From: Candidatus Poribacteria bacterium
GTDB taxonomy: Bacteria > Poribacteria > WGA-4E > PCPOR2b
DNA length: 64,000 nucleotides
Assembly: GCA_965218095.1 (NCBI GenBank)
Contig: OZ244587.1
Location: 2,592,001 to 2,656,000, forward strand
Direction of reading: 5' to 3'
In this document: positions 1 through 64,000 of the stretch, one piece after another
Layout: every line of letters starts with the position of its first letter
Position numbering within the stretch: position 1 is the stretch's first letter
Made by a program: the position numbers and the translations under genes
The notes under the pieces: generated by a model
Database searches by the model: none
What the model was told of the DNA's origin: nothing
Seen by the model: only the letters and a program-made list of their open reading frames with translations

Positions 1-927
1 CGTGAACAGACGACTCGCTCCGCCGCCCATGTTGGTAGTGCTTATCCAAACAACTCTGAAGAACTCAAAGAAAAGTTGATGGGTTTCTTCCAACCGCCAG
101 ATGGGCCCGGATCGCCTGATCCATCGGTGGAATCCGATTCGTCACTAGTAGGCGCTATTGTCCCGCATATCGATCTTCGACAGGGCGGACCGTGCTTCGC
201 TCATGCCTACAAGGAGATTGTCGAAAAATCTAATGCGGATCTCTTTATCATTCTCGGTGTCAAACACACGGGGTATCGCGGGATGTACACAGCGACCTAT
301 AAAGATTTTGAGACACCGTTAGGGACGGTAAAGACCGATGCTGACTTTATCGATCGCCTTCAACAAAATTACGATGGCGATTTGCTCGAAGATGAATTCT
401 TCCATAAAAGTGAACATTCGGTCGAGTTTCAGGTTGTGTTCCTGCAAGCTCTGTTGGGAGAGGTGAAGCCGTTCCGAATCGTCCCGATTATCTGTAGTTC
501 CTTTGATCAGCTCGTGATTGTCGGTGGCGACCCCCACGAGAAACCTTCAGTGGGTGGATTTATCAATAGCTTACAACAAGCGATTGAGGCGAGTGATTCT
601 TCTGTTTGCATCCTCGCAAGCGTTGACCTGAGCCACGTTGGTGGGCGTTTCGGGGACCGCTTTCCACTGAACACAATCGTGCGAGATCGTATCCGCGATG
701 AAGATCTGGAGATGCTGCGCGCGGCAGAAAATGTCAATACTCAGGCTTTTCTGGAGACGATCTGTCGCACGAAAAACCAGCGTCGTGTTGATGGCGTTTG
801 TCCAATCTACACCCTGCTCGAAACCGTGCAGCCCACTTCAGGGCAGTTGCTGCAATATGATCAGGGTTTAGAGCCCGAAACAAATTCAGTCGTCACATTT
901 GCAAGCATGGGGTTTTATCGGAATTAA
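1..927 (+). CDS. AmmeMemoRadiSam protein B / MEMO1 family (5' partial)
   Basis: Frame open from base 1 (REQTTRSAAHVGSAYP); motifs PHID, EHSVEFQ, ASVDLSHVG. Confidence 0.85.
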   Translation, partial: REQTTRSAAHVGSAYPNNSEELKEKLMGFFQPPDGPGSPDPSVESDSSLVGAIVPHIDLRQGGPCFAHAYKEIVEKSNADLFIILGVKHTGYRGMYTATYKDFETPLGTVKTDADFIDRLQQNYDGDLLEDEFFHKSEHSVEFQVVFLQALLGEVKPFRIVPIICSSFDQLVIVGGDPHEKPSVGGFINSLQQAIEASDSSVCILASVDLSHVGGRFGDRFPLNTIVRDRIRDEDLEMLRAAENVNTQAFLETICRTKNQRRVDGVCPIYTLLETVQPTSGQLLQYDQGLEPETNSVVTFASMGFYRN

Positions 928-987
928 GATCAGAACCTCTCGTTACTCATTACGTTTTACGCATACAATACAATTGGAGGGTTTAAC

Positions 988-1782
988 ATGCATATACTCG
1001 TAGATCTCAACGTACTAGAAAGCAAGGTTGCGGTTCATTGGTTTGAACAGAGCACCTTCGCGCTGAGAGATTCACACGGAACAATCGTGCAGATTGATCC
1101 ATACTTTCCGCATGATCGACCGGCGGAAAGGTATATCCACCCTGAACCGCCGCTGGATGAATCTCAACTCCCGACGGACTATGTGCTGTTGACGCACAAC
1201 CACGGTGATCACACCTGTCCCGAATCGATCGAACGCATCCTGAAGATTTCACCGAAGGCGAGGTTCGTTGGACCTGAAGAGAGTATCACGCAGATCTTGG
1301 CGGACACAGACGTTGACGCAGATCATGTGACGACCATCCGTGCTGGCGAATCAGCGGAACTTGGGACGCTTACCGCGCACGCAGTCTATGCGAAGCCCCC
1401 AAACGGCGATCCCGCCGCAAGTATCGCCCCACCCGATGTGACCCACCTCGGCTATGTGGTCAAAGCGGATGGCGTGACACTCTATTTCTCTGGCGATCTC
1501 ATCAACACCTTTGCCGACCACGATGAGTTGGTGAGCGCTGTTGCCGCACACAACCCAGACATTGGGTTCCTGACCAATCACCCAAGAGAGGGGGAATTCC
1601 CGTTCTTTGACGGTTGTGTAAAGACAGCGCAAGGAATTGGTCTCAAGCACGCCGTACCTTCGCACTACGCCTGCTTTGTCAAGAGGGATTATGACCCGCA
1701 TGAATGGGCGGCGCAATTCCCGGACGATGGTCCTGAACCGCTGATCATCCCCCGGAATTCACACATTATTTATCCAGGTTAG
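988..1782 (+). CDS. MBL-fold metallo-hydrolase (UlaG-like)
   Basis: IDPYF, THNHGDH, YFSGD, PSHY motifs; GGAGG RBS upstream. Confidence 0.85.
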   Translation: MHILVDLNVLESKVAVHWFEQSTFALRDSHGTIVQIDPYFPHDRPAERYIHPEPPLDESQLPTDYVLLTHNHGDHTCPESIERILKISPKARFVGPEESITQILADTDVDADHVTTIRAGESAELGTLTAHAVYAKPPNGDPAASIAPPDVTHLGYVVKADGVTLYFSGDLINTFADHDELVSAVAAHNPDIGFLTNHPREGEFPFFDGCVKTAQGIGLKHAVPSHYACFVKRDYDPHEWAAQFPDDGPEPLIIPRNSHIIYPG

Positions 1783-1885
1783 AAGATAGACCACCTGAAC
1801 GGTTACACTGTTAGTTCCTCGTTGCGATGGTCTGAATTTGGAAAATCGCAATTTATGATCTGCGTGAATATGGATTTGGTACCAC

Positions 1886-2480
1886 CTATTGAGACAGTCT
1901 CTCTTGCGGCACAGGAATACAGAAACTTACAATCGTCTTTCCGCTAATGTGTTCCTCATCCTCCCGTGCTTGGGGTTTGCTACGGTGGTCAAAGACGACA
2001 TAGTATCCTTCCTCAACCTGTTCCAAATCCAGATACCGTGCCAGTTGATGCTTCCCTGCTTGATACCGTTTTTGACTGCCCCAAATTTTAATCTTGAGGA
2101 TTCGGCATCCCATACGCGCAATAAAATCACCGAAGTTAGCAAGCACGGCACGGAGATTGATTTTGTTCGCGGCCGTCACATAATCCGAAAAGTCCAAATC
2201 GCTGTCTTCAGGAAGGCACTTATCTTCCAAACCGTTCACAAGTGGCGTAAACGTTTGCACGATGACGTACTGATAGATTGGATTGGTCACCTCGCAAAAC
2301 CCATCATTACCTTTTTTTAATACCCCATACGTTGCCAATTCACGGATTAGCTCATTCCGAATATTAAATCGGATGCCACTTTCTTTTAGACAGATTCTCA
2401 TCAAAAGTGATTCAAATCGCGAATCTCTACGAATATTGGTCGTCAGGTGAGCCAGATGGGCGCTATCGTCATCAAGAATG
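1886..2480 (-). pseudogene. C-terminal fragment of AAA-like domain protein with PD-(D/E)XK-type tail
   Basis: NPIY, AGKHQLARYL, GYYVVFDHR resemble this family; no N-terminus, internal deletion likely. Confidence 0.6.
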
Positions 2481-2495
2481 TGTTAATGTACCATT

Positions 2496-3034
2496 TCAAA
2501 ATGCGCAACCGTGGCAGGCGTCGATAATCCGCATCACCCGATAGGCGCCGTGGATGCTGACCGGTGTCTGGTTACCCTCACGAATCGCGCGGATAAATGC
2601 GGCGACGAAATCGTAGCCCCACTGGCTCGCATAGAACGGACGCTCTACGAGTTTCATGCTGATCTGCCGCATCGGCGCGGTTTGCCAGCCCGGTGCGGTG
2701 CTGGTAACGGTGAACTCGCCCTCGCTGGTCGGCTGCCATGTGGCTGCGCCAAGCGTTCCCCGGAGTCCAAAATAGGTATCATTCCTTGGACCCACGCCGG
2801 GCAGAAGATAGCCCATGTGCAGACAGGCGTGTACGCCGCTGCTGAACTCAAGGGCAACCGTCGCTACATCCTCCAACTGATGTGTATCCCATTCACAGTA
2901 CACCACAACCTCGACATCTTCCTGCGCCTTGAGAACGGTTTGAGTAAGCCGTGGTTCTTATCGGGGTACAGGCTGCCCGCGTAGATGCGTAGACCAACCA
3001 TGGCGGCTTTGAGGGGCGGTTCTTGTGTGGTCAT
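2496..3034 (-). pseudogene. Gfo/Idh/MocA oxidoreductase remnant
   Basis: Start MTTQEPPLKAAMVG near 3034 and C-terminal VEDVA-like/LRGTLG/FVAAFIRAI segment; middle missing. Confidence 0.6.
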
Positions 3035-3189
3035 TTGTTGTCGTTCCTTTCAGCGGATTAGGTTGGTTAAGTGCATAAGTTCAAGAGTTCAAGAGTTCAT
3101 GGGCTCATTGAATTCTCGCACTTTTGCCCGTTAATTTTCAAGATCGATGTGGGGCGCCAGTGGTTTTGGCGGTAACATAAGAATTCTCT

Positions 3190-4629
3190 TTATCCCTGTT
3201 TTGCCAGTGTCTTTTTCGCCTCCTTATAAATCTGCGCGTAAATCTTATCACGGGGGACACAACCAGCGGCGAATTGACCGAGCGGATTCGCCTTCGCACG
3301 CATCAACGCTGTGCAGCAGCTCACGGCGACACAGACTTTTTTCTTGACCATTTGCCCTTGTTCTATCGTGTCCTGCGCATAGTTGGGATACGCCAATGCC
3401 CCGCGTCCGACGGCGACAATGCTCACACGCCCATCTCGGATATTCGCTTCGCCGGCGTTGACCAAGTATCGCTGCAACCAGCTATAGCCGGTACCGACAA
3501 TCGGCAGGTCTGGATAGGCGCGCTGGATTTCCTCTGCCAGCCGAATGTGCCGGTCAACGCCGACCAACGGGTGTTCCGGCGTCTCGTAGCCATCAATCGG
3601 TGGGCGTTCAAACGGACGACCGATGTGTGGGTTGAAATATGGACTTCCCGTGGTGACGTTAACCAGTTTGACGCCAAGTTCTTTGAGCATGCCGACCAGC
3701 TTGATTGGTTCGGTCATGTCCGGTTGCGGCGGATTGGTTTCATCAACGCCAAAGCCGTAAGGGTAAGGCGTTGGGATGTCCCGTGGGACGCCGACCGTTG
3801 TTTTCGGGTCTTCCATGTAAGCCACGCCGTCGTAAACGTTCAGTCGCGTGGCAAGGATTAGCTCATCCCCAATCTCCGCCCGGATCTTGCCGATGATGTT
3901 TTGGATAAACCGGATTCGGTTTTCAAAACTGCCGCCGTACTTCCCTTCCCGTGTCTTTGCGGCTAAAAGTTCGGAAAGCAGGTAGGTATGACATTGCTTG
4001 AGGTCAACAAAGTCAAATCCGATTTTCCACGCCAACTTTGCGGCTTCGACATAAGTATCCTCCAGACGCTCCAGATAGTCATCGCTCAAGACGGGATAAT
4101 CGTCGGGAATGGGGATTTTGTTTTTCTTATCGATCAGCGTCACTTTGTCAACGATCGGGTGGCGAAACGCGATTAACGGCTTCTTGTAGCTATATCGCCC
4201 TGAGTGGGTCAACTGCATTCCAACGATGACCTCTTCATTTGCGCCGAATTCCTCTCGGTGAACATCCCGCGTCAAATTGAGGGTCGACTCGATCGAGGTC
4301 GCCGTTTCATCGTTGATTATGAGTTGACGGCTGTTTGCCTTCGCCTCATCAAAGAGCGCCGTTGCCTCACCCCAGATCAACTTCGCACCGCCACGCCCGA
4401 AGCGCTCCCAACGGCGGATGGTAAGTTCGCCCGGTTTGCCGTTGAGCGTGCCGTCACACCCCTCCATCGGGTGGATACCGAATGCGTTGCCTGCGACTTT
4501 GTGTCCAATCTGCACCGGCTCCAAGAGTTTCTCGATTTTTTCTTCGAGCCGGATGCTTAAGCCGAGTTCAGCAATCTCAGCCCGGAGCGCATTGATGTCT
4601 CGATAACGGAAATGTTTCTTTTTTAGCAT
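3190..4629 (-). CDS. NADH:flavin oxidoreductase (Old Yellow Enzyme family)
   Basis: HPMEGCD, GGAKLIWGEA, QLTHSGR, CHTYLLSE, YGGSFENR. Confidence 0.9.
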   Translation of the reverse strand: MLKKKHFRYRDINALRAEIAELGLSIRLEEKIEKLLEPVQIGHKVAGNAFGIHPMEGCDGTLNGKPGELTIRRWERFGRGGAKLIWGEATALFDEAKANSRQLIINDETATSIESTLNLTRDVHREEFGANEEVIVGMQLTHSGRYSYKKPLIAFRHPIVDKVTLIDKKNKIPIPDDYPVLSDDYLERLEDTYVEAAKLAWKIGFDFVDLKQCHTYLLSELLAAKTREGKYGGSFENRIRFIQNIIGKIRAEIGDELILATRLNVYDGVAYMEDPKTTVGVPRDIPTPYPYGFGVDETNPPQPDMTEPIKLVGMLKELGVKLVNVTTGSPYFNPHIGRPFERPPIDGYETPEHPLVGVDRHIRLAEEIQRAYPDLPIVGTGYSWLQRYLVNAGEANIRDGRVSIVAVGRGALAYPNYAQDTIEQGQMVKKKVCVAVSCCTALMRAKANPLGQFAAGCVPRDKIYAQIYKEAKKTLAKQG

Positions 4630-4951
4630 CAGTCTGATTTCCTTTTTGACATTCGTCACATCTTCTCAAATTGTTTCACGGCCTTCATCGCTTTCAGCGT
4701 GCCAATCTGTCTCAACGCCTGAACAGCCACACGAATTTCAATATCCTCTGTCTGTTGTACTCCTGACGCGATACTGCCGGCTCCGAAGGCCATTGTTGCG
4801 TTGGCATATCGGATTGCCATGGCATGATAGACTATTCTGTCAGCGTTTGCATTTGATTGAAATTTGGGCTTTGGGTGAGAGGCTGAGATTAGCAAGAGTT
4901 AATTTAGGTCCTCCTCCTCTTCAGCGGATTACGGAAGTCCGTCAGACTCCG

Positions 4952-5682
4952 CTATCGCTCAGTTTGAATAATTCGGATAACGTAACTGCCTTTCGGAAAT
5001 TCCTTCGTGTAGGCAAACTCCCCATCGTAGTTGCGAACGTCCATCGCTGTGAAATCTTCGTCCGCAACTTGCACTTCCATCCCCTGCGGCATGAGATTAC
5101 CAATCAGCCGCTTCACATTTGGCCCGCGCTCTCCGGGCGGAATGATGAATTCTTTGATTTCCCCTGAACGCCCTTCCTCAATCGCCGTTTGGTGGTAAAG
5201 ATAGAAATCCCTGAGCAATTCCGCTCGATGCACCGCGGTTGTCATGCCTGTCACCATGGCGGCGTGAAGTGGTGACGGATACCCTCTTGGATATGGAGTG
5301 TTGTTTCGTCACCTCGTTTAATCTGGATGCCTCTCGCCGATGCCTGCTCGAAGGTCATCCCGATTGCGCCTTGAAACGTGGGCCAGCTCTCGCCGTAACC
5401 AGGATAAAAGGAATCAAAAATCTCTGCCGTGAAGTAATCGAACCCGAGCTTGTCAAACGCTTCACCGATGGCTTTGCCGTAAATCTCCCACCACCTGATC
5501 GTCTGCTCTGGAAGGTTCTTATTGATTGGCTTTGCGAGCGGCGCGAAAAAGTATGTGCTGTCCGGTCCCATCTCGTAGTCGATCCCCAGGAACATAGCCT
5601 AACACGGATTCAATGGTTGGAACGCCTTCGCGATAAACCCCGCCCGGATAAAATTCAAATCCCAAGGTCACTCTCCTCATTT
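4952..5682 (-). pseudogene. M14 zinc carboxypeptidase remnant
   Basis: Fragments FEFYPG..ESVLGY, FDSFYPGYGESWP, GMTFEQAS, FPKGSYVI in shifting frames. Confidence 0.65.
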
Positions 5683-5720
5683 TAGGGTACGGAAATATCT
5701 GATGCCTGATATAAAATCTA

Positions 5721-5879
5721 GGTTCTGTTGACATTTGACGGATTGAACCAATCTCCGTTCCGAGAGTCTTCGACCTGATGCACCTTGAGGCGATTTCGGA
5801 CAACTGTCTTGGTTTTTGGCGGGTTGCATGATGATTACAGCGTTTGCCGAATTCGCGACAGCGAAATGTCAACAGAACC
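5721..5879. mobile_element. 159-bp MITE, non-autonomous IS5-family derivative
   Basis: Perfect 16-bp TIRs GGTTCTGTTGACATTT / AAATGTCAACAGAACC flanked by TA; identical to the ends of the element at 19103-19917. Confidence 0.9.
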
Positions 5880-5893
5880 TAATATCTAATTAT

Positions 5894-7621
5894 TAGGACT
5901 TACGCAAAATAAATAGACACAAGCGGTGAAAAGCAGTAGAATGAGCAGCATGGAGGTGAATATGGCCAAACCCACTCGACTCGACTACTGTCAGTATTTG
6001 CTCAGCAGCCCAATCAACTATACCTTAACCCATTTCGCTGACCATAGCAGAAGTTTCAGTCATGATATGATAAACCGTTATCTCGCCGGTGAGCGTATCC
6101 CGCCTCGCTTGGTATGGGAAAACGTCAAACCGCACATTGTGCAAACCCAACAGGGAAATGTCATCTTTGATGACACCATTTTGGACAAGCGCTACGCCCG
6201 GAACATCGCGTTGGTGCGTCGTCAGTATAGTGGAAACGCGAAAGCAACGGTATCGGTGTGGTGACTTGTGTCTATGTCAATCCCGCCTTAGACCGTTTCT
6301 GTACGACCCACAGGGGGATGGCAAGAGCAAATTAGATTACGTTAAGGAGATGTTAGTGCGCTTTTAAGTAACTAAATGCAATGGTGGTGCGATTCCATCT
6401 ATGATAGCTTACAATCATAAGCCTCACCTTAACTGCGTTGCCAGAAATGGCAGGGTGGGAAGCAAAGGGACATGGCGAATTCCTGAGAGGGAAAGTAGAC
6501 CCTTGAGACTGGAACGTCAGGCTGAGGATGATAAGGTTAAAATGAAAATTGAACTGATGTTTGAAGCCTCGTAACCTTAGAGCAGGTTAATCTACAAGCT
6601 AAAGCCTGTAACTAATAAAGTACAAGCATAGGGTTATGCGCTTAACATTCGCATAACCAAAGGTGATATGCTTGAAATTCATATCACTGGTAAGCCATTG
6701 CTTCGGGGCAAAGTCAGAACCTAAGTCATCTATAAATTACATTTAGTGAGATTAAAAGAGTCCCTAAGTCATCTTAAAGATGATATGGGAGAGGAAGGCA
6801 GAAAAAGCATTTTATGCAAAGCCTGCCTAGTGTCAACGTACTGAAATGTATCATAAACAGATTAAGGGAAAATGAGAGCAAATCAAGTCCCTGCTACATA
6901 CTTGGCAACTCGTCCCCATGTTCTGAACGATACAAAGTAAGTATGGCTGAGATTATCTTTTAAGTGATGCAGTAAGTTAGACAGCCTAAGACTTCAAAGC
7001 ATTATTAAGCATTACCAGTATAAGATAATCGGTAATTGGCAGGGCGAGCCGTGTGCGGTGAAAGTCGCACGCACGGTTTTGATGGGGGGAAAATTCCGTA
7101 AGGAATCTACCTATCCATACTCCCTACTAGTCTATCACAAGCAACTCTCCTTATGGATTGCTGGTATGCCACCAAAGATTTGATGATACACATTGAGCGG
7201 CTCCGAAAACATTACTATTGCCCGCTGAAATCCAATCGTCAGGTTGCTTCGAATCCCGATAAGATCGGGGGTGAAACTTTTCTGGGTCGCGTCTTCTAAC
7301 AGACGCACGGATTATGTTGTGACCAACGACTTGGCTCAAAACGACACTTCGGTTGCACAACAGGCGTGTAATTAGCGCTGGAAGATTGAGCAATTTCACC
7401 GGCAAGCCAAACAGTTGACAGGAGTTGAAGGTTGTCAATGCCGAGTGGCACGGCTTGTTCGCAACCATATTGGTTGTGCATTATTCGTTTGGATTCGGCT
7501 CGAGCACGTGGCGTATCAGACCCAGCAAACCATTTATCAGGTCAAACACGGAGTGTTGGAGGAGTATTTACGACAACAACTCAAATCTCCTGCGATTCGC
7601 ATGGAGCTTGCGTAAGTCCTA
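5894..7621 (+). mobile_element. Degenerate IS701-family element interrupted by a group II intron
   Basis: TIRs TAGGACTTACGCAA / TTGCGTAAGTCCTA; 5-bp direct repeat ATTAT at 5889-5893 and 7622-7626; transposase fragments YCQYLLSS, IFDDTILDK, MDCWYA, WKIEQFHR. Confidence 0.9.
6356..7120 (+). ncRNA. ORF-less group II intron (IIB-like), 765 nt
   Basis: 5' GTGCG; domain V GAGCCGTGTGCGGTGAAAGTCGCACGCACGGTTT; domain VI ending CTATCCATAC; EBS1 TAACAT (6643-6648) in a hairpin loop complementary to exon end ATGTTA; removal restores transposase frame EML-SLLVYHK. Confidence 0.93.
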
Positions 7622-7980
7622 ATTATATCAGATTTAACCAATCTTGTCATCAGAAAGTCAGAAATTTGCAAATGAACAAATGGACTTTAGACACTTGACA
7701 GTGGATTTCAAACTTCTTTGAATCTCCTCAATGGATACAAATAAGGTATTCATCGTGGTGGCATCTGCTGCCGATTCTCTACCCTCATTGAAAATTTCTG
7801 TCAGAAAGTATTCTATTGACAAATGGACAAATTTCTGCGAAACTATAGAGTAGAAATTGGGATTGAAGCCTGCATACTCAGTAATTTTCAAAAAGAAAGT
7901 AATGGTTTGTAGTCAGGTGCGCTACTACGAACAGAATGTAACAAAGTCAAGTTACTTAGATACGGAAAAGGAGAATTTCT

Positions 7981-8832
7981 ATGACATCTGACAAACTTGT
8001 ATACCAAGTCGTAGAGGGCTGGGGGCACCTGCCCGAAGGATGGGAATTCAAACAGGTGGCGGGGGTTGCTGTTGATTCCCAAGATAGAATTTACGTCTAC
8101 AACCGTGGGGAACACCCCATGATCGTCTTTGACAGTGACGGCAATCTGTTGAAGACCTGGGGAGAGGGATTTTTAAAGCATGCGCACGGCATTTTCATTG
8201 ACGCAGCAGATATGATCTACCTCGTTGACCGGTTTTTGCATGTGGTATTGAAGTATTCCCCAGAGGGCGAGATCCTGATGACGATAGGAACTTTAGATCA
8301 ACCTTCAACGAACGGCGAGCCGTTTAATCACCCCACGGATGTTGCGCTGTCGTCATCAGACGAAATTTATGTTTCCGATGGCTACGGTAATACACGGGTG
8401 CACAAATTCTCCGCTCAGGGGGAACATCTCCTCTCCTGGGGCATGCCCGGCGACGGCATCGGTGAGTTTAACCTGCCTCACAGCGTCTGGGTGGATGACG
8501 ACGATCGGGTTTATGTTGCCGATCGGGAAAACCATCGCATACAGATCTTCGACCCCGAAGGGACGTTTATCGATCAGTGGACGGGGTTCCGCCAACCAAC
8601 TGATTTCTTCCTTGACGCAGCGGAGCATTTTTATGTTTCCGAGTTGCAGCACCGGGTCAGCATCCTGAACCTCGACGGAGAAGTTCTGACCCGTATGGGA
8701 GGCGAATCAAGTCACGCCCCCGGACAGTTTGTCGCTCCCCACGCTGTCTGGACCGATTCTAAAGATGCCCTTTACGTCGGTGAAGTGCTAGAAGGACAGC
8801 GGATACAGAAGTTCGTATTGCGTGATGCATAG
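7981..8832 (+). CDS. NHL-repeat protein, peptidyl-alpha-hydroxyglycine amidating lyase-like
   Basis: Repeated FNHPTDVA / FNLPHSV, YVSDGYGN, VADRENHRIQ. Confidence 0.9.
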   Translation: MTSDKLVYQVVEGWGHLPEGWEFKQVAGVAVDSQDRIYVYNRGEHPMIVFDSDGNLLKTWGEGFLKHAHGIFIDAADMIYLVDRFLHVVLKYSPEGEILMTIGTLDQPSTNGEPFNHPTDVALSSSDEIYVSDGYGNTRVHKFSAQGEHLLSWGMPGDGIGEFNLPHSVWVDDDDRVYVADRENHRIQIFDPEGTFIDQWTGFRQPTDFFLDAAEHFYVSELQHRVSILNLDGEVLTRMGGESSHAPGQFVAPHAVWTDSKDALYVGEVLEGQRIQKFVLRDA

Positions 8833-8845
8833 TACGTTTCACGTT

Positions 8846-9006
8846 TTAGGATTTTCCAATTTTTGAATCATCCCAAATCTCATATTATTGGGTATGACGT
8901 ATTGCGTATTGATTCCCTACGCAATACGCAATACAACAACCTATCGACCTTATTATTTTCGAAATGCTATTGTTGTTGGGATGGTTTAAATTCTGGAAAC
9001 ACCTTA
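8846..9006. repeat. Imperfect inverted-repeat element within heptamer repeats
   Basis: TTCCAATTTTTGAATCATCCCAA (8854-8876) versus reverse complement of 8976-8998; internal hairpin GTATTGCGTA..TACGCAATAC. Confidence 0.5.
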
Positions 9007-9101
9007 CGCATTACGCATTGATGTGTTTCATGACGATATGATAAAATTTATAAGTCAGCATCAGATGGTGAGTCGTCAGATTTTACGGTTCAGGGGGAAA
9101 T

Positions 9102-10163
9102 GTGAACCTAACAACCGTTTTAGACCAGCTCGAAGGAAAACACATCATCATCGTCGGCGATGCGATTTTGGATGAATACGTTTGGGGAGATGTCAAGCGC
9201 ATTTCCCCGGAAGCACCGGTGCCCGTACTCGAAGTGACTGCTGAAACAATCCGTTTCGGGGGTGCGGCGAATGTTGCTCATAACGTCACGAGCCTGGGGG
9301 GACGGGTAGATCTCATTGGTGTGATTGGTGATGATAACAAGAGTGCAACCCTGATTCGCCTGCTTCGAGAGGCAGGGATTAATACGGAAGGCATCTGTAT
9401 CGATCCGAGCCGCCCCACGAGCACTAAAACTCGTGTGATTGCCCGAACTTCGTACACAAGTTTGTCAACTCACCAGCAGCTTGTACGAATCGATCGAGAA
9501 TCGAAGAGCTCCATCAATGCTTCCTTGCAGGAGCAGTTATCGACAGCCGCTATCGATCGTATTCCACAGGCAGATGCAGTGATTTTTGCGGACTACGATA
9601 AAGGCACCGTGAGTGATGACCTCATCCAGGTTGTCCTCCGCCAGGCACGCCAATATTACAAACCCGTAGTTGTCGATCCGAAAGTTGAGAATTTTTGGAA
9701 CTACAAAGGAGTGACATCGATTACGCCGAACCACAAAGAGGCGGGGGCAGTGCTGAACCGGGAAATCACTGACGAAGCCAGCTTAATTAAGGTCGGCGAA
9801 GAGATCTTGGACCGGCTAGGACTCGACAGCTTATTGATAACCCGTGGCGAACAAGGTATGTCTTTATTTCGCAGAGCCGGAGAACAAGGCCGGTTGCATG
9901 TTGACCACATCCCTACGCAGTCCCGCGAGGTTTTTGACGTGACCGGTGCTGGAGATACCGTCGTCGCTGTATTTACGCTTGCTCTTGCTGCACATGCAGA
10001 TATGCTTGATGCAGCGCGGCTTTCCAATTTAGCGGGAGGCATTGTTGTCGGAGAGGTCGGTTGCGTCGCTGTCACACGGGAGAAACTCTCTCAAGCCATC
10101 CGGCAAGTGGCTTTGAATCCCGATTCCATCGAAGAGATCCGTGATGACGACCGTCTTCCTTGA
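9102..10163 (+). CDS. rfaE1: D-glycero-beta-D-manno-heptose-7-phosphate kinase
   Basis: RISPEAPVPV, GGAANVA, DYDKG, DVTGAGDTV. Confidence 0.92.
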   Translation: MNLTTVLDQLEGKHIIIVGDAILDEYVWGDVKRISPEAPVPVLEVTAETIRFGGAANVAHNVTSLGGRVDLIGVIGDDNKSATLIRLLREAGINTEGICIDPSRPTSTKTRVIARTSYTSLSTHQQLVRIDRESKSSINASLQEQLSTAAIDRIPQADAVIFADYDKGTVSDDLIQVVLRQARQYYKPVVVDPKVENFWNYKGVTSITPNHKEAGAVLNREITDEASLIKVGEEILDRLGLDSLLITRGEQGMSLFRRAGEQGRLHVDHIPTQSREVFDVTGAGDTVVAVFTLALAAHADMLDAARLSNLAGGIVVGEVGCVAVTREKLSQAIRQVALNPDSIEEIRDDDRLP

Positions 10164-10722
10164 CCGCGATGGGGTGATCAATCGCAATCTCAAGAATGAC
10201 TACGTCAAGAGTTGGGAGGAGTTTGAATTTCTTCCCAATGCTCTGGAGGCAATCCAACACCTCACGGAGGCTGGCTATCAACTGATTGTCGTCACCAATC
10301 AAGCCTCTATCAATAAAGGCATCATTTCTTCAAAAACTCTTGAAGAGATTCACCAACGGATGGTCACGGAAATTGAGGCTGTCGGTGGGCGGATTCACGC
10401 CATTTACCACTGCCCCCATCGTGACGACGAAAGGTGTGACTGCCGTAAACCCAAGCCGGGCATGCTCATTCAGGCGGCTTATGAACACGGAATTGATTTA
10501 TCATGGGCTTACCTAATCGGAGATTCCATGAGGGACATTGCGGCGGGACAACAAGTAGGATGTCGGACACTCCTCGTGCTGACGGGGCCCGCTCCGCGAG
10601 GATTCCGCAAGGTAGAACATACATCCCAACAGATTAAAAATTCCACGCTTTGTGGCAGTGTCCAGCCAGACGAGGTGTTCGCTGATTTGTATACCGCTAG
10701 CTTATGGATTGAAAAGAATTGA
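10141..10722 (+). CDS. gmhB: D-glycero-D-manno-heptose 1,7-bisphosphate phosphatase
   Basis: FLDRDGVIN, VTNQ, CPH..CDCRKPKPGM, IGDS. Confidence 0.92.
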   Translation: MMTTVFLDRDGVINRNLKNDYVKSWEEFEFLPNALEAIQHLTEAGYQLIVVTNQASINKGIISSKTLEEIHQRMVTEIEAVGGRIHAIYHCPHRDDERCDCRKPKPGMLIQAAYEHGIDLSWAYLIGDSMRDIAAGQQVGCRTLLVLTGPAPRGFRKVEHTSQQIKNSTLCGSVQPDEVFADLYTASLWIEKN

Positions 10723-10881
10723 CCAATGCTTGAACCTTTCGAGGGTTTTGAACCTTTGAAAGGTTGGTGTTCTAAATTATCAATAACCCCAAAATGTGTA
10801 TTGGTCAACGGCATAATATACACCGTTGCTCGGTTAATTGTATTATCTTCCTGACCAATCAAATAAACCCAAAATCGTAAA

Positions 10882-12204
10882 ATGATCAGAAAAAAGATCA
10901 CAAACCAAACTGCGCATGCAGGTGTTATTGGACTCGGCTATGTTGGGCTTCCACTCGCGGCAACTATTGCGAAAGCCGGTTTTTCTGTTACCGGCATTGA
11001 TATTAATTCCCGAAAAGTTGAACAGATTCAACAGGGGATTTCTGATGTCCCCGATGTGCCTTCAGAAGATCTCGGGACTTTCGTCCAGAAGGGGCAAATT
11101 CAAGCCACAACGGACTATCGAATCCTGAGTGAATTGGATACGGTCAATATTTGCGTCCCCACGCCACTGCGCAAGAGCAAAGATCCGGATATGAGTTTTA
11201 TCATCTCCGCAGTTGACGAAATTGCGCAATATTTACGCAAAGACCAGTTGATTATCCTGGAAAGTACAACCTACCCCGGTACAACAGAAGAGATCGTACT
11301 GCCAAAACTTGAAGGAAGTGGTTTAGGGGTCGGTAAAGATTTTTTCCTTGCTTTTTCCCCGGAACGGATTGACCCGGGGAATAAGACCTACTCGACCGTC
11401 AATACACCGAAAATTGTTGGAGGCATAACCCCAGCATGCACGGAGGTCGCTCAATGCTTTTATGAGCAGTTCATTCACGAAGTTCATACGGTCTCATCAA
11501 CAAGAGCAGCAGAAATGGTCAAACTGCTGGAGAACACCTTTCGGAGTGTCAATATCGGTCTCGTAAATGAAATGACACTGATGTGTGATCGGATGGGACT
11601 GGATGTGTGGGAAATTGTCGATGCAGCAGCCACGAAGCCGTTTGGATTCATGCCATTCTATCCTGGCCCAGGGCTAGGTGGACACTGCATCCCCGTAGAT
11701 CCACATTACCTGTCATGGAAGGCAAAGACCTATGAGTTCTATGCACGATTCATTGAGCTCGCAAGTGAGATCAATGGATCAATGCCAGAGTATGTATTAG
11801 GCAAGATTACCAATGCACTCAACCATCACCGCAAAGCTATCAACGGATCAAAGATCTTGATCATGGGAGTTGCCTATAAGAAAAATGTGGGCGATGTTCG
11901 TGAATCGGCGGCTATTGATGTCATCCGCATGATTGCCCAACGTGGTGGCGAGATCTTATACCACGACCCCTACGTGCCAGAATTGGAGGTTGAAGAGCTC
12001 GGTTTGATGAATCGAAATCCCGTACACTATATGCGCCAAGAATTGACAGCGGATCTGGTCCAAAACGTTGATTGCGTGGTGATTATGACAGATCATACCA
12101 ATATCGATTACAGTTGGCTTGTTAACCATGCGGTCGTGGTTGTGGACACACGAAACGCGACAAAATCTATCACGACAAACCGGAGCAAAATCATTAAAAT
12201 TTAA
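10882..12204 (+). CDS. UDP-N-acetylhexosamine / nucleotide-sugar dehydrogenase (WbpA/WecC-like)
   Basis: GLGYVGLP, ICVPTP, ESTTYPGTT, KLLENTFR, GGHCIPVDP. Confidence 0.92.
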   Translation: MIRKKITNQTAHAGVIGLGYVGLPLAATIAKAGFSVTGIDINSRKVEQIQQGISDVPDVPSEDLGTFVQKGQIQATTDYRILSELDTVNICVPTPLRKSKDPDMSFIISAVDEIAQYLRKDQLIILESTTYPGTTEEIVLPKLEGSGLGVGKDFFLAFSPERIDPGNKTYSTVNTPKIVGGITPACTEVAQCFYEQFIHEVHTVSSTRAAEMVKLLENTFRSVNIGLVNEMTLMCDRMGLDVWEIVDAAATKPFGFMPFYPGPGLGGHCIPVDPHYLSWKAKTYEFYARFIELASEINGSMPEYVLGKITNALNHHRKAINGSKILIMGVAYKKNVGDVRESAAIDVIRMIAQRGGEILYHDPYVPELEVEELGLMNRNPVHYMRQELTADLVQNVDCVVIMTDHTNIDYSWLVNHAVVVVDTRNATKSITTNRSKIIKI

Positions 12205-12250
12205 CAGAAAACCCCCCATTTTTTGGGGCTGAAAGCTGGGGAGATTTGCA

Positions 12251-13864
12251 ATGCTTCAGATAAAAACACACATTGCTACACATCAGCTAGCTTGGATCAT
12301 CACCGAATGCGTCGGTGAAAAAGAAATCATCACATTAGCGAATCAGTGCGGTATCCTTCATGAGGGCCAACAGAGGTCAACTCTCTCAAAGGATTGGCTT
12401 GCCAATGATTTGGCGACATGTTTTTTTTATGGCGCTTTGACTGAGAAAACTGTAAGTCAGTGCCTGGGAAAAAAGGCGGAACAAGTCACTCGTCGAGTTC
12501 AGTATATGAGTGTAGAAGAAATCCGGGGCTTCTTGAGAAGCGTTGAGCAACTTCGAGAAGACGGGGAGTTTGGCGAGATCCTATGGGCGCTTTTGGCGGA
12601 TTCACGTGAGGAGGTACAACAGCACGGTTACAAATTGCTCGCCGACCATGAGCAATATCTTCCACCCCCGGTCCTGCTTCCTGATTCCAGGGACGACACT
12701 TCATCATTAGATGATGTTCAAGGGGCAGAACCGTTGGAAGTTGACACGGCAACCTCAACCGCCTCGCTACATCACGCCAGCGATCAAGAACCGCTGCCTG
12801 AATCTATGGCTCCACTTACCCGCGAACATGCGCTGATTCAGGTAACGCTCAACCCTGCAACTAGTTCAGATCCGGATCGCGAACCCCACTTGCGCGACGA
12901 ATTAAATCAACGCAAACAGGAGATCGATGAACTTCAGGCAACAATTTCGGCGTTTAGAAGTGAACATACCATTCTGCAAAACGAAAATGAGAAACTCAAA
13001 CAAAAAATAGAGGCGTTAACCGAAGAAAATCGGATTCTAAAAGGTACAGAGGTTTTAGATAAGGAAAGCGAGTTACATATCGATCAACTCAAAAGTGAGA
13101 ATAAAAACCTCAAACAGGATCTTGAAAAGTTTTCAGATCAACTCTGTAAATTTCATGAACTTCAACTACAAAAAGAAAAGATCTCGGCGGAGTTAAAATC
13201 CGTTGAGGAGGTTGCCTATCATTCACAGCAAGTGCTTGAGCGGATGAAATCAGATTTCCATTCTCAATTCTCCTATTTACAAGAGGTCAATGAGGAGTAC
13301 AAAACTGTACTAACACGGGCGCGTCAGAGAGTTACAAACCTCATTGGACAGCGAAATACTGGGAGTGGCGGTAAAAATCGCATCCTGTCAGGACAGGCAC
13401 GCGTTGGCGTCTTCGTTGATGTACAGAATATGTTCTATGCTGCAAAAGATCGCTACGCGAGACGTTTGGATTACATCAAACTGCTAGATCTCATTGTTGG
13501 CCCCAGGAACCTTGTCATCGCATACGCTTATGTCGTCCAAATCCCCGAAATTAACCAGGCTGGATTTTTGTCCCTCCTCGAACATAATGGATATACTATC
13601 AAAAGCAAGGACCTGCGGATGCGTGGCGATGGATCGGCGAAAGGAGATTGGGATGTGGGAATTGCAATCGATATCGTGTCGATGCTTGAGGCACTCGATG
13701 TCGTGATTCTGGCAAGTGGGGACGGAGACTTCTGTGCGCTTGCTGAGATGATTAAACAACACGGCAGGCGCATTGAGGTAGTTGCCTTTGAACATAATAC
13801 GTCAATGGATCTTCAGCGCGTCGCCGATCAGTTCTTTCCGATCGGGGATGAGATGTTGATCTAG
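12251..13864 (+). CDS. NYN (LabA/DUF88) domain protein with long N-terminal and coiled-coil extension
   Basis: C-terminal VFVDVQN, KGDWDVGIAID, LASGDGDF; heptad E/K/Q/L-rich region about aa 210-365. Confidence 0.85.
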   Translation: MLQIKTHIATHQLAWIITECVGEKEIITLANQCGILHEGQQRSTLSKDWLANDLATCFFYGALTEKTVSQCLGKKAEQVTRRVQYMSVEEIRGFLRSVEQLREDGEFGEILWALLADSREEVQQHGYKLLADHEQYLPPPVLLPDSRDDTSSLDDVQGAEPLEVDTATSTASLHHASDQEPLPESMAPLTREHALIQVTLNPATSSDPDREPHLRDELNQRKQEIDELQATISAFRSEHTILQNENEKLKQKIEALTEENRILKGTEVLDKESELHIDQLKSENKNLKQDLEKFSDQLCKFHELQLQKEKISAELKSVEEVAYHSQQVLERMKSDFHSQFSYLQEVNEEYKTVLTRARQRVTNLIGQRNTGSGGKNRILSGQARVGVFVDVQNMFYAAKDRYARRLDYIKLLDLIVGPRNLVIAYAYVVQIPEINQAGFLSLLEHNGYTIKSKDLRMRGDGSAKGDWDVGIAIDIVSMLEALDVVILASGDGDFCALAEMIKQHGRRIEVVAFEHNTSMDLQRVADQFFPIGDEMLI

Positions 13865-14235
13865 GAGTTGGAGGCGAGGATCCAGGAGCTAGGGCGTGTT
13901 GATAAATTATTGATGCTCTCGTTGAATTGCCAAATCTAACGGCGATCGGGATTTGGCAATTGCTCGCATCCCAATCCATCGGGACCCGATCGAGCAGAGT
14001 GAGACAATAAGCGAATTCCTTCGAATATGTCAACCTTGGTACACATCGGCAAATATGCGGTCAGTTTCAGTAGAGCGTGCCATGCTCCTCCGAGAATAGG
14101 ACCCGCTCTACGGGGAATCGTTACCTGGCTACAAACTTCTGCCGCTATGTACTAATGGGATACGGTCTCCGCAAAGTCAAATTTTCTTGAACACGAACTT
14201 CGCGCACTTCACCCCACTCCGGTGGAGAGATGAGG

Positions 14236-14733
14236 TCACGCCTCTCTACTCCTGAGTCCAATCTGCCAAAATCCAAAGAAGCAAGAGATCGGTATGCGCT
14301 CGGCAAGTTGTAACAGGATGCAGCAAGTCCCGCTCAAGGAAGTGGTCGAAAAACTGCCACCATCCAGCCAATTCTCCGACCAGCTTTGCCCGCCATCTGT
14401 AGAGGCCAATAGGACGCTTTCGAGCCCGGGTCCTGCGGTAGCGAATCCGGTGTAAAAGGCACCGTCATCTGCCATGCCAATGGGGGCGCTCCTGCCAAAC
14501 GGCACTGAAATGAACTCGGCCGGAACCGTGCGGACGGATTTTCCGTCCACGGTCACTTTTATCTGTCCTGTTTCCGGATTCACTTCTCTACTCCACTGCT
14601 CCACCACAGAGCAGCCGGTGTGCCCGCGTAAGCTCCAACCACCTTCTCCTTTCAGCAGGAACGGCTGGGGCGCGCTTAAGATCCACCCATCATCGGTGCA
14701 GATCACCGGAGAATTTTCGATTCTTGCTTTCAT
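14236..14733 (-). pseudogene. Truncated BNR/sialidase-like protein
   Basis: One Asp-box STDGGQSWS, then the frame degenerates. Confidence 0.45.
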
Positions 14734-14776
14734 GTTTTATTCCCACGAAAACATAATCTGTTTTGGCGGTTTGCAA

Positions 14777-15181
14777 CTACGTCCGATTCCTGCTGCCGAT
14801 TTCTGCCACCGCCTCGACTTCGACGAGCAGGTCAGGGTTGACCAGTGATGGCGTCGCAACCGTAGCACTGGCCGGGATATTGTTCGGGAACACTTCAGCA
14901 CGCGCCGCTGCATAGTCCGCGTACCGGCTCATGTCGGTGATGAACGCCGTAATCTTTACTACGTCGTCGAGGCTCGCGCCGGCCTCGCCGAGGACCGCTC
15001 GAACATTCTCGAACACCTAGCGCGTCTGCGCAGCCATGTCGTCCTGGCCGACTACGTTGTCTTGTGGGTCGAAAGCAACCTGTCCTGAGACATACACTGT
15101 GTTTCCCATCTGCACACCCTGGGCAATCCGGAATTTGCTCGCCCACGGCCATTGCGGGTTCAATTCGATTCGTTCTGGCAT
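14777..15181 (-). pseudogene. RidA/YjgF family protein with in-frame TAG at 15017-15019
   Basis: VYVSGQVA..AAQTR*VFEN..LDDVVK..PAS..LVEVEAVA in one frame. Confidence 0.88.
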
Positions 15182-15550
15182 CTTGCACCCCCTGGTGTCA
15201 ATTAATTTCGTCAAGTTCATTTCATCTGTCTCTTGGGATGTTATCACAAATTCCAGTGGGAAGCTATGAAAAACTTCAGGAGGTAGAAATTTTGCAATCG
15301 ATCCTGCTGGTTGAGTTTTGAGCAGTACAACCGCTTACTTCATCGTACCATGATTCCTATAATCCTCAACCGAAACGATTTATTGATTAAGCTGCTCCGA
15401 AATGGTATACTGGTAGATGAATTAAACACAATCGCAAAGGTTTGCAAACAAAACCGTGAATACCGTTGGTATGGCGGAGCTGGAACTTGCGCTAGATGAT
15501 ACGAAAAACGCCACATGGATTGAGATGTATCATTACTGGCTGGAGGCGTA

Positions 15551-16183
15551 TTGAAAGTAGGATTGCAACAATTTGGTTGGAATGGGGTGACCATTGGCTC
15601 AGGCGGCATTATCTTCTTCACGTTCTTCGGCGCATGGGCGCTGTGGCGGCAAAATCAGAAGATATGGGCGACTGCGTCCGGAGAATCGGTATCCATCCCT
15701 TGGATCATGTACACCACCGGTCTCTATCTCGCCATTGTCATCTATGGATTATCGATAAAGAGCATTGCGCTCATGATTAACGGCAGCCTCCGAATCCCAT
15801 TGTGCGTTATGATTCTGATAGGCTTATGGAAGTTTAAAGGTTTCAACAAAAAGGAATGCTCACTGTTAGCGGGCCTGTCGGTTGCGCTGGTCGGCATGAG
15901 TATGACTCCGATTAAGGATGTATTCTTCTTCGGTTTCACCCTTGGCAGTTTTGTTTTTATAGCCATGCAACCACTAGAGATGTGGCGCAACAAAAGCAAT
16001 GGGGTGTTTGAGATTCGCGTGCCTCTGGTCATGATTAGCTCGAACCTGTTCTGGATGACGTACGGTTTTGCCATACATAACTGGGTGATAAAGAGTACCA
16101 CCTTTATCTATTTCGGGATTCTTGGCACGACGATTGTGCTGTGGTATAAGTATAGGATGGGCAACAACATACACGCGAAATAA
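15551..16183 (+). CDS. PQ-loop/SWEET-like membrane protein with two repeats
   Basis: About 7 hydrophobic helices; QNQKIW..SGESVS and QPLEMWRNKS..FWMTYG repeats. Confidence 0.6.
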   Translation: MKVGLQQFGWNGVTIGSGGIIFFTFFGAWALWRQNQKIWATASGESVSIPWIMYTTGLYLAIVIYGLSIKSIALMINGSLRIPLCVMILIGLWKFKGFNKKECSLLAGLSVALVGMSMTPIKDVFFFGFTLGSFVFIAMQPLEMWRNKSNGVFEIRVPLVMISSNLFWMTYGFAIHNWVIKSTTFIYFGILGTTIVLWYKYRMGNNIHAK

Positions 16184-16417
16184 TGTTTCATAGTGTATCC
16201 ATGAAACCAGAGATGGGTTCTCTTAATTCGCCAAGATGTATGTCGACATAAGCTTACATCAGCACCTTCGCTGAACGCAGGTCAGGCAGATGTCCAGCGT
16301 GCTCCACATTCCGATGAGATTTGACCGGTGATGGAACCTTTTTACTGTTGAGGTAATTTGACTTTGTCAGATTAGAATTGAGATGCAAGTAGAGCGTATA
16401 AATGTGACATAGTCAAA

Positions 16418-17116
16418 CTAATCGCGGGATAAGAAGAGACGCAAAACGTACCAGAGCATCAGGGCGACCAAAGCGAAAAGCTCAAGGGCCGCACCAACAT
16501 GACGGTCTGCTGGATAGTGGTGCAGGACATTAGAGGTATCGTAAAGGATTGCGCCGCCGGCGAGGGCAATCATCGCCACCGAAAAGAAGGTCCCAAGTCG
16601 AAAGCCGAAGACCACACCTGCAACAATCAAGATTAACGCAACGACGAATCCCCACTTCAACAGACCACCAAGGAAGGAGAAATCCTTGCGGGTGATTAGG
16701 ACAATGGCGGTGAGCCCCCCAAAACCGAGAAGCGTCACGAGCGCCGCGCTTTCGATGACACCATCGGCATAGGATTGAGCGACGAATAGCAGCGGCACAA
16801 AGATGATGGCTTCGGCAGCGACGAAGGCAGTTAATGCTGTGTATTGCGCCGCCAAGGACCTGGTGCTGCGGGCAACTCGGCTGGCGAACCAACTCACAAT
16901 GATAAACCCGCCCAATACTAGAAGCCAGGAGGTCCCCAACATTGTCTGTGCAATAGGCCGCGCAAGACCACTGCCGAAAAGGAGCATCTCAATGCAGGCG
17001 AAACCAACGAGCGCTCCCAAAAGGTGCAGGTAGGTTCGGGTGACAAAAGCAATCCGGACATCGTCACCGAGACTCGCCACGGGCATGTCCCGATGCGTAC
17101 CGTAGGTCGTATCCAT
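16418..17116 (-). CDS. Bax inhibitor-1 / YccA family membrane protein
   Basis: RTYLHL, RKDFSFLG, ILYDTSN, AALELF. Confidence 0.9.
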   Translation of the reverse strand: MDTTYGTHRDMPVASLGDDVRIAFVTRTYLHLLGALVGFACIEMLLFGSGLARPIAQTMLGTSWLLVLGGFIIVSWFASRVARSTRSLAAQYTALTAFVAAEAIIFVPLLFVAQSYADGVIESAALVTLLGFGGLTAIVLITRKDFSFLGGLLKWGFVVALILIVAGVVFGFRLGTFFSVAMIALAGGAILYDTSNVLHHYPADRHVGAALELFALVALMLWYVLRLFLSRD

Positions 17117-17297
17117 GGTGAAATCCCCCTATTACAAGTTTTAGAAAGTCGATTTCGGACATCGGTCGGTTGCATTGAAAGCACAACCGTATCGAATTAC
17201 GATGGTTCCGACTTTTTAGATAGGCTCTTAATACAATCGGAAGGGTAAGGCGAATTTGCACTCATTCTTAACATGAGCCCGGTGGCTTTTATCGGCA

Positions 17298-18925
17298 TTA
17301 TCTCCACTCATCAATACAGACGCTATTTTGATAATCGCATCCCATCATCCGCCAATACCCATTTGTCTCCCCGCCAACGACGACCACATGAATATCACCC
17401 ACGCGAAATATAGGTATCAACTCATCTTCCGCGGCTTTAAGCCGGGTGGCATAGGGTTCCTCCCCGTTTAACGCTCGTGGGAAGACGTAGTTCTCTATCA
17501 GTTGATAATCCCAATAAACGCCAGCAGACATTGTTGCGTTATCGTGCAGCCATCGGATCAGTTTTTCCTTGGTATCGAATCCGCCCCGATTAACAAATTG
17601 TCTCGCTGTGATTGGGTCCAATACGAGCGTGGGTGGATTGTGAGGATTCATCCCCCGCAGCATGTTGGTCACATGCTCGCGCCAGTGCTTCTCTCGCAGC
17701 CCCAGATTGAATGTGGTGGATCGACACCCCGTAAAGACACTTACCACGCTGTCTTCCGGTTTAAAGCCATGCTGCACATGAAATGGCTCCCACGGACTCC
17801 GTTCCTCATTCTCGGCAAAGGTGATGCTGTTATAAGCATAGCTGTTTCCCTGCGACCCCATATACGTCCGTCCCGGATCAGATCCGCCCTGCAGATTCTG
17901 AGACAGCAAACCGTATGCTCTCCCAATGGCAGCGTTGGCGTGATTGTACGGTCCCATCGCCCCGATTTCCCAGTTCATCCTAATTTCATGGCGAACCGGC
18001 CCATTCACCACCACCATGGCGGCCATTGAACTGGTCGTACTGCCTCGTGCGGTGACTCTAGTCGATGCCAGGGCGAGGATTACCGGAAAATACGCCGGGC
18101 TTGCGCCTGCCATCACCGCATTGATGGCAACCTTCTCCACCGTGTATTCCCAGGCTTCCCATGTCGACGTGGGCCGCATCTGGCCGACCACCTCATCCGG
18201 GCGATGACTCGTCCCCGCCAGCATCTGAGCCACCCGTTCTTCGGTTGGGAGGACAATTGGCAGCGTATCCGTCCACTGATTCTCCAAAAAGAGACGATGC
18301 AAGTTCTCCACCGTATCCGGTTTAACGAAGCGTGGCGTCGATCGATCAAAACTGACTTTTTGCGTGTCCGCTTCGTTCAGCGGCTGGGTCAGCGCGTCGA
18401 TCACCTCCGTCATAACCGGGCGACCGGTGACAGAGTCGTTTCCGTCTATGTACGCCCGTAGCTCGGCCGGGGACTTGCCCATGACCGGCTGGGGGACGAA
18501 GACGAACCGCTGGTGCGGCATACCTTTCGCGTATGCAACCTGCTGAACCACGTCCTTGAAGGATTCCGTCTGGATGGAGGCTGTGGGAACACTGTACTCA
18601 CTTTCCAGCGTGATGCAGTGCTCGGCGACCGCCGGCGCACACGTGCTTCAGTGGCCTACGGCGATGACCGCCGCATCTCCCTGCTGCTTGATTTCCTCGA
18701 ACAACGCTGCATCTCGTTCCGTATACACGCCAGACTTTCGCCGGAATTCTGCCCTCACGTGCGGCATGTGCTCGGTGAACCAGGCCTGCATCTGCTGCAT
18801 CAGAATGTCGCCATCGTCAAATCGGCAGTCGACTAGATACACCGTTTTGCCATCTAAGCGATTCAGCCGTGGTGTATCGTGGGCGGATAACCCATGGGGT
18901 TAAGGACCACGATTTTCTCGCTCCC
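17298..18925 (-). CDS. UGSC-family selenoprotein (in-frame UGA at 18648-18650); 5' end damaged
   Basis: ORFs 18648-18842 and 17298-18551 are in frame via GH-UGA-STCAPAV; LPIVLPT, VEKVAINAVMAG, ENEERSPW; frameshift near 18872. Confidence 0.75.
18618..18640 (-). promoter_or_regulatory. SECIS-like stem-loop after UGA
   Basis: GTGC-GC-CGGC-GGTC-GCCG-A-GCAC starting about 7 nt after the UGA, G-containing apical loop. Confidence 0.6.
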
Positions 18926-19102
18926 GCTTGCAGTTAATCCAGCACTCCCTTGTTCCTGAATCTCTCCCGAAACCCGTCAATGTTCCCTGTCGCGTCAAAG
19001 TATAAAGGGGGAAGAAAGTATAATAACCTTTCTTCCTTGCCTTCCCTCTTTCTAAGTCTCGAAAGCATCTATAAGAAAGTGACATTTTCTTTTTTGGTTT
19101 TA

Positions 19103-19917
19103 GGTTCTGTTGACATTTCAAGGGAGCCATATAAGAGTGGAGACAAAGCTGAGAAATCCAAAATAACGGATAGCTAACTTCTCGAACCGAGAGAAGATGC
19201 GGCGATACCATTTTATCTTGTTAATGAAACATTCAACCCGATGTCCCTCTTTGTACAGATGTTTGTCGTAATCTCTTTGATCCACACGATGACTTTTGGG
19301 CGGTATCACCGCAATCGCTCCATTCGCCTCAATAACCGCGATAAAATTGTCGGAGTCATATCCCTTGTCTCCAATCACATACTCGCTTTTATATCCAAGT
19401 ATCAACCCTTCTGCTTCCGCTATGTCGTTTCTTTGACCGGGCGTCAGATGTATTCTTAGGGGATTACCCAGGCCGTCAACGGTGATGTGATTTTTTGTAC
19501 TGAATCCCCCGCGAGAGCAGCCTAACGCTTGGTTTTCAGTGCCACCCTTTTTTTTTCGGCACCTGCCGCACACGGGTGCGCTCGAATGATTGTACTGTCC
19601 ACAATAAGCGACTCGATATCGGGGTCAGAGGCGAAGTGGTGGTGCATCTGTGTGAAGCCCCCTTTGTCGCACCACCGAGCAAACCGCTTATAGAGGGTGT
19701 TTACCATAGGTGTCTGGCAGAAGTCTCCATTGAGCACCGCTACGGGTCGCCCAGAGAACAGCTTCGATAAAGCGGCGTGTTGTCGCTTCGTTGCCAACAT
19801 AGATGGTGGGACAAGTTAGAAGAAACGAGTATATCTTTTTCCATTGGTCATCGGGTAAGGTTATTGGCATCATTCTTCTATTATGCCACAACCTTATACT
19901 CAAATGTCAACAGAACC
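19103..19917 (-). mobile_element. IS5-family (IS427-like) element, 815 bp, transposase probably inactive
   Basis: 16-bp perfect TIRs, TA duplication; LPDDQW, SGAQWRLLP, VDSTIIRAH, A-run frameshift near 19550, SRGGFSTK, GDKGYDSD, VECFINKIK; extra frameshift near 19700. Confidence 0.92.
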
Positions 19918-20882
19918 TAGTACCAGGCTGCCTTGTCCACTACGTTGCGCAGCGGCTCACCGGCGGCAAACCGACGCGCATTTTCGAGGATGACCTGAAA
20001 TCGGCGCTCCGGGATGTTCTCTGCGTCCCTCAGTGCAACGTGAGGCGTCAGCAGGACGTTTGGCAGCAGCCACAGCCGGTGATCCGCGGGCAGGGGCTCC
20101 ACCTCGAACACATCCAGCCCGCACCCGGCGATCTCACCGCGCTCGATCGCGTCCGCAAGATCATCGATTTTCATCGTCTTACCGCGACCGATGTTGATGA
20201 GGTAGGCCGTGTTCTTCATCAACCGAAAACGTTGAGCGTTCCACATCCCCTCGGTTTCCGGCGTGTGCGGCGTTGTCGCTATGACGAAGTCCGCGCTTGG
20301 GAGAAGGGCGTCCAGGTCTTCTGGCGTGTGCATCTCAACAAATGGGAGGCCATATTCCGGCCTTGGATCCACGCCGATCGCCGTCATGCCAAATTCTGTA
20401 CATAGCCGGGCGGTCTCATGGCCGATGCCGCCAACGCCAACGATCAATGCTGTCGCTTCAGCAAGGTTGATGTACGGGATTTTGGGAGCATGGGCATCCC
20501 ATCGCCGTTGTCGCTGCGCCTCGACGTAATAGGGCAGACCACGTGAGAGCGCCAGCAGAAACATCATGATATGGTGACTGATGTGGTCGGAGTAGATACC
20601 GCGCGGGTTGCAGACCACCACGGGGTGCTCGATCAGTTCCTTGTAGTAGTAGCCCGGAAAAGGGCCCGCATCCGGATTCTGAAGCCATCGCAGCTTTTTA
20701 GTGACCCGGAGCCCCTCGGGGGGCGCCCAGCCGTATGCCGCGTCGGCGTCGACGATCTCACGGCGTGCATCTTTGTCCGTCTCTGGCACGGCGACCCGAT
20801 ACTGGGAAAGGGTTTGCTGCAGGCGTGCGGCCCACTGCCGCTTGTAATCGTCCTGCGGCGGCATCATCACAAACTTGAGCAT
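19917..20882 (-). CDS. D-2-hydroxyacid dehydrogenase
   Basis: GVGGIG, PHTPET, INIGRG, LDVFEVEPL, LTPHVA. Confidence 0.92.
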   Translation of the reverse strand: MLKFVMMPPQDDYKRQWAARLQQTLSQYRVAVPETDKDARREIVDADAAYGWAPPEGLRVTKKLRWLQNPDAGPFPGYYYKELIEHPVVVCNPRGIYSDHISHHIMMFLLALSRGLPYYVEAQRQRRWDAHAPKIPYINLAEATALIVGVGGIGHETARLCTEFGMTAIGVDPRPEYGLPFVEMHTPEDLDALLPSADFVIATTPHTPETEGMWNAQRFRLMKNTAYLINIGRGKTMKIDDLADAIERGEIAGCGLDVFEVEPLPADHRLWLLPNVLLTPHVALRDAENIPERRFQVILENARRFAAGEPLRNVVDKAAWY

Positions 20883-21160
20883 GGTACACGTTCCTCCGCA
20901 ATCGTAAAGTTTTCGTACAAAACGTCTCATTTTCGGTAAAACACAATTTTTTTATTATACCACAATCTGTATCAGTCAGAACGATAGTATACAAATCGTC
21001 GAGGCGAACCCTTCGATTGGTGGGTGGTAGAGTAGTGAGTCGTAGCGGCGAAAAATCACCACTCACCTGCGTACCAATGTAAACCACCACCTTGACCAAT
21101 CATGAAAAAATGATTGAATGCCCCATCCTAGGTCTGGGACATCTTATCGAAGATAAACCG

Positions 21161-22033
21161 TTACCCTTTCAAAGTTTCTTTCAACGCCAAGAAGTGCACC
21201 ACTCCAAGCAACTTCTTTACCTCGTCAAAGCTCATCGCTTCTGTTGCCAGCCCATCCACACGTCCTGTCTGCTTCATCGTTTCACACAACTCCCGCATGG
21301 CGCGGGCGCAGACCATCAGTGACTCAATGGGACAAACGACAATCTTGTATCCAAGCTGCTCCAGTTCCTGCACGGACAGAATCGGTGTCGTGCCCCCGGT
21401 CAGCATATTGGCAAATAGCGGATAATGAACACGTTTTGGAATCTCTTCCAGTTCAGCGACGGACTGCGGGGCTTCGATAAATGCAATGTCAGCCCCGGCG
21501 TCGCAATAGCGGTTCACCCGTTCGATGGCGTCATTGAGTCCATTCATTTGGCGGGCGTCAGTACGAGCAAAGATGACAAAGTCCTTTTCCCGCTTTGCAC
21601 GAACGGCAGCTTTAATTTTGAGCGCCATTTCCTCGGTTGGAATCACCTGCTTGTCCTCGAAGTGACCGCACCGCTTGGGCATCACCTGGTCTTCAATAAT
21701 AATCCCAGCCGCGCCGGCATCCTTGAACGCCTCAATAGTGCGTTGGACATTGTGCAAGTCGCCGTGTCCCGTGTCACCATCGGCAATCACAGGGATGCCA
21801 ACACGCCTTGCCATCCGCCGGACCGCATCCGCCATCTCGGTCATGGTCAGAAAATTCAAGTCCGGCAGTCCGAGCAACGACGCACTCGTGCCAAAACCGC
21901 CGATAAAAACCGTTTCAAAACCCATCTGCTCAACAACGAGCGCACTCAACACGTCATGCGCCCCGAGGCTGCGAATGATTCCCGTCCGGGAGAGCAACTC
22001 GCGCAAGTGTTTGGCTCCATTTGTATGGGTCAT
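21161..22033 (-). CDS. Isocitrate lyase / PEP mutase family (methylisocitrate lyase-like)
   Basis: GAHDVLSA, ADGDTGHG, IEDQ..KRCGH, ARTDA. Confidence 0.9.
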   Translation of the reverse strand: MTHTNGAKHLRELLSRTGIIRSLGAHDVLSALVVEQMGFETVFIGGFGTSASLLGLPDLNFLTMTEMADAVRRMARRVGIPVIADGDTGHGDLHNVQRTIEAFKDAGAAGIIIEDQVMPKRCGHFEDKQVIPTEEMALKIKAAVRAKREKDFVIFARTDARQMNGLNDAIERVNRYCDAGADIAFIEAPQSVAELEEIPKRVHYPLFANMLTGGTTPILSVQELEQLGYKIVVCPIESLMVCARAMRELCETMKQTGRVDGLATEAMSFDEVKKLLGVVHFLALKETLKG

Positions 22034-22190
22034 GGTTCCTCCTTGCCAAAATAGAGATGAGAAGAACAAGGGCAGATCTCTCCAGAGACGCCCGACCAGA
22101 TTGATTCGCTTCTCCACAAAGGATAACCGAACTGCCAATATTTTAGCATATTTCCATGGTTTACTCAATATCAGTTTCAAATAGTAAGGC

Positions 22191-22219
22191 TTGAATTTTT
22201 AGCCGATTCGTGCTATACT
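22191..22219 (+). promoter_or_regulatory. Sigma70-type promoter candidate
   Basis: TTGAAT-17 nt-TATACT with extended TG upstream of the 22294 gene. Confidence 0.55.
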
Positions 22220-22293
22220 GAGCGTAACGAATCGACGCCGATGAATCACGTTATCATGATGTACAACTAAATCATTTGAGGAGACCTGAATCA

Positions 22294-24321
22294 ATGAAAA
22301 AATTGATTGCTCTTCTGTTTATTGCCTTTGCTCTCTTTGTATGGAGAGCGAGCGAAACATTCGCCGTGGATTTTTTGAAGCTTGAGCAGGAATTCAGTGG
22401 AAAAGGCTCGACGGGTGGATTTTTTAGCACAAACATTCATGTCGGATTTGACGCCGAAGGAAACATCTACGTCAGCGATGCAGATAGCCGGCTGATACAA
22501 AAGCTATCATCGACCGGCGAGTTCATCATGCAGATCCCCAAAGAGAAGACCGTGGACAACATACTCAGGAAACCGGGTGACATTACCGCCGACGGGGATG
22601 GAAACATCTATGTCGCTGATATAACAGCACACCACATCGAGGAAACTGCGGAACCCAAGATTTATCTGTTTGCCCCGTGTGTTTACAAGTTCAGCCCGAG
22701 CGGGGAATTGATCCACACCTATTTTGTGGATGCGGTCAATGTACGTCCAAAGTACGTTTTACCCGCACGCCTGATTATCGACGAGGAAGGGAAGACAGCA
22801 TTTGGGATTCAGCCGAAAGGGCACGATCGAGAACTTCTCGTTGATGTCAATAGCCAAAACCAACTCTACGTGCTTGATCGGAAAAACGCAACGGTTCACA
22901 AGTTTGACGCAAACGGAGAGACATTGATAGAGTTTGGACGATACGGCGCCGGCAACGGCGAATTTGACAGCGATGCTTCGGACATTGAGATTGATATCGA
23001 AGGAAATGTGCTAATTGCAGATACAGGCAACCACCGTGTAGTCAAGTTTGACGCAGAAGGGCAGTTTATGTTGAGCTTTGGCGAGAAGGGGCGCGGTGAT
23101 GGGGAATTCATTAAACCCATTGTGATCTCTGCTTTAGGGACAGGCGAAATTCTGGTTAAAGATGCCAGCCAGTTCAAACGGTTTTTGGGAAGCCCACTGG
23201 CAAATTTCCTGGAGGTTATTTCTCCATCGGGACAAGGACTTGCCGATGTGTATCCAACGGGCACAGGACTCATCGATTCGGTCATTGATACCGTTCGCTC
23301 GCGGTCTCCCTTACTCAATCAAGATTCGCAACGGTCTGATCTGGACTACCTACATCGGCGCATTCGTTTGCTTGAGGAAGCAGAATATCGCCGCTACCTC
23401 AATGAATTTGCTGATGAAGAAGACGATGAAGATGAGAACAAAAAAGAGGAGGATGAAGATCTCAAAGCAAAGACGATTCGTGAGACAATCTATCACAACG
23501 TCATTGCGCGAGTCCAGCGATTTGATAGTGCGGGCAGGTACAGAGGCCATGTAATCTATGAAATAGACAGGCAGAGCGCAGAAGATCACGATCTCGTTTT
23601 CCTCGCCCTGGATGTATTAGGTCACATCTACCTTCGCGATGAAAGTGATTTGACCATTCGCCAATATTCCATCGAAGGGTTTACGATCAAGCCGTCACAC
23701 ATGAATGCGATTTATAACACCAGGGCAATCAACGTTGACAATGATTTCACGGAAGATTATGAAGATATCGATGCCGAAGCTGACGTTGATGATAAATTGA
23801 ATCAGTTGCGGTTGAGCAACTCCTTCCTCTGGACGTATAACCTTTCGGAACGCTGGAACTTGACGTTTGTTGATGTTTTCATCTATGGAGAGCAGGATGA
23901 ACGCTATATCACGCCACCGAAGCAAGAAGATAGCTACAAGTTCGATACAGAAACGCTGACGAATACCTTCGCAGCGAATCTGAAATTTATTACAAACCCC
24001 AATCCCTACCGCTACAAGGAGCTTAATCTGTACGCTGAACGGATTGACGGCACAACAGAGCTCCATCAAAACGCTATCTTTCAAGATCTGAACAGACAAG
24101 GTCAGGAGGGTGAGGGTGATGCAAGTTCCCTGGCTGTGGGACTAAATTGGGATGTACTTACGAACGTCAATCTATGGCTGGAATACTCAGATCTCAATCC
24201 AGCGCAAACCAGCCGTAACTTTGTTCGCCGTTTCTTCGATGTTTCAGGCAATCTCTACGAAGTCTTTAGCAGCCGCAATCAGGCAAAACAGTATTTAGGT
24301 GAATTGACGATTAAGTTTTGA
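22294..24321 (+). CDS. Secreted NHL-repeat protein with probable C-terminal outer-membrane beta-barrel
   Basis: Signal peptide; GNIYVSD / GNIYVAD / IADTGNHRVVKFD repeats; alternating beta-strands ending GELTIKF. Confidence 0.7.
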   Translation: MKKLIALLFIAFALFVWRASETFAVDFLKLEQEFSGKGSTGGFFSTNIHVGFDAEGNIYVSDADSRLIQKLSSTGEFIMQIPKEKTVDNILRKPGDITADGDGNIYVADITAHHIEETAEPKIYLFAPCVYKFSPSGELIHTYFVDAVNVRPKYVLPARLIIDEEGKTAFGIQPKGHDRELLVDVNSQNQLYVLDRKNATVHKFDANGETLIEFGRYGAGNGEFDSDASDIEIDIEGNVLIADTGNHRVVKFDAEGQFMLSFGEKGRGDGEFIKPIVISALGTGEILVKDASQFKRFLGSPLANFLEVISPSGQGLADVYPTGTGLIDSVIDTVRSRSPLLNQDSQRSDLDYLHRRIRLLEEAEYRRYLNEFADEEDDEDENKKEEDEDLKAKTIRETIYHNVIARVQRFDSAGRYRGHVIYEIDRQSAEDHDLVFLALDVLGHIYLRDESDLTIRQYSIEGFTIKPSHMNAIYNTRAINVDNDFTEDYEDIDAEADVDDKLNQLRLSNSFLWTYNLSERWNLTFVDVFIYGEQDERYITPPKQEDSYKFDTETLTNTFAANLKFITNPNPYRYKELNLYAERIDGTTELHQNAIFQDLNRQGQEGEGDASSLAVGLNWDVLTNVNLWLEYSDLNPAQTSRNFVRRFFDVSGNLYEVFSSRNQAKQYLGELTIKF

Positions 24322-24354
24322 AGCCTTCATCAGCCAGATTCAGAGGAGAAAATC

Positions 24355-25134
24355 ATGGATACCGTAAACGACTTTGACTTCAAACGAAGAAAGTACATGC
24401 CAATTTTTCCAAGAGCAAGCGGAAAGCCCACCATTTACATCGAAGGCTATCCTTCGGAGGACAATGAACCCATGTCCGCAACAGGATTTCATGACGAGCA
24501 GATTACCACGCTCAGCGACCAACTCAAGCGGTACTTTGGGGAGGCGAACTTCGTTTATGTTGGCGTTGATAATTTTGTCTACTATCGGGAGGGAGCCCTT
24601 AGAAAATTCGTGGCGCCCGATATTTACGTCGTCTTTGGTGTCGAGAAGTTTCCCCGACAGCGAAGTTTTTACACCTGGGCGGAAGGGATTGCCCCTGCGG
24701 TTGTGTTTGAGTTTCTTTCCGACTCAACAGCGGCTCACAATCGCGGCGACAAGATGAGACAATACCTAGTTGACATCGGGGTTGGTGAGTATTTTATCCA
24801 TCAACCGGAAGGCGACAAGCACCCAGAGTTTCGCGGCTGGCGTCGAAGTCCGTCCGGTGAAATTGAGGAAATTGCCCCCGATGCCCAAGGCGGATTGTTT
24901 AGCCGTGTCCTGAATCTCTGGCTCCGCTGGGAAGATTAACCGGACGGACTTCGGCTGCTACGCCCGTATTTGCCCGATGGAACGCCAATCACAACCTCCC
25001 ACGAAGAAGCCCAACGCCGACAACAGGCGGAAGCGATTGCCGAAGAAGAAGCCCAACACCGACGACAGCTTGAATCCGAATTAGAACAACTCCGTGCCGA
25101 ACTCGCTGTCCTACAGGGCGAAGAATCCCAATAA
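24355..25134 (+). pseudogene. Uma2-family endonuclease with in-frame TAA at 24937-24939
   Basis: APDIYVVFGV, VFEFLSDST, EYFIH; reads on WED*PDGLRLLRP into a coiled-coil tail. Confidence 0.85.
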
Positions 25135-25153
25135 GATCCAAACAAAGACGCAG

Positions 25154-25410
25154 ATGCAAACGACACAATTTCCATTCATACGGGTTTCAGGTACACCCTA
25201 CGAGATGGGCACCCAACATGGCGAACAGGCAAAGCCTTAAATCGATTGTTTCCTCGATCTGCCCATCGGTAATCGAGATCGGGAGGACATTCTGAGTCGC
25301 ACAGATGCTTTTGCCCCGCTCTTTGAAAAATATGTCCCCGATCTTGTTGAGGAAATACGCGGGCTCGCTGAAGGGGCACAGATCTCGTTTAAGGAAGCCC
25401 TACTCCTTTG
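25154..25410 (+). pseudogene. Peptidase C45 (Ntn acyltransferase) N-terminal remnant
   Basis: VSGTPYEMGTQHGEQ and PDLVEEIRGLAEGA with stop and frameshift. Confidence 0.65.
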
Positions 25411-25523
25411 GAAAATTCTATGTCGGCTGCGGTAATCCGTGCCAGAGACAATTTCATACTTACGGCATCAATGATGCGTGATGCGTAGAACCTAAACAAT
25501 TTTTCAAATGAAAGGAAAAAACA

Positions 25524-26489
25524 ATGTCCAAAAAACAGAAACGATTCATCAAACTTTTCGTCCTCACCTGTTCGGCAATGGTGCTGATCACGCTGACGGC
25601 AACGTGGACGATCACGCAAGAATCCGACTGGTATCCCTCCAAATGGGGGAAAGACGATCAACGCGGCGCGGCAAACCTCTTGACACCTGTGAAGGTCTTA
25701 GAGGCTGCCAGCCTGATTAAGGAAGGAAAGGTTTACCAGTTAGGTCGAGTCTACGAAGCTGGCATACCGTTGTTCGGTACACGCCACTTCAGTTTGCAGA
25801 TTCCCCAAACTTCGGGCCCGCTCGGTGAGAATAAAATCACATGGCACGAGGAAATTGTCAGTGGTGAAATAGGCCAGGTTGGGACCCAATTTGATGGATT
25901 AGGTCACGTCGGCATCGGCGATCTCTACTACAACGGGTTTAATCGACACGAGTTTGCCAAAGCTGGGGGGCTGACGAAACTCGGTGTAGAGCATGCCGGC
26001 GTCTTCGTCACCCGTGGGGTGTTAATTGACGTTGCCGGCTACAAAGGCGTCGAGTACCTGGAGGGTCGCTACGAAATCACCGCCGCCGATCTGAAGGGTG
26101 CACTCAAAAATCAAGGCGTTGAGATTACGCCAGGCGATGTTGTCGTGATTCATACCGGATGGGGAAAGAAATTTTGGATGACGGATAACGATCGATACAA
26201 CGGGTCGGAGCCCGGCATCGGTCTGGAAGCCGGTCAGTATTTAGTTGACCAACAGGTTGTGATGACCTGCGCGGATACATGGGGAATCGAAGTGGTCCCG
26301 AATCCCGATAAATCGCTGGCGTTTCCTGTTCATCAACTGCTTTTGGTGGAAAATGGTATGTACAACCTTGAGAACATCATCACCGAGCAGCTCGCCACGG
26401 ATAAGGTCTACGAATTCGCCTTTATCTATGCGCCACTGAGACTCAAAGGTGCAACCGGCTCGCCGGGCAATCCAATTGCCATTCGGTAG
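25524..26489 (+). CDS. Cyclase family (kynurenine formamidase-like), exported
   Basis: WGKDDQRGAAN, GTQFDGLGH, TRGVLID, HTGW, GATGSP. Confidence 0.9.
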   Translation: MSKKQKRFIKLFVLTCSAMVLITLTATWTITQESDWYPSKWGKDDQRGAANLLTPVKVLEAASLIKEGKVYQLGRVYEAGIPLFGTRHFSLQIPQTSGPLGENKITWHEEIVSGEIGQVGTQFDGLGHVGIGDLYYNGFNRHEFAKAGGLTKLGVEHAGVFVTRGVLIDVAGYKGVEYLEGRYEITAADLKGALKNQGVEITPGDVVVIHTGWGKKFWMTDNDRYNGSEPGIGLEAGQYLVDQQVVMTCADTWGIEVVPNPDKSLAFPVHQLLLVENGMYNLENIITEQLATDKVYEFAFIYAPLRLKGATGSPGNPIAIR

Positions 26490-26697
26490 AATGAGGAAAG
26501 GAAGAATTGGAAGGAGGGACGGCAATCCTTCCATCCTTCCAATCACTTCACGTTTTGCGGGTTGCGGTGAATGTATAATACTCATACAACAATTTTACAG
26601 GTTGACAGGTGGGTAGTATAGGATAATAATTCGGCATGTTGGGTAGTATTTGTGCATGTAGCGACCAGGTGCAGCTTAACACCTGTCCCAACTTCTG

Positions 26698-27840
26698 TCA
26701 AGTCACAAGTTCGTAAACCATGATATTCTCCCACTTGTTCTTCGATCGGTGGGTGCCAACACGCTCCTTGAAGCGATTCACAACGGCCAATCCCGCATCT
26801 CCGATCATCGCTTCCAGATTGGAGATTGCTTTTGTGCCGGAGGCATCCGCGTATCCGATTAGAAGATGCCCCCCTGCTTTGAGATAGCCAGGAACCTCGC
26901 GGAAGAACGTCCGGAGTGTGCGCTGTTTCTCATCGTGGATGGCGATTTCCGCCCGACTCCGTACTCGTGAGACCACCCACGGGGCGTTGAAAATGATGAG
27001 GTCAAAACAGAGTCCGGATACCGGCTGGAAGAGATCCCCCGCTGGCATGACATTGATTTGTGAAGGAAAACTGTGAATATCGCTGAAACGCTGGACGTTC
27101 AACCGACTTGTTGCAACCGCCTCGGGCAGCAGATCTGAGGCGTAGATTCTCGCAGCTTGATTGCCCAATTCCTGCGCGGCGAGTAGGGTGAGAGACCCGC
27201 AGCCACAGCCCATATCGAGCACTGTCGCTTTGGGCGGCAGGTACACGTTGACGCTTCGCAGCCCATGCTGAAAGAGTCCGATCGTTTCTTGAGAATGGGG
27301 TGGAAGTACATTTTCTGACGCAAGCAGTGACATACCGAGGGCGTGAACCGGATAGGTTTCTGCGAGGGCGTTTTGGATTTTCTGGAGCGTGACAATGGGG
27401 ATTAAGAATGGACACGCCTCGTTTGCCCTCGGATTTTCCCCGACCAACTCCAAGAGATATGGCAGGTCTGGTGGCGGGTCTACCTGCAAGATGCCGGTTT
27501 CATCTGCCCAGCACATCAAGCGTGACGTTGGGTCTGCCTGTTCTTGCACCGATGTGCGTCTGGAATTCGATTTGGTGTTCCGTTTCCCTTTTGATCGCTG
27601 CGATGGACGAGTCAACTCTTTCTGTTTCCGCTCGATATATGTCATCACTGCTGTCACTTGTTCCCATTCACCCGACAGAATCGGCACACCACCACGCCGA
27701 AGGTGGGTGAAGATCCGATTCAGGCGCCCGAGCTCGTGGCTTGTGAATAGCTTCAGCGGGGCGTCGTCGGGGGCAATCTCTCGAAATTGCGTCGGTACGT
27801 AAATATCACCGATGCCGTTGACTCGGTAGAATGGCGACAT
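26698..27840 (-). CDS. Class I SAM-dependent methyltransferase (MTS/HemK-like)
   Basis: LDMGCGCG, GDLF, FDLIIFNAPW. Confidence 0.8.
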   Translation of the reverse strand: MSPFYRVNGIGDIYVPTQFREIAPDDAPLKLFTSHELGRLNRIFTHLRRGGVPILSGEWEQVTAVMTYIERKQKELTRPSQRSKGKRNTKSNSRRTSVQEQADPTSRLMCWADETGILQVDPPPDLPYLLELVGENPRANEACPFLIPIVTLQKIQNALAETYPVHALGMSLLASENVLPPHSQETIGLFQHGLRSVNVYLPPKATVLDMGCGCGSLTLLAAQELGNQAARIYASDLLPEAVATSRLNVQRFSDIHSFPSQINVMPAGDLFQPVSGLCFDLIIFNAPWVVSRVRSRAEIAIHDEKQRTLRTFFREVPGYLKAGGHLLIGYADASGTKAISNLEAMIGDAGLAVVNRFKERVGTHRSKNKWENIMVYELVT

Positions 27841-27889
27841 AGTATTTCGTAAAACGTGATGCGTAAAACGTAAAGACCCTGCGCACTAA

Positions 27890-29215
27890 CTAACCAGCCA
27901 GAATATACCGAACTACAAAAAGCAGGGCGAAGAGATAGATCAGCCAATGCACCTGTTTTCCTTGACCGCTTACCAGTTTCAGAAGCGTGTAGGAGATAAA
28001 CCCAAACGCGATTCCCTCTGTGATGCTGAAGGTGAGGGGCATCATCAAGAGCGTCAAGAATGCAGGGATGGCCTCTGTCACGTTGTCCCAATCGATGTGG
28101 ACAACGTTTTTGAGCATCAGGCTCCCAACGATAATCAGCGCGGGAGCGATGATAGGATAGAGGAACGCATTTTCGCCAATTTGGCACCCCGCCCCGACCA
28201 TCTTGATGAGTGGGTTGAAGAACAACGCGAGCAGCATCAGTGCCGCCGTCACCATGTTGGTTAAGCCGGTGCGACCGCCCACAGAAATCCCCGACGCACT
28301 TTCGATGTAACTAGTGACGGTTGATGTGCCGAGCAGCGCACCGGCGCTTGTGGCAACCGCATCGGACAGCAGCGCCTGTCGCGCTTTCGGTAATTTGCCA
28401 TTGACCATCAAGCCCGCTTATTGACTGACACCGACTAGTGTTCCGACAGTATCGAACAGATCCAGGAAGATGAAGATAAAAATTACCGAATTCATTTTCT
28501 GGTCTACGAGAATGTTCGGGATTTGGAGTTTAAGGAAGGTGGGACCGATGGACGGCGGAGTGTCAACAAAGCCTTGAAATTTAACCATGCCGGTGATGAG
28601 CCCAACAACCGTTGAAGCGAGGATGCCGATCAGGATTGCACCGCGCACTTTTAGGGCGAACAGGATAGCGATCACGACTACTCCGAATAACGAGAGCAAT
28701 GCCGGAGGCGATTTCAGATCGCCGAGGGTGACATAGGTCGCCGGATGGCCAACGATAAGCCCTGCCCATTCTAAGCCCACAAGTGCGATGAGCAACCCAA
28801 TTCCAGCAGGGATAGCGTTCCTCAACGAAACAGGCAGAATAGTCATCACCTTTTCACGCAGACCGACAAAGAAGAGCAGAATAAACAGCACACCTGCAAT
28901 AAAAACGGCACCGAGCGCGTTTTGCCACGATACACCGAGGGTGAGACAGACCGTGAAGGTGAAGTAGAAGTTATGTCCCATCCCCGGTGCAAGGGCAATG
29001 GGATAGTCGGCGAGGAGTGCCATCAGCACCATTGCCAATGCACTTGTGATGCAGGTTGCCGCCATTACTGCACCCGGATCCATCCCCGCTGCTGACAGCA
29101 CCGCCGGCTGGACGAAGATGATATACGAAAGTGTCATGAACGTTGTGCAGCCTGCAACGATTTCACGTTTGACAGTTGTTCCTGACTCTTGTAAGTGGAA
29201 CAATTTTTCGAGCAT
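27890..29215 (-). pseudogene. AzgA/NCS2 purine permease with in-frame TAA at 28418-28420
   Basis: AGCTTFMTLSYI, LAPGMG, FDTVGTL..SQ*AGL..TSYIESASG, GGRTGL. Confidence 0.9.
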
Positions 29216-29233
29216 CAGTTACTTCCTTGATGA

Positions 29234-29875
29234 TTATTCAAGAATCACTTTTCTAAATGTTAGCGATACCCTACGCTGCCTCTCATACGTTTGACCAGTC
29301 CATGTATCGGATTTTCTGGGGGCGATACCGTGCAACCATCCATACCTAGCTTCATCTTTCAACACAATAATACTTCTTGGTGCAAGCCAGACAGGAATCT
29401 TTTTTGCCTTGTCCCGTTTGTTTGTAAAATCCATAATACAACCTGAACCCAAACTCAAAGAGACAATCATATTCGCAAAACAAGGTTCGCAATCAATGTG
29501 ACTGGAAATCCCTTGCCCTGGCTCGTACTCATTGACAATAACCTGATCTGGTTCTGCTGCCATGTAATCATCTTCGTACAGTTTTCGACCAAGTTTTTGC
29601 AGCCACTCTGGTAACTGACCAATACGCATATCATGATTGACCTTCCGCGCTTTATAGTCGTACTTGAAACCATAATGCTGAACACGCCGCTTTAGATCTT
29701 CGAGCCATTGGTGTTTGTCAATCTGATCTAACAACCAATTATGCTCGCTTTTATCAATGTAGTCTTCTATGTATTTGAATCCTCTGATTGCATCAATAAC
29801 TTCCTTATTGTTTGGAGAAGGTTGTGGCAGAGGAGATTGTTGGTCAGTAAGGGTAAAGAGGTCTAGTTGTGCCAT
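29234..29875 (-). CDS. AlkB-family 2OG-Fe(II) dioxygenase with N-terminal QLDLF motif
   Basis: RRVQHYG..YDY, VNEYEPGQGISSHID, WLHGI, RRVSLTFR. Confidence 0.9.
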   Translation of the reverse strand: MAQLDLFTLTDQQSPLPQPSPNNKEVIDAIRGFKYIEDYIDKSEHNWLLDQIDKHQWLEDLKRRVQHYGFKYDYKARKVNHDMRIGQLPEWLQKLGRKLYEDDYMAAEPDQVIVNEYEPGQGISSHIDCEPCFANMIVSLSLGSGCIMDFTNKRDKAKKIPVWLAPRSIIVLKDEARYGWLHGIAPRKSDTWTGQTYERQRRVSLTFRKVILE

Positions 29876-29899
29876 TGGTCTGCCCTCCTTAAGTCGATT

Positions 29900-30778
29900 T
29901 TATCCGTTGAAAAGTATATCATAGTAAACATTGGCATTTCGAGGTAAACTAGTTGTTAGACTATCATAACGAAACCGCTGGATATTTGATTGGGTTACTA
30001 CACTTCTGAATCCCGAAAGGTTAGCTTTGAGGGTTTCCCAATTTGCGCGCAGTGATGAGGAATTGGGATTCTGATACACTATGCACATATTATGTTTACT
30101 ATATTTTTCCATAACCTGAACTATTACATCAGATAAGTCATTGATGTTTAACGTCCGGCTTGCAAGGAAGTAGCAGAAGTTAAAGATAATCGGTATCTTA
30201 TCATCCCATGTTAGAGAAGTATCCAATAGCTCAGTCAATTGGCTGTAGTCGCTAATTGTTTCAAATCTGCTAAAGAAGGAACTTCCATATTGATTAGGAC
30301 CATATTGGTCGATTTCCTGTGCCTTATTACGCATTGCTCGTGAATACTCAACTCCTAAATAAATGCTGTTGAGCATCCTTGCAAAAGTCCAAAACGCAAT
30401 ACCTGAAGTTAATGGCCCACACCCAAAGTCAATAAAAACAATTTTATTGATTACCGATATGAAGTGAGTTCTAAAGAACCATGCATGAAGACGAAATATA
30501 TGATAAGAGCTGACAAGGTGCATAGGCATATAATGAGCGCAATAAATTAACACCTTATCTTCTGGAGTAAGTCCATTAAAGGGCTCATCAATATTGGTTC
30601 TCCCTCGGTCCAGGATGATTTCTCTATGGTAGGTTTCACTTCTATTTTTCACCTCGTTTTGCCATGCTTGCGTCGGCGGATGATTGTTAATTGGCTGTTT
30701 GACCAGATTTTCAAACAATCCGCTTAGACTTCCACTGAACGCATATCTATTGCCTGAATAGTTTTGTATGTAGCGCAT
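29900..30778 (-). CDS. Uncharacterised SAM-methyltransferase-fold protein, AT-rich
   Basis: Motif I-like FIDFGCGP, motif II-like YLGVE..AM; RBS upstream. Confidence 0.6.
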   Translation of the reverse strand: MRYIQNYSGNRYAFSGSLSGLFENLVKQPINNHPPTQAWQNEVKNRSETYHREIILDRGRTNIDEPFNGLTPEDKVLIYCAHYMPMHLVSSYHIFRLHAWFFRTHFISVINKIVFIDFGCGPLTSGIAFWTFARMLNSIYLGVEYSRAMRNKAQEIDQYGPNQYGSSFFSRFETISDYSQLTELLDTSLTWDDKIPIIFNFCYFLASRTLNINDLSDVIVQVMEKYSKHNMCIVYQNPNSSSLRANWETLKANLSGFRSVVTQSNIQRFRYDSLTTSLPRNANVYYDILFNG

Positions 30779-30803
30779 GTTTTGGACTTATCCTCTACCT
30801 TAC

Positions 30804-32231
30804 TTAAGGTTGCCTGTTTTGCGTCAACTGCTCCAATAAATTCTCCAATCCCGGACTCAAAACAACAGGATATTTTTCCGCTTCTGTCAACCTTTTATAG
30901 GGTTCAGGCAATTTCGCTAGCTCAGCCTTCGCTTTTACCTGCATTTCCGCTGAGTCAGGGAATGAATAGACTAACTCTCCCTTACGAACCACCGGCACTA
31001 GCAGCGGCTCGCTTCCCTGCAAATCTTCATCCCAGAGGCTGATCACATCTTTAATGTAGTTTCCGTCAGCATCGCATAAGCGATGGAGCTGCTTCCTACC
31101 CGGAAGGGTTGATTTGCTTGTGTCTTCGCTTAATTTCATCGTGCTGGTCGCTTCCTTGCCCTCGATCCGCTCGACATGCTTGTAGACGCCAGGCAGCGCA
31201 GATGGACCGCCTTCACCCGTCAGCGAATTAAAATTCGCCCCCGTCGCCAAACGGGTACCGACGCCAAAGCCGTCAATCGGGGCGCCTGCTTGTAGTAATC
31301 GATCAATCTGAAATTCGTCGAGATCGTTGCTGGCAAAAATTTCGACGTCGTTGAATCCCGCCTCATCAAAGATCTCTCTCGCTGCCTTGCTGAGTGTGAG
31401 CAGATCGCCGCTGTCAAGCCGAACCCCTCTCAGCTGTTCGCCCCTTGCCTGCATCTCTACCCCAACGATGCAGGCGTTTTTTGCTCCCTGAATCGTGTCA
31501 TAGGTGTCAATTAGCAAGAGGGTGTTATAGGGAAAAGATTGGGCATAATCGCGAAACGCCTCTAACTCGGACGGGCGGTCCAGAATGAATTTGTGCGCGA
31601 TTGTCCCGACGTAAGGGATATTGAAGTATTGCCCGGCGATCACCAGGGACGTCCCAGCGGCGCCACCGACGAATGACGCCCGTGCTGCCAAGATGCCGGC
31701 ATCTCGCCCATGCGCCCTTCGCGCCCCGAAATCGAAGCAGGTTCGTCCGCGCGCCGCATGAACGATTCGCGCCATCTTCGTGGCAATCAATGTCTGGAAA
31801 TTCATCACACTAAGAAGATAGGTCTCGAAGAACTGCACGTCGATCGATCGACCCTTAACGTTGATCAGCGGCTCGTTGGCGAATACGGGTGTCCCTTCAG
31901 GTACTGCGGAGACATCACCATCAAATTTGAACTCGCTCAGGTAATCGAGGAAATCATCGCTCATATCCGGCGTTGCCTTGCTTTCCTTCAACCACCTCAA
32001 ATCTGCATCCGTAAAGCGCAGGTTCAAGATGTAGTGGATAACCTGCTCTAATCCTGCCACTATCAGATACTCCCCCTGCGGGATGGAGCGGACAAAGTAG
32101 TTCTCAGTGCAGATTGCGTTGTTCCCACTGTCAAAATCCGCCTTGCCCATCGTGAACTCGTAATAGTCCGTGAACAACGCCATATTCGATTCGGTGAGGA
32201 GTCCGGATTGGGGTGCTTTCGCCATAGTCAT
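30804..32231 (-). CDS. pncB: Nicotinate phosphoribosyltransferase
   Basis: LFTDYYEFTM, DFGARRAH, GTIAH, LIDTYD, RLDSGD, FGVGT. Confidence 0.93.
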   Translation of the reverse strand: MTMAKAPQSGLLTESNMALFTDYYEFTMGKADFDSGNNAICTENYFVRSIPQGEYLIVAGLEQVIHYILNLRFTDADLRWLKESKATPDMSDDFLDYLSEFKFDGDVSAVPEGTPVFANEPLINVKGRSIDVQFFETYLLSVMNFQTLIATKMARIVHAARGRTCFDFGARRAHGRDAGILAARASFVGGAAGTSLVIAGQYFNIPYVGTIAHKFILDRPSELEAFRDYAQSFPYNTLLLIDTYDTIQGAKNACIVGVEMQARGEQLRGVRLDSGDLLTLSKAAREIFDEAGFNDVEIFASNDLDEFQIDRLLQAGAPIDGFGVGTRLATGANFNSLTGEGGPSALPGVYKHVERIEGKEATSTMKLSEDTSKSTLPGRKQLHRLCDADGNYIKDVISLWDEDLQGSEPLLVPVVRKGELVYSFPDSAEMQVKAKAELAKLPEPYKRLTEAEKYPVVLSPGLENLLEQLTQNRQP

Positions 32232-32387
32232 TGTGCCTTTTTTGCAAAAAATACGAGTTTTTTCACTTGTGGGTGAAGTAAAATATGTCCGATTTTCGGA
32301 CGAGCACTGCCAGTTGAGATGAGCGAAATCCCGCGTAGCGGGGCTTGTTTTTAAGGACATGCACCCCCTGAACAAGTAAGTCCGTCC

Positions 32388-32633
32388 TCAAATCATCTCA
32401 TAACGAATATCAATGCTCATTCTACCCTCCAAGGCTTCGGTGAGTATTGTAAGCAATTCCTCATCACAACCGTTCTCTGCGAGGAAACCCAGGGTCTCTG
32501 CGTCAATATAATAATCCTGATCCTCGACGCCTTCCTCCTCAAGGTTATCAATGAGAAGCTGCACTTGATCTTCGGTAATCATCCCGAGTCTCTGGTCATT
32601 TTCGAGGTCTATTAGTCTATACATTTGGTTCAT
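32388..32633 (-). CDS. Small acidic hypothetical protein
   Basis: LIDNLEEE..DQDYYID; coding-like composition. Confidence 0.7.
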   Translation of the reverse strand: MNQMYRLIDLENDQRLGMITEDQVQLLIDNLEEEGVEDQDYYIDAETLGFLAENGCDEELLTILTEALEGRMSIDIRYEMI

Positions 32634-32673
32634 ATGAACTCATTGCGGGTAGTTTCTTGGAAGTCTAATAGAG

Positions 32674-32719
32674 CGAAGGGAAGCATCTCTTCTTAAGGTG
32701 CAAGAGATGCTTCCCTTCG
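32674..32719. terminator. 18-bp perfect hairpin in divergent intergenic region
   Basis: CGAAGGGAAGCATCTCTT-10 nt-AAGAGATGCTTCCCTTCG; weak U-tract. Confidence 0.5.
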
Positions 32720-32990
32720 TTGAGGCTGACGGGAGAAGCGCGCGTTTTACTCGCTATAAGTTCTATTATCTCCAAAAGTTTACATTTCGCCCAAAAAATG
32801 CGGCATAAATCTGTGCGCCTCAAATGCTTTATTATTATGGAAAGCTGACATTACTTACCTCAAGTTGATTGTCACGTTAATAATGTACCTCGATTTGGTC
32901 AGACTTGCAACCCTATTTTTTACTTGACACGATCGCAGATTTCAGTCAAAATAGAATTCCGTTATCTTACCAGAAAGGCGGTCTATAACA

Positions 32991-33836
32991 ATGAGTGAGC
33001 AACTCTTTATCAGTCACACCTTTACGGAACCCGGTGGTTTCACGTCCGGTATTGAAGGACCTGCTTGCGATGCTGAGGGCAATCTCTATGCCGTCAACTA
33101 CGCACGTCAGCACACAATTGGGAAGGTCACCCCGGAAGGGCAATGCAGTGTATTCGTCGAACTCCCTAACGGCAGCATCGGGAACGGTATTCGTTTCAAC
33201 AGTGCAGGTTTCATGCTCATCGCCAACTACACGAACCACAATATCCTCAAGGTCGATATGAATACGCGAGAAATCCGCGTTTATGCGCACGAGTCAACCA
33301 TGAACCAGCCGAACGATATTGCCATCGGCGCCAACGATATCGTCTACGCCAGCGATCCGGATTGGGCTGAGTCCACGGGGCAGATTTGGCGTATCGACAC
33401 CGATGGGAAAGTCACTCGCCTCGAAGCGGATATGGGAACGACTAACGGCATCGAAGTTAGCCCCGATGAGCGCACCCTCTACGTCAATGAGACCATGCAG
33501 CGCAACATCTGGGCTTATGATCTGTCTGCTACAGGAGAAGTCAGCAATAAGCGTTTGCTGATTCAGTTCCCCGATTTTAGTATGGACGGTATGCGCTGCG
33601 ATATTCAAGGCAATCTCTATGTGACGCGCCACGAGAAAGGCACCGTGGCCAAGGTTTCCCCGCAGGGTGAGGTGATTCTGGAAGTTGAACTTGGCGGAAA
33701 GCGTTGTACCAACCTTGCTTTCGGTGGACCCGATGGTCGCACCTGCTATGTGACCATCGCAGATCGGGGGAATGTCGAATATTTCCGCACAGATCTACCA
33801 GGTCGAAGTTGGCAGCTTTTCAAGGAGGTTAAATGA
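32991..33836 (+). CDS. SMP-30/gluconolactonase family
   Basis: EGPA, QPND, NGIEVSPD, DGMRCD, TNLAFGG. Confidence 0.92.
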   Translation: MSEQLFISHTFTEPGGFTSGIEGPACDAEGNLYAVNYARQHTIGKVTPEGQCSVFVELPNGSIGNGIRFNSAGFMLIANYTNHNILKVDMNTREIRVYAHESTMNQPNDIAIGANDIVYASDPDWAESTGQIWRIDTDGKVTRLEADMGTTNGIEVSPDERTLYVNETMQRNIWAYDLSATGEVSNKRLLIQFPDFSMDGMRCDIQGNLYVTRHEKGTVAKVSPQGEVILEVELGGKRCTNLAFGGPDGRTCYVTIADRGNVEYFRTDLPGRSWQLFKEVK

Positions 33837-34444
33837 TAGGTTATTCAAGGATATCCGGTATCGTCCTGTTGATGCTGCTGAGTATCAACCCAGGGCTTAT
33901 CGCGAAGGAAGGCGACGAGTTAATTGGGAAACCTGCTCCGGAATGGGGGGTGCTGGAGTGGATGAATTCACAGCCGCTCAAGCTGAAAGAGTTAGAGGAC
34001 AAAGTGGTTCTCATTCGTTGGTGGACGGAGACATGCCCATTTTGTACCCGTAGCGCACCCGCGCTGAACGAATTTCACGACACCTTCGAGGACAAGGGTT
34101 TGGTCGTGATTGGGATGTACCATCCGAAACCGCCCGGTCCGCGTCGTCAAAAAGTGCGCGAGCAGGCGGTGAAGCGACTCGGCTTTGAATTCCCGATTGC
34201 GCTGGATATGGGTTGGAAAACGTTGATACGTTATTGGCTGGCTGATTACAGACACCGATGGACCTCAGTCAGCTTTCTCGTCGATAAGCGGGGAAAGATT
34301 CGCTATATCCATCCGGGCGGTGAGTATTACAAAGGAGAGGGCGAAACACGGACGGAAGCCCAACGGGATTATCACGAGTTGAAAGCGATGATTGAAAAAC
34401 TCATCGCGGAACCTTCTCAGTCCAAAGCTGAATCGTCGGATTAG
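33833..34444 (+). CDS. TlpA-like redoxin, exported
   Basis: Signal peptide, GKPAPE, WWTETCPFC, FLVDKRGKIR. Confidence 0.88.
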   Translation: MIGYSRISGIVLLMLLSINPGLIAKEGDELIGKPAPEWGVLEWMNSQPLKLKELEDKVVLIRWWTETCPFCTRSAPALNEFHDTFEDKGLVVIGMYHPKPPGPRRQKVREQAVKRLGFEFPIALDMGWKTLIRYWLADYRHRWTSVSFLVDKRGKIRYIHPGGEYYKGEGETRTEAQRDYHELKAMIEKLIAEPSQSKAESSD

Positions 34445-34588
34445 TGGATTGAACCTTGGTCAGCGGAAAGCGTGCACCATCGGACGGAGGCTGACCTTCC
34501 GCCGACGGTTCATCATCTATGTCGTAACAATGGACGGCAAAACGATGGAGATTGTCAACTTTGAACAGGTAGGGATGCAGTGCACAGT

Positions 34589-37291
34589 TTACTTATCCAG
34601 CGAAAGCCGGAATACCCCCTCTGCCGCTGTGCCGATGTAGAGTGTTGTCCCATCAAGTGCAAGTAACCTGACAATGCGTTGCATCGGAGCAACCCGCTCC
34701 CACGAATCCGATTCCTGCGCCAAGCGGAAGATCCCACGAGAGCTGGTCCCATAGAGCGTTGTGCCATCGACAAGCTGCATCTCAATGTCGCCATCGGATA
34801 ATCCGGCGACGATTGACGTCCATGTTTCGCCGCCATCTGTCGAGCGAAAAACCCCATCTCGCGGCCCGGCGACATAAATCGTCCTGCCGACGAAGGCCAA
34901 ATCATGAGTACCGGTTTGCTGCTCCCAATTTCGCATGTTTTTTCTCACATCCGTCCACGAATCGCCTTCGTCAAACGAGCGGAACAGTTTCCCATTATTT
35001 GCGCTAACGTAGACGGTTTTACCTGACACAGCCAACGTTCCCCATTGCAAATCCTTCAGTCCGAGGTCTGTCCACAGGTCCTCCCCGACTTTCCACCGAT
35101 AGAGCCATTGTCCCTGCCCCATTTGCGCGATGACGTAGAAGGTCTCTCCGGCGTCCACCAATTGATCAACGGTATACATCCTGTTCTTAGCTGATTGCAT
35201 TTTCGTCTGAATTGGCATCCATGAGTTTCCGTCGTCTGCCAAGCAATAAATTCCAGAAGTTGATGGGTTCCACCTGTAGTTGGTTTCGTTCGTCCCTGCA
35301 TAGAGTTTTCCTCCCGAAACTGTCAGCGTCGCCCCATTACTGGCAACCAATCCATCATTCACCGCCACCCACGAATTCCCACCATCCGCTGATTTGACGA
35401 TACCATCGCCTGTTATAGTATAGAGTGCGTTTCTGAAAAATACCAAGCTATCAATCCAAGTATTGATGATGCCGGTGTTGATTTTCGTCCACGATTCTCC
35501 ACCATCCATCGAGCGGAAAACTCCATCGTCGGTGGCGACGTAAAGCGTCTTCTCAGATAAGGTCGCTATGGAGAGGGGGGTTTGATTGGTCAAACCGGTG
35601 TTAAACATCGTCCATGAGTTACCGGCATCAGTTGAGCGAAACACCCGACCATCGGGCGAACCTGAGCCGATGTAGAAGACCGTGTTTCCCACCGCCGCCA
35701 ATTCGCCGCTGAAATGCTGCATCAATTCGGACTTAATTGACCTCCAGAAATTGCCTGTATCCGTTGAGCGGAAAAGTCCACCGTCCGCCGTGGCTGCATA
35801 GAGGCTGTTTTCAGAGATAGCGAATGAGACGATTTTTTTAGATACGGCGGTGAGTTTTGTCCATGCAGATACAACGGTAAGTTTTGTCCATGAATTCTCG
35901 CCGGCTTTGAGGCGGAACATGCTGTGGGGAGTTTTTGCGAAAAGCGTCCTTCCACTCACCATCAAGCGTCGAATATCTCGGTAGATTAATCCGTCGTTGA
36001 TTGGCGTCCACGATTCGCCGTCATCATCCGAGCGAAAGACACCCTTTTCAGGTCTTCCAATGTAAAGCGTATCGCCGATGAACGCCACTGCATCAATCCC
36101 TCGATCCTTCCTGATCCACGTCAACTGCTGCCACGAGTCGCCGCCGTTGGTCAAGTAGAAAAGGTCGCCGCCTGTGCCGGCATAGAGGGTGTTTCCCTTT
36201 TGCGCCAACGCGAAGACGGTGGGAAGCATGTTGTTCTCATAGACCCGCAAACCGTTGTTGGCGTGCACCCACGTTTCACCGCCATCCGTTGAGCGGAAGA
36301 TACCACCTTCTACTGCTCCGGCAAAGAGTATTCCTTCCGGCGTCGCGTGCAGGGCCATAATTGCTCCACCGTAAGGTCCGTTGGTCTGCGTCCAGCCAAT
36401 TTTATCCGATTCTATATCGTTCTGTGAATCCGACGTAGCCTCCCAAACCGAACCATCTTCCCGATTTCCATTTCCCGCCGCTCCTGCATTCGACGCCCCT
36501 GCCCGATTGACCTTCGAGAACTTCGCTACCGGCATTTCAATTATCGGTGCATCAACGATTTCAACCATCGTCGCCGATTCGGGCGCATCAAGGCTGTAAG
36601 GCAACTGAAATCTTGCAGTCTTAACCCCCAAGCCGACAAGCAACGTGACCACGGCACAAGTGGTTTGCTCGTTGGCCCAGAAGTCAACGGGACGTTGAGG
36701 ATTCGGCGCATAATCTCTTGCGTCAAAGCCGGTGGAAGTTGGAAGCCTCCCAAGGTTTCTTCAATCATCGTCAATTCCTCCTTCAAGCGAATTCGGGCGC
36801 GATAGAGTCGATCTCTGATGGCGCCACATGACGTACCGATGAACCGTCCAATCTCGTCGCAGGTCATCCCCGCCATGTAGTAAAGTGTCAAGACGGTTCG
36901 TTCACTTTCGGGGAGACTTTCGAGCGCATTGTGAATCTCCTCACGCACACGCGCATCAGCATACTTCGCCCATGACTGCGCGTTCATCTCCCCCTTGACC
37001 CTATCGAATGATTCAGTTCGTAGGCGATTTTGCCGAAGCCAAGAGATACAGCACCGTGCGGCAATCACGTAGAGCCAGCCGGGGAAGTGTACCGGATCTT
37101 TGAGCGTCGATAATTTCTGGTATGCCTTGAGATAAGGTGTCCTGCGTGATTTCTTCGGCGGTGTGGAAATCGCCGAGTTTGCGGCAAGCCAGGGCGTGGA
37201 CAGATCCTTTGTACTTATCCACCAGAAAACCGAAAGCGGATTCGTCGCCCGCCAATGTGCGTTGAATCAATCCAGCGTCATGAAGTGCCAT
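34589..37291 (-). pseudogene. ECF sigma-70 factor fused to BNR/YCF48 beta-propeller, two frameshifts
   Basis: Sigma regions (AEEITQD, RLYRARIRL) in three frames; frameshifts near 37133 and 36650; many RSxDGGExW Asp-boxes. Confidence 0.82.
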
Positions 37292-37583
37292 TTTCTATCT
37301 CCCGGTGTCATCATCAAGATTCAGGATACATTTGCATCCCCGCGTATCAAGACCTCGCTACGATAGAGCAAGTACGGAACACAGATCTGCGTTCCCTAAT
37401 CATGTCTTTCTGTTTATAATGACGCACATTTGCAACAGATCATCAGATGGCCGATCCGTTTTTTGATCTTGATTTCCATTTGACTTGATGCTAAACTGAG
37501 AACCAAAAATTTCACATAAATATTTCCATCGGAGTAAATTTTCGGCTCTCGTGACGAAAAGACTCAGCGAGGAGGAGGAGCCC

Positions 37584-38828
37584 ATGAGCAAATTAGCGAT
37601 TCAGGGCGGCGACAAAGCCATCACTTTAGACCAAAGTGAGGCTTCGCAGTGGCCCATTATTGATGACGAGGTCACCGCAGCCGTCGTCAACCAATTGCAA
37701 AGTGGGGAGATCTCGTTTTCAGATACCATCTACAAATTCGAGGAGGAGTTTGCCGCTTATCACGGCGTCAAGTATGCCCTGGCGCACAACAACGGGACCG
37801 CTTCGATTCATGGGGCACTGTTCGGGATTGGGGTTGGGCCGGGTGATGAAGTCATCACCCCTGCTGCAACGTTTTGGGGGACGTATATGCCCATCCTCTC
37901 CTGTCAGGCGATTCCGGTTTTCTGCGATATTGACCCGTTCACCGGCTGCGCTGACCCAGAAGATATCAAGCGACGAATCTCTCCCTACACGAAAGCAATC
38001 ATTGTCGTCCATCTCGGCGGGATGCCAGCGGAGATGGACGACATTATGGAAATCGCAAAGTGTCACAATATCTTCGTGCTTGAAGACTGTTCGCACGCTC
38101 ACGGCGCGACCTACAAAGGCAAAAAGGTTGGGACAATCGGAGATGTAGGATGTTTCAGCATGCAAGCGGGAAAACTCTTGCCGAGCGGCGAAGGTGGGGT
38201 GATGATTACGGATAATCTGGAGTATTCCGAGCGGGCAATCTGCCTCGGACACTACGAACGCATTCGCGATCTTCCCGACGAGAAATATCGCAAGTATGCC
38301 AAGACCTGCTTTGGATACAAATACCGCATCGCCCCAATTTCCGCCGCCATTGCTCGTGTCCAACTACGGCATCTTGATGAGCGTAACAAATGCCGGGACG
38401 ACAGCGTGATGTACCTGATGGACGGCATTGCAGAGTGTCCGGGAATCTATCCGATCAAGCCTTCGGCCGATAGCTTCCGCGGGTATTACAGTCGCCCCTA
38501 CGTCCGCTATGTCCCTGAAGAACTCGGCGGATTGCCGAAAGAGAAATTCATCGAAGCGTTGCAGGCAGAAGGCGCAAACGTGAATAGCGGTGCACCGGGA
38601 GGCAGCGACCACCTGTCAGCGGTGTTCCAGGAACGGAATCACCCAGCTTTCACTCGCCCTGAAAATAAACGGGAAGTGAAATATCAGAAAGGAGACCTGC
38701 CCGTTTCTGAGAACCCACGTGAAGATCTGTTCACCATTCCGGTCTTCCCCAGAACCGGCAAGGCGCTGTTAGACCAGTACATCGAAGCCTTTGGGAAGGT
38801 TGCGACCCATGTTGCGGAACTCGTTTGA
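37584..38828 (+). CDS. DegT/DnrJ/EryC1/StrS PLP aminotransferase
   Basis: NGTAS, GDEVI, EDCSHAHGA, FSMQAGK, GEGG. Confidence 0.92.
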   Translation: MSKLAIQGGDKAITLDQSEASQWPIIDDEVTAAVVNQLQSGEISFSDTIYKFEEEFAAYHGVKYALAHNNGTASIHGALFGIGVGPGDEVITPAATFWGTYMPILSCQAIPVFCDIDPFTGCADPEDIKRRISPYTKAIIVVHLGGMPAEMDDIMEIAKCHNIFVLEDCSHAHGATYKGKKVGTIGDVGCFSMQAGKLLPSGEGGVMITDNLEYSERAICLGHYERIRDLPDEKYRKYAKTCFGYKYRIAPISAAIARVQLRHLDERNKCRDDSVMYLMDGIAECPGIYPIKPSADSFRGYYSRPYVRYVPEELGGLPKEKFIEALQAEGANVNSGAPGGSDHLSAVFQERNHPAFTRPENKREVKYQKGDLPVSENPREDLFTIPVFPRTGKALLDQYIEAFGKVATHVAELV

Positions 38829-38840
38829 AAATGAGAAAGA

Positions 38841-38905
38841 GCGTAAAACCTGAAACGTAAAACGTGAATTTCTTACGTTTTACGCATTACGTTTTACGTT
38901 TCGTG
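38841..38905. repeat. Inverted array of heptamer repeats
   Basis: CGTAAAA/CGTGAAA-like units facing TTACGTT/TTACGCA units between convergent genes; related units near 941, 8833, 9004, 27848. Confidence 0.75.
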
Positions 38906-38943
38906 ATTTCTCGATTGCCTGCAATTAGCAGTACATCAGTCCA

Positions 38944-39930
38944 TCAGCCGTAAAGCTGCGCAACATATTCGGCGTAACCGTTGTAGAGCAGCGTCGGGCG
39001 TCTTTTCCATGTGAAGGCTGGGCCTCGACCAATCATCCGTTCCGAGGCTTGTGACCACCGTGGGTGAGGCACGTCGGGCTCAACATTCGCCTCAAAACCG
39101 TATTCGTTCGGTTGAAGGCTGTTCCAGAACGTCTTCGACTGATAGTTGAGAAACTCAATTTTTACGATGGATTTGGCACCCTTGAAGCCGTACTTCCACG
39201 GCACCACTTCGCGGATGGGGGCACCATGCTGTTTTGGAAGTTCGTGACCATAGATACCGATGGCAAAAAATGCCAGTTCGTTTGCCATTTCGTCAGTGCG
39301 GAGACCTTCTGTATACGGCCACGGAAGCCGAGACAAGCTAAGCCCCGGGCCTTTGGTAATCTTTGGGTTGTAAAACGAGATGAAGCGAACGAATCTCGCC
39401 TCTGACATCGGTTCGACATCATCAATGATCCGCTTCATCGGGAAGCCGAGCCATGGAACAACCATTGCCCACGCCTCAACACAACGGAAGCGATAGACCC
39501 GCTCCTCAAGGGGAAATTTCTTCTTGATGTCGTCCATGTCATAGGTGCGAGGATTCCGGACTAAGCCGGTGACCTCTACTTTCCAATTTTCGGTCGGCAA
39601 CGCCTGCGCTGCTTTCCAGATGGATTTTGAACCACCGAATTCATAGAAATTGTTATACTTGGCAGCAAGAGCTTCGTCAGTGATGGGGCGGTCAACCTTT
39701 GCAAAGGCTAGATTTCGTTTGACCGATCCGAATTTCATCAGGTTCGGGTCTATTTGGGGAGGCGTTTTTGACTCCGATTCGCTCGCGCAACCGAGAATAG
39801 GACTGCCGGCGATGCTCAAACCGGCACCAGCAAGCGTCGTCAAGAACCGCCGCCGATTCATAAAAGCTGTTTCCGGCGTGGCCTCCCGCTCTGGAATCTC
39901 CCAAGCTTTTGGAATATGGATGTTTGCCAT
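38944..39930 (-). CDS. msrP: Protein-methionine-sulfoxide reductase catalytic subunit
   Basis: Tat RRRFL, YNNFYEFG, RFRCVEAW, PWKYGFKG, HPRWSQASE. Confidence 0.95.
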   Translation of the reverse strand: MANIHIPKAWEIPEREATPETAFMNRRRFLTTLAGAGLSIAGSPILGCASESESKTPPQIDPNLMKFGSVKRNLAFAKVDRPITDEALAAKYNNFYEFGGSKSIWKAAQALPTENWKVEVTGLVRNPRTYDMDDIKKKFPLEERVYRFRCVEAWAMVVPWLGFPMKRIIDDVEPMSEARFVRFISFYNPKITKGPGLSLSRLPWPYTEGLRTDEMANELAFFAIGIYGHELPKQHGAPIREVVPWKYGFKGAKSIVKIEFLNYQSKTFWNSLQPNEYGFEANVEPDVPHPRWSQASERMIGRGPAFTWKRRPTLLYNGYAEYVAQLYG

Positions 39931-40133
39931 GGATTTACCCTCTCTTTCTGCGTACTACCACGATATTCGTAGCGCGTGGACTGCATCGAACGGAAATGTA
40001 AAGCGCGAAACGTGACGAGTGAGAAGTGACGCGCTCGTTTTTCATGTCTCACTCATCATGTAATAGATGGTACACCTTATTCCGTCAATCGAATCGGTCG
40101 TGATAGTACAGTTTTAATCCTTCCAATACTTCC

Positions 40134-40973
40134 TTACACACGCTTCCACCGACTTGGGTTCATTCCCGGTGCTCCTTTTTTCATGTTCGGTGGTTTGTTG
40201 CCACCGTGATAATCCCAGTGGCGGGTGTTGCGGTCGCTGAATAATGGTCTAACGGAATCCGGCAGTTTCGCTAGGTCTGCATCATCCCAGGTTGACACTT
40301 TGTCTTGGGGGCCCGCCCATGCCGGACGATAAGCGATAGCGAGCATTGCACGGGGATAGTCGCCAACATTAGGGAAGTTGCCGTGAAAGACTTTGTGGTT
40401 GATCAGTACCGCTGAACCCGCTTTCGCAGGGACCATCACCTCTTCGGGGTGCGATTCAAAACGTTTGTAGGGATTCGCATCGGCGTGCATCGAGAGGTGG
40501 GATCGGGGGATGACGCGGAACGGAGAAACCTCCGGGGTGAGATTATCAAGGTAGTACAGCACCCGGACCATAAAGGGAACGCTGCCATCGTAACCGAAGA
40601 TTTGAGAGCCGTAGGGTTGCCCGTCCGTGTGCAGGCTGATGCCCGGATGCCCCGGTTCGGAACGGGCGTAGCCGTAGCTCATCATAATAATCTCGTCGCC
40701 AAAAAGTTCCCGCAAGAAGGACAGGGTTGGGGGATGGGCAAGCAGTTCCGTGAGTGCCCCCCCTCTAAATTGGATGTTCGGACATCCCCGCTGATATACA
40801 CTGTAATCGACTGCGCGGGTTTCCAACTTCGCGGTTTCCGACTTAAGTCGAGCGACGTGGTCAGGAGACAGCAGGTCTGGCAGCAAGAGATAGCCTTCAA
40901 CTTCGATCTGGCGAATTCGCTCGCCGAGCGTCAAAGCTGACCAGTCACGGTCATCAATGCGTGGTGTGTTCAT
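40134..40973 (-). CDS. Phytanoyl-CoA dioxygenase (PhyH) family
   Basis: EGYLLLPDLL, LHTDG, VIPRSH, AGSAV..FHG. Confidence 0.88.
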   Translation of the reverse strand: MNTPRIDDRDWSALTLGERIRQIEVEGYLLLPDLLSPDHVARLKSETAKLETRAVDYSVYQRGCPNIQFRGGALTELLAHPPTLSFLRELFGDEIIMMSYGYARSEPGHPGISLHTDGQPYGSQIFGYDGSVPFMVRVLYYLDNLTPEVSPFRVIPRSHLSMHADANPYKRFESHPEEVMVPAKAGSAVLINHKVFHGNFPNVGDYPRAMLAIAYRPAWAGPQDKVSTWDDADLAKLPDSVRPLFSDRNTRHWDYHGGNKPPNMKKGAPGMNPSRWKRV

Positions 40974-41231
40974 TGCGATTCCTCCAAATGTCGTCGAAAT
41001 CTGAGATGAAAGATGGTGAGCCTAATTTTTATTCCGATTAAGAACTTCCATGTGAAAAAATTTGGTTCACAGTATTTAGGTTATCCTATTTGGCGGATGA
41101 TGTCAATAAGGAAATATCGAATTTTTTGTTGCAGAGTGCCCGTTTGTCTGCTAATATGGTAGGTCAAACGCACTCTTCAAAATCAGAGTTCACAGACATC
41201 TCTAAATATGGCTTTTCTGAGGAGAAAACTC

Positions 41232-43055
41232 ATGCCCGAATCATATCAAGGTTCACATCAGCAGTACGACGCGATTTGCCAATCCAACGTGATGATTCCG
41301 ATGCGCGATGGCGTATGCCTAGCGACCGACATCTACTTTCCTGCGCTGGGCGGTCAGCCGACGTCGGGAAAATTTCCGGTAATCCTAGAACGTACCCCCT
41401 ACGATAAGGCGGCAGCGGGAAATGTGACAAACGGTGCCTACTACACCCGGCGAGGCTACGTCTGCGCGATTCAGGATGTGCGAGGCAGATTCGCCAGCGA
41501 CGGTGAGTGGTATCCCTTCGCCAAAGAAGCCCCCGATGGCTACGACACGGTGGAATGGCTCGCCGCCCAAGAGTGGAGTGATGGACAGGTCGGCACGATG
41601 GGCGGGTCGTATTGCGGCAGCGACCAATCCGCGCTGGCAACCCTCAACCCGCCGCATCTTTCGACGATGATTGTCGCTGTTGGCGCGTCGAATTACTATC
41701 ACTGTTCGATGCGACAAAACGGTGCGCTCGAACAACGTTTCATGATCTATGCCTTCCGAATGGCGACCACCAGCAAGGAAGCGTTTGCCGATGCTAACAT
41801 CAAAGCTGCAGTTGACAAGGCGTTTGCAAATGTGGACGAGTGGGTGTCTCGTGCCCCGCTCAAGAAAGGCACATCGCCGTTGCGGATGCTGCCGAATTAC
41901 GAACAATGGGTGCTCGATCTATTCACGCACGGAGAATATGATGACTATTGGAAGCAACGCGGGTACGCCATCTCGCAGTATTACGAAGAGCACGCCGACG
42001 TGCCGACGCTCTACCTCGGTGGGTGGTATGATTCGTATGCGCGGGCGACCTGCGAGAATTTTACTGCACTCAGCAAAATGAAAAAGTCGCGGCAGGTGCT
42101 GTTGATGGGACCGTGGACGCATGGCGGCTGGAGCGTGTCGAATGCAGGCGACATTGATTTCGGGAATCACTCATTCATTAATTACAATGACCTGCGGCTG
42201 GCGTGGTTCGACCACTTCCTCAAAGGGATGCACACAGAAGTCGCTGACTGGTCGCCGGTCAAGATTTTCGTGATGGGCACCGGCAAGGGGACAGCCAACT
42301 ATCAGGGGCGCCTTCATCACAGCGGCCGTTGGCGCGACGAGCAGGACTTTCCCTTGCCCGACACCCAGTTCACGCCTTACTACCTTCATGCCGACGGCGA
42401 GATGTCTACCACTCTACCACTCACCACTGACCACTCACCAAGCCGCTTTAGCTTTGATCCGCGAGAACCGGTCCCAACCATTGGCGGCGGAATCTCCGCT
42501 GCTGAACCCATCATGGGCGCTGGCGCGTTTGACCAGCGTGGGGACTCCAGGTTCTTTGGCTGCAAAGACACCCTTCCCCTCAATGCCCGCAGTGATGTGC
42601 TGACCTTCCAGACCCACCCGTTAGAGGACGATGTGGAAGTCACGGGACCAATTACGGTCAAACTCCACGCCTCATCATCGGCCCGCGATACCGACTTCAC
42701 AGCTAAGCTGATTGACGTTTGCCCATTGAGCGATGACTATCCCGACGGGCTTGCTATCAACCTGACAGACACTATCATCCGCGCCCGCTACCGAAACAAT
42801 TGGGAGGCTCCAGAGTTACTGGAGCCGGGGAAAGTCTACGAGTTCACCTTTCAACTTTATCCAACTTCCAACGTCTTCAAGAAGGGACATCGGATTCGCT
42901 TAGACATTTCCAGCAGCAACTGGCCGCGCTTCGACGTGAATCCGAACACGGGCGGCGATTTGGGCTTCGAGCGGCGGTTTGAGATTGCAGAGCAGGCGAT
43001 TTATCATGAGCCCGAATACCCGTCGCATGTGGTCTTACCCATTCTTGAGCGATAG
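41232..43055 (+). CDS. CocE/NonD family hydrolase
   Basis: MRDGV, RTPYDK, QDVRGR, GGSYCG, GGWYD, GPWTH. Confidence 0.93.
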   Translation: MPESYQGSHQQYDAICQSNVMIPMRDGVCLATDIYFPALGGQPTSGKFPVILERTPYDKAAAGNVTNGAYYTRRGYVCAIQDVRGRFASDGEWYPFAKEAPDGYDTVEWLAAQEWSDGQVGTMGGSYCGSDQSALATLNPPHLSTMIVAVGASNYYHCSMRQNGALEQRFMIYAFRMATTSKEAFADANIKAAVDKAFANVDEWVSRAPLKKGTSPLRMLPNYEQWVLDLFTHGEYDDYWKQRGYAISQYYEEHADVPTLYLGGWYDSYARATCENFTALSKMKKSRQVLLMGPWTHGGWSVSNAGDIDFGNHSFINYNDLRLAWFDHFLKGMHTEVADWSPVKIFVMGTGKGTANYQGRLHHSGRWRDEQDFPLPDTQFTPYYLHADGEMSTTLPLTTDHSPSRFSFDPREPVPTIGGGISAAEPIMGAGAFDQRGDSRFFGCKDTLPLNARSDVLTFQTHPLEDDVEVTGPITVKLHASSSARDTDFTAKLIDVCPLSDDYPDGLAINLTDTIIRARYRNNWEAPELLEPGKVYEFTFQLYPTSNVFKKGHRIRLDISSSNWPRFDVNPNTGGDLGFERRFEIAEQAIYHEPEYPSHVVLPILER

Positions 43056-43076
43056 GGAAAACGTGAAAATGAATTT

Positions 43077-45701
43077 TTACGCATTAACACTGCCTTTCCC
43101 TCCGAGATTCCAGAAGCCAGAAATTATCGCCGTGATTGGGATAGTCAGTACGAGACCAAGTGTGCCAGCAAGTAAACGCACAATTTCCGCGGAGGCGATC
43201 CCGATGCTCAAAAGCTCCACTGTGGGCGATCGGAAGAGATCCAGATTCGGTGTTGCGACTGCCATGATGAACAGTAGCTCCACACCCAGATAAGCGAACA
43301 CAAGCGTATTCACCATCGTGCCGAGAATGTCAGTGCCGACGTTCATCCCGGACGCAATCAATCGCCAAGTAGGCATGTTCGGATTCGCTCGACGAATTTC
43401 TTCCATTGATGAAGCGACCTCAATGGCGCCGTCCACCGCCACGCCGAGCACCCCCATTAACATTCCCGCAAGCAGCACTTGGCGGAAGTCGAAAGGCGGT
43501 TCCCGCATTGCTTCGACGATGTCCGCTGAAATAGCATGTTCCAATCCGGAAAAATGCAGGTAGTTTTGCGCGAACATGACAATCAGTCCAGCGACAAGGA
43601 TGCCTCCCATTGTGCCTAACACGGCTGAAAAGGTTTTCCGGCTGGGTCCAATCACAAACACGAGGGATACAAATGCAATCATACCAGAGGTGACGGTGAC
43701 GATCGCCACAGCATTATTCCCTTGTGAAATCAGAGGCAGCATGAAGAAATAGATAATCATCCCTGAGCCAATCATCGCGCAAGCGGTGCGCACACCTTCG
43801 TTTCGGCCCACAATGATGATCAGCATCAACATCAATCCAGCCATCCATATCAGGAATCGGTCCCGCCCATACTCCTGCACAATATTGACAAGGCTGATCT
43901 GATTCTCTGTCCCACCCATACGGCAGACAACAATATCTCCCGGCTCGGCAGGGATACTCAGCAGACTTATTTTGTAGTTGAGTATGTTTCGCAGGATAAT
44001 CCGCTGCCCTTTATAGAGCCCTGATAGCATTTCGATTTCAAGGATCTGATGTTCCGTCGTCGCGTGGTAAATGTTGAGTCCATCCCCATCTTTTCCGACA
44101 GAATACGCGACCTCTTCATCTTTATCAGTGATCAGCCACTTCTTGTCTTTCCACTTTTTAATCGAAACAGTGAGATTTGGCGATAATGATATTCCATGAT
44201 TTTCAAACGCATGTCGTAAATCTTCGGAGATAACCCGATTGTCCAGATCGCTTGTGTACTTCGATTCAACGCTAAACAAGAACCCGGCGTTTGATTCGAG
44301 GAGCTGAATGACCCTGCCTTTTGCATACTCAGATTTGGAAATGAGTTCTCCGTTTTGATCATGATGCTCGATAATCGTCGCTGATGTCCGGTTGATTCGA
44401 TCGTGAAGGAAATACGTTCCCACGAGGACAACTGCCAACGCAAGCGGCACCGCCAAACGCGCTTTGCTCCTCGGATCGTCAGTGCGAAAGAGTTCTTCCA
44501 GTTCTTCTTCCGAGGGCAAGTCTTCATCAATTGCTGATGGATCTATTTTCCGATACCGGGTCAGTATGCCTGCGATGACTGCTGCAATTGGAACAGTCAA
44601 GACGAGCCCAATCGTTCCAACGATAGCTTGTATGATAACGACCGCCGTGGTTTCATCATTCGCCAGTCGCAGGAAAGGGTACAGGACTCCGACTTCTGGA
44701 AAATGGAGGCGTGGGAGCAACATCGTGATCATGTGCGCACCGAGATAGGCGAAGATAAGCGTGTCCGCCATTGTTCCCATGATGTCTCGTCCCACATTCA
44801 GCCCAGCCCGGATGGCTTGCCGCACCGTGACATTCGGATTGACCTGCTTGACCTCATAAACGGATGAGGAGATGGACATACCCACATCCATCATCGCGCC
44901 AACGGCACCGAGGATCATGCCTGCCGCAAGTAACCCCGTGAAATTCCAATCGTGCGAACCTTCTGTTCGCCACAGGGCGGCGCCAAGTTCGAGAAAGCCG
45001 AATTCTTGAGCCAATCCGGTCAGAATCATCGCTTTCTGGCTGATAACAGAAAGAATCCCAACGGCCGCCAATCCACCGAACGTCCCCAACACGCCGGAAA
45101 TCACCTTAAAGGTGAACCCAGTAATCAGAACAAAAGTCGCGAGGGTCAGCAAAGCAGCAACGAACAAGGCGACGGCAATCGGATTGAAGCCCTTGAGCGT
45201 TAAGGGGACCAGGACGTAGAGAATAACAAAAGCCGTGACAAACAGCGTCAGGATTGCGCGTACTCCTTTCATGCCAGCAACCAGAATCATCAAGCTTGCC
45301 AACACCCCTGCAAGGTAGAGGAGAAAAGGGGTTCGGAAATATTCGAGCATTCGCACATTGTCACGCACATCGTCAATTGTCGTTCGATCCCCGCGTCTAA
45401 GGGGAATTTCAAGGAAAAGCACATCCCGCTTTCGTATAACCCGATCACCGAATGACCTGCCCACCCAGATGTTGTTGACCTGAACGGTCTCCCTGCGAAA
45501 CTGCCCAGAGATGATTCGGAAGGTCACAATCTGATCAACCGCTTCGCTTGTATCCAGTTTTATTGCTCGCCCAAGGCAGACCAACGTCCGCAGTTCACCC
45601 TGGTGTACGATTTCAGCAAACCGAAACAGTTTAACGTGTAAGAAAAAGACGATGACGAGAATCGCCAAAACGCCGAAGATTTTCAGATTTCTTTCATTCA
45701 T
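43077..45701 (-). CDS. Tandem double YibE/F membrane protein
   Basis: Two copies of the GAVGAMMDV/GVLGVAVDG..SI..E..GxNVGxDIxGTMxxTLxFAY signature. Confidence 0.88.
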   Translation of the reverse strand: MNERNLKIFGVLAILVIVFFLHVKLFRFAEIVHQGELRTLVCLGRAIKLDTSEAVDQIVTFRIISGQFRRETVQVNNIWVGRSFGDRVIRKRDVLFLEIPLRRGDRTTIDDVRDNVRMLEYFRTPFLLYLAGVLASLMILVAGMKGVRAILTLFVTAFVILYVLVPLTLKGFNPIAVALFVAALLTLATFVLITGFTFKVISGVLGTFGGLAAVGILSVISQKAMILTGLAQEFGFLELGAALWRTEGSHDWNFTGLLAAGMILGAVGAMMDVGMSISSSVYEVKQVNPNVTVRQAIRAGLNVGRDIMGTMADTLIFAYLGAHMITMLLPRLHFPEVGVLYPFLRLANDETTAVVIIQAIVGTIGLVLTVPIAAVIAGILTRYRKIDPSAIDEDLPSEEELEELFRTDDPRSKARLAVPLALAVVLVGTYFLHDRINRTSATIIEHHDQNGELISKSEYAKGRVIQLLESNAGFLFSVESKYTSDLDNRVISEDLRHAFENHGISLSPNLTVSIKKWKDKKWLITDKDEEVAYSVGKDGDGLNIYHATTEHQILEIEMLSGLYKGQRIILRNILNYKISLLSIPAEPGDIVVCRMGGTENQISLVNIVQEYGRDRFLIWMAGLMLMLIIIVGRNEGVRTACAMIGSGMIIYFFMLPLISQGNNAVAIVTVTSGMIAFVSLVFVIGPSRKTFSAVLGTMGGILVAGLIVMFAQNYLHFSGLEHAISADIVEAMREPPFDFRQVLLAGMLMGVLGVAVDGAIEVASSMEEIRRANPNMPTWRLIASGMNVGTDILGTMVNTLVFAYLGVELLFIMAVATPNLDLFRSPTVELLSIGIASAEIVRLLAGTLGLVLTIPITAIISGFWNLGGKGSVNA

Positions 45702-45875
45702 TCAGCTTACCTTCCTTTTCTATGGTGGAATGAAACCCAGGCTGCACGGCTTGGGACACTTCGGTTGCACACTTCGGTGCGGAAATATAAGACGTAACGA
45801 GTCAAACGTGACATTGATTGTTGATTGACGAACAATCCTCATATAAGCGCAATTTTTGTACCTTCCAATACACTG

Positions 45876-47702
45876 TTACGCTTTACCCGCCCGTCCGCTC
45901 AAATGTTTGTGGATACTTGCCGCGACACCATGTGGAATCCCTTTAACGGCAAGGAGTTCATTGAGGGTGGCTTGGCGGATCTTTTCAACGGATGCGAAAT
46001 GCTGGAGTAACGCCTGTTTCCGTTTGGTACCGATGTTGGGAATCTCATCGAGGATTGAGTGGGTGAGTTCTCGACTCCGCAACTTGCGATGGTAGGTGAC
46101 GGCAAATCGATGGGCTTCGTCGCGCAGCCGCTGGATGAGGTGAAGGGTCGGATTATCGTGTCGGAGTATTATCGGATCAGATCGGTTAGGGAGGAAGATA
46201 TGCTCGAATCGCTTAGCAAGCCCGATAATCGGCAGATGGCTCAAATCAAGCGAGCCCAACACTTCGCAGGCGGCATTCAGTTGTCCTTTGCCCCCATCGA
46301 TCAGGATGAGGTCTGGGAAGCAATTCTCCTCAATAGCGCGGCGGAATCGACGAGTGACCACCTCTTGCATCATGGCAAAATCGTTTTGACCTTCGACGGT
46401 GCGAATCTTGAAGCGTCGACACTCAGATTTCGCGGGTTTGCCATCTTCCACCACAACCATTGATGCTACAGGAAATCGATCGCCGAGGTTGGAGATGTCA
46501 AAGCCTTCAATCCGCTGCGGTGGGTGAGGCAGGTTCAACAACTCCTGTAACTCAATCAGTGCCGGATTGTTCCCCACTTTGAGGACGACGTGCTGTTCCT
46601 TCCGTTCGAGGAGAATGCCCGCATTTTTCGCTGCCATCGCCACCAACTGGCGTTTGCGCCCTCTTTGCGGAATATGCAGCGTCACCTGACTGCCACGTTT
46701 TTCAGAAAGCCAACTCTGGATGGCTTCAGGCATGTCGATTTCGTCGGGCAGCAGGATAGTTTTGGGAATGAATGACGTATCTTGATAGTATTGTTGGAGG
46801 AAGGCGGTCAACGCTTCGATCGTCGATTCTGAATGAACATCATTCAAAAAGTAGTGTTCGCGCTCGATTAGCTTCCCGTCACGTACCATCAGCACTTGCA
46901 CGCATGCTTCATCACCTTTGTGCGCCACGCCGATTACGTCCTCATCTTCCGCCGAAGGGTTATCGAGATTCTGTTTGGTGATTGCCTGCTTGACAGTTTC
47001 GATTTGATCGCGGTATTTCGCGGCGCTTTCAAAGTCGAGTTCCTTGGCTGCTGCCTGCATCTTTGTTGTGAGGTCTTGAATGACCGCTGTGATGTCACCA
47101 CTGAGAAATCGACGGACGTTCTTCACAATCTGTTCGTAATCATCGACGCTGATCAGATTCGCGCAAGGTCCGGGACAGCGTTGAATGTGATAATCTAGGC
47201 AGACACGATGCGGGTTGCCCGATGCCTTCAGATCCAGATTACAGGTGCGGATGGGGAACACCTTCGTGAGTTGCTTGATTGTCTGGCGGGTCGCACGGGT
47301 ATGCACAAAGGGACCGAAATACCTTGCGCCATCACTCTCCTTCCGACGGGTGATGTAAAGCCCCGGAAAGGGTTCGTTGATTGTCACCTTCAAGTAGGGA
47401 TAACGTTTATCGTCCTTGAGCTTGATGTTGTAGCGAGGTTGGTGCTGCTTGATCAGGTTATTTTCAAGGATGAGCGCCTCGACGTTGCTCGCAGTGAGGA
47501 TATAGTCAAGGTCGTGGACATAGCGCAGCATCGGCTTGGTCAGGGCATGCGGGGTGGCCGTGTCTTGAAAATAGGATCTGACTCGTTGCCGCAAGGAAGC
47601 TGCCTTGCCGACGTACAAAATCTTCCCATCGGCATCCTTCATCAAGTAGACACCGGGGCTGGGAGGGAGGTTTGCCAGCTTGTTTTTGATTTGCTGGTTC
47701 AT
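45876..47702 (-). CDS. uvrC: Excinuclease ABC subunit C
   Basis: PGVYLM, YVGKA, PRYNI, IEGFDIS, LIDGGKGQ, RDEAHRFA, HhH tail. Confidence 0.97.
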   Translation of the reverse strand: MNQQIKNKLANLPPSPGVYLMKDADGKILYVGKAASLRQRVRSYFQDTATPHALTKPMLRYVHDLDYILTASNVEALILENNLIKQHQPRYNIKLKDDKRYPYLKVTINEPFPGLYITRRKESDGARYFGPFVHTRATRQTIKQLTKVFPIRTCNLDLKASGNPHRVCLDYHIQRCPGPCANLISVDDYEQIVKNVRRFLSGDITAVIQDLTTKMQAAAKELDFESAAKYRDQIETVKQAITKQNLDNPSAEDEDVIGVAHKGDEACVQVLMVRDGKLIEREHYFLNDVHSESTIEALTAFLQQYYQDTSFIPKTILLPDEIDMPEAIQSWLSEKRGSQVTLHIPQRGRKRQLVAMAAKNAGILLERKEQHVVLKVGNNPALIELQELLNLPHPPQRIEGFDISNLGDRFPVASMVVVEDGKPAKSECRRFKIRTVEGQNDFAMMQEVVTRRFRRAIEENCFPDLILIDGGKGQLNAACEVLGSLDLSHLPIIGLAKRFEHIFLPNRSDPIILRHDNPTLHLIQRLRDEAHRFAVTYHRKLRSRELTHSILDEIPNIGTKRKQALLQHFASVEKIRQATLNELLAVKGIPHGVAASIHKHLSGRAGKA

Positions 47703-48256
47703 CGTCGTGCCCTCTGACTAATTGTGCGCAAATATACTGCGAAAGGGCATAAATGACGCTTTTATATCTTGAATCCTGAATTTTGCATCTTCGATGGATA
47801 CCAGATTCAAGATGCAGGATACAGGATGCCGGTGATGTAAATCATAACCTGTTGCGGTATACTATTCATTGCTCCTATTTGCAGCAGACAAAAAACAGGA
47901 AGAAGTGCTGCAAACCTTCGTCGATGCAGCGAAATCGAGTTTATTAGAATCGCTGTCAGGCTTTATCCCGAAACAATGAGGAGGATGTATATCATGAAAG
48001 GCACTCACCCCACAATCTAAGAAAGTGTCAATGAGTTAATAGATTAGTTTGGCTTGGATGTCTTTGCTGAAGCCTATCTCAGATCCCACTCACCAGAAAC
48101 ATGGCTGGAGCCGCTCTTGGCTTAGATGGACAAAAACGAGGTCTGCCAACTCCTTCAAAGGAAGTTAGCAGAGTTGGAGGAGGGAAAGGATGGCGACCAT
48201 GTCGAAAGGTGATTCGTGCAAGCAGCGTTTTCTCACTTCCAAAAGCGGGCAAGGCT

Positions 48257-48560
48257 TCAGTCCAAAGTAACTTCCCTCCCTGCCCGGAACGATCTCTCTG
48301 CAGCAAGTACCAACCGAGCAATATTACGAGCGTGTTCCAATGTGACCGGATATTCCGAATCGTTCTTCACAGTATCCACGAACGTCGTCAATTGCCGTGT
48401 GAAAGCATCACCAGAACCATCAATAGGGACGGGTTCGTATTTTTCACCTTTGGAAAATCATAGAAACGGCTTGCTACCATTGCTTTGACCGAAACGCCGG
48501 GACTCTCAATCAACCATCAGGTACATTGCGTACAGGTGCACGTCCTCGGGACGGATGCCT
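48257..48560 (-). pseudogene. C-terminal remnant of a Gfo/Idh/MocA oxidoreductase
   Basis: AFTRQLTTFVDTV..PVTLEHA..AAERSFRAGREV*, not in the ORF list. Confidence 0.5.
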
Positions 48561-48609
48561 CTGAACGTGACCTGGACCGAATCGGTCCCTTATAAAACGA
48601 AGGGCGGAG

Positions 48610-49083
48610 TTACTGCATATCTCGAATTGTCGTCGCCAAACGGACGCGTTGTGCCAACAGTTGAAGTCTTGCTTCTGCTACATCAAGATCCGTTGCGACT
48701 TCTGCTTCGACCTTTGACTTAATCCACTGGAGTTGCCGCTCGCGTATGGCTTCGATGTTGTGAAACTCCTTGATCGCAACATCAGGTTGATGTTTCGCTA
48801 CTGCGAGTTGAAGGCGTGCTTCAGATAGCTTGAGTTGCGCCTCTCCTACCTCTAGCGACGTAATAAGTCCACGGTGCTCTTTAGCTTGTGCAAACGAAAG
48901 TGCTTGTTCACGTAGCGCGACACTCTCCTGAAGTGCTTGAATAATCTCTTGTTGCATCTGGGCCTTAAGCCCAACGACTTGAGCGGGAGTTGAGCGCGAA
49001 TAGACGCTCAAGATAACGACAGCGCAAGCAATGAGGGCGAAAACGCTAAAGACTATAAAGATATGGCGGGAATACATAATCAT
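48610..49083 (-). CDS. Hypothetical exported helical protein
   Basis: N-terminal TM/signal; two TolC-like repeats (TSLEVGEAQL, TDLDVAEARL). Confidence 0.6.
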   Translation of the reverse strand: MIMYSRHIFIVFSVFALIACAVVILSVYSRSTPAQVVGLKAQMQQEIIQALQESVALREQALSFAQAKEHRGLITSLEVGEAQLKLSEARLQLAVAKHQPDVAIKEFHNIEAIRERQLQWIKSKVEAEVATDLDVAEARLQLLAQRVRLATTIRDMQ

Positions 49084-49245
49084 TCCTCCGATTTCAATCT
49101 AACGACTCGATTCTGCCTCGAAACGATGCTGAGATCGGCGTCAGTTCAACCTTCAGAACACCTAATCAGCCCAACGACAGCAATTCTTCTCTTTACCACT
49201 TCAGAACAAGCATAAGGCCCAAATCGTATAACCATTAGACTTTAA

Positions 49246-52203
49246 TTAGAAAGTTTGGGTCAAGCGCACCAACGACAAACGACCAATTTCCGGGGCACCA
49301 ATAAATGGCTGATACATATTATTCAGCAGATTCTGGACTGTCAACGACAGGCGAGGTCTTGGACCGAATGGCAAGTCGTAGCCCGCGTTTAAGTCAATCG
49401 TATAATACGATGCGACGTCATCGACGTAAACCCCCGAATTCACAGGGAAGCCAGCCACAAAATTCACCCGGGCACCTGCCGCCAATCCTAGATTGGTGTT
49501 GTGGTATTGAACGTTTGCCCCGAACTTATTCTTAGGCGCGTTCAGGGCGATGTCCCTGAGATCGTTCTCGAATAAGTCCTTGCTGACGAACGAGTAATTC
49601 CCGCCGAAACTCAAACTCGGATTGAGATAATAGGTCAAGCTGCAATCCAACCCGTTGAGCGAGATGTCCCCGTAGTTGCGATAGGTCAACATAACCGCGT
49701 TTGGATGATCTACCTCCTGTTTAGGAGTCACTGTACCAACAACGGACAACAACTGTACCAACTCATCAACAGGCGAACCATTATCGTTACCGCCCCGATC
49801 AGGATTGTCAAACGCAAGCAATGCCTGATTGAGTGTAGCATTTTTGGGATCGCTCAACGCCGCGCCGAGTTGCTTTCCAAGAGAAGCACTTGTTGCAGGG
49901 TTTAAGACCACAATTGGGGTCTCAACCACCAAGGGACCGATGAAATCGTTAATTCTTGTGTGATAGACATCGGCGGAAAAAGCCAACTTGTTCATGAGAA
50001 TCCCTTTGTAACCGAATTCATACGTCTGTGTTATCGTTGGCTTCAGCGGGTCAACGTCTTTTACACCCTCAATCTCCTCAAGTTTCCTTGTCTCCGGATT
50101 AAGAATGCGTAAGACATTATTTGTCCCATCAACCTGCTCTGGAATGATGCTAGCAAGTCCATTGGAGAAGTTTTCTACCATAAATGCTGCAAGACCTTCC
50201 ACCACCTCCGGTGGCAATGCTTGAAGTACCTTTGGTACTATCTGCTGAAGTTGTTCGGGTGGCAGGGCCGCAATCGCACCCGGTTGCAGCAATGGGGTTA
50301 GCTCCGGCGGCAGTCCTTGAAGGGCTTGCGGCGGAAGTGTTGAAAATGCTTGTGTTGCCAGTCCTTCAATTGTTTCCGGGGGCAACGCTGCAATGGTCCC
50401 TGGCAGTGCTTCAGGAGTTGTCTTTTCCTTCAGGCCCGCTTTAAAAATGCCAATGACCGTCTGTCGTGTACCGCCCCATAGACCCCTGGTAGAATCGGCA
50501 TCATCAAGGTTAATGTAATCTTGGGGTGATGGCGAGAAAGGTGAACGAAACTGCGGTAATCCACCTTCACCTCTTTCGAAGGTGAATCCTGTTTCGGCAG
50601 GAACACCCTGCGCCCGTACATCAATACCCAACCCAAAGGGGTTCTTTTCTCCTAGCCTGTCTAGGAATAGGTTGGAAGTTCCCGGGGTGCTGAAAGCGCG
50701 ATTAAAGGTGAGCCTCAAGTTATGGTCGTCGTTTGGCTGGAAGGCAAGCGCGGCACGCGGTGAAAAGACCAGATCGCTGAGGTGATTGTGGTCATCAACC
50801 CGTCCAGCAAGAATGAGCTTTATCTCTGGCAGGATTTTGGTCTCGGATTGCAAATACGCACCGACCTCGTTGATGTTGTCCTTATCCTCATAGCGGCCAT
50901 TGATTGACCCTTCGGTATCGGGGCGGGTCAGCAACAGATCTACACCGTAAGTAAAGCGTTGACGCTCTCCAAGGCTGTAACCGTGCTGAATCTGCCCGAC
51001 GTACAGATCGGAATTGTCAATGATTGGGTCATTGGGCCGCAGGAGGTAGGTATCCCCAGCATCGCTACGGTTCCAAAAGACTTGTGCAAAGAGGTCTTTG
51101 TAAATGAACCGGCCTTGGGCGTAACCGTAAGTCCAGTTTTTGACTTGACCGGCTCCGAGACCAGTCAGTTCAATCCCGGTGAATTGTGTGAAACCACTGG
51201 CAAGAATCGTCGTCAGATCATCGCTGGGACGATAATCCACGCGAAATTCGCTGCTGGCTTTGTACGTATCAAAGTCCGGTTCACCTTCGCCTTCTTCGAC
51301 ATCTTCTTTCGATCGCCCCTCTTCCCAATCATTCCCCTGAAAATAATTCCCTGAAAGCTTATAGCCGATCGTCTCATTGATAACGCCTGCATGTCGAAGC
51401 GAACCCATGAGTACACTCCGCTCACCGCCGCCAAGGCTGACGGTCGTCCCTTGGGAGGTGAACGGTGACCGGGTGAGGATGTGCATGACACCGTTGGCAC
51501 TGTTTGGACCGTATAGCGCCGCACCAGGGCCTGAGACGATTTCAATCTGTTCAATATCTTCGTTTGTGGTCGGGATGAGGCTGTAGGAGTTGACACGCAG
51601 AGAGGGAACACGAGCAATGCGATTGTCAACGAGCGACAGAAGTGAGCCCGAAAAAACGTTGTTGAAGCCACGAACGACAACATGCGATGAGCTCAGCCCA
51701 GTATTCACAACGTCCACCCCTCGCACCGATTTCAAGTGCTCGGTAACACTCGGTGCAACACGGTCTCTGATTTGCGAAGCACTAACAAGGGCGACCGATG
51801 CCGGGGCTTCAAGCACCTTTTCCCGACGGCGCGATGCCGTAACGGAAACCTGTTCAAGTTGAATAATTTCTGAGGAGAGCGCAATTTCTACCGATTTGGT
51901 TTCGTCGGCGACAAGTTCAACGTTTGCCATAACCCTATCGGCATAACCGGGGGAGGATGCAGTAATCGTGTAAACGCCGGCAGGCAAATCTGCGATTTCA
52001 AACGCGCCGATTGCGTCGCTAACGCCTTCGGTGGAGGCGCCGGTTTGGGGCGTGACAGTAATGGAAATACCGTTCAGTTTATCGCCGGTTTGGGCATCTG
52101 TCACCATGCCGTTCAAGGTGGCGGCTTGCACCGACACCGAAGGGACAGCCAAAACAGCGAGTAGGACCAATAACAAGACACTGTGTAGGTTCAATTGTTT
52201 CAT
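49246..52203 (-). CDS. TonB-dependent receptor with N-terminal carboxypeptidase-regulatory-like domain
   Basis: Signal peptide, VSVTASRR, IEIVSGPGAALYG, VQNLLN, terminal F. Confidence 0.93.
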   Translation of the reverse strand: MKQLNLHSVLLLVLLAVLAVPSVSVQAATLNGMVTDAQTGDKLNGISITVTPQTGASTEGVSDAIGAFEIADLPAGVYTITASSPGYADRVMANVELVADETKSVEIALSSEIIQLEQVSVTASRRREKVLEAPASVALVSASQIRDRVAPSVTEHLKSVRGVDVVNTGLSSSHVVVRGFNNVFSGSLLSLVDNRIARVPSLRVNSYSLIPTTNEDIEQIEIVSGPGAALYGPNSANGVMHILTRSPFTSQGTTVSLGGGERSVLMGSLRHAGVINETIGYKLSGNYFQGNDWEEGRSKEDVEEGEGEPDFDTYKASSEFRVDYRPSDDLTTILASGFTQFTGIELTGLGAGQVKNWTYGYAQGRFIYKDLFAQVFWNRSDAGDTYLLRPNDPIIDNSDLYVGQIQHGYSLGERQRFTYGVDLLLTRPDTEGSINGRYEDKDNINEVGAYLQSETKILPEIKLILAGRVDDHNHLSDLVFSPRAALAFQPNDDHNLRLTFNRAFSTPGTSNLFLDRLGEKNPFGLGIDVRAQGVPAETGFTFERGEGGLPQFRSPFSPSPQDYINLDDADSTRGLWGGTRQTVIGIFKAGLKEKTTPEALPGTIAALPPETIEGLATQAFSTLPPQALQGLPPELTPLLQPGAIAALPPEQLQQIVPKVLQALPPEVVEGLAAFMVENFSNGLASIIPEQVDGTNNVLRILNPETRKLEEIEGVKDVDPLKPTITQTYEFGYKGILMNKLAFSADVYHTRINDFIGPLVVETPIVVLNPATSASLGKQLGAALSDPKNATLNQALLAFDNPDRGGNDNGSPVDELVQLLSVVGTVTPKQEVDHPNAVMLTYRNYGDISLNGLDCSLTYYLNPSLSFGGNYSFVSKDLFENDLRDIALNAPKNKFGANVQYHNTNLGLAAGARVNFVAGFPVNSGVYVDDVASYYTIDLNAGYDLPFGPRPRLSLTVQNLLNNMYQPFIGAPEIGRLSLVRLTQTF

Positions 52204-52264
52204 TATATTATCTCCTTTATTGAAGAAATGTTGTGGTTGGTTGCCGCTCTGATAAACGGCGTCT

Positions 52265-52314
52265 CAGAAACCATGTTGTTCGGATAGTCTCTCAATCAAA
52301 AATTCGATTTCTCT
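52265..52314. repeat. AGAAACCGAG..CTCGGTTTCT palindromic repeat family, degenerate copy
   Basis: Near-identical to 55334-55383; related to 55711-55808 and 60868-60900. Confidence 0.7.
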
Positions 52315-52430
52315 GGGATAATTAAAGCTTACGCTTGCAGGGCAGAACGGTTTCGACTGAATCGCATTGTTCCGTATGTAGCACCATTTGGATTGCTTGC
52401 TATAATTATACCACCCGATCAATCTCATTT

Positions 52431-53303
52431 TCAAGGGCAGAAACGTCCGGGGCGGTGCGTTTGGCGGCGAGGATTTGTCAGTTTGTCACCATTCATGCCT
52501 GCGATGGCGTCAGCATCGCGGCGATGTCTTTTGGCAAACTCACGCCAATTTTCTTGATGACGCGCAAGCGCAGAGCAATACCGTTTTTCAGCAACGGCAT
52601 CCACGAAAATCTCCTGCACCTCATCCGTCTCTGAATTGACGAGTCGGATGTTGCCGCGTTCCATCGGATTCACGTCCACCTCCGCCAAGACCTGCACGAC
52701 AATGACAGCCGTCGCCCGTTCGGCAAAGTGGGACAACGTCGCCAACGCATCCCCGGGCCAGATCAAGTCACTGAGCAACACACGCAACCCAAAGGGACGC
52801 CATGACCGGGGCCGTCTGGTAAATGATGCCGATAGGTTTCCACGATAGTCAAAATCAATTCCTTCCCAGATTGATGGTCGGTCTGTGCCGTTGCCCGCCT
52901 GCCGATACCCATCTCCCGCAGCCCAGGCGGAGTGGGAGTAGCCGACATTTGATGCCGCAGTCGCAAAGACCGCCGCTAACCTGAGCGTCGCTTACGCCTT
53001 GGGGCTGTTTTCAAGTGCCATAGAGCACGAGCCGTCGATGACGACATCTAGGTGCGAGCTGACTTCGTCCTGATACAACTTGACGGTTAATTTATCGCTC
53101 CGTGCGAAGCCGCTCCAGTTGATTCGCCGCAGGTCGTCGCCCGGCTGGTATTCGCGGTGGTCGATAAATTCCAGCGAACTTCCCGGACGCTTCCCCATCT
53201 GATTCCCGGCGACCCCGAAGGGGACATTGCGTGGAGCGGTCAAGGCATACCGGGTGCCCGCACGTTCACCGTCTATGAGATATTGGCGGTAGGTTTCGTT
53301 CAT
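52431..53303 (-). pseudogene. DUF58 (MoxR-associated) protein, fragmented
   Basis: GSSLEFIDHREYQPGDDLRRINW, DGSCSM, LLSDL; stops and frameshifts. Confidence 0.85.
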
Positions 53304-53420
53304 GAGGTGTGTTGCGTGTGACGCTGTTAAATTCGTCCTGTTAGCTTTTTATGTACGGGTCAGTAGTAGACGCGCCGAGGCGCGATAAATTGCGCGACGA
53401 CAGACTGAAGTGCGTCAGTC

Positions 53421-54605
53421 CTATTCGGTTAGCATGAAATCTATCAAAAATTGATAGCTATCTATCACAAACAACTCGTCATCCACAACATCATTCTCAA
53501 ACAGATAATTCTCCTCAATGCGGTTTGTTCTGATAAGGATTTTCTTCCCAAAGCCTTTATTTTCACACGCCTTTTTGAGTAACGCTTTCGCCTCCTGTAT
53601 ACTCTCATGCTCTTTTTGAATTTTGATAGCAACGGATTTACCGTTATCGTCTTTCCTGAGAATGCCATCTATGCCCCTGTTATTCGGAACAACTCGTGCG
53701 TCCAATGTTTGAAGTATCGCCACTGTTTGACTGTCTCTGTTCCGGTGATTCCGGGTCTGAGTTTCCGAGACTTTGGACTCGCTCTTTATCGGATTTTCCA
53801 AGCGTTTTTGGGTCAAAGCAACTGCATCCGCCGAGACGTCTATCCCTATATACTTTCGATTGAGTAACTTTGCAGCGACGAGTGTTGTACCACTACCGCA
53901 AAACGGGTCGAGCACTGTATCGCCTGCATCAGTCACAAGTTCAATGATACGCTCCAAAAGAAGAATCGGTTTTTGCGTTGGATACCCGACGCGCTCCGTC
54001 GCTTTTGGGTTCAGATAAGGGATGTCCCAAACGTCTGTTAAAGGCACCCCTTTTTTGAACTTCCCGGAAATCACCTGACCACTCTCGTCTGTTCTATAGA
54101 CCGATTTACCGTTTTTATCTCTCTCTCTCTCTTGCAAAATCTGCTCAATGTTTGTTATTGGCGAATAATCGGTGAAAATTTTATTCAACTTATAACGAGC
54201 GGTTTTACTGTAGAAGTAAATCGTTTGATGAGTGTTCAATAACCCTCTTTTGGCATTAGACCATCGCCTGTAATGCCATATAATTTCACTTCTAAAGTTA
54301 GACACCCCGAACACATCATCCAGAATCAACCGCAAATGGTGTGATGCAGAGCGGTCACAATGTAAAAAGATGCTACCTGTCTCCTTTAAAACACTCGCAC
54401 ACTCGGAAATCCGCTCCTGTAGAAACCTTCGATACGCATCAACATTGTTCCAGCTATCGTGGAATTGATACACTTTAGAATTATCCCGTGTTTTTAGCCT
54501 TTGCGTCTTCTGTGTAAAAAACGGCGGATCAAGGCAGACTAAATCGACTGACGTAGCATCTATTTTTCTCATCTCAAAAAGACAGTCACCTTTATAGAGT
54601 GTCAT
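53421..54605 (-). CDS. Beta-class N6/N4 DNA methyltransferase
   Basis: LDPPF before YPTQKP and LDPFCGSGTT. Confidence 0.92.
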   Translation of the reverse strand: MTLYKGDCLFEMRKIDATSVDLVCLDPPFFTQKTQRLKTRDNSKVYQFHDSWNNVDAYRRFLQERISECASVLKETGSIFLHCDRSASHHLRLILDDVFGVSNFRSEIIWHYRRWSNAKRGLLNTHQTIYFYSKTARYKLNKIFTDYSPITNIEQILQERERDKNGKSVYRTDESGQVISGKFKKGVPLTDVWDIPYLNPKATERVGYPTQKPILLLERIIELVTDAGDTVLDPFCGSGTTLVAAKLLNRKYIGIDVSADAVALTQKRLENPIKSESKVSETQTRNHRNRDSQTVAILQTLDARVVPNNRGIDGILRKDDNGKSVAIKIQKEHESIQEAKALLKKACENKGFGKKILIRTNRIEENYLFENDVVDDELFVIDSYQFLIDFMLTE

Positions 54606-54681
54606 AGACCTAACTCCCAAAATAAACCGGCTGTGAATCGCGTGAAAGCAGCAGATTAACTGTCCATTATCGGTGTTTATT

Positions 54682-55305
54682 TTATCTGTTTTCTTCAGCT
54701 ATCCGCGTTAAAATTGCCTGCAAATCAACATCAGTCTTTGTCCTCACATAACTCCAAGCACCATCTCCGGCGTAATATTCACCACCTAATCCGGTATAAA
54801 CAGTTTTTAGCGTGTCCTGAATCCTTATCGCCTGTGCACGGTTGGGATAGTAAAACATAATTCTTATGGGAATATATCCGGTTTCCTGAATGACTTTTGC
54901 CCGGGTGTGTTCTTTGGTGATATGGTCGCCATCCGTTGTGGCGTCACGCCATTTTATCTCAAAGGCTTCGTTACGAACTAAACAATCAATCTCAAATGTC
55001 TTCGGTCTTCGCCCAATGGTATTTGAAATTTTCACTTTGATTTGTGCATCAGAGAATTTACACTGAAAACATCGGATAACTGCTTCCTCCAGAAAAGAAC
55101 CGGCGTACCTTTAAAGGAATCGTCCCTTGTTCTGATAAAGGTCGATAAGTTCCCCTTCCTTGCTCGTTATCCCTAACACTTGATAAATGAGGTAATGGGT
55201 TTTATCGTCACCTTCCATCTCCGCCTTTCTCCCAGTAATTCTGGTTTTAAGCCTTTCTGCATATTCAGACGCAAGCCCTCTTATTTGTTGTTCGATTAAG
55301 CCCAT
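54682..55305 (-). pseudogene. ApaLI/XbaI-family restriction endonuclease with in-frame TAA at 55111-55113
   Basis: YQNKGRFL*RYAGSFLEEA, FEIDC, EIKWRDATTDGDH, MFYYPNR. Confidence 0.85.
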
Positions 55306-55381
55306 AAAGAATTAGAGTTCCAAGATAGTGCTTCAGAAACCGAGATTTTCGGATAACCTCTCAATCAAAAACTCGACTTCT

Positions 55382-55610
55382 CTAGCGATCTCCTAAATCA
55401 ATTTCATCAAGTGTCGCGGCGGTTGCAGCTTTCTCAAAGAGCGAATCGAGATGGGAAAGACTTCGCATTGACGTAATCTTGTTGATAACCGATTCGGGGA
55501 TAGAATCAAATCTTAGATGTAACAGTTTGAGTACTGCCTCTCATTTCGCTTCTGTTTTGCCTTGAGAAATGCCCTGCTTTTCGCCTCGTTTTACGCCTTG
55601 TTCAACTTTA
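55382..55610 (-). pseudogene. C-terminal remnant of Rpn/DUF4351-like protein
   Basis: GEKQGISQG..EAK*EAVLKLLHLRFDSIP; TGA at 55541-55543. Confidence 0.55.
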
Positions 55611-55855
55611 AAATTTTAACACACCGGGTGGCTATCCAGCAAGCATTATCTATTGCTCACTACCACAAGGGTTAAAGAGGGCTGTAAAGATTTTGACAAA
55701 GGGATCAGTCAGAAACCGAGTTTTTTTACTCCCCCAACGGACAATATCCCCCCAAATAGGATCAATAGAGATTTCTGTGCCAACACGCCAATGAAAAACT
55801 CGGTTTCTTGCCGAAATCTTTACAGACTCGTTAAAGGCTCGGTCTTGACAAATAT

Positions 55856-56068
55856 AGTTTAGCCTTACGAATTCCCAAACCGCTCGCTCGCCAGATTGGG
55901 CTCGAACCCAATTCACCGGTCGGATTATCGCTCCGTGGTACAGAGTTAGTCATTGCACCTGTGAGGCAGCCCGGTTTGAAGCTGGAGGACCTTTTAGCCC
56001 AAGTGACGGAGCACAACTTGCACGGTGAAGTGGACACCGGGGACCCGCTAGGTGGTGAGGTATGGTGA
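55856..56068 (+). pseudogene. mazE: MazE/AbrB antitoxin lacking its N-terminus
   Basis: SLALRIPK..LEDLLAQVT..HGEVDTG..GGEVW*; no start codon. Confidence 0.8.
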
Positions 56069-56502
56069 AGTCAACCGAGTACATCCCACAGCGCGGCGAT
56101 GCAATATGGATTAACTTCAATCCGCAAGCGGGGCATGAGCAAGCCGGACATCGCCCCGCCGTTGTGCTCTCACCAGGGGCTTATAACAGCAAGGCTAGTT
56201 TGGCGATTCTCTGCTTAATTACCAATCAAGTGAAGGGGTATCCTTTTGAGGTCGCTATCCCTGCGGGGCTGGATCTGACAGGTGTGATTCTGGCAGATCA
56301 GGTCAAGAGCATGGATTGGCGGGCGAGAAATGCCGTGTTGATATGTCCTTTGCCCACGGAGACAGTCGATGCGATTTTACCCGCACAGGTTTTGAACTCA
56401 AGATTACAGAAACGCATTGACGCCGATCCCCGAATCAAGGAGCGATTCCTCAGCGGCATTCCAAGTGGTCAATTCGGCAGTCCCGACGACATCCACGGCT
56501 AG
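56062..56502 (+). CDS. mazF: MazF/PemK endoribonuclease with C-terminus fused to an SDR fragment
   Basis: YIPQRGD, FNPQAGHEQAGHRPAVVLS, YPFEV, ADQVKSMDW; foreign tail after about aa 107. Confidence 0.8.
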   Translation: MVKSTEYIPQRGDAIWINFNPQAGHEQAGHRPAVVLSPGAYNSKASLAILCLITNQVKGYPFEVAIPAGLDLTGVILADQVKSMDWRARNAVLICPLPTETVDAILPAQVLNSRLQKRIDADPRIKERFLSGIPSGQFGSPDDIHG

Positions 56503-56679
56503 CCATGTTTCTCGCATCAGATGCGTCGTCATGGATTACTGGTGCAACTATTCCGATGGACGGTGGCAACCTTGCGATGAACGCCGACTTGCGGTTTCTG
56601 GTTCCCTAGTTTGTCTCGCAAGACGGGGTGTTTTTAGTTGAGGGTTCACCCTGATGTTGTGTCGGTTCACGATTGTGTA

Positions 56680-57150
56680 TCATTCACCTGCTACTACGGG
56701 TAGCCCGACGAAAAGCCGGCTGTCAATATCCGCAAGCGGATCGACTTCGCCCATCGCTGCGGCACGGGCGAAAACGACGCCGGGGTGCTTTGCTCGCATC
56801 GCACGCACGAGGACGGTGAAGCCTTTCGGTTCGCTGCTGTCGCGCAATTCCCACGCGACTCGTTCCCGTTCCAAATTGAATCGAACAAGCCCCTCCCGTG
56901 AGACGACACAGAACGCGTAGAGTTCATCAGGCGTTAAGCCATCGCAATACCCGTGGCGAATAATGACATCTCCGCCTCGAATGTCTGAAACCATTCCTCG
57001 CGCCCCGACAACTGAAGCGAGTCGATGAAGCCTGCTGTGTGGACCGCGGCTTTTGACCGCGAGAATGTGCGGTCCCAAGTTGTTGTCAGCGAAATCTCTG
57101 TACGCGGCAATCCACTCGATAAGTTCCTCTGCGTAGGCGTTCCACTCTAA
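56680..57150 (-). other. Hypothetical ORF, probably 5'-truncated
   Basis: Coding-like open frame without convincing start or family motif. Confidence 0.3.
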
Positions 57151-57293
57151 AGGCTTCCATTATAAATGACACCGCAAGGGATTAAAAAGTTCACGGGATG
57201 GCAAACGAAAAATTCAGCGGAAGCATTGTTGGTTCAGTGGAAAAACGAATCAGCAGGCGAAGGGGTGATTCAGATAGGTGAAAAAAAACTGTT

Positions 57294-57323
57294 TGGCAAA
57301 AATACCACATATCGTGCTATAAT
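57294..57323 (+). promoter_or_regulatory. Extended -10 promoter candidate for the helicase-methyltransferase operon
   Basis: TGCTATAAT with TATAAT at 57318-57323. Confidence 0.5.
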
Positions 57324-57469
57324 GGTTGATACCTGCCGAATCCTGTTATGAGTAAACCAGTAGAGAGTTTCCAGAAGTAGTGAAAATTTGGAATTCAAAC
57401 CTCCGTCCGCTCGGCGTTCCAGTCCCTGCTCTAATTGTGTGGACGACAATTTGAAAGGAATCGTTCTAA

Positions 57470-60400
57470 ATGCCCCGCATCTTCGATAACATTGATCAAC
57501 AGCTGCTACCCGCACTCCGCGAGATCCTCAAAACCGCCGATCATGCCGACTTTTGCGTCGGCTATTTTAACCTGCGGGGATGGAGGGGACTCAGTTCCTA
57601 TATTGAGGAGTGGGAAGGTGGCGAAGGGGACTGTTGCCGCCTACTGGTAGGAATGCAACCGCCTCCTGAAGAAACTCTTCGGGGTGCCATGCGCCTTGAT
57701 AAGCAGGACGATGGAATTGACAATCAAACGGCGTCGCGTTTGAAACAAAGATTGGCAGAGGAGTTCCGCGAACAGTTGACCGTCGGTGTGCCGACCCGTG
57801 AAGATGAAAAGGGTTTGCGCCAATTGGCACGGCAGATCCGCCACGACAAGGTAAAGGTAAAGCTGTTTCTTCGACATCCCCTCCATGCAAAGCTCTATCT
57901 GCTTTATCGACCGGACCCGATTGCGCCGATTGTGGGTTATCTGGGCAGTAGCAACCTGACCCTTGCCGGACTTTCACGGCAGGGCGAACTCAACGTTGAT
58001 GTGGTCGATTCAGACGCCTGTCAGAAATTAGAAGCCTGGTTTGAAGATCGATGGAGTGACAAATGGTGTATTGATATCTCTAAGGAATTGATTGAAATTA
58101 TCGGGCAGAGTTGGGCGCGTGAAGAACGGATTCCGCCGTATCACATCTACATCAAAATGGCGTATCATCTGTCAAACGAAGCGCGTGCGGGATTGACCGA
58201 ATTTCAGATTCCACACGATTTTGAGGGTAAGCTATTTGAATTCCAAACCGCAGCGGTTAAAATTGCAGCGCATCACTTGAACAGACGCGGTGGGGTACTG
58301 ATCGGGGATGTCGTTGGTCTCGGCAAAACGTTGATGGGAACAGCACTCGCACGAATATTTGAAGACGACCACGACCTTGAAACGCTGATTATCTGTCCGA
58401 AGAATCTGGTGAAGATGTGGGAGGATTATCGGCAGAAGTATCGCCTACGTGGAACGGTGTTTCCAATCAGCCGGGTCATCTCTGAGTTGCCGCAGCTTCG
58501 ACGCTATCGCCTTGTCCTGATTGATGAGAGCCATAACCTTAGAAACCGCGAGGGAAAACGCTATAGTGCGATTCGGGAATATATCGAAAAAAATGAGAGC
58601 AAGGTTATCCTCCTCTCTGCAACCCCCTACAACAAAACCTATCTCGACCTCTCTAACCAGTTGCGCCTGTTTGTTGATGAAAGCGGAGACTTGGGGATTC
58701 GACCGGAGCAACTGCTCAAGGCGTTAGGCGGTGAAACTGCGTTTGTTCGCAAACACCAAAGTGGTCCCCGAACGCTTGCAGCCTTTGAGCAGAGCGAATA
58801 CATTGACGATTGGCGTGAATTGATGCGCCTCTATCTTGTGCGCCGTACGCGCAGCTTCATCATAGATAACTACGCCGAAACAGAACCCAAGACGGAACGG
58901 AAATTTCTCACCTTCCCCGATGGGACCCGTTCCTACTTTCCCACACGGCTTCCCAAAACAGTGAAGTTCCCAATTGATGACCAAAACCCTGATGACCCCT
59001 ACGCCCAATTGTACTCTCCGCATGTTGTGAATACCATTAGCAATCTGAAACTGCCTCGATATGGGCTTGCAAATTACATTGACGACGCACCATCGGGACC
59101 GCCGACACCCAGCGAGCAACAAACATTGGACAACCTCTCCCGTGCAGGGAAGCGGTTGATCGGCTTCAGTCGGACCAACCTTTTTAAGCGACTGGAAAGT
59201 AGCGGACACGTGTTCATCCAATCCGTCGAGCGGCACATTCTGCGAAACTATATTTACCTCTACGCGATTGAAAACAACAAACCGCTACCGATTGGAGCGC
59301 AAAATGCCGAGATGCTTGATTCACGCCTCTACGATGAAGATGCCGATGCCCTGAATCTCATATCCGATCCGTTCGATGACGACACTGAGGAACAAGTTGA
59401 TGACACCAGTTCACAATTGGCTTCCTATACAACCGATGCGTTCAAAGAGGAAGCCGCTGAAATCTATCATCTCTACACGACGCAATACAAAAGTCGGTTT
59501 AGGTGGATTCGGCCGGATCTCTTCCGTCGATCACTTTGGAAAGAGCTCACCGATGACGCGCACGCCTTGTTTGAAATCTTGCAACAATACGGCACATGGG
59601 ATGCGGAAAAAGATGCAAAACTGAACGCACTTGAGGACCTCTTAACCCAAACCCATCCCGACGATAAAGTTCTAATTTTCACGCAATTTGCCGATACGGT
59701 GCGCTATCTGAATGAGGCTCTTTCGGCGCGTGGGATTTCTCAGCTAGCCGAGGTAACGGGTGACTCACCGGATCCGACCGAACTGGCATGGCGGTTCAGT
59801 CCGGTCAGCAACAATAAGGAGGATAGCAGCACGCCGCAAAACAAGTTACGGGTTCTCATTAGCACAGATATACTGAGTGAAGGACAGAACCTACAAGATT
59901 GTGCGATTGTTGTCAACTATGACCTACCTTGGGCAATCATCCGCTTGGTTCAACGCGCCGGACGTGTTGACCGGATTGGTCAAGAAGCTGAAAAGATTTT
60001 GTGTTATTCGTTTCTACCGGTAGAAGGTGTCGAGCGCATCATCGCTCTGCGGGCACGCGTCCGGGCACGCCTACATCAGAATGCGGAGGTTGTCGGCACG
60101 GACGAAGCGTTTTTTGAAGATGATGACGATGAAAAAGCGATTGTTGACCTCTACCATGAACGAGCGGACTTGCTTGACGATGAACTGGATAACGATGTTG
60201 ATCTCGCCTCTTATGCGTATCAGATTTGGAAAAATGCGATTACCCAAGATCCAGGCTTAGAACAGACCATTTCTCAACTGCCATATGTCGTCTATTCGAC
60301 ACGACCACACCTCCCGACGGAGACGGAACCGGAAGGTGCACTTATTTACATGCGAACGGGCGAGGGAAACGATGCGCTGGCACGGATAAACCGAGACGGG

Positions 60401-60862
60401 CAGAGTGTAACGGAATCCCAGTTTGCAATTCTGGGTGCCGCAACGTGCGAACCGGATACCCCGGCACTGCCCCCGCTTGAAGAGCACCATCACCTCGTGA
60501 AACGGGGGACAGAGTTGATAGCAGCCGAGGAGAGGTCTGTTGGTGGAGGATTGGGACGACCATCGGGCGCCCGATTCCGTACCTATGAACGTCTGAAACA
60601 GTACGCCGAAGAAGTGAAAGGAACGTTATTTGATACGCCGGAACTGAAACGAGCCATTGAAGACATCTATCGATACCCGTTGCGTCCGGGGGCGACCGAT
60701 ACCCTCAATCGTCAACTGCGTAGCGGTATTTCCGATCAAGCGCTTGCGGAACTGGCGATCACGCTGCGGGACGAGGGTCGGCTCTGTATTGTTCAAGAAG
60801 AAAGACAGACGCGAGAACCGCAGATTATCTGTTCATTGGGGCTTGCCGCAAATGATTCCTGA
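57470..60862 (+). CDS. PLD-nuclease / SNF2-type helicase fusion
   Basis: HAKLY..GSSNLT..ELN; DVVGLGKT, DESH, SATP, SEGQNLQ, QRAGRVDRIG. Confidence 0.92.
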   Translation: MPRIFDNIDQQLLPALREILKTADHADFCVGYFNLRGWRGLSSYIEEWEGGEGDCCRLLVGMQPPPEETLRGAMRLDKQDDGIDNQTASRLKQRLAEEFREQLTVGVPTREDEKGLRQLARQIRHDKVKVKLFLRHPLHAKLYLLYRPDPIAPIVGYLGSSNLTLAGLSRQGELNVDVVDSDACQKLEAWFEDRWSDKWCIDISKELIEIIGQSWAREERIPPYHIYIKMAYHLSNEARAGLTEFQIPHDFEGKLFEFQTAAVKIAAHHLNRRGGVLIGDVVGLGKTLMGTALARIFEDDHDLETLIICPKNLVKMWEDYRQKYRLRGTVFPISRVISELPQLRRYRLVLIDESHNLRNREGKRYSAIREYIEKNESKVILLSATPYNKTYLDLSNQLRLFVDESGDLGIRPEQLLKALGGETAFVRKHQSGPRTLAAFEQSEYIDDWRELMRLYLVRRTRSFIIDNYAETEPKTERKFLTFPDGTRSYFPTRLPKTVKFPIDDQNPDDPYAQLYSPHVVNTISNLKLPRYGLANYIDDAPSGPPTPSEQQTLDNLSRAGKRLIGFSRTNLFKRLESSGHVFIQSVERHILRNYIYLYAIENNKPLPIGAQNAEMLDSRLYDEDADALNLISDPFDDDTEEQVDDTSSQLASYTTDAFKEEAAEIYHLYTTQYKSRFRWIRPDLFRRSLWKELTDDAHALFEILQQYGTWDAEKDAKLNALEDLLTQTHPDDKVLIFTQFADTVRYLNEALSARGISQLAEVTGDSPDPTELAWRFSPVSNNKEDSSTPQNKLRVLISTDILSEGQNLQDCAIVVNYDLPWAIIRLVQRAGRVDRIGQEAEKILCYSFLPVEGVERIIALRARVRARLHQNAEVVGTDEAFFEDDDDEKAIVDLYHERADLLDDELDNDVDLASYAYQIWKNAITQDPGLEQTISQLPYVVYSTRPHLPTETEPEGALIYMRTGEGNDALARINRDGQSVTESQFAILGAATCEPDTPALPPLEEHHHLVKRGTELIAAEERSVGGGLGRPSGARFRTYERLKQYAEEVKGTLFDTPELKRAIEDIYRYPLRPGATDTLNRQLRSGISDQALAELAITLRDEGRLCIVQEERQTREPQIICSLGLAANDS

Positions 60863-60867
60863 ATTAG

Positions 60868-60900
60868 AGAAACCGAGTTTTTCAAAAAAACTCGGTTTCT
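60868..60900. repeat. Perfect palindromic repeat AGAAACCGAGTTTTT..AAAAACTCGGTTTCT
   Basis: 15-bp arms directly after the helicase stop. Confidence 0.85.
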
Positions 60901-60969
60901 TGTTCGCATTGACCGCAATTGACCACATCTATTCATTGAGGCTCGCCGCAGGCGCAGGAGATAACGCCG

Positions 60970-63900
60970 ATGCAAATTAATCGCGACCGGACCCGTCAAC
61001 TCCTGAGAGACTTTGAATTTAAATCCCTCCTAGTTGAAGAACTCGGTTGGGACCGTCACAGAGGAGAGGTCAAAACTGAAATCCGAGAAAAGGGGGTTGA
61101 TGAAACCGAATATTCATTGACCGCAATTGCCCAAAAACACGGAATGGCTGTCTTTCACTGTTCGGCAAGAATCGATGGGAGGATTCCAGATTATGCGACC
61201 CGGCGTAAAATTCAACGGGAGGTTGCCAAATCTGTCTACGAACACCTCATCATTTACACTGACGCTGAGAAGACCACACAGATCTGGCAGTGGGTCAAAC
61301 GGGAGCAAGGGAAGCCCCTTGCATGTCGTGAACAATCCTATCGTCGCGAACAGTCCGGTGAGGCACTGATCCAAAAACTGAATACAATCGTTTTTAGCTT
61401 AGCAGAGGAAGAAGAAGGTCTCACGCTGCTGGACGTAACAAGCCGCGTTCGTGCAGCTTTTGACGTGGAACGCGTGACCAAACGATTTTATGACCGTTTC
61501 AAAACGGAACACGCCCGGTTTCTCAACTTTCTCGAAGGAATTCCTGATCAAGAGATGCAACGCTGGTACGCTTCGGTGATGCTGAATCGCCTGATGTTCA
61601 TCTACTTTATCCAGAAGAAAGGTTTCCTGAACAACAACCCGGATTATTTGCGGACCAAACTGGCAAAAAGTAAAACAAACGGTAGAGATCAATACTACAC
61701 TGCTTTTCTCTGTCCACTATTCTTTGAGGGGTTTGCGAAACCGGAGTCCGAACGGAGCAGAGAGGCGAAGCGGCTGCTCGGAAAAGTGCCTTACCTGAAC
61801 GGCGGTATCTTTCAGCGACACCAACTTGAGGAACTCCATGTCGAAGACTCTCGGAACGGAGGGGAAAGGATTCAGATTCCTGACGCTGCATTTGAGGGGC
61901 TTTTTAATTTCTTTGAGGCGTACCAATGGCACCTCGACGAGCGTCCACTGCGGAACGATAACGAGATTAACCCAGATGTCCTCGGCTACATCTTTGAAAA
62001 ATATATCAACCAGAAGCAGATGGGCGCGTACTACACCAAGGAGGACATCACGGAGTATATCAGCAAAAATACGGTGATTCCGTTTCTCTTTGATGCTGCG
62101 CGAAAGAAGTGTAAAATCGCTTTCGAGGGGAAGGCAAGCCTCTGGCAATTGCTAGGAACCGACCCAGACCGTTACATCTACGATGCCGTCAAAACGGGTA
62201 TCGAATCGGATCTGCCGCCGGAGATCGCCGCAGGGATCGACGATGTATCTAAACGCGGACTGTGGAACACGTCTGCGCCCGATAAATATGCTTTACCGAC
62301 GGAGATATGGCGAGAGGTCGTCGCACGGCGGAGTCAATACGAATCAATTCACGCTAAACTTTCAAACGGAGAAATAGATGACATCAACGCCCTCATTACT
62401 TATAACCTCGACATCCGCCAATTCGCACACGACGTAATTGAAAATTGTGAGGGACCCGAGTTGCTACGCGCCTTCTGGAAAGCCATCAATCAGGTGACCA
62501 TCCTTGATCCGACCTGCGGTTCCGGGGCGTTCCTGTTTGCTGCCCTCAATATCCTTGAACCACTCTACGAAGCATGTCTGGATCGGATGGAGGTCTTTCT
62601 TGAAGAGTTAGAACATACCCGCGAAAAGCCGCGTACCGAAAGATTTAGGGATTTCCGCAAAGTTCTTGAAGATATTGAGCAGCACCCAAATCGCCGTTAT
62701 TTCATTCTCAAGTCAATTATTGTCAACAATCTCTACGGTGTAGACATTATGGAGGAGGCGATAGAGATTTGTAAGTTGCGGCTCTTCCTCAAAATGGTGG
62801 CACAGATCGAGGATGTAGATCAGATTGAACCGCTTCCTGACATCGACTTTAACATACAAGCGGGGAATACGCTCGTCGGATATGCGACATACAACGAGGT
62901 GGAAAAAGCGGTCACCGAGAAGTTAGACTTTGATAATACGATGACACGCATTAAAGAAGGGGCGGAAGACGTCAAGCAGTTGTTTGATCGGTTTCGTGAG
63001 CAGCAGACGGAATTGGGCGGTGCCGTAACACCTGATGACAAACAGGCGTTGCGGGATAAACTCAAGGTGTTAGAAGATGAACTCAACCGTTACCTTGCCG
63101 GAGAATACGGCGTAGATCCGAATAAAGGATCTGCTTACCAGAATTGGCTCTCTTCGCACAAGCCGTTCCACTGGTTCATTGAGTTTTACGGAATTCTCAA
63201 GGACGGTGGGTTTAATGTAATTATTGGAAATCCACCGTATGTTTCTATTCGGAAAATAGACTATACATCTAGTCTTGAAGAAAGACTAAAGTTACCCGAC
63301 TTATACGGTTATGTCTTGATTCGGACCCTTGATCTGAGCTCCGATAATGGAAGAAATGGTATGATAATACCGTTGTCTATTACTTTCAGCCGTGATTTTT
63401 CACTATTACGCGAGAGTTTATATATTGAAGGAATCTCTTGGTTTTCGTCTTTTGACAATATCCCGGCCTCAATATTTGCAGGGGTTAGCCAAAGGTGTAC
63501 TATTTGGATAGGCTGCAAGTGCAAGTCTATAGAACGCGCCTGCTTTTCAAGCCCTATGTATCGTTGGCGTTCGATCACAAGATCCTGCTTAATAGATAGA
63601 ATAAATTATGTAAAAATCGCCTGGGAAAATAACAAGGTATTGGGGATCCCTAAAATCCATGATACCGTTCTTTCCAAAGTTCTTGATGTGATAGATGTTA
63701 GAACACACAAACCGTCTCAACGCGTTTTCGCATTACCAAAAGAAACTTCATTATCTCTCTATTTTTCGCCCTCGGCACGCAACTTTATCTCAGTTTTTAA
63801 ATCTGAACCTCCCTGTTTAGATGCCCATACGCTTGAAATAGTATCTTCTTCCTCAGTCCAAAAAGTCAACTTACACAGAAAAACAAACATCAACTCTGCA

Positions 63901-64000
63901 TTAGTGGTTCTTTCAGGAGAGATATTTTTTTGGTATTGGTTAGTCCGAGGAGATGGATTCCATTTAACAACTGGAGATGTTTCAAACTTTCTTAAAGTCC
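60970..64000 (+). CDS. Eco57I-like (gamma-class m6A) methyltransferase with TRD, 3' partial
   Basis: Not in the ORF list because it runs off the window; VPYLNGG, GAYYT, ILDPTCGSGAF, LYGVDI, IIGNPPY; AT-rich after about 63240. Confidence 0.9.
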   Translation, partial: MQINRDRTRQLLRDFEFKSLLVEELGWDRHRGEVKTEIREKGVDETEYSLTAIAQKHGMAVFHCSARIDGRIPDYATRRKIQREVAKSVYEHLIIYTDAEKTTQIWQWVKREQGKPLACREQSYRREQSGEALIQKLNTIVFSLAEEEEGLTLLDVTSRVRAAFDVERVTKRFYDRFKTEHARFLNFLEGIPDQEMQRWYASVMLNRLMFIYFIQKKGFLNNNPDYLRTKLAKSKTNGRDQYYTAFLCPLFFEGFAKPESERSREAKRLLGKVPYLNGGIFQRHQLEELHVEDSRNGGERIQIPDAAFEGLFNFFEAYQWHLDERPLRNDNEINPDVLGYIFEKYINQKQMGAYYTKEDITEYISKNTVIPFLFDAARKKCKIAFEGKASLWQLLGTDPDRYIYDAVKTGIESDLPPEIAAGIDDVSKRGLWNTSAPDKYALPTEIWREVVARRSQYESIHAKLSNGEIDDINALITYNLDIRQFAHDVIENCEGPELLRAFWKAINQVTILDPTCGSGAFLFAALNILEPLYEACLDRMEVFLEELEHTREKPRTERFRDFRKVLEDIEQHPNRRYFILKSIIVNNLYGVDIMEEAIEICKLRLFLKMVAQIEDVDQIEPLPDIDFNIQAGNTLVGYATYNEVEKAVTEKLDFDNTMTRIKEGAEDVKQLFDRFREQQTELGGAVTPDDKQALRDKLKVLEDELNRYLAGEYGVDPNKGSAYQNWLSSHKPFHWFIEFYGILKDGGFNVIIGNPPYVSIRKIDYTSSLEERLKLPDLYGYVLIRTLDLSSDNGRNGMIIPLSITFSRDFSLLRESLYIEGISWFSSFDNIPASIFAGVSQRCTIWIGCKCKSIERACFSSPMYRWRSITRSCLIDRINYVKIAWENNKVLGIPKIHDTVLSKVLDVIDVRTHKPSQRVFALPKETSLSLYFSPSARNFISVFKSEPPCLDAHTLEIVSSSSVQKVNLHRKTNINSALVVLSGEIFFWYWLVRGDGFHLTTGDVSNFLKV

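Follow-up and report, generated by a model that had tools for sequence, protein, structure and literature searches.

The window, by which we mean the whole 64,000-nt stretch of DNA analyzed here, carries at positions 6356 to 7120 what is very probably an intact but non-autonomous group IIB intron that lost its IEP, retrohomed into a site in an IS701-family transposase gene with an RT acting in trans, and is now likely stranded. The intron and its domains are arranged as follows:

6356-7120, + strand: ORF-less group IIB intron of 765 nt, GTGCG...AC, placed by Rfam matches and the consensus structure of 14 ORF-less relatives
6361-6758, + strand: domain I, closed by stems I(i) (6361-6367/6752-6758) and I(ii) (6371-6380/6738-6747)
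6761-6790, + strand: domain II, a short hairpin, TCCC.../...GGGA
6796-6828, + strand: core helix of domain III, AGGCAG/CTGCCT, with compensatory changes in 5/6 pairs
6832-7040, + strand: domain IV without an RT ORF, about 209 nt, with a conserved SD-like AAGGGA followed by ATG (6872)
7046-7079, + strand: domain V, 34 nt, with the AGC triad at 7047-7049 and a GAAA loop; 14 pairs, 100% paired
7082-7118, + strand: domain VI, in which A7113, the eighth base counted from the 3′ end, is the bulged branch point

The initial annotation of this DNA had described a GTGCG start, a canonical domain V and a domain VI ending in AC, and all of these are borne out: GTGCG lies at 6356, the 3′ end reads ...ATAC with AC at 7119-7120, and the covariance-model search that the annotation had suggested returned the Rfam family RF00029 for domains V and VI at 7044-7120 with 67 bits (E 5.3e-11), above the gathering score of 40, together with a weak D1-D4 match at 6400-6490 (35.6 bits vs 34). 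The hallmarks of group II introns are present, namely a domain V with the AGC triad, a 2-nt bulge and a GNRA loop, and a domain VI with a bulged A, which is unpaired between consensus pairs 831:859 and 832:857. For the rest of the ribozyme we used a structure alignment of 14 ORF-less copies, the window intron included, with a consensus of 180 base pairs. In this alignment 96.7% of the cells are paired and 97 of the pairs have compensatory changes; 500 shuffles gave no value as high, and slid controls were only 35-42% paired. Domains I to IV could thus be mapped with covariation across 31 helices. Where the other 13 sequences agree, the window intron has two private changes, both of which preserve pairing. 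The helix ACTAAATG/CATTTAGT (6371-6378/6740-6747), previously proposed to close domain I, is real and covaries, but it belongs to the inner stem I(ii), which has compensatory changes in 7 of its 10 pairs; the outer stem I(i), CTTTTAA/TTAAAAG, lies at 6361-6367/6752-6758. The α-α′ interaction joins GCTTAC (6407-6412) with GTAAGC (6690-6695) and is 100% paired, with compensatory changes in 2/6 pairs. The 22-codon ORF that the annotation had placed in domain IV (6872-6940) is there, a remnant that is the only ORF lying wholly inside the domain; the longest overlapping ORF has 49 aa, the ORF lists contain no RT ORF in the intron, and RVT_1 and GIIM gave no match in this region of the window. Judged by these structural comparisons, 6356-7120 is a complete, structurally intact group II intron of six predicted domains.

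The sequences that pair with the exons were located next. They comprise the following elements:

6342-6355, + strand: 5′ exon recognition sites, with IBS2a T6342, IBS2 TAAGG 6343-6347, spacer AG and IBS1 ATGTTA 6350-6355
6572-6579, + strand: EBS2 loop strand, TAA then CCTTA; EBS2a is A6573 and EBS2 is 6575-6579
6632-6658, + strand: hairpin A of ID3, GGTTATGCG, loop CTTAACATT, CGCATAACC, with EBS1 TAACAT at 6643-6648
6662-6688, + strand: hairpin B, a tandem duplicate, GGTGATATG, loop CTTGAAATT, CATATCACT, with a second guide-like 6-mer, TGAAAT, at 6673-6678, which would match an IBS1 of ATTTCA
6711, + strand: EBS3 (A), directly 3′ of the ID(iv) helix, pairing with IBS3 T7121
7121-7130, + strand: start of the 3′ exon, TCCCTACTAG, with IBS3 T7121; intron-free IS copies read ATGTTA followed by TCCCTACTAG

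EBS1, TAACAT in the loop of GGTTATGCG/CGCATAACC, makes six of six Watson-Crick pairs with exon ATGTTA, just as the annotation had it. Its candidate EBS2, CCTTAG (6575-6580) against TTAAGG, holds for five base pairs, as the family-wide register is CCTTA with TAAGG; the remaining exon base, T6342, pairs with EBS2a A6573 and not with G6580. This agrees with the register described for IIB1/IIB2 introns in PMC8643678, in which IBS2a lies at −14, IBS2 at −13 to −9 and IBS1 at −6 to −1, and EBS2a is the middle base of a 3-nt linker, followed by A. All four pairings (EBS1, EBS2, EBS2a and EBS3) are intact in the window intron and covary across 32-33 copies. EBS2/IBS2 pairs 5/5 in 27 of 33 introns, covering 16 different EBS2 sequences; at EBS2a-IBS2a (−14), 30 of 33 introns have a Watson-Crick pair, and each of the four pair types occurs; and the EBS3 column pairs with the first base of the 3′ exon in 28 of 32, including C-G in c469 and U-A in five introns. 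Some copies occupy imperfect sites, as the EBS2a pair is missing in 3/33 introns and EBS2/IBS2 is imperfect in 6/33. Several copies follow an AAGGAG-like IBS2, and in some of them the junction carries an ATG. We considered whether such introns stand between the ribosome-binding site and the start codon of real genes and rejected this, as the downstream ORFs have just 17-74 codons. By its EBS-IBS pairings the window intron is of the IIB1/IIB2 recognition type, with EBS3 in ID, unlike IIA introns, which have delta beside EBS1. As EBS2a-IBS2a pairing is described in PMC8643678 as required for DNA integration and dispensable for splicing, finding it in the window intron suggests RT-dependent entry.

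The intron interrupts a decayed insertion sequence, two features of which matter here:

5894-7621, + strand: decayed host IS, probably of the IS701 family, with ends TAGGACTTACGC.../...GCGTAAGTCCTA and ATTAT on both flanks
7251-7260, + strand: GAATCCCGAT, the one remaining copy of a direct repeat, which marks a 143-nt deletion (alignment with IS_A, IS_B and c944)

The host has terminal inverted repeats and an ATTAT target duplication, its ends are common to other copies, and it carries both the intron and the 143-nt internal deletion. That the intron is nested in an IS701 transposase, as first proposed, is made probable by a relative. While the N-terminal transposase ORF of the window gave just a weak DDE_5 match below the cut-off (E 0.0088), the 72-77% identical IS relative L134 matched NF049921 (transpos_IS701_2) in two pieces with E 4.8e-62 and 2.1e-28; these score 210 and 99.6 bits, each under the 250-bit cut-off for the whole protein owing to the split gene. 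Neither the window copy nor its close copies showed a transposase frame free of interruption, and the host transposase reads as a pseudogene. The claim that excision restores the transposase frame is accordingly right locally, where the exon join ...KEML/SLLVYHKQL matches QEMLSLIVYHKQL in the 72-77% identical relative, but the transposase is broken elsewhere, so splicing cannot restore a working enzyme and there is no selection for splicing through host-gene function.

The full target, T-TAAGG-NN-ATGTTA (14 nt), occurs four times in the 6.35-Mb genome, always in copies of the host IS; two of the sites are occupied and two are empty. This agrees with the earlier proposal that a multicopy IS serves as homing site. 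The annotation had also staked its reading on intron-free copies joining at ATGTTA/TCCCTA, and they do join there, reading ATGTTA then TCCCTACTAG and then a nested 842-bp IS. The exon join of the window copy would read ATGTTA then TCCCTACTAGTCTATC, whose TCTATC continuation is unlike that of the intron-free copies, which have the nested IS there. In the second occupied copy the intron is identical to that of the window over 515/515 positions, up to the point (intron position 515) where a 1253-bp IS cuts it, whereas the adjacent IS DNA differs at 5/464; by hand calculation the chance of all five differences falling in the IS part is about 0.024.

A genome search, also suggested by the annotation, uncovered at least 13 full-length relatives of the window intron and one RT-encoding relative. 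The latter, at the c598 locus (598220-600671 of the window genome, G000), is a related RT-X-HNH intron with ribozyme ends 86-92% identical to the window intron, and it holds the sole intron-encoded RT/maturase, which is broken by an in-frame TGA and a +2 frameshift. Leaving a Drt4 gene aside, the PF00078 and PF08388 profiles matched only this locus in the genome, and tblastn with the intact 579-aa homologue of G014 returned c598, spread over two frames and containing a stop, together with a C-terminal remnant and a piece of 33 residues. The c598 RT matched PDB 6me0_C with E 1.9e-57 and other group II RTs with 1e-13 or weaker, so by similarity the RT of the nearest ORF-bearing relative is assigned to the chloroplast-like lineage; for the choice between the IIB1 and IIB2 classes this closeness of the sister intron's RT to 6me0_C is indirect evidence only. 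Several siblings are decaying, with IS insertions in c5526, c707, c5863 and c4389 and the RT deleted in c1598. The annotation's non-autonomous ribozyme therefore stands as far as the missing RT ORF goes, but the one candidate trans partner in the assembly, c598, is itself broken. As the only resident RT/maturase is broken, the intron is non-autonomous and probably stranded now, that is, immobile.

The stretch is present in four metatranscriptome runs, all from one study, and in six runs without a recorded kind. Three RNA runs and one of unrecorded kind were aligned to it, all of them as assembled contigs. Contigs of 659 nt from RNA libraries, in two runs of one study, span 6417-7075 with 0-1 differences. 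The joint from 6355 to 7121 is absent among the 15 joints listed of 16, but contigs cannot show absence and are uninformative on splicing. In one RNA contig of 161 nt the match stops exactly at 6355 and continues into sequence foreign to the stretch, as would be expected of an IS copy that has the nested IS but no intron.

On the reading that we favor, the intron would have entered by retrohoming, through reverse splicing and reverse transcription, guided by four RNA-DNA pairings (EBS1, EBS2, EBS2a and EBS3) to a 14-nt site that exists solely in the transposase gene of one IS701-family IS, and the RT/maturase would have been supplied in trans by a related ORF-containing intron. The two IS-borne introns might instead stem from transposition or duplication of an intron-carrying IS, or from gene conversion, without a second retrohoming event. 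Both introns do occupy one and the same position in the IS, in a genome riddled with IS-driven rearrangements where the second copy is itself cut by an IS, but we consider this unlikely: exact targets stand empty in other copies, the lack of an uninterrupted transposase frame in the window copy and close copies makes autonomous transposition of the IS unlikely, and the intron shows 0/515 differences against 5/464 in the adjoining IS. This last contrast is compatible with gene conversion, by which the identical intron could have come to lie in two IS copies.

The present state of the intron can also be read differently. It would be a dead relic if the ribozyme, of recent insertion, had lost folding or splicing and were now decaying in a dead IS; the host gene exerts no selection, there is no functional RT and sibling copies have been disrupted by IS insertions, yet all the catalytic and tertiary motifs that were examined (the AGC and GAAA loop of domain V, the branch A, α-α′ and EBS1/2/2a/3) are intact and no disruptive private substitution was found, which makes this account somewhat doubtful, although the window intron could be a very young relic. 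At the other extreme, the intron could still splice and retrohome with an RT that the assembled chromosome does not encode, be it from a plasmid, from an unassembled repeat or from co-resident strains, or with one made by read-through of c598. The 100% identity of the second copy, the pair-preserving nature of both private changes, the 659-nt RNA-library contigs over 6417-7075 and the estimated completeness of 93.87% for the assembly, a single contig, all favor continued activity, as do six near-identical ORF-less copies in another genome, G023, where no group II RT was found. We nonetheless judge it improbable, given that G000 has a single RT locus of this kind, with its TGA and +2 frameshift, that two matching targets remain empty, and that RNA libraries may contain DNA.

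The window intron, then, would be an intact but probably stranded member of a wider ORF-less lineage. The same domain IV is found in ORF-less copies, each about 710-750 nt long, of G014, G017, G018, G021, G022 and G023. Among the 14 aligned copies, which come from five genomes of one bacterial family, 13 share this domain IV, and related ORF-less copies were retrieved from a sixth genome outside those five; in the alignment, domain IV including ...AAGGGAAAATGAG(C/A)GCAA... is common to the ORF-less copies of four further genomes. No RT-bearing parent emerged, as the domain IV start AAGGGAAAATGAG... is in none of the 13 RT-bearing loci fetched. An old ORF-less lineage with one domain IV appears, on this comparative evidence, to have radiated through the family, and those of its subfamilies with readable targets home into IS sequences. 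The six copies of G023 are 98.3-100% identical, which parallels a spread of copies in an assembly where no resident group II RT was found, and in genomes like this one an RT that is not intron-encoded may mobilize ORF-less copies. The idea that the g4 copies of G023 multiply inside a transposing MITE gained no support, as none of 14 copies has an inverted partner repeat within 1.5 kb downstream. A domain IV shared among genomes, including some where no intact intron RT was found, bears on the persistence of non-autonomous retroelements. The lineage likewise bears on how a shared apparatus for splicing and mobility evolves, the model usually invoked to explain how spliceosomal introns arose.

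A feature of this lineage is the tandem duplication of the EBS1 stem-loop (ID3), which the window intron has and which is seen in 11 of 13 copies of the window genome. EcI5 and Th.e.I3/T.el4h are not known to have more than one EBS1 hairpin. Of four RT-bearing introns of other phyla that we parsed, only L059, a distant relative from another phylum, gave matching EBS1 and EBS2, and it has a single EBS1 hairpin. At the window site loop A is, by its pairing, the predicted guide. Across 13 introns with the duplicated hairpin, five have a 6-mer matching the exon in loop A and five have it in loop B (c5526, c469, c1598, c5863 and c3601), against 2/308 in controls; the RT-encoding intron of G014 also has its exon-matching 6-mer in loop B. 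The introns c3601 and c4515 carry an identical pair of loops, yet the site of c3601 matches loop B and that of c4515 matches loop A. We therefore put forward, tentatively and at somewhat less than even confidence, that the duplication makes these introns bispecific, one RNA splicing from and retrohoming into two IBS1 sequences. Either guide loop would dock at the active site, and the spare loop would drift to new targets while splicing at the current site is kept. If true, a bispecific guide would amount to built-in target switching and would explain the radiation of the lineage over many IS targets; guide hairpins used in alternation would give introns a simple natural way of acquiring new target specificity, and targetron design could exploit the duplicated hairpin for two programmable guides per ribozyme. 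In full-text searches of the literature we found no paper that describes a second EBS1 or links EBS1 to a tandem duplication; the intron tables of PMC8643678 and PMC8919778 may be relevant here. The single hit for an 'alternative EBS1' is about an alternative IBS1 of RmInt1 (PMC4238363).

Homing of an ORF-less group II intron into an IS is of a known kind, with precedents in the ORF-less introns of Thermosynechococcus and in RmInt1/ISRm2011-2, and the intron-in-IS reading alone would add one more example, from a sponge-associated bacterium. A close likeness is to the TeI3 introns and their 'driver' IEPs in Thermosynechococcus elongatus (Mohr, Ghanem and Lambowitz 2010, PMC2882425), which, in that account, also have many copies per genome with good EBS/IBS pairing at their sites, an ORF-less lineage that arose by deletion in domain IV and then proliferated, families diverged to different targets (TeI3 F4 homes into the insertion element ISEL1) and IS elements inserted into some introns. 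Both are IIB-type introns with chloroplast-like RTs, the T. elongatus intron being listed as IIB1/CL1 in PMC8643678. Unlike T. elongatus, for which PMC2882425 gives six potentially active IEPs, the window genome has a sole resident IEP that is broken, and by one test it is not cyanobacterial (no Photo_RC match); its lineage is spread over several genera within one bacterial family, and its EBS1 stem-loop is duplicated in 11/13 copies, a feature that we did not find described for TeI3. RmInt1 in ISRm2011-2 of Sinorhizobium meliloti, as presented in PMC4238363, shares a natural homing site inside the transposase gene of a multicopy IS, with intron stop codons interrupting the transposase; RmInt1, however, is of class D/IIB3 with an IEP of its own, and its host IS works, so that splicing gates transposition. 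The window intron lacks an ORF, has IIB1/IIB2-type recognition and lies in an IS701-family host that has already decayed to a pseudogene. The ORF-less bacterial intron C.te.I1 of Clostridium tetani, as reviewed in PMC4424553, likewise resides in a genome with no functional IEP gene, but it is a single independent intron with robust self-splicing, in contrast to a whole family here, whose IEP has recently been broken. With the IIB1 introns EcI5 and Th.e.I3/T.el4h (PMC8643678) the window intron shares IBS2a at −14, a 5-bp IBS2 at −13 to −9 and a 6-nt IBS1, as well as EBS2a in the middle of a 3-nt linker followed by A. These introns encode their own RT, unlike the ORF-less window intron, and the PDB entry closest to the RT of its sister intron, 6me0_C, is the one cited for Th.e.I3 in PMC8643678.

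The initial annotation had proposed an ORF-less group IIB intron nested in an IS701 transposase, and this reading is borne out by Rfam matches, by covariation among 14 copies, by guide pairings of the IIB type and by an IS701_2 relative of the host element. An Rfam search of the whole 64-kb window at gathering thresholds, a check that the annotation had suggested, returned two matches, both within the intron. The boundaries (GTGCG at 6356, ATAC at 7120) agree with the start and the AC end described there. A 22-codon ORF had been reported as the sole content of domain IV, and the ORF lists indeed contain no RT-like ORF inside the intron.

Features of the intron and its host element (window coordinates)
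5894-7621, host IS701-family element, ends TAGGACTTACGC (5894) and GCGTAAGTCCTA (7621), with ATTAT on both sides
6356-7120, ORF-less group IIB intron, starts GTGCG, ends ATAC
6400-6490, Rfam group-II-D1D4-7, 35.6 bits against a threshold of 34
6407-6412 with 6690-6695, alpha-alpha' pairing, intact
A6573, EBS2a, pairs with T6342
6575-6579, EBS2 CCTTA, pairs with exon TAAGG
6632-6658, EBS1 hairpin A
6643-6648, EBS1 TAACAT, pairs with exon ATGTTA
6662-6688, EBS1 hairpin B
A6711, predicted EBS3, pairs with T7121
6872-6940, 22-codon ORF within the intron (ORF list)
7044-7120, Rfam Intron_gpII (domains V-VI), 67 bits against a threshold of 40, E 5.3e-11
7047-7049, domain V AGC, intact, with GAAA loop
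A7113, bulged A of domain VI, intact
7251-7260, GAATCCCGAT direct repeat in the IS

We aligned the window intron structurally with 13 other ORF-less copies, four from its own genome (G000, a single contig of 6.35 Mb with an estimated completeness of 93.87%) and nine from five related genomes. RNAalifold folded this alignment into a six-domain wheel of 174 pairs, or 180 after adding alpha-alpha'; standard pairs fill 96.7% of 2514 cells, and in 97 of the 180 pairs both partners have changed. In 500 column shuffles none of five measures was ever reached, and sliding the partners by 1-3 columns left 35-42% paired. The window copy has just two differences at columns where the other 13 sequences agree, and both preserve pairing (G-U to G-C and U-A to U-G). 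Because these private changes keep their pairs and domain V, A7113 and alpha-alpha' are intact, the ribozyme looks undamaged.

Guide pairings were surveyed in 33 introns, each read against its own flanking sequence. The set comprises 13 G000 introns and 20 ORF-less introns from G014, G017, G018, G021, G022 and G023; the counts are not independent events, as many of the 20 are sister copies, yet 16 different EBS2 sequences are included. EBS2 pairs with exon positions -13 to -9 at all five positions in 27 of the 33, at four in three and at three or fewer in three. The middle base of the 3-nt linker preceding EBS2 forms a Watson-Crick pair with exon position -14 in 30 of 33, with A-T, T-A, C-G and G-C all present. 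By this register and pair, the sequences follow the EBS2a-IBS2a geometry of IIB1 and IIB2 introns, in which the pairing is needed for DNA integration and not for splicing (PMC8643678). Immediately 3' of the ID(iv) helix, the A6711 column pairs with the first 3'-exon base in 28 of 32 introns (the set without c4389, whose domain I is interrupted by an IS), including C-G and five U-A covariants; from this covariation we assign it as EBS3, placed as in IIB introns. The EBS1 pairing originally proposed (TAACAT with ATGTTA) was confirmed, and the proposed EBS2 (CCTTAG with TTAAGG) was retained in part: CCTTA pairs with TAAGG, but T6342 pairs with the EBS2a base A6573 instead. The best PDB match to the RT of c598, a sister intron, is 6me0_C (E 1.9e-57); other PDB group II RTs reach 1.5e-13 or weaker. 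In PMC8643678 the 6ME0/6MEC entries are cited for a Thermosynechococcus intron, Th.e.I3 (T.el4h), described there as IIB1 with a chloroplast-like 1 RT.

The reading frames of the host element itself gave only a sub-threshold DDE_5 match. A relative elsewhere in G000 (72-77% identical) gives two separate matches to NCBIfam transpos_IS701_2 (E 4.8e-62 and 2.1e-28) and reads QEMLSLIVYHKQL through the insertion point, so excision restores the frame locally (...KEML|SLLVYHKQL). The earlier claim of a restored transposase frame holds at this scale but no further. Frame breaks upstream and downstream are common to the window IS copy and its three close copies, and the window copy is without 143 nt that the others have between two GAATCCCGAT repeats, which looks like a repeat-mediated deletion. 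Judged from these shared breaks and this loss, the transposase is a pseudogene whether or not the intron is present.

G000 has four occurrences of the pattern T-TAAGG-NN-ATGTTA, all in the host IS, two of them occupied and two empty, in line with the proposal of a multicopy IS as homing site. The two intron-free copies, whose join the initial annotation had singled out as a test, pass it: they read ATGTTA|TCCCTACTAG and then continue into a nested 842-bp IS. In the second occupied copy (G000 1927321-1928299), intron positions 1-515 are identical to the window before a 1253-bp IS cuts the sequence, and the IS part differs from the window at 5 of 464 positions. Since all five differences fall in the IS part (chance ~0.024, hand calculation), the comparison weakly supports a later move of the intron from one IS copy to another rather than co-duplication. 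The IS701 left end is preceded, at a distance of 15 nt, by a MITE-like element of ~160 bp (window 5721-5879), whose inverted ends, GGTTCTGTTGACATTTG and CGAAATGTCAACAGAACC, also bound the 842-bp IS (147 blastn matches of at least 200 nt in G000) that is nested in both intron-free IS701 copies and in domain I of c4389. On the minus strand at 4952-5595 are two neighbouring ORFs (101 and 114 aa) that share a few bases and look like one gene split by a frameshift.

As the initial annotation had recommended, we searched for other copies and an RT-encoding relative. In G000, blastn with the 765-nt intron gave 35 matches and RF00029 gave 23 over the cut-off; 13 full-length copies beginning GTGYG were delimited (715-2452 nt), each at a different site. 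The longer ones are not autonomous introns: c5526, the closest relative of the window intron (90-96% identical), has the same ORF-less form plus a 1253-bp IS in domain IV; c707 and c5863 both contain an IS of ~940 bp; c4389 has the 842-bp IS in domain I; c1598 retains only a C-terminal RT remnant; and c3601 and c4515 have a 900-nt domain IV. The sole RT-X-HNH group II intron of the genome is c598 (G000:C1:598220-600671; L005, L038; 2452 nt), with a frame broken by an in-frame TGA and a +2 (CA) frameshift between ...GTP and QGG.... Its product is 54-60% identical to an intact 579-aa homologue from G014, and tblastn with that homologue places residues 1-250 in one frame, with a stop, and residues 248-577 in a second one; elsewhere in G000 the same query finds only the c1598 remnant and one 33-residue piece. 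Genome-wide searches with Pfam RVT_1 and GIIM match a group II RT at the c598 locus only, so that by these searches and tblastn the assembly holds no intact intron RT/maturase. The only other RT found is an intact 507-aa Drt4 antiviral RT (L136:737-2257, G000:C1:1094736-1096256; NF041749, 505 bits). A further locus, G000:C1:4935585-4935961 (L004), holds the 3' part of the window intron (positions 389-765, 99% identical) in a different 3' context; on its 5' side it abuts the end of another IS-like ORF.

The window intron probably reached its site by reverse splicing into double-stranded DNA, and the RT would have come in trans from a c598-type intron. This route is supported by the EBS2a pair, a contact important for DNA integration but not for splicing. 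With that RT inactivated, the intron has probably been immobile ever since, barring an RT that lies outside the assembly. Assembled contigs from sponge metatranscriptome RNA libraries cover 6417-7075 with 0-1 differences; transcription is not certain from them, and they are uninformative about the junction.

ORF-less bacterial group II introns are described as rare and nearly always accompanied by related IEP-encoding introns (review PMC4424553), and one survey lists 888 of 13,041 bacterial introns without an IEP (PMC8919778). Homing into an IS element, as proposed here, is documented for T. elongatus family F4 (PMC2882425) and for RmInt1 (PMC4238363). Since both are on record, the original interpretation is right and by itself a known arrangement; we hold it very probable that this is an ORF-less group IIB intron homing into a multicopy IS701-family transposase gene. 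Two features go beyond the known: an EBS1 hairpin that is duplicated and apparently used alternately, and a single ORF-less lineage spread over several genera, including some genomes in which no intron RT turned up.

Of the 13 G000 introns, 11 carry the terminal EBS1 hairpin of ID3 as a tandem pair, as do G022a and G022b; each hairpin has a stem of 8-9 bp and a 9-nt YU-NNNNNN-U loop. The other 20 introns and one distant relative from another phylum have a single hairpin. Compensatory changes across copies maintain both stems. We compared the central six loop bases, in register, with the last six exon bases of each of the 13 two-hairpin introns. Loop A matches at 6/6 in five (window, c598, c707, c4515, G022a) and loop B in five others (c5526, c469, c1598, c5863, c3601), while c267, c4389 and G022b reach at most 5/6; every loop against the exons of other introns gave 6/6 in 2 of 308 comparisons. 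By exon match, the window intron uses loop A and its closest relative c5526 loop B, and c3601 and c4515, 90% identical and with identical loops, occupy sites that match B (c3601) and A (c4515). Both hairpins are present as well in the intact RT-encoding intron of G014, where the match to the exon (GTTACC with GGTAAC, read by eye) is in loop B. Most simply, these sequences suggest that EBS1 can be provided by either loop; we put the chances that the two hairpins both work as guides at slightly below even, and the proposal is tentative. Within the full-text literature searched, no description of a duplicated EBS1 hairpin was found.

Intron matches occur in 22 of 41 genomes searched (G000 and 40 relatives), and in 19 of 24 other genomes of the window's own family. 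The full-length ORF-less copies (~710-750 nt) have domain IV in common with the window intron, including the SD-like AAGGGA and the ATG of the remnant ORF. Their target differs by subfamily. That of the window subfamily is the IS701-family transposase gene; c4426, G022d, G014b and G018a lie at ...AAGTGCG|TAA(C/G)TCCTA, which resembles the IS701 terminal repeat; and the large g4 subfamily always lies directly after AACCYAAGTTGCTAG. This sequence is the first 15 nt of an IS of ~940 bp; G000 has 72 occurrences, and the four relatives searched have 110-164 each (reversed control, 0-9). Three subfamilies therefore have three IS-derived targets (loci L140-L142 and L158-L171 in G014, G017, G022 and G023; in G000, e.g., 3336739 and 708986). 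A group II RT/maturase model run on five relatives gave matches in G017, G022 and G014 and none in G018, though ORF-less copies are present there. In the one-contig genome G023 it found only a 31-bit fragment with a stop, and six ORF-less copies (L140, L158-L162), 98.3-100% identical, lie at different sites. Several insertion sites resemble a ribosome-binding site and start codon, e.g., AAAGGAGAAGATT|ATG and TAAGGAGATAATCATG| (c469, c1598, c5863, c598; G021a, L142); IBS2 at these sites is often AGGAG-like, and the downstream ORFs in G000 are just 17-74 codons long.

Follow-up and report, generated by a model that had tools for sequence, protein, structure and literature searches.

UGSC was named 'a selenoprotein of unknown function' in the accessible text of a paper from 2007 (PMC1976440). 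Zhang and Gladyshev (2008, PLoS Genet; PMC2398784) reported a 'UGSC-containing protein' with a UxxC motif, for which 255 sequences with selenocysteine (Sec) and 21 homologues with cysteine (Cys) were counted in GOS. The available part of that paper also describes a fusion termed UGSC/Unknown_1, with an alignment in Fig S1A, and guesses a thioredoxin-like fold for UGSC. In two reviews, as far as their text is accessible, UGSC is listed with the predicted selenoproteins (PMC9312934, 2022; PMC13188914, 2026), and the functions of this predicted group are called largely uncharacterised in the later one. An earlier sequence-only reading of the present DNA had likewise treated UGSC-type proteins as predicted selenoproteins whose function is not established. 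No functional study of UGSC was found in a full-text literature search.

The window, i.e. the whole stretch of 64,000 nucleotides that was analysed, contains a gene of this kind on its minus strand (Table 1). We consider the locus a genuine Sec gene that belongs to the long UGSC/Unknown_1 fusion subfamily and is damaged at its 5' end, and put the probability of this reading, which is based on sequence comparison, at about 0.85. The kind of gene was already described in 2007–2008; the window copy adds a member with a 5' frameshift.

With the UGSC/Unknown_1 fusion, as given in the available part of PMC2398784, the window gene shares the joining of an N-terminal UGSC-type domain with UxxC motif and the same C-terminal domain in one chain. 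The block AV(N)AVMAG.PEY...NGP of Fig S1A recurs, the published AVNGVMAGCRPEYMP...NGP corresponding to KVAINAVMAGASPAYFPV...VNGP in the window, and in both cases Sec forms predominate and Cys forms are few. In contrast to the published fusion, the motif in the window is U-S-T-C and not U-G-S-C, and the conserved Cys of the published block (AVMAGC) is Ala in the window as well as in all 16 A1 sequences. This Cys is present in the stand-alone Unknown_1 paralogue of the genome and in the relative L105. Furthermore, the Sec domain appears flavodoxin-like in the model of an intact orthologue, whereas a thioredoxin-like fold was guessed in 2008, and the window copy is frameshifted.

Short UGSC proteins (NF041046, PF24696) belong to the same Pfam family. 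They have the segment LDP/NP...APRL..L.GK and the Sec at a strand-to-helix turn in common with the long form, but are only ~170 aa long and reach 157 bits on NF041046, whereas the long form reaches 57-77 bits and carries an extra 350-aa domain. The genome has a short UGSC gene of its own with one TGA (G000:C1:130678-131184), which scored 157 bits on NF041046. The window protein matched PF24696 (UGSC family) with 73.3 bits (gathering threshold 25, E 3.5e-20), protein residues 2-137 being aligned to positions 23-157 of the 172 model positions; the first 22 positions are absent because of the frameshift. On NF041046, with an equivalog cut-off of 125 bits, only 66.2 bits were obtained for the window, 77.4 for the intact orthologue L046 and 57.2 for the Cys form P0076. 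Since even the intact long form stays below the cut-off, the long form is a divergent subfamily and not an equivalog.

A more distant likeness was seen to PrdB/GrdB (PF07355) of the D-proline and glycine reductases, in which the UxxC motif likewise directly follows a hydrophobic beta strand and precedes a helix. By analogy, the long UGSC proteins might resemble these enzymes in that a partner domain holds the substrate on which a Sec subunit acts. In hhalign, U of UGSC was placed on U and C on C of the PrdB-like proteins over 47 columns; the probability was 1% and E 0.053, with shallow alignments (Neff 2.4 and 1.6). PF07355 gave no match to the window protein up to E 0.01. On these shallow alignments, homology to PrdB/GrdB is not significant, and the likeness is taken as an analogy only. 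A separate PrdB-like gene with FLTPV-U-PLC occurs in relatives and was not found in this genome.

Table 1 Features of the UGSC/Unknown_1 locus and its upstream IS element, in window positions
Feature	Position	Strand	Remarks
Selenoprotein main frame	17298..18863	-	521 codons, NRLDGK... to DEWR; stop TAA 17300-17298; open if TGA is read as Sec
Putative Sec codon TGA in GH-U-STC (UxxC)	18648..18650	-	TGA in the same column in relatives; Cys in others
SECIS-type hairpin	18618..18640	-	nt +11 to +33 from U of UGA; GGUC loop 18630-18627
UGSC domain, main-frame remainder	18351..18863	-	Pfam PF24696; flavodoxin-like alpha/beta fold predicted in the intact-orthologue model
C-terminal ~350-aa domain ('Unknown_1' of Zhang and Gladyshev 2008)	17301..18350	-	
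Frameshifted 5' remnant MVLNPMGYPPTIHHG	18863..18910	-	likely start GTG 18910-18908; stop TGA 18865-18863
16-nt deletion junction	18874..18875	-	16-column gap against 5/5 relatives (DNA alignment); removes KQLGMA-equivalent codons and shifts the frame
GTG, candidate re-initiation site	18840..18842	-	first canonical start of the main frame; 21 nt after the remnant stop; putative
IS element, 823 bp	19102..19924		DDE transposase ORFs on minus strand; 24-nt terminal inverted repeats

Reading frame and 5' end of the window gene

In the ORF list, two minus-strand ORFs at 18648..18842 (64 aa) and 17298..18551 (417 aa) share one frame. Translation of 18935..17295 with TGA read as U resulted in a single open frame with one recoded codon, NRLDGKTVYLVDCRF...AVIAVGH-U-STC-APAVAEHC...DEWR, which begins just past TAA 18903-18901, ends at TAA 17300-17298 and is interrupted solely by TGA 18650-18648. 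Searched against its own genome, it matched itself at 100% with 1 TGA inside. The proposal of the sequence-only reading that the two ORFs are one frame joined by a UGA in a UxxC motif was thereby borne out, with the exact frame and the single TGA. Its description of the gene as hidden holds in so far as gene callers split the locus; in no other sense is the gene hidden. A near-identical database protein, P0001, begins directly after the UGA.

The N terminus of the relatives has the form M..EKIVVMNPMGYPPxIxQLGMAPRLxxLDGKTVYLVD, and an N-terminal segment of NP.GYPP type was detected in 80/80 relatives and in the short UGSC gene of the genome. In the window copy, the segment NP.GYPP...APRL is not in frame with the remainder, the 16-nt deletion having displaced the ~30 conserved residues at the N terminus from the frame. 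The deletion directly follows ...CCCACGAT, i.e. the T-I codons of the NPMGYPP segment, and SEKIVVLNPMGYPPTIHHG-stop (TGA 18865-18863) is read in a different frame from the main frame. From the likely original start GTG 18910-18908, with GGGAG (18925-18921) ten nt before it, the remnant now comprises 15 codons. A 5' segment out of frame near 18872 had been suspected before, together with the suggestion of a decaying copy or of a start at GTG 18842. The break was confirmed, with its junction at about 18875/18874, and a real 16-nt deletion was found there.

For the fate of this copy, we regard recent inactivation to a pseudogene as rather likely. At columns conserved to at least 97%, one unique change was counted in the window copy, which equals the median of 146 orthologues; with only this one change, the lesion is to be taken as recent. 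In this genome, which is rich in IS elements, the gene has probably been disabled only recently. An IS element (19102-19924) is located 190 nt upstream of the old start and separates the gene from an upstream D-2-hydroxyacid dehydrogenase gene. At least 40 copies of this IS with 91-100% identity, the present one included, were scored in the genome. A jump in contig depth and loose contig ends were observed at its boundaries (19101/19102 and 19924/19925).

Alternatively, the gene might still be functional by re-initiation at GTG 18842 after the remnant stop, which would yield a selenoprotein without the first ~33 residues. We consider this possible and rather doubtful. The frame downstream is intact, and damaging changes are not enriched in it (1, the median also being 1); stop and GTG are just 21 nt apart, the same allele is found in contigs of three studies, and contigs of an RNA library lie over 18756-18920 and 18615-18715. 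However, the segment that would be lost is kept in 80/80 relatives and in the short UGSC proteins, and the model of L046, an intact orthologue, places these residues (1-32) at pLDDT 92-93. In this model, GTG 18842 matches residue two of the first beta strand, and a restart would lie inside this strand of the domain; no obvious Shine-Dalgarno sequence precedes it. The two strains available differ by three non-synonymous and one synonymous substitutions, a number too small for a test and without a sign of constraint. A fate other than inactivation or restart at GTG 18842 is unlikely.

The contigs of RNA library X9 cover 18615-18715 and 18756-18920 at a depth of 2.5-3.2, a weak hint at transcription of the window gene. 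Over the RNA-library contigs, the covered parts of the gene, with the UGA and the deletion site among them, have a depth of 2.5-4; large parts of the gene are at depth 0, and DNA carry-over is possible. In a promoter and terminator scan, which is uninformative for this organism, neither a sigma-70-like site upstream nor a terminator after the gene was detected.

The deletion was also examined in Logan contigs of runs X1, X3 and X5, which come from three studies with unrecorded library type, one run being possibly the source of the assembly itself. They cover 18638-19126 (X1), 17200-19126 (X3) and 18735-19126 (X5) with 0 gaps and an empty indel table. X3 represents a distinct strain with four substitutions and the same 16-nt gap. 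Assigned by hand, three of them alter the protein, namely Gly to Val, Thr to Ala and, in a SECIS codon, Ala to Val, and the fourth is silent (Leu); the changes Gly to Val and Thr to Ala are in accord with protein P0001. That the gap stems from faulty assembly or sequencing and the true gene is intact is therefore very improbable: an error is conceivable in a single long contig, and one read set may be the source of the assembly, but the short-read contigs of X1, X3 and X5 span 18735-19126 or more with 0 gaps, a different strain carries the same gap, and a loss of 16 nt is atypical of homopolymer errors.

Selenocysteine codon, hairpin and decoding machinery

Homologues were collected with a word-indexed protein search, in which 8000 candidates were scored and 7489 passed E 1e-5. 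The best 120 of these 7489 matches comprise two classes: proteins of 397-444 aa that start just after the Sec position and represent miscalled Sec forms, and full-length ones of 546-558 aa, which by a hand count make up 40 of the 120 rows. All ten full-length database homologues that were aligned contain GH-C-STC. For two relatives, the NCBI name is 'UGSC family (seleno)protein'.

At the level of genomic loci, TGA was found at this codon in 80/80 cases (the best 80 of 530 confirmed loci; 67 with the first pattern and 13 with a relaxed pattern), and the UGSC/Unknown_1 architecture is common to all of these 80. A metagenome scan seeded with a Cys form gave another 80 loci: 32 with TGA, 44 with TGC or TGT, three at a contig end and one broken. 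The 44 Cys codons are divided into 37 of the type GH-C-STC and seven of the type GH-C-SNC. The Sec/Cys alignment that the sequence-only reading had suggested as a check thus gave 112 TGA and 44 Cys codons over the 160 loci, the rest being the three cut at contig ends and the broken one, and neither Trp nor Arg was present at the Sec position in any of the 160. Record titles of the Sec loci name Chloroflexota, Latescibacterota, Poribacteria, Rokubacteria/Methylomirabilota, Binatia, Armatimonadota, Gemmatimonadota, Opitutales, deltaproteobacteria, gammaproteobacteria, Acidimicrobiales and others, amounting to more than ten phylum-level labels.

Among 60 kin genomes searched, the long form was detected in one only (G005, 76% identity, cut by the contig end). 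Forty-four others matched solely through the stand-alone Unknown_1 paralogue, and one showed a weak UGSC match with TGA. The closest full-length relatives, with 76-80% identity, bear labels of other phyla, from which we infer that the long UGSC gene moves horizontally.

Downstream of the UGA, a SECIS-like structure with a GGTC loop had been proposed. The hairpin is present: its lower part is formed by G11-C33, U12-A32, G13-C31 and C14-G30, followed by an internal loop and the apical pairs C17-G28, G18-C27, G19-C26 and C20-G25, i.e. a 4-bp stem CGGC/GCCG closed by the tetraloop G21-G22-U23-C24. A folding energy of -12.8 to -13.2 kcal/mol was calculated for the window hairpin. As a single sequence in this GC-rich stretch, the fold is no better than that of shuffled sequences, since the 31-nt hairpin piece gave z = -0.39 with 61 of 200 shuffles folding equally well, and the 76-nt piece z = -1.16 with 29 of 200 shuffles as stable. 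The support for the hairpin hence comes from the comparison among loci.

In this comparison the structure is conserved in the Sec forms only. The apical pairs are formed in 100-101 of 101 distinct Sec-form sequences and the loop is GGUC in 100 of them, whereas in the Cys forms pair 17-28 is found in 0/33 distinct sequences and GGUC in 7/33. All eight pairs are present in 37/101 Sec forms against 0/33 Cys forms. The mean energy of nt 10-36 is -12.8 kcal/mol for the Sec forms and -6.1 for the Cys forms. Correspondingly, the P-A-V-A codons are nearly fixed in 75 distinct 45-mers of the Sec forms (CCG 75/75, GCG 74/75, GTC 74/75, GCC 75/75) and unconstrained in 33 distinct 45-mers of the Cys forms. 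Since the adjacent Ser, Thr, Cys and Ala codons are variable in the Sec forms, the freezing is specific to the four hairpin codons. A single stem change was found: in L051 and in the X3 strain, C20 is replaced by U, and a G-U pair is retained. With this invariant stem, no covariation was detected in the Sec forms; the data therefore demonstrate a constraint on the RNA and not pairing as such, and sequence-specific recognition could be an alternative source of the frozen sequence. On 18450-18750, 0 Rfam families matched at E up to 10, and Rfam holds no model with which the hairpin could be scored.

In the SECIS of Escherichia coli fdhF, the hairpin begins ~11 nt past the UGA, and its small apical loop, ~22-23 nt from that codon, contains G and U. 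The window hairpin resembles it in the distance from the UGA and in the small apical loop with G and U. It differs in the stem sequence, and SelB binding is putative here.

For the genome, a single contig of 6.35 Mb, the presence of selA, selB, selC and selD had been named as a further check. All four were identified above the curated cut-offs: selA with 605.7 bits, selB with 353.7 bits ~16 kb before the window, the tRNA-Sec gene (selC) with 76.6 bits directly after selB, and selD, which contains one TGA of its own, with 371.1 bits. SelB and tRNA-Sec would decode UGA 18650-18648 as Sec, presumably with the hairpin beginning 11 nt downstream as the directing signal.

That TGA 18650-18648 is an ordinary stop, either between two genes of 64 and 417 aa or as a decay mutation like other internal stops in this genome, would fit the start of database proteins (430-444 aa) right after the TGA in gene calling and the many IS copies in the genome, but has a negligible probability in view of a TGA in the identical column in 112 loci under more than ten phylum-level labels with a Cys counterpart in 44 others, of one Pfam domain match that crosses the TGA and covers both halves (protein residues 2-137), and of a downstream RNA sequence frozen in TGA forms only.

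C-terminal domain and genomic surroundings

A domain of 420 aa had been reported as fused to the Sec-containing part. The fusion is real, while the size has to be corrected to ~350 aa plus a linker. The fusion is no peculiarity of this locus; a large subfamily has this architecture as its standard, and it has been in print since 2008. The conserved acidic residues of the C-terminal domain lie in WTD, TVEK and AENEE. No family in Pfam or NCBIfam was assigned to the C-terminal domain, with only noise matches to SDR models (E 0.04). Against the PDB, phmmer gave 0 matches and the A2 profile only MarA at E 2, and in the Atlas no common Pfam family occurred in any of the 30 nearest clusters. The family of the domain itself comprises 3976 representative clusters at E up to 0.001.

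For the intact orthologue L046 (547 aa), a model was obtained from a 76-row alignment with pLDDT 95.8 and pTM 0.93. Strand 90-96 precedes Sec97, and helix 101-116 follows it. To judge from the high pTM, the two domains may form a single packed unit. In this predicted structure, the Sec domain of UGSC appears flavodoxin-like rather than thioredoxin-like, and the C-terminal domain has a fold without a solved counterpart. Foldseek with the whole model returned nothing at E up to 0.001. Class I fumarate hydratase, the best Foldseek candidate for a fold relative, had E 7.5e-4 but a TM of 0.27 and an rmsd of ~17 A, and was rejected.

Stand-alone Unknown_1 paralogues of ~315 aa with 35-46% identity are found in most relatives and once in this genome. 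In this genome, and likewise in two of the five loci of relatives that were looked at, the paralogue adjoins an M81/MlrC peptidase gene.

Beyond the IS element, the D-2-hydroxyacid dehydrogenase gene and a methylisocitrate-lyase-like gene follow on the same strand, and the downstream neighbour of the window gene belongs to the Bax1-I family. Across the 80 loci, no conserved neighbourhood was detected apart from two recurrent redox links. In 11/80 loci, L114 and L105 among them, a thioredoxin-reductase-like gene (CATC/CASC) lies immediately downstream on the same strand; it scored 321 bits on TIGR01292, just under the cut-off of 343. In 3/80 loci an Rdx (SelW-like) domain is fused in frame ahead of the UGSC domain. 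Two other neighbour clusters were discarded: one present in 77/80 loci consisted of antisense shadow ORFs of the UGSC gene itself, and a CMD/AhpD-like cluster was mixed with overlapping ORFs and set aside.

Possible function of the long UGSC proteins

At the sequence level, three features are established for this subfamily: a predicted Sec codon accompanied by its decoding signal and machinery, the interchange of Sec and Cys at UxxC, and the obligatory fusion to Unknown_1. For the intact protein, ~547 aa in the relatives, the models predict an N-terminal alpha/beta UGSC domain packed against the ~350-aa domain, with the selenol/thiol pair of U-x-x-C at the turn from a beta strand into a helix. 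This pair may cycle between selenol/thiol and selenenylsulfide and would supply reducing equivalents to a substrate that the C-terminal domain holds. A partner of the thioredoxin-reductase/thioredoxin type, or of the Rdx type, could recharge it. The idea of such a redox relay is derived from the minority contexts described above, i.e. the thioredoxin-reductase-like gene in 11 and the Rdx fusion in 3 of the 80 loci.

As a speculative extension, to which we attach low confidence, the long UGSC/Unknown_1 proteins might be self-contained selenoenzymes of a new type. The Sec domain, flavodoxin-like and perhaps very remotely related to that of PrdB/GrdB, would direct its selenol at a substrate in the 350-aa domain of novel fold and would be recharged by a dedicated thioredoxin-reductase-like flavoprotein or by the fused Rdx domain. 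If this is true, the stand-alone Unknown_1 paralogues would be a Sec-independent version of the same chemistry.

For annotation, the split 'hypothetical protein' has to be corrected to one selenoprotein gene. The UGSC/Unknown_1 family is large and mostly Sec-dependent, and its large domain stands without a Pfam entry or a convincing solved structure. The sharply defined SECIS, the confident two-domain models, the predicted flavodoxin-like Sec domain and the links to thioredoxin-reductase-like and Rdx proteins offer starting points for its biochemistry.

Insertion sequence upstream of the selenoprotein gene

Upstream of the frameshifted long UGSC/Unknown_1 gene an insertion sequence (IS) was found (table). 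At least 40 copies with 91-100% identity, the copy of the window included, are scattered across the 6.35-Mb genome; this count is a lower bound, as 40 of 184 candidates were scored. The read depth across the element was hundreds of times that of its flanks. The stop and last codons (19917-19925) of the neighbouring 2-hydroxyacid dehydrogenase ORF lie within a terminal repeat of the IS (19902-19925). Thus, the original 3' end of this gene may have been replaced by the element.

Coordinates of the features (window positions, unless a fetched locus, L, or the single contig of the window's own genome, G000:C1, is named)
Feature	Position	Strand	Remarks
2-hydroxyacid dehydrogenase ORF	19917..20930	minus	
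IS, 823 bp	19102-19924		24-nt terminal inverted repeats; two-ORF DDE transposase
Stand-alone paralogue of the C-terminal domain, ~315 aa	L044:1201-2148 (G000:C1, about 2456954-2457550)		also L031, L036
Second UGSC gene, short form, ~170 aa	G000:C1:130678-131184 (L205)		U-G-S-C; one in-frame TGA
selD	G000:C1:5447425-5448348 (L013)		in-frame TGA

Variants of the long form and the stand-alone domain

A triple fusion of Rdx (SelW-like, CxxC), UGSC and Unknown_1 in one frame was detected in three MAG loci (L064, L065 and L066, about 3512-5563), two from Anaerolineae/Anaerolineales records and one from an "uncultured bacterium". In one metagenome relative (L203) a stop precedes the PVMGK motif, and the N-terminal domain is out of frame. 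Either this copy is broken as well, or the locus was misassembled.

The stand-alone Unknown_1 paralogue retains the AVMAGC cysteine, as observed in L044. An M81/MlrC-type metallopeptidase gene adjoins it in the own genome and in two of the five relatives' loci inspected.

Further selenoprotein genes

A PrdB-like selenoprotein gene (~245 aa, Pfam GRDB) was identified in 35 of the 60 relatives' genomes searched, and its FLTPV-U-PLC motif was observed in 12 fetched loci (L207-L218). Plain ORF lists break this gene at the TGA. In the window's own genome none was found with the Pfam GRDB family model.

The short UGSC gene of the own genome reached 157 bits on NF041046 (cut-off 125 bits); a PhyH-family dioxygenase gene adjoins it. 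Furthermore, the selD gene of the own genome carries a TGA within its reading frame, so that its product, selenophosphate synthetase, is a selenoprotein as well.

Follow-up and report, generated by a model that had tools for sequence, protein, structure and literature searches.

A two-gene block in a Candidatus Poribacteria genome, in which a gene for an uncharacterised methyltransferase (gene 1) is followed by a gene for an AlkB-type dioxygenase (gene 2), raises the question of whether the two products write and erase the same mark and, if so, on which nucleic acid. The block lies within a stretch of 64,000 nucleotides (contig OZ244587.1, positions 2,592,001 to 2,656,000; hereafter the window), and an earlier note on this DNA had proposed a methylation-based toxin/antidote or anti-phage pair, encoded by two ORFs at 29234..30778 between pncB and a purine permease gene, with gaps of 18–25 nt and ribosome-binding sites. 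This layout was confirmed (Table 1): 25 nt separate pncB from gene 1, another 24 nt lie between the two genes and 18 nt remain before the permease gene, with AGGAGG located 8 nt 5′ of gene 2 and a weaker GAGGA located 12 nt 5′ of gene 1. From the 25-nt gap, pncB is probably co-transcribed with gene 1. Internal promoters were rejected, since 4 sites were found where 6.4 were expected by chance, and one RNA sequencing run yielded diverged pieces only. The permease gene is a single 441-aa ORF in two related loci (L005 and L006). A functional tie of the pair to either pncB or the permease was discarded, because these flanks are present in just 3 of 72 related loci.

Table 1. Features of the two-gene block and its flanks (positions are those of the window).
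Feature	Position	Strand	Description and basis
Gene 1, SAM methyltransferase (MTase)	29900..30778	-	292 aa, ORF; putative writer
Gene 2, AlkB dioxygenase	29234..29875	-	213 aa, ORF; putative eraser
SAM motif I DFGCGP, gene 1 residues 117-122	30413..30430	-	sequence and homologue alignment
Predicted beta-clamp motif QLDLF, gene 2 residues 3-7, with a variable linker behind it	29855..29869	-	equals consensus
Fe(II) HxD, gene 2 H126-I127-D128; site completed by H182, R202 and R208	29492..29500	-	alignment
AGGAGG ribosome-binding site of gene 2	29884..29889	-	sequence
pncB, upstream flank, outside the module	30804..32375	-	Pfam NAPRTase
Purine permease, downstream flank, outside the module; in-frame stop at codon 266 splits the ORF	27890..29215	-	Xan_ur_permease

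The AT-richness that had been read from the letters was borne out, as the GC content of the two-gene block is 0.398 versus 0.500 for the genome and falls within the lowest 0.15% among 4110 equal tiles. Since the GC content of the methyltransferase gene lies below that of its own flanks in 50/50 full-length loci, low GC is a family trait and gives no sign of recent arrival. Recent horizontal arrival was rejected on this ground, and because the site is common to relatives.

Gene 1 indeed contains the FIDFGCGP motif that had first drawn attention to it, and lacks both a DPPY/NPPY and a catalytic PC motif. It has no Pfam match and NCBIfam returned nothing meaningful, while its sole PADLOC match was to C3a159 (E 1.5e-23, across 255 residues), a profile that is also matched by 26 of 30 homologues. 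The AlphaFold model of gene 1 (pLDDT 93) has human METTL17 as its best structural match over residues 6-292 (8csp_7; VIA Z 21.3, rmsd 3.2, 241 aligned), followed by the trypanosome (6sg9_F1; Z 20.9) and yeast (8d8j_0; Z 16.8) Rsm22 chains, with the best unrelated structure at Z 14.0 and many small-molecule methyltransferases at Z 12-14. The Foldseek search that the earlier note had called for likewise returned METTL17/Rsm22 as its top four, in agreement with VIA, and the similarity includes the N-terminal helical lobe. At the sequence level, the METTL17/Rsm22 family profile PF09243 did not match gene 1, and picked up just one of 60 homologues (E 0.046).

As modelled, gene 1 is a class I SAM-dependent methyltransferase fold with an acidic-glycine motif I and an acidic end to strand 2. 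Residues D117, G119 and G121 are invariant in 54/54 close and 60/60 distant homologues, G59, Y79 and H87 are likewise invariant in the 60 distant homologues (N200, Y203 and Q236 in at least 90%), and the acidic residue at the end of strand 2 (D/E144) is found in 77/77 family sequences. The end of strand 4 carries a conserved N-x-x-Y (N200-Y203), a motif without prolines. An R-M methyltransferase (N6A/N4C or C5) was rejected for gene 1, given that it has neither motif IV ([DNS]PP[YFW]) nor PC and matches no R-M model. Methylation of ring nitrogens requires neither an NPPY nor a PC motif, so that the motif content of gene 1 would fit this type of chemistry. As a lead only, PF11312, which we take to be the Bmt6 m3U rRNA methyltransferase family, was found in the Atlas on 14% of the members of one cluster.

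The gene 1 family comprises 413 proteins (90% clustering) or 401 representatives (50%), and its fusion partners include a Dna2-like nuclease-helicase, TPRs with coiled coils, a 220-aa helical domain (17 sequences) and alanyl-tRNA synthetase (two records). For the N-terminal helical domain of the methyltransferase fusions of ca. 500 aa, the Atlas gave no match, and matches to the methyltransferase domain took up the whole Foldseek list. On the 292-aa form encoded by gene 1, neither an RNA-binding accessory domain nor an OB-fold or zinc/Fe-S extension is evident.

Gene 2 matches PF13532 above the cut-off (E 2e-26), and its catalytic residues H126, D128, H182, R202 and R208 are invariant in 70/70 aligned full-length AlkB homologues. 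The intact HxD..H..R..R set that had been claimed for it therefore stands, with the correction that this is not a canonical AlkB: the NCBIfam AlkB equivalog models give 51.7 bits (cut-off 267) and 42.9 bits (cut-off 231), far too low for a match, and among solved structures human ALKBH8 comes nearest in sequence (3thp; E 4.8e-30 over residues 32-192, including the lid region), with E. coli AlkB at 6e-7. By sequence, gene 2 belongs with the ALKBH8-like (group 2A) AlkBs and not with the canonical E. coli type (group 1A). Moreover, it is 50% identical to an AlkB on the Roseobacter plasmid pTB4, whose gene has no methyltransferase neighbour, and which, by organism, plasmid and length, presumably corresponds to the protein called RD in PMC4051686. 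In that study, the RD protein repairs m3C and etheno-C in both ss and dsDNA in vitro, does not act on m1A, mcm5U-tRNA or MMS-treated RNA phage, and does not rescue cells from MMS or CAA damage in vivo (PMC4051686). The same study describes the tested bacterial ALKBH8-type proteins as lacking m1A repair and preferring etheno adducts, and its authors leave the physiological substrate of these proteins open while favouring a role in RNA modification (PMC4051686). The removal of N1-A and N3-C methyl groups, which the earlier note had presented as established for AlkB enzymes, is thus not simply transferable to gene 2, as m1A went unrepaired by the tested bacterial ALKBH8-type proteins and m3C repair by the Roseobacter protein is reported in vitro only.

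The N-terminus of gene 2 carries the sequence QLDLF, which equals one form of the beta-clamp ligand consensus QL(S/D)LF as given in PMC11139829, and which also fits the pattern Q-phi-x-[LM]-[FL] within a flexible tail. Among AlkB tails (two rows with truncated tails being excluded), a strict clamp pattern was found in 37/71, versus 68/3751 (1.8%) of the genome ORFs; a looser pattern, set after the tails had been viewed, was found in 58/71 versus 14.6% of the genome ORFs. The motif is kept in linked AlkBs while the linker after it varies freely. Furthermore, 4/4 unlinked Bacteroidota AlkB homologues, i.e., those without a methyltransferase nearby, lack the tail and begin directly with the catalytic domain, although unlinked plasmid AlkBs blur this contrast, with a QLSLG sequence in Streptomyces and an ambiguous tail in Roseobacter. 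The proposal of a clamp-targeted AlkB thereby holds for the motif and its association with linkage, and from this motif gene 2 is predicted to bind the beta-clamp through its QLDLF tail.

The co-occurrence of the two genes across genomes, which had been suggested as a check, extends far beyond the local flanks. Among 72 methyltransferase loci of Poribacteria and Latescibacterota, an AlkB gene was present within the locus in 52 and started at most 400 nt downstream in 43, tandem arrays of the methyltransferase-AlkB unit were common, and both proteins were fused into one ORF in three genomes. At distant loci (ca. 26-30% identity), AlkB was found next to the methyltransferase and in the same order in 18 of the 21 with downstream sequence, i.e., on 3/3 Picosynechococcus plasmids, in 5/8 Bacteroidota genomes (both genes being broken in one) and on 10/10 metagenome contigs; three more metagenome contigs were too short downstream and fall outside these 21, and as several of the loci are close kin, the independent cases are fewer, at about a dozen. 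Within genome samples, both genes proved rare and yet coincided. In a sample of 401 Bacteroidota genomes, the methyltransferase occurred in three and an AlkB of the same type in six, and all three methyltransferases adjoin AlkB (one of the three genomes, G177, contains a contig resembling Poribacteria and could be misbinned). Among 151 Latescibacterota genomes, seven carried the methyltransferase and eight the AlkB, with 7/7 methyltransferases accompanied by AlkB, these being close kin and representing one locus. A further sample of 68 genomes held five methyltransferases and two AlkBs, both AlkB genomes having the methyltransferase and three methyltransferases being alone. These data establish the pair as a genuine cross-phylum module, and an apparently undescribed one, since no description of it was found in the literature searched, which comprised main texts outside subscription journals. 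The main text of PMC9503650 makes no mention of AlkB or methylase.

Within the phylum, 85 of 176 genomes carry gene 1 and 103 carry gene 2, fragments included. Outside one genus, AlkB is present in 28/28 methyltransferase-positive versus 33/83 methyltransferase-negative Poribacteria genomes (some of these AlkBs being broken), and in two genomes (G054 and G055) gene 1 has been cleanly deleted so that AlkB directly follows pncB. Together, this distribution and the clean deletions point to the asymmetry of a toxin and its antidote, with the restriction that kin are not independent. In the remaining genus, the methyltransferase occurs without this AlkB in 20 of the 57 genomes bearing it, and no PF13532 match was found in 5/5 of its single-contig genomes with a solo methyltransferase. 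Moreover, a second solo clade was encountered in three Bacteroidota genomes, where the methyltransferase lies beside a Der GTPase gene and no AlkB was found. The toxin/antidote logic put forward for the locus is supported by the co-occurrence, the fusions and the asymmetry, but an obligate relation is contradicted for these two clades. Unlinked and unpaired copies of each gene persist as well.

In a tree of 77 methyltransferases, 25 of the 26 without a full-length AlkB at the locus form one clade (five of these 25 having AlkB fragments), in which Arg replaces M86 and W39 is lost, while the SAM motif and the invariant residues are kept. This solo Poribacteria clade is under purifying selection, with a dN/dS of 0.21 for its methyltransferase as compared with 0.33 for the paired methyltransferase and 0.04 for moaA, and the possibility that its members are decaying pseudogenes was discarded on this value. 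Tag glycosylase was rejected as a substitute for the eraser, as no match was found in 5/5 genomes, including three with a solo methyltransferase, in a search confined to Tag. The retention of an apparently functional methyltransferase without AlkB indicates either that its target has changed or narrowed in these clades, or that it was never constitutively toxic.

The suggested check for enrichment in defence islands gave a divided picture. As a raw count, clear defence neighbours were seen in about 8 of the 18 distant paired loci (L105-107, L125, L126, L150, L152 and L167). The pair on plasmid pAQ5 neighbours a retron RT, WYL, Abi and a restriction enzyme, and that on pAQ6 neighbours type III-B CRISPR, Csx1 and WYL, type III-B being located beside the pair on two Picosynechococcus plasmids. 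Type II and III R-M, HerA, a DrmD-like helicase and Wadjet were found next to further distant pairs. In two Bacteroidota genomes, a run of four genes comprises, in this order, a UvrD-like helicase, 2CompART+2CompARG, a helical-domain methyltransferase and AlkB (with a SAP domain in one), which places an ADP-ribose writer/eraser next to the methyltransferase-AlkB pair; the ART/ARG proteins of the two runs are 23% identical. Other loci follow genes classed as housekeeping, namely IleRS, AlaRS (by fusion) and an integrase. All examined Poribacteria and Latescibacterota copies, in contrast, have housekeeping surroundings outside defence islands, with a single fixed site in each lineage, although the Poribacteria sites vary in content, some holding both genes or just one of them, others arrays or inserted pairs of the HicAB or HigBA-like kind. 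Within the limited sensitivity of the searches, no phage or viral copy was found of gene 1 (phage records and viral contigs) or of gene 2, and BFVD returned only generic methyltransferase matches to gene 1 (TM at most 0.49), so that there is no signal of counter-defence.

Several known systems resemble the pair in part. DarTG likewise consists of two genes, one for a modifier of nucleic acid and one for a protein that reverses the mark, and the resemblance extends to the defence genes beside the methyltransferase-AlkB pair and to the ART+ARG gene that precedes it in two genomes. DarTG, however, relies on ADP-ribosylation and hydrolysis, whereas methylation and oxidative demethylation by proteins of unrelated folds are predicted here, with an eraser that bears a clamp motif and a methyltransferase that occurs without its eraser in two clades. 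By analogy, the pair would follow a DarTG-like logic with new chemistry and no protein in common. C3a159, the profile matched by gene 1, denotes type III CRISPR accessory cluster 159 ('methyl transferase', three members, type III-A/B/C), whose table row in PMC6546367 gives neither a function nor an AlkB partner. The type III-B neighbours in Picosynechococcus agree with this entry, while most pair loci have no CRISPR neighbour and the copy in the window lies between pncB and a permease gene. METTL17 and Rsm22, the best structural matches to the gene 1 model, are methyltransferase-like proteins of mitoribosome assembly, and what their fold methylates is described as unsettled in PMC8171064. Unlike these, gene 1 (12% identical) is patchy in its distribution, mobile and devoid of an evident OB-fold or zinc/Fe-S extension. 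Bacterial group 2A AlkBs, to which gene 2 comes closest through ALKBH8 and the Roseobacter plasmid protein, are described mainly from alphaproteobacteria in PMC2790896 and PMC4051686, and neither a methyltransferase partner nor a clamp motif is mentioned in the passages searched.

The reading that we favour, tentatively and at slightly less than an even chance, is that of a mobile writer/eraser conflict module acting on DNA, in which gene 1 would be a ring-nitrogen methyltransferase, probably directed at pyrimidine N3, and a clamp-tethered AlkB would erase its mark at the host fork. Gene 1 would use SAM to place a methyl group on a ring nitrogen at the pairing face of an unpaired base, pyrimidine N3 being the likeliest atom (m3C or m3T/m3U), and copying would thereby be blocked. 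Gene 2, which its QLDLF tail would dock onto the beta-clamp of the host replication fork, would oxidatively strip this mark from host DNA, and the lesion would stay wherever nucleic acid is copied off the host clamp (e.g., by a phage with its own replisome) as well as in a cell whose eraser is outrun. Both halves of the pair independently point to pyrimidine N3, gene 1 through its fold neighbours and its lack of NPPY, and gene 2 through a homologue that repairs m3C but not m1A; because the clamp tail would in addition place the oxygenase on replicating DNA, a DNA writer/eraser module is favoured. The Dna2-like nuclease-helicase fusions, the clamp motif and the helicase/ART/ARG run likewise argue for the DNA side. 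Support for the conflict module comes from the observed linkage, the folds, the intact catalytic and SAM motifs, the clamp motif on linked AlkBs and the defence neighbours; the methylated atom, the DNA target, clamp binding, erasure instead of hydroxylation, and any anti-phage effect are predictions of this reading. Since the eraser has been lost from some clades, constitutive lethality is not required of the writer. Against this reading speak the nearest structures of both proteins, which act on RNA or the ribosome, the solo methyltransferase clades, the housekeeping sites, the AlaRS fusions (two records) and the IleRS neighbour (one), the lack of in vivo rescue by the RD protein, for which RNA is the favoured substrate in PMC4051686, and the failure to find, in searches of limited sensitivity, any phage-borne copy of either gene. 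A more specific proposal, namely that self and non-self are told apart by the position of the eraser and not by a sequence mark, with a METTL17/Rsm22-fold methyltransferase writing a replication-blocking N3-methyl lesion on any exposed DNA and a clamp-tethered ALKBH8-type demethylase clearing only what has been copied on the host clamp, is somewhat unlikely.

DNMTs co-occur with ALKB2, an association attributed to the clearing of stray methylation, and the pair may owe its linkage to an RNA-directed writer accompanied by a DNA bodyguard, in which gene 1 would methylate tRNA or rRNA (benignly or to target translation), clamp-bound AlkB would clear stray methylation from ssDNA, and clades whose methyltransferase had grown specific would have dropped AlkB. 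The fold nearest METTL17/Rsm22, the methylation of tRNAs by yeast Rsm22 in vitro (PMC8171064), the AlaRS fusion, the IleRS and Der neighbours and the selection on solo methyltransferases are all consistent with this. The nuclease-helicase fusions, the SAP/ART/ARG operon and the R-M or Wadjet neighbours nevertheless indicate DNA, the 292-aa form of gene 1 has no evident RNA-binding accessory domain, and many genomes keep AlkB without the methyltransferase, making an RNA writer unlikely. The fixed order of writer and then oxygenase, together with the single-ORF fusions in three genomes, would also suit a two-step modification, in which gene 2 would hydroxylate the base methylated by gene 1 and so yield a stable, hypermodified form, with the clamp tail coupling this new self-mark to replication. 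Gene 2 is indeed nearest to ALKBH8, a hydroxylase that in animals pairs methyltransferase and AlkB domains on tRNA, and PMC4051686 favours a modification role for bacterial ALKBH8 proteins. We consider such a pathway quite improbable, however, since oxygenase-only states, which would be useless in it, are common and intact (the 33/83 methyltransferase-negative genomes above, some broken), and the loci have no nuclease or reader in common that could be cognate to such a mark. Moreover, N-methyl groups that are hydroxylated by AlkB are normally released as formaldehyde. Finally, the catalytic activity of METTL17 is debated, and the two genes could form a stress or repair cassette without any writer/eraser tie, in which gene 1 would methylate a small molecule or protein, or bind SAM without catalysis, and a fork-tethered AlkB would deal with alkyl or etheno damage. 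Such a cassette would agree with the persistence of both genes alone, with the small-molecule methyltransferases among the structural matches and with the preference for etheno adducts noted in PMC4051686, but it is very doubtful, since genes that stay adjacent and in one order across phyla at 26-30% identity, together with the fusions, the tandem units and the linkage-tied clamp tail, lead one to expect a shared substrate.

If the conflict module on DNA holds, methylation and oxidative demethylation would join the chemistries of writer/eraser conflict. The somewhat unlikely self/non-self reading, if true, would to our knowledge provide the first case of a methylation-damage toxin countered by an AlkB antidote, and bacterial ALKBH8 proteins would gain their missing physiological substrate. 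The pair makes both this substrate and the target of the METTL17/Rsm22 fold testable, with Picosynechococcus PCC 7002 as a tractable host that has two native copies, and a methyltransferase that writes lesions could, together with its matched eraser, also find use in labelling.

Two distant homologues of gene 1 weakly match the N-terminal part of RT_UG35 (E 7e-8 and 3e-7), a profile of the UG35 methylase-RT fusions that PMC9226505 links to a UvrD-like helicase; gene 1 itself, in contrast, has no RT_UG35 match and the methyltransferase-AlkB module contains no RT. The genome of the window holds one intact copy each of gene 1 and gene 2, as well as a second AlkB copy that carries two stops, adjoins IS elements and has no methyltransferase.

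In both loci that shared a four-gene run (L126 and L168), the order was a UvrD-like helicase, 2CompART+2CompARG, the helical-domain methyltransferase (i.e., the fused form with an N-terminal helical domain) and AlkB. The 2CompART+2CompARG protein carried a SAP domain in L168, and the run was followed by Wadjet genes in L126. The run would constitute a single operon holding two putative writer/eraser chemistries. The methyltransferase also formed the C-terminal part of larger proteins of 1430–1477 aa, behind a PD-(D/E)XK/Dna2-like nuclease and an SF1 helicase with MkoA-like scores, and AlkB came next after this fusion in both of the loci seen (L125 and L169).

Translation-related genes provided a further context. 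Two divergent records, 53% identical across the shared part, encoded the methyltransferase as a C-terminal fusion to alanyl-tRNA synthetase, and in another locus (L147) the methyltransferase followed IleRS after ca. 15 nt. Moreover, a clade of solo methyltransferases adjoined, in divergent orientation, what we take from its N-terminal sequence to be the Der ribosome GTPase gene in three genomes (L164–L166), and a search of these three genomes for AlkB found none.

AlkB itself was encountered as additional copies and remnants. The second copy in the window's own genome (L003, L129) adjoined IS elements and was without a methyltransferase. A diverged paralogue (47–59% identity; L021, L064, L073, L135–L138 and L142), in which the residues after HxD were altered, was located upstream of the methyltransferase/AlkB pair in one genus, and was also retained where the methyltransferase was absent. 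The L186 and L068 ORFs, which begin like the methyltransferase, are in-frame deletions that removed both the writer and the clamp tail. The tail-less ALKBH8-like gene of L176 was situated directly 3′ of an ORF that, by its N-terminal motif, is presumably ADP-ribosylglycohydrolase-like. Finally, one contig (L067) of a genome titled Ekhidna sp. (G177) carried Poribacteria-like copies (40–49% identity) in the same array layout as the Poribacteria copies, and was possibly misbinned into that genome.

Coordinates of the features discussed
Feature	Location	Strand	Remarks
Alanyl-tRNA synthetase-methyltransferase fusion	L149 4139-7879		second record: protein P0199
Shared four-gene run	L126 5419-10873; L168 5021-10200		
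Nuclease-helicase-methyltransferase proteins	L125 7735-12168; L169 1000-5418		P0220, P0229, P0242, P0247, P0252
Second AlkB copy	G000:C1:1066719-1067354		78% identical, two stops
AlkB ORFs starting with the methyltransferase's first residues	L186 1246-2073; L068 7644-8249		
Tail-less ALKBH8-like gene with the ORF before it	L176 632-2040		unlinked to methyltransferase
Purine permease	window 27890-29215	-	split by in-frame TAA, codon 266
HemK/MTS-like class I methyltransferase	window 26698-27840	-	downstream of permease

Downstream of the pair, the interrupted purine permease corresponded to a single 441-aa ORF in relatives. When sequencing runs were compared, one contig of run X1 was identical to the window at every letter of the permease stop region, and three other runs had a different base at the stop position. 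The HemK/MTS-like methyltransferase was kept at the same position in relatives, whether they carried the pair or lacked it.
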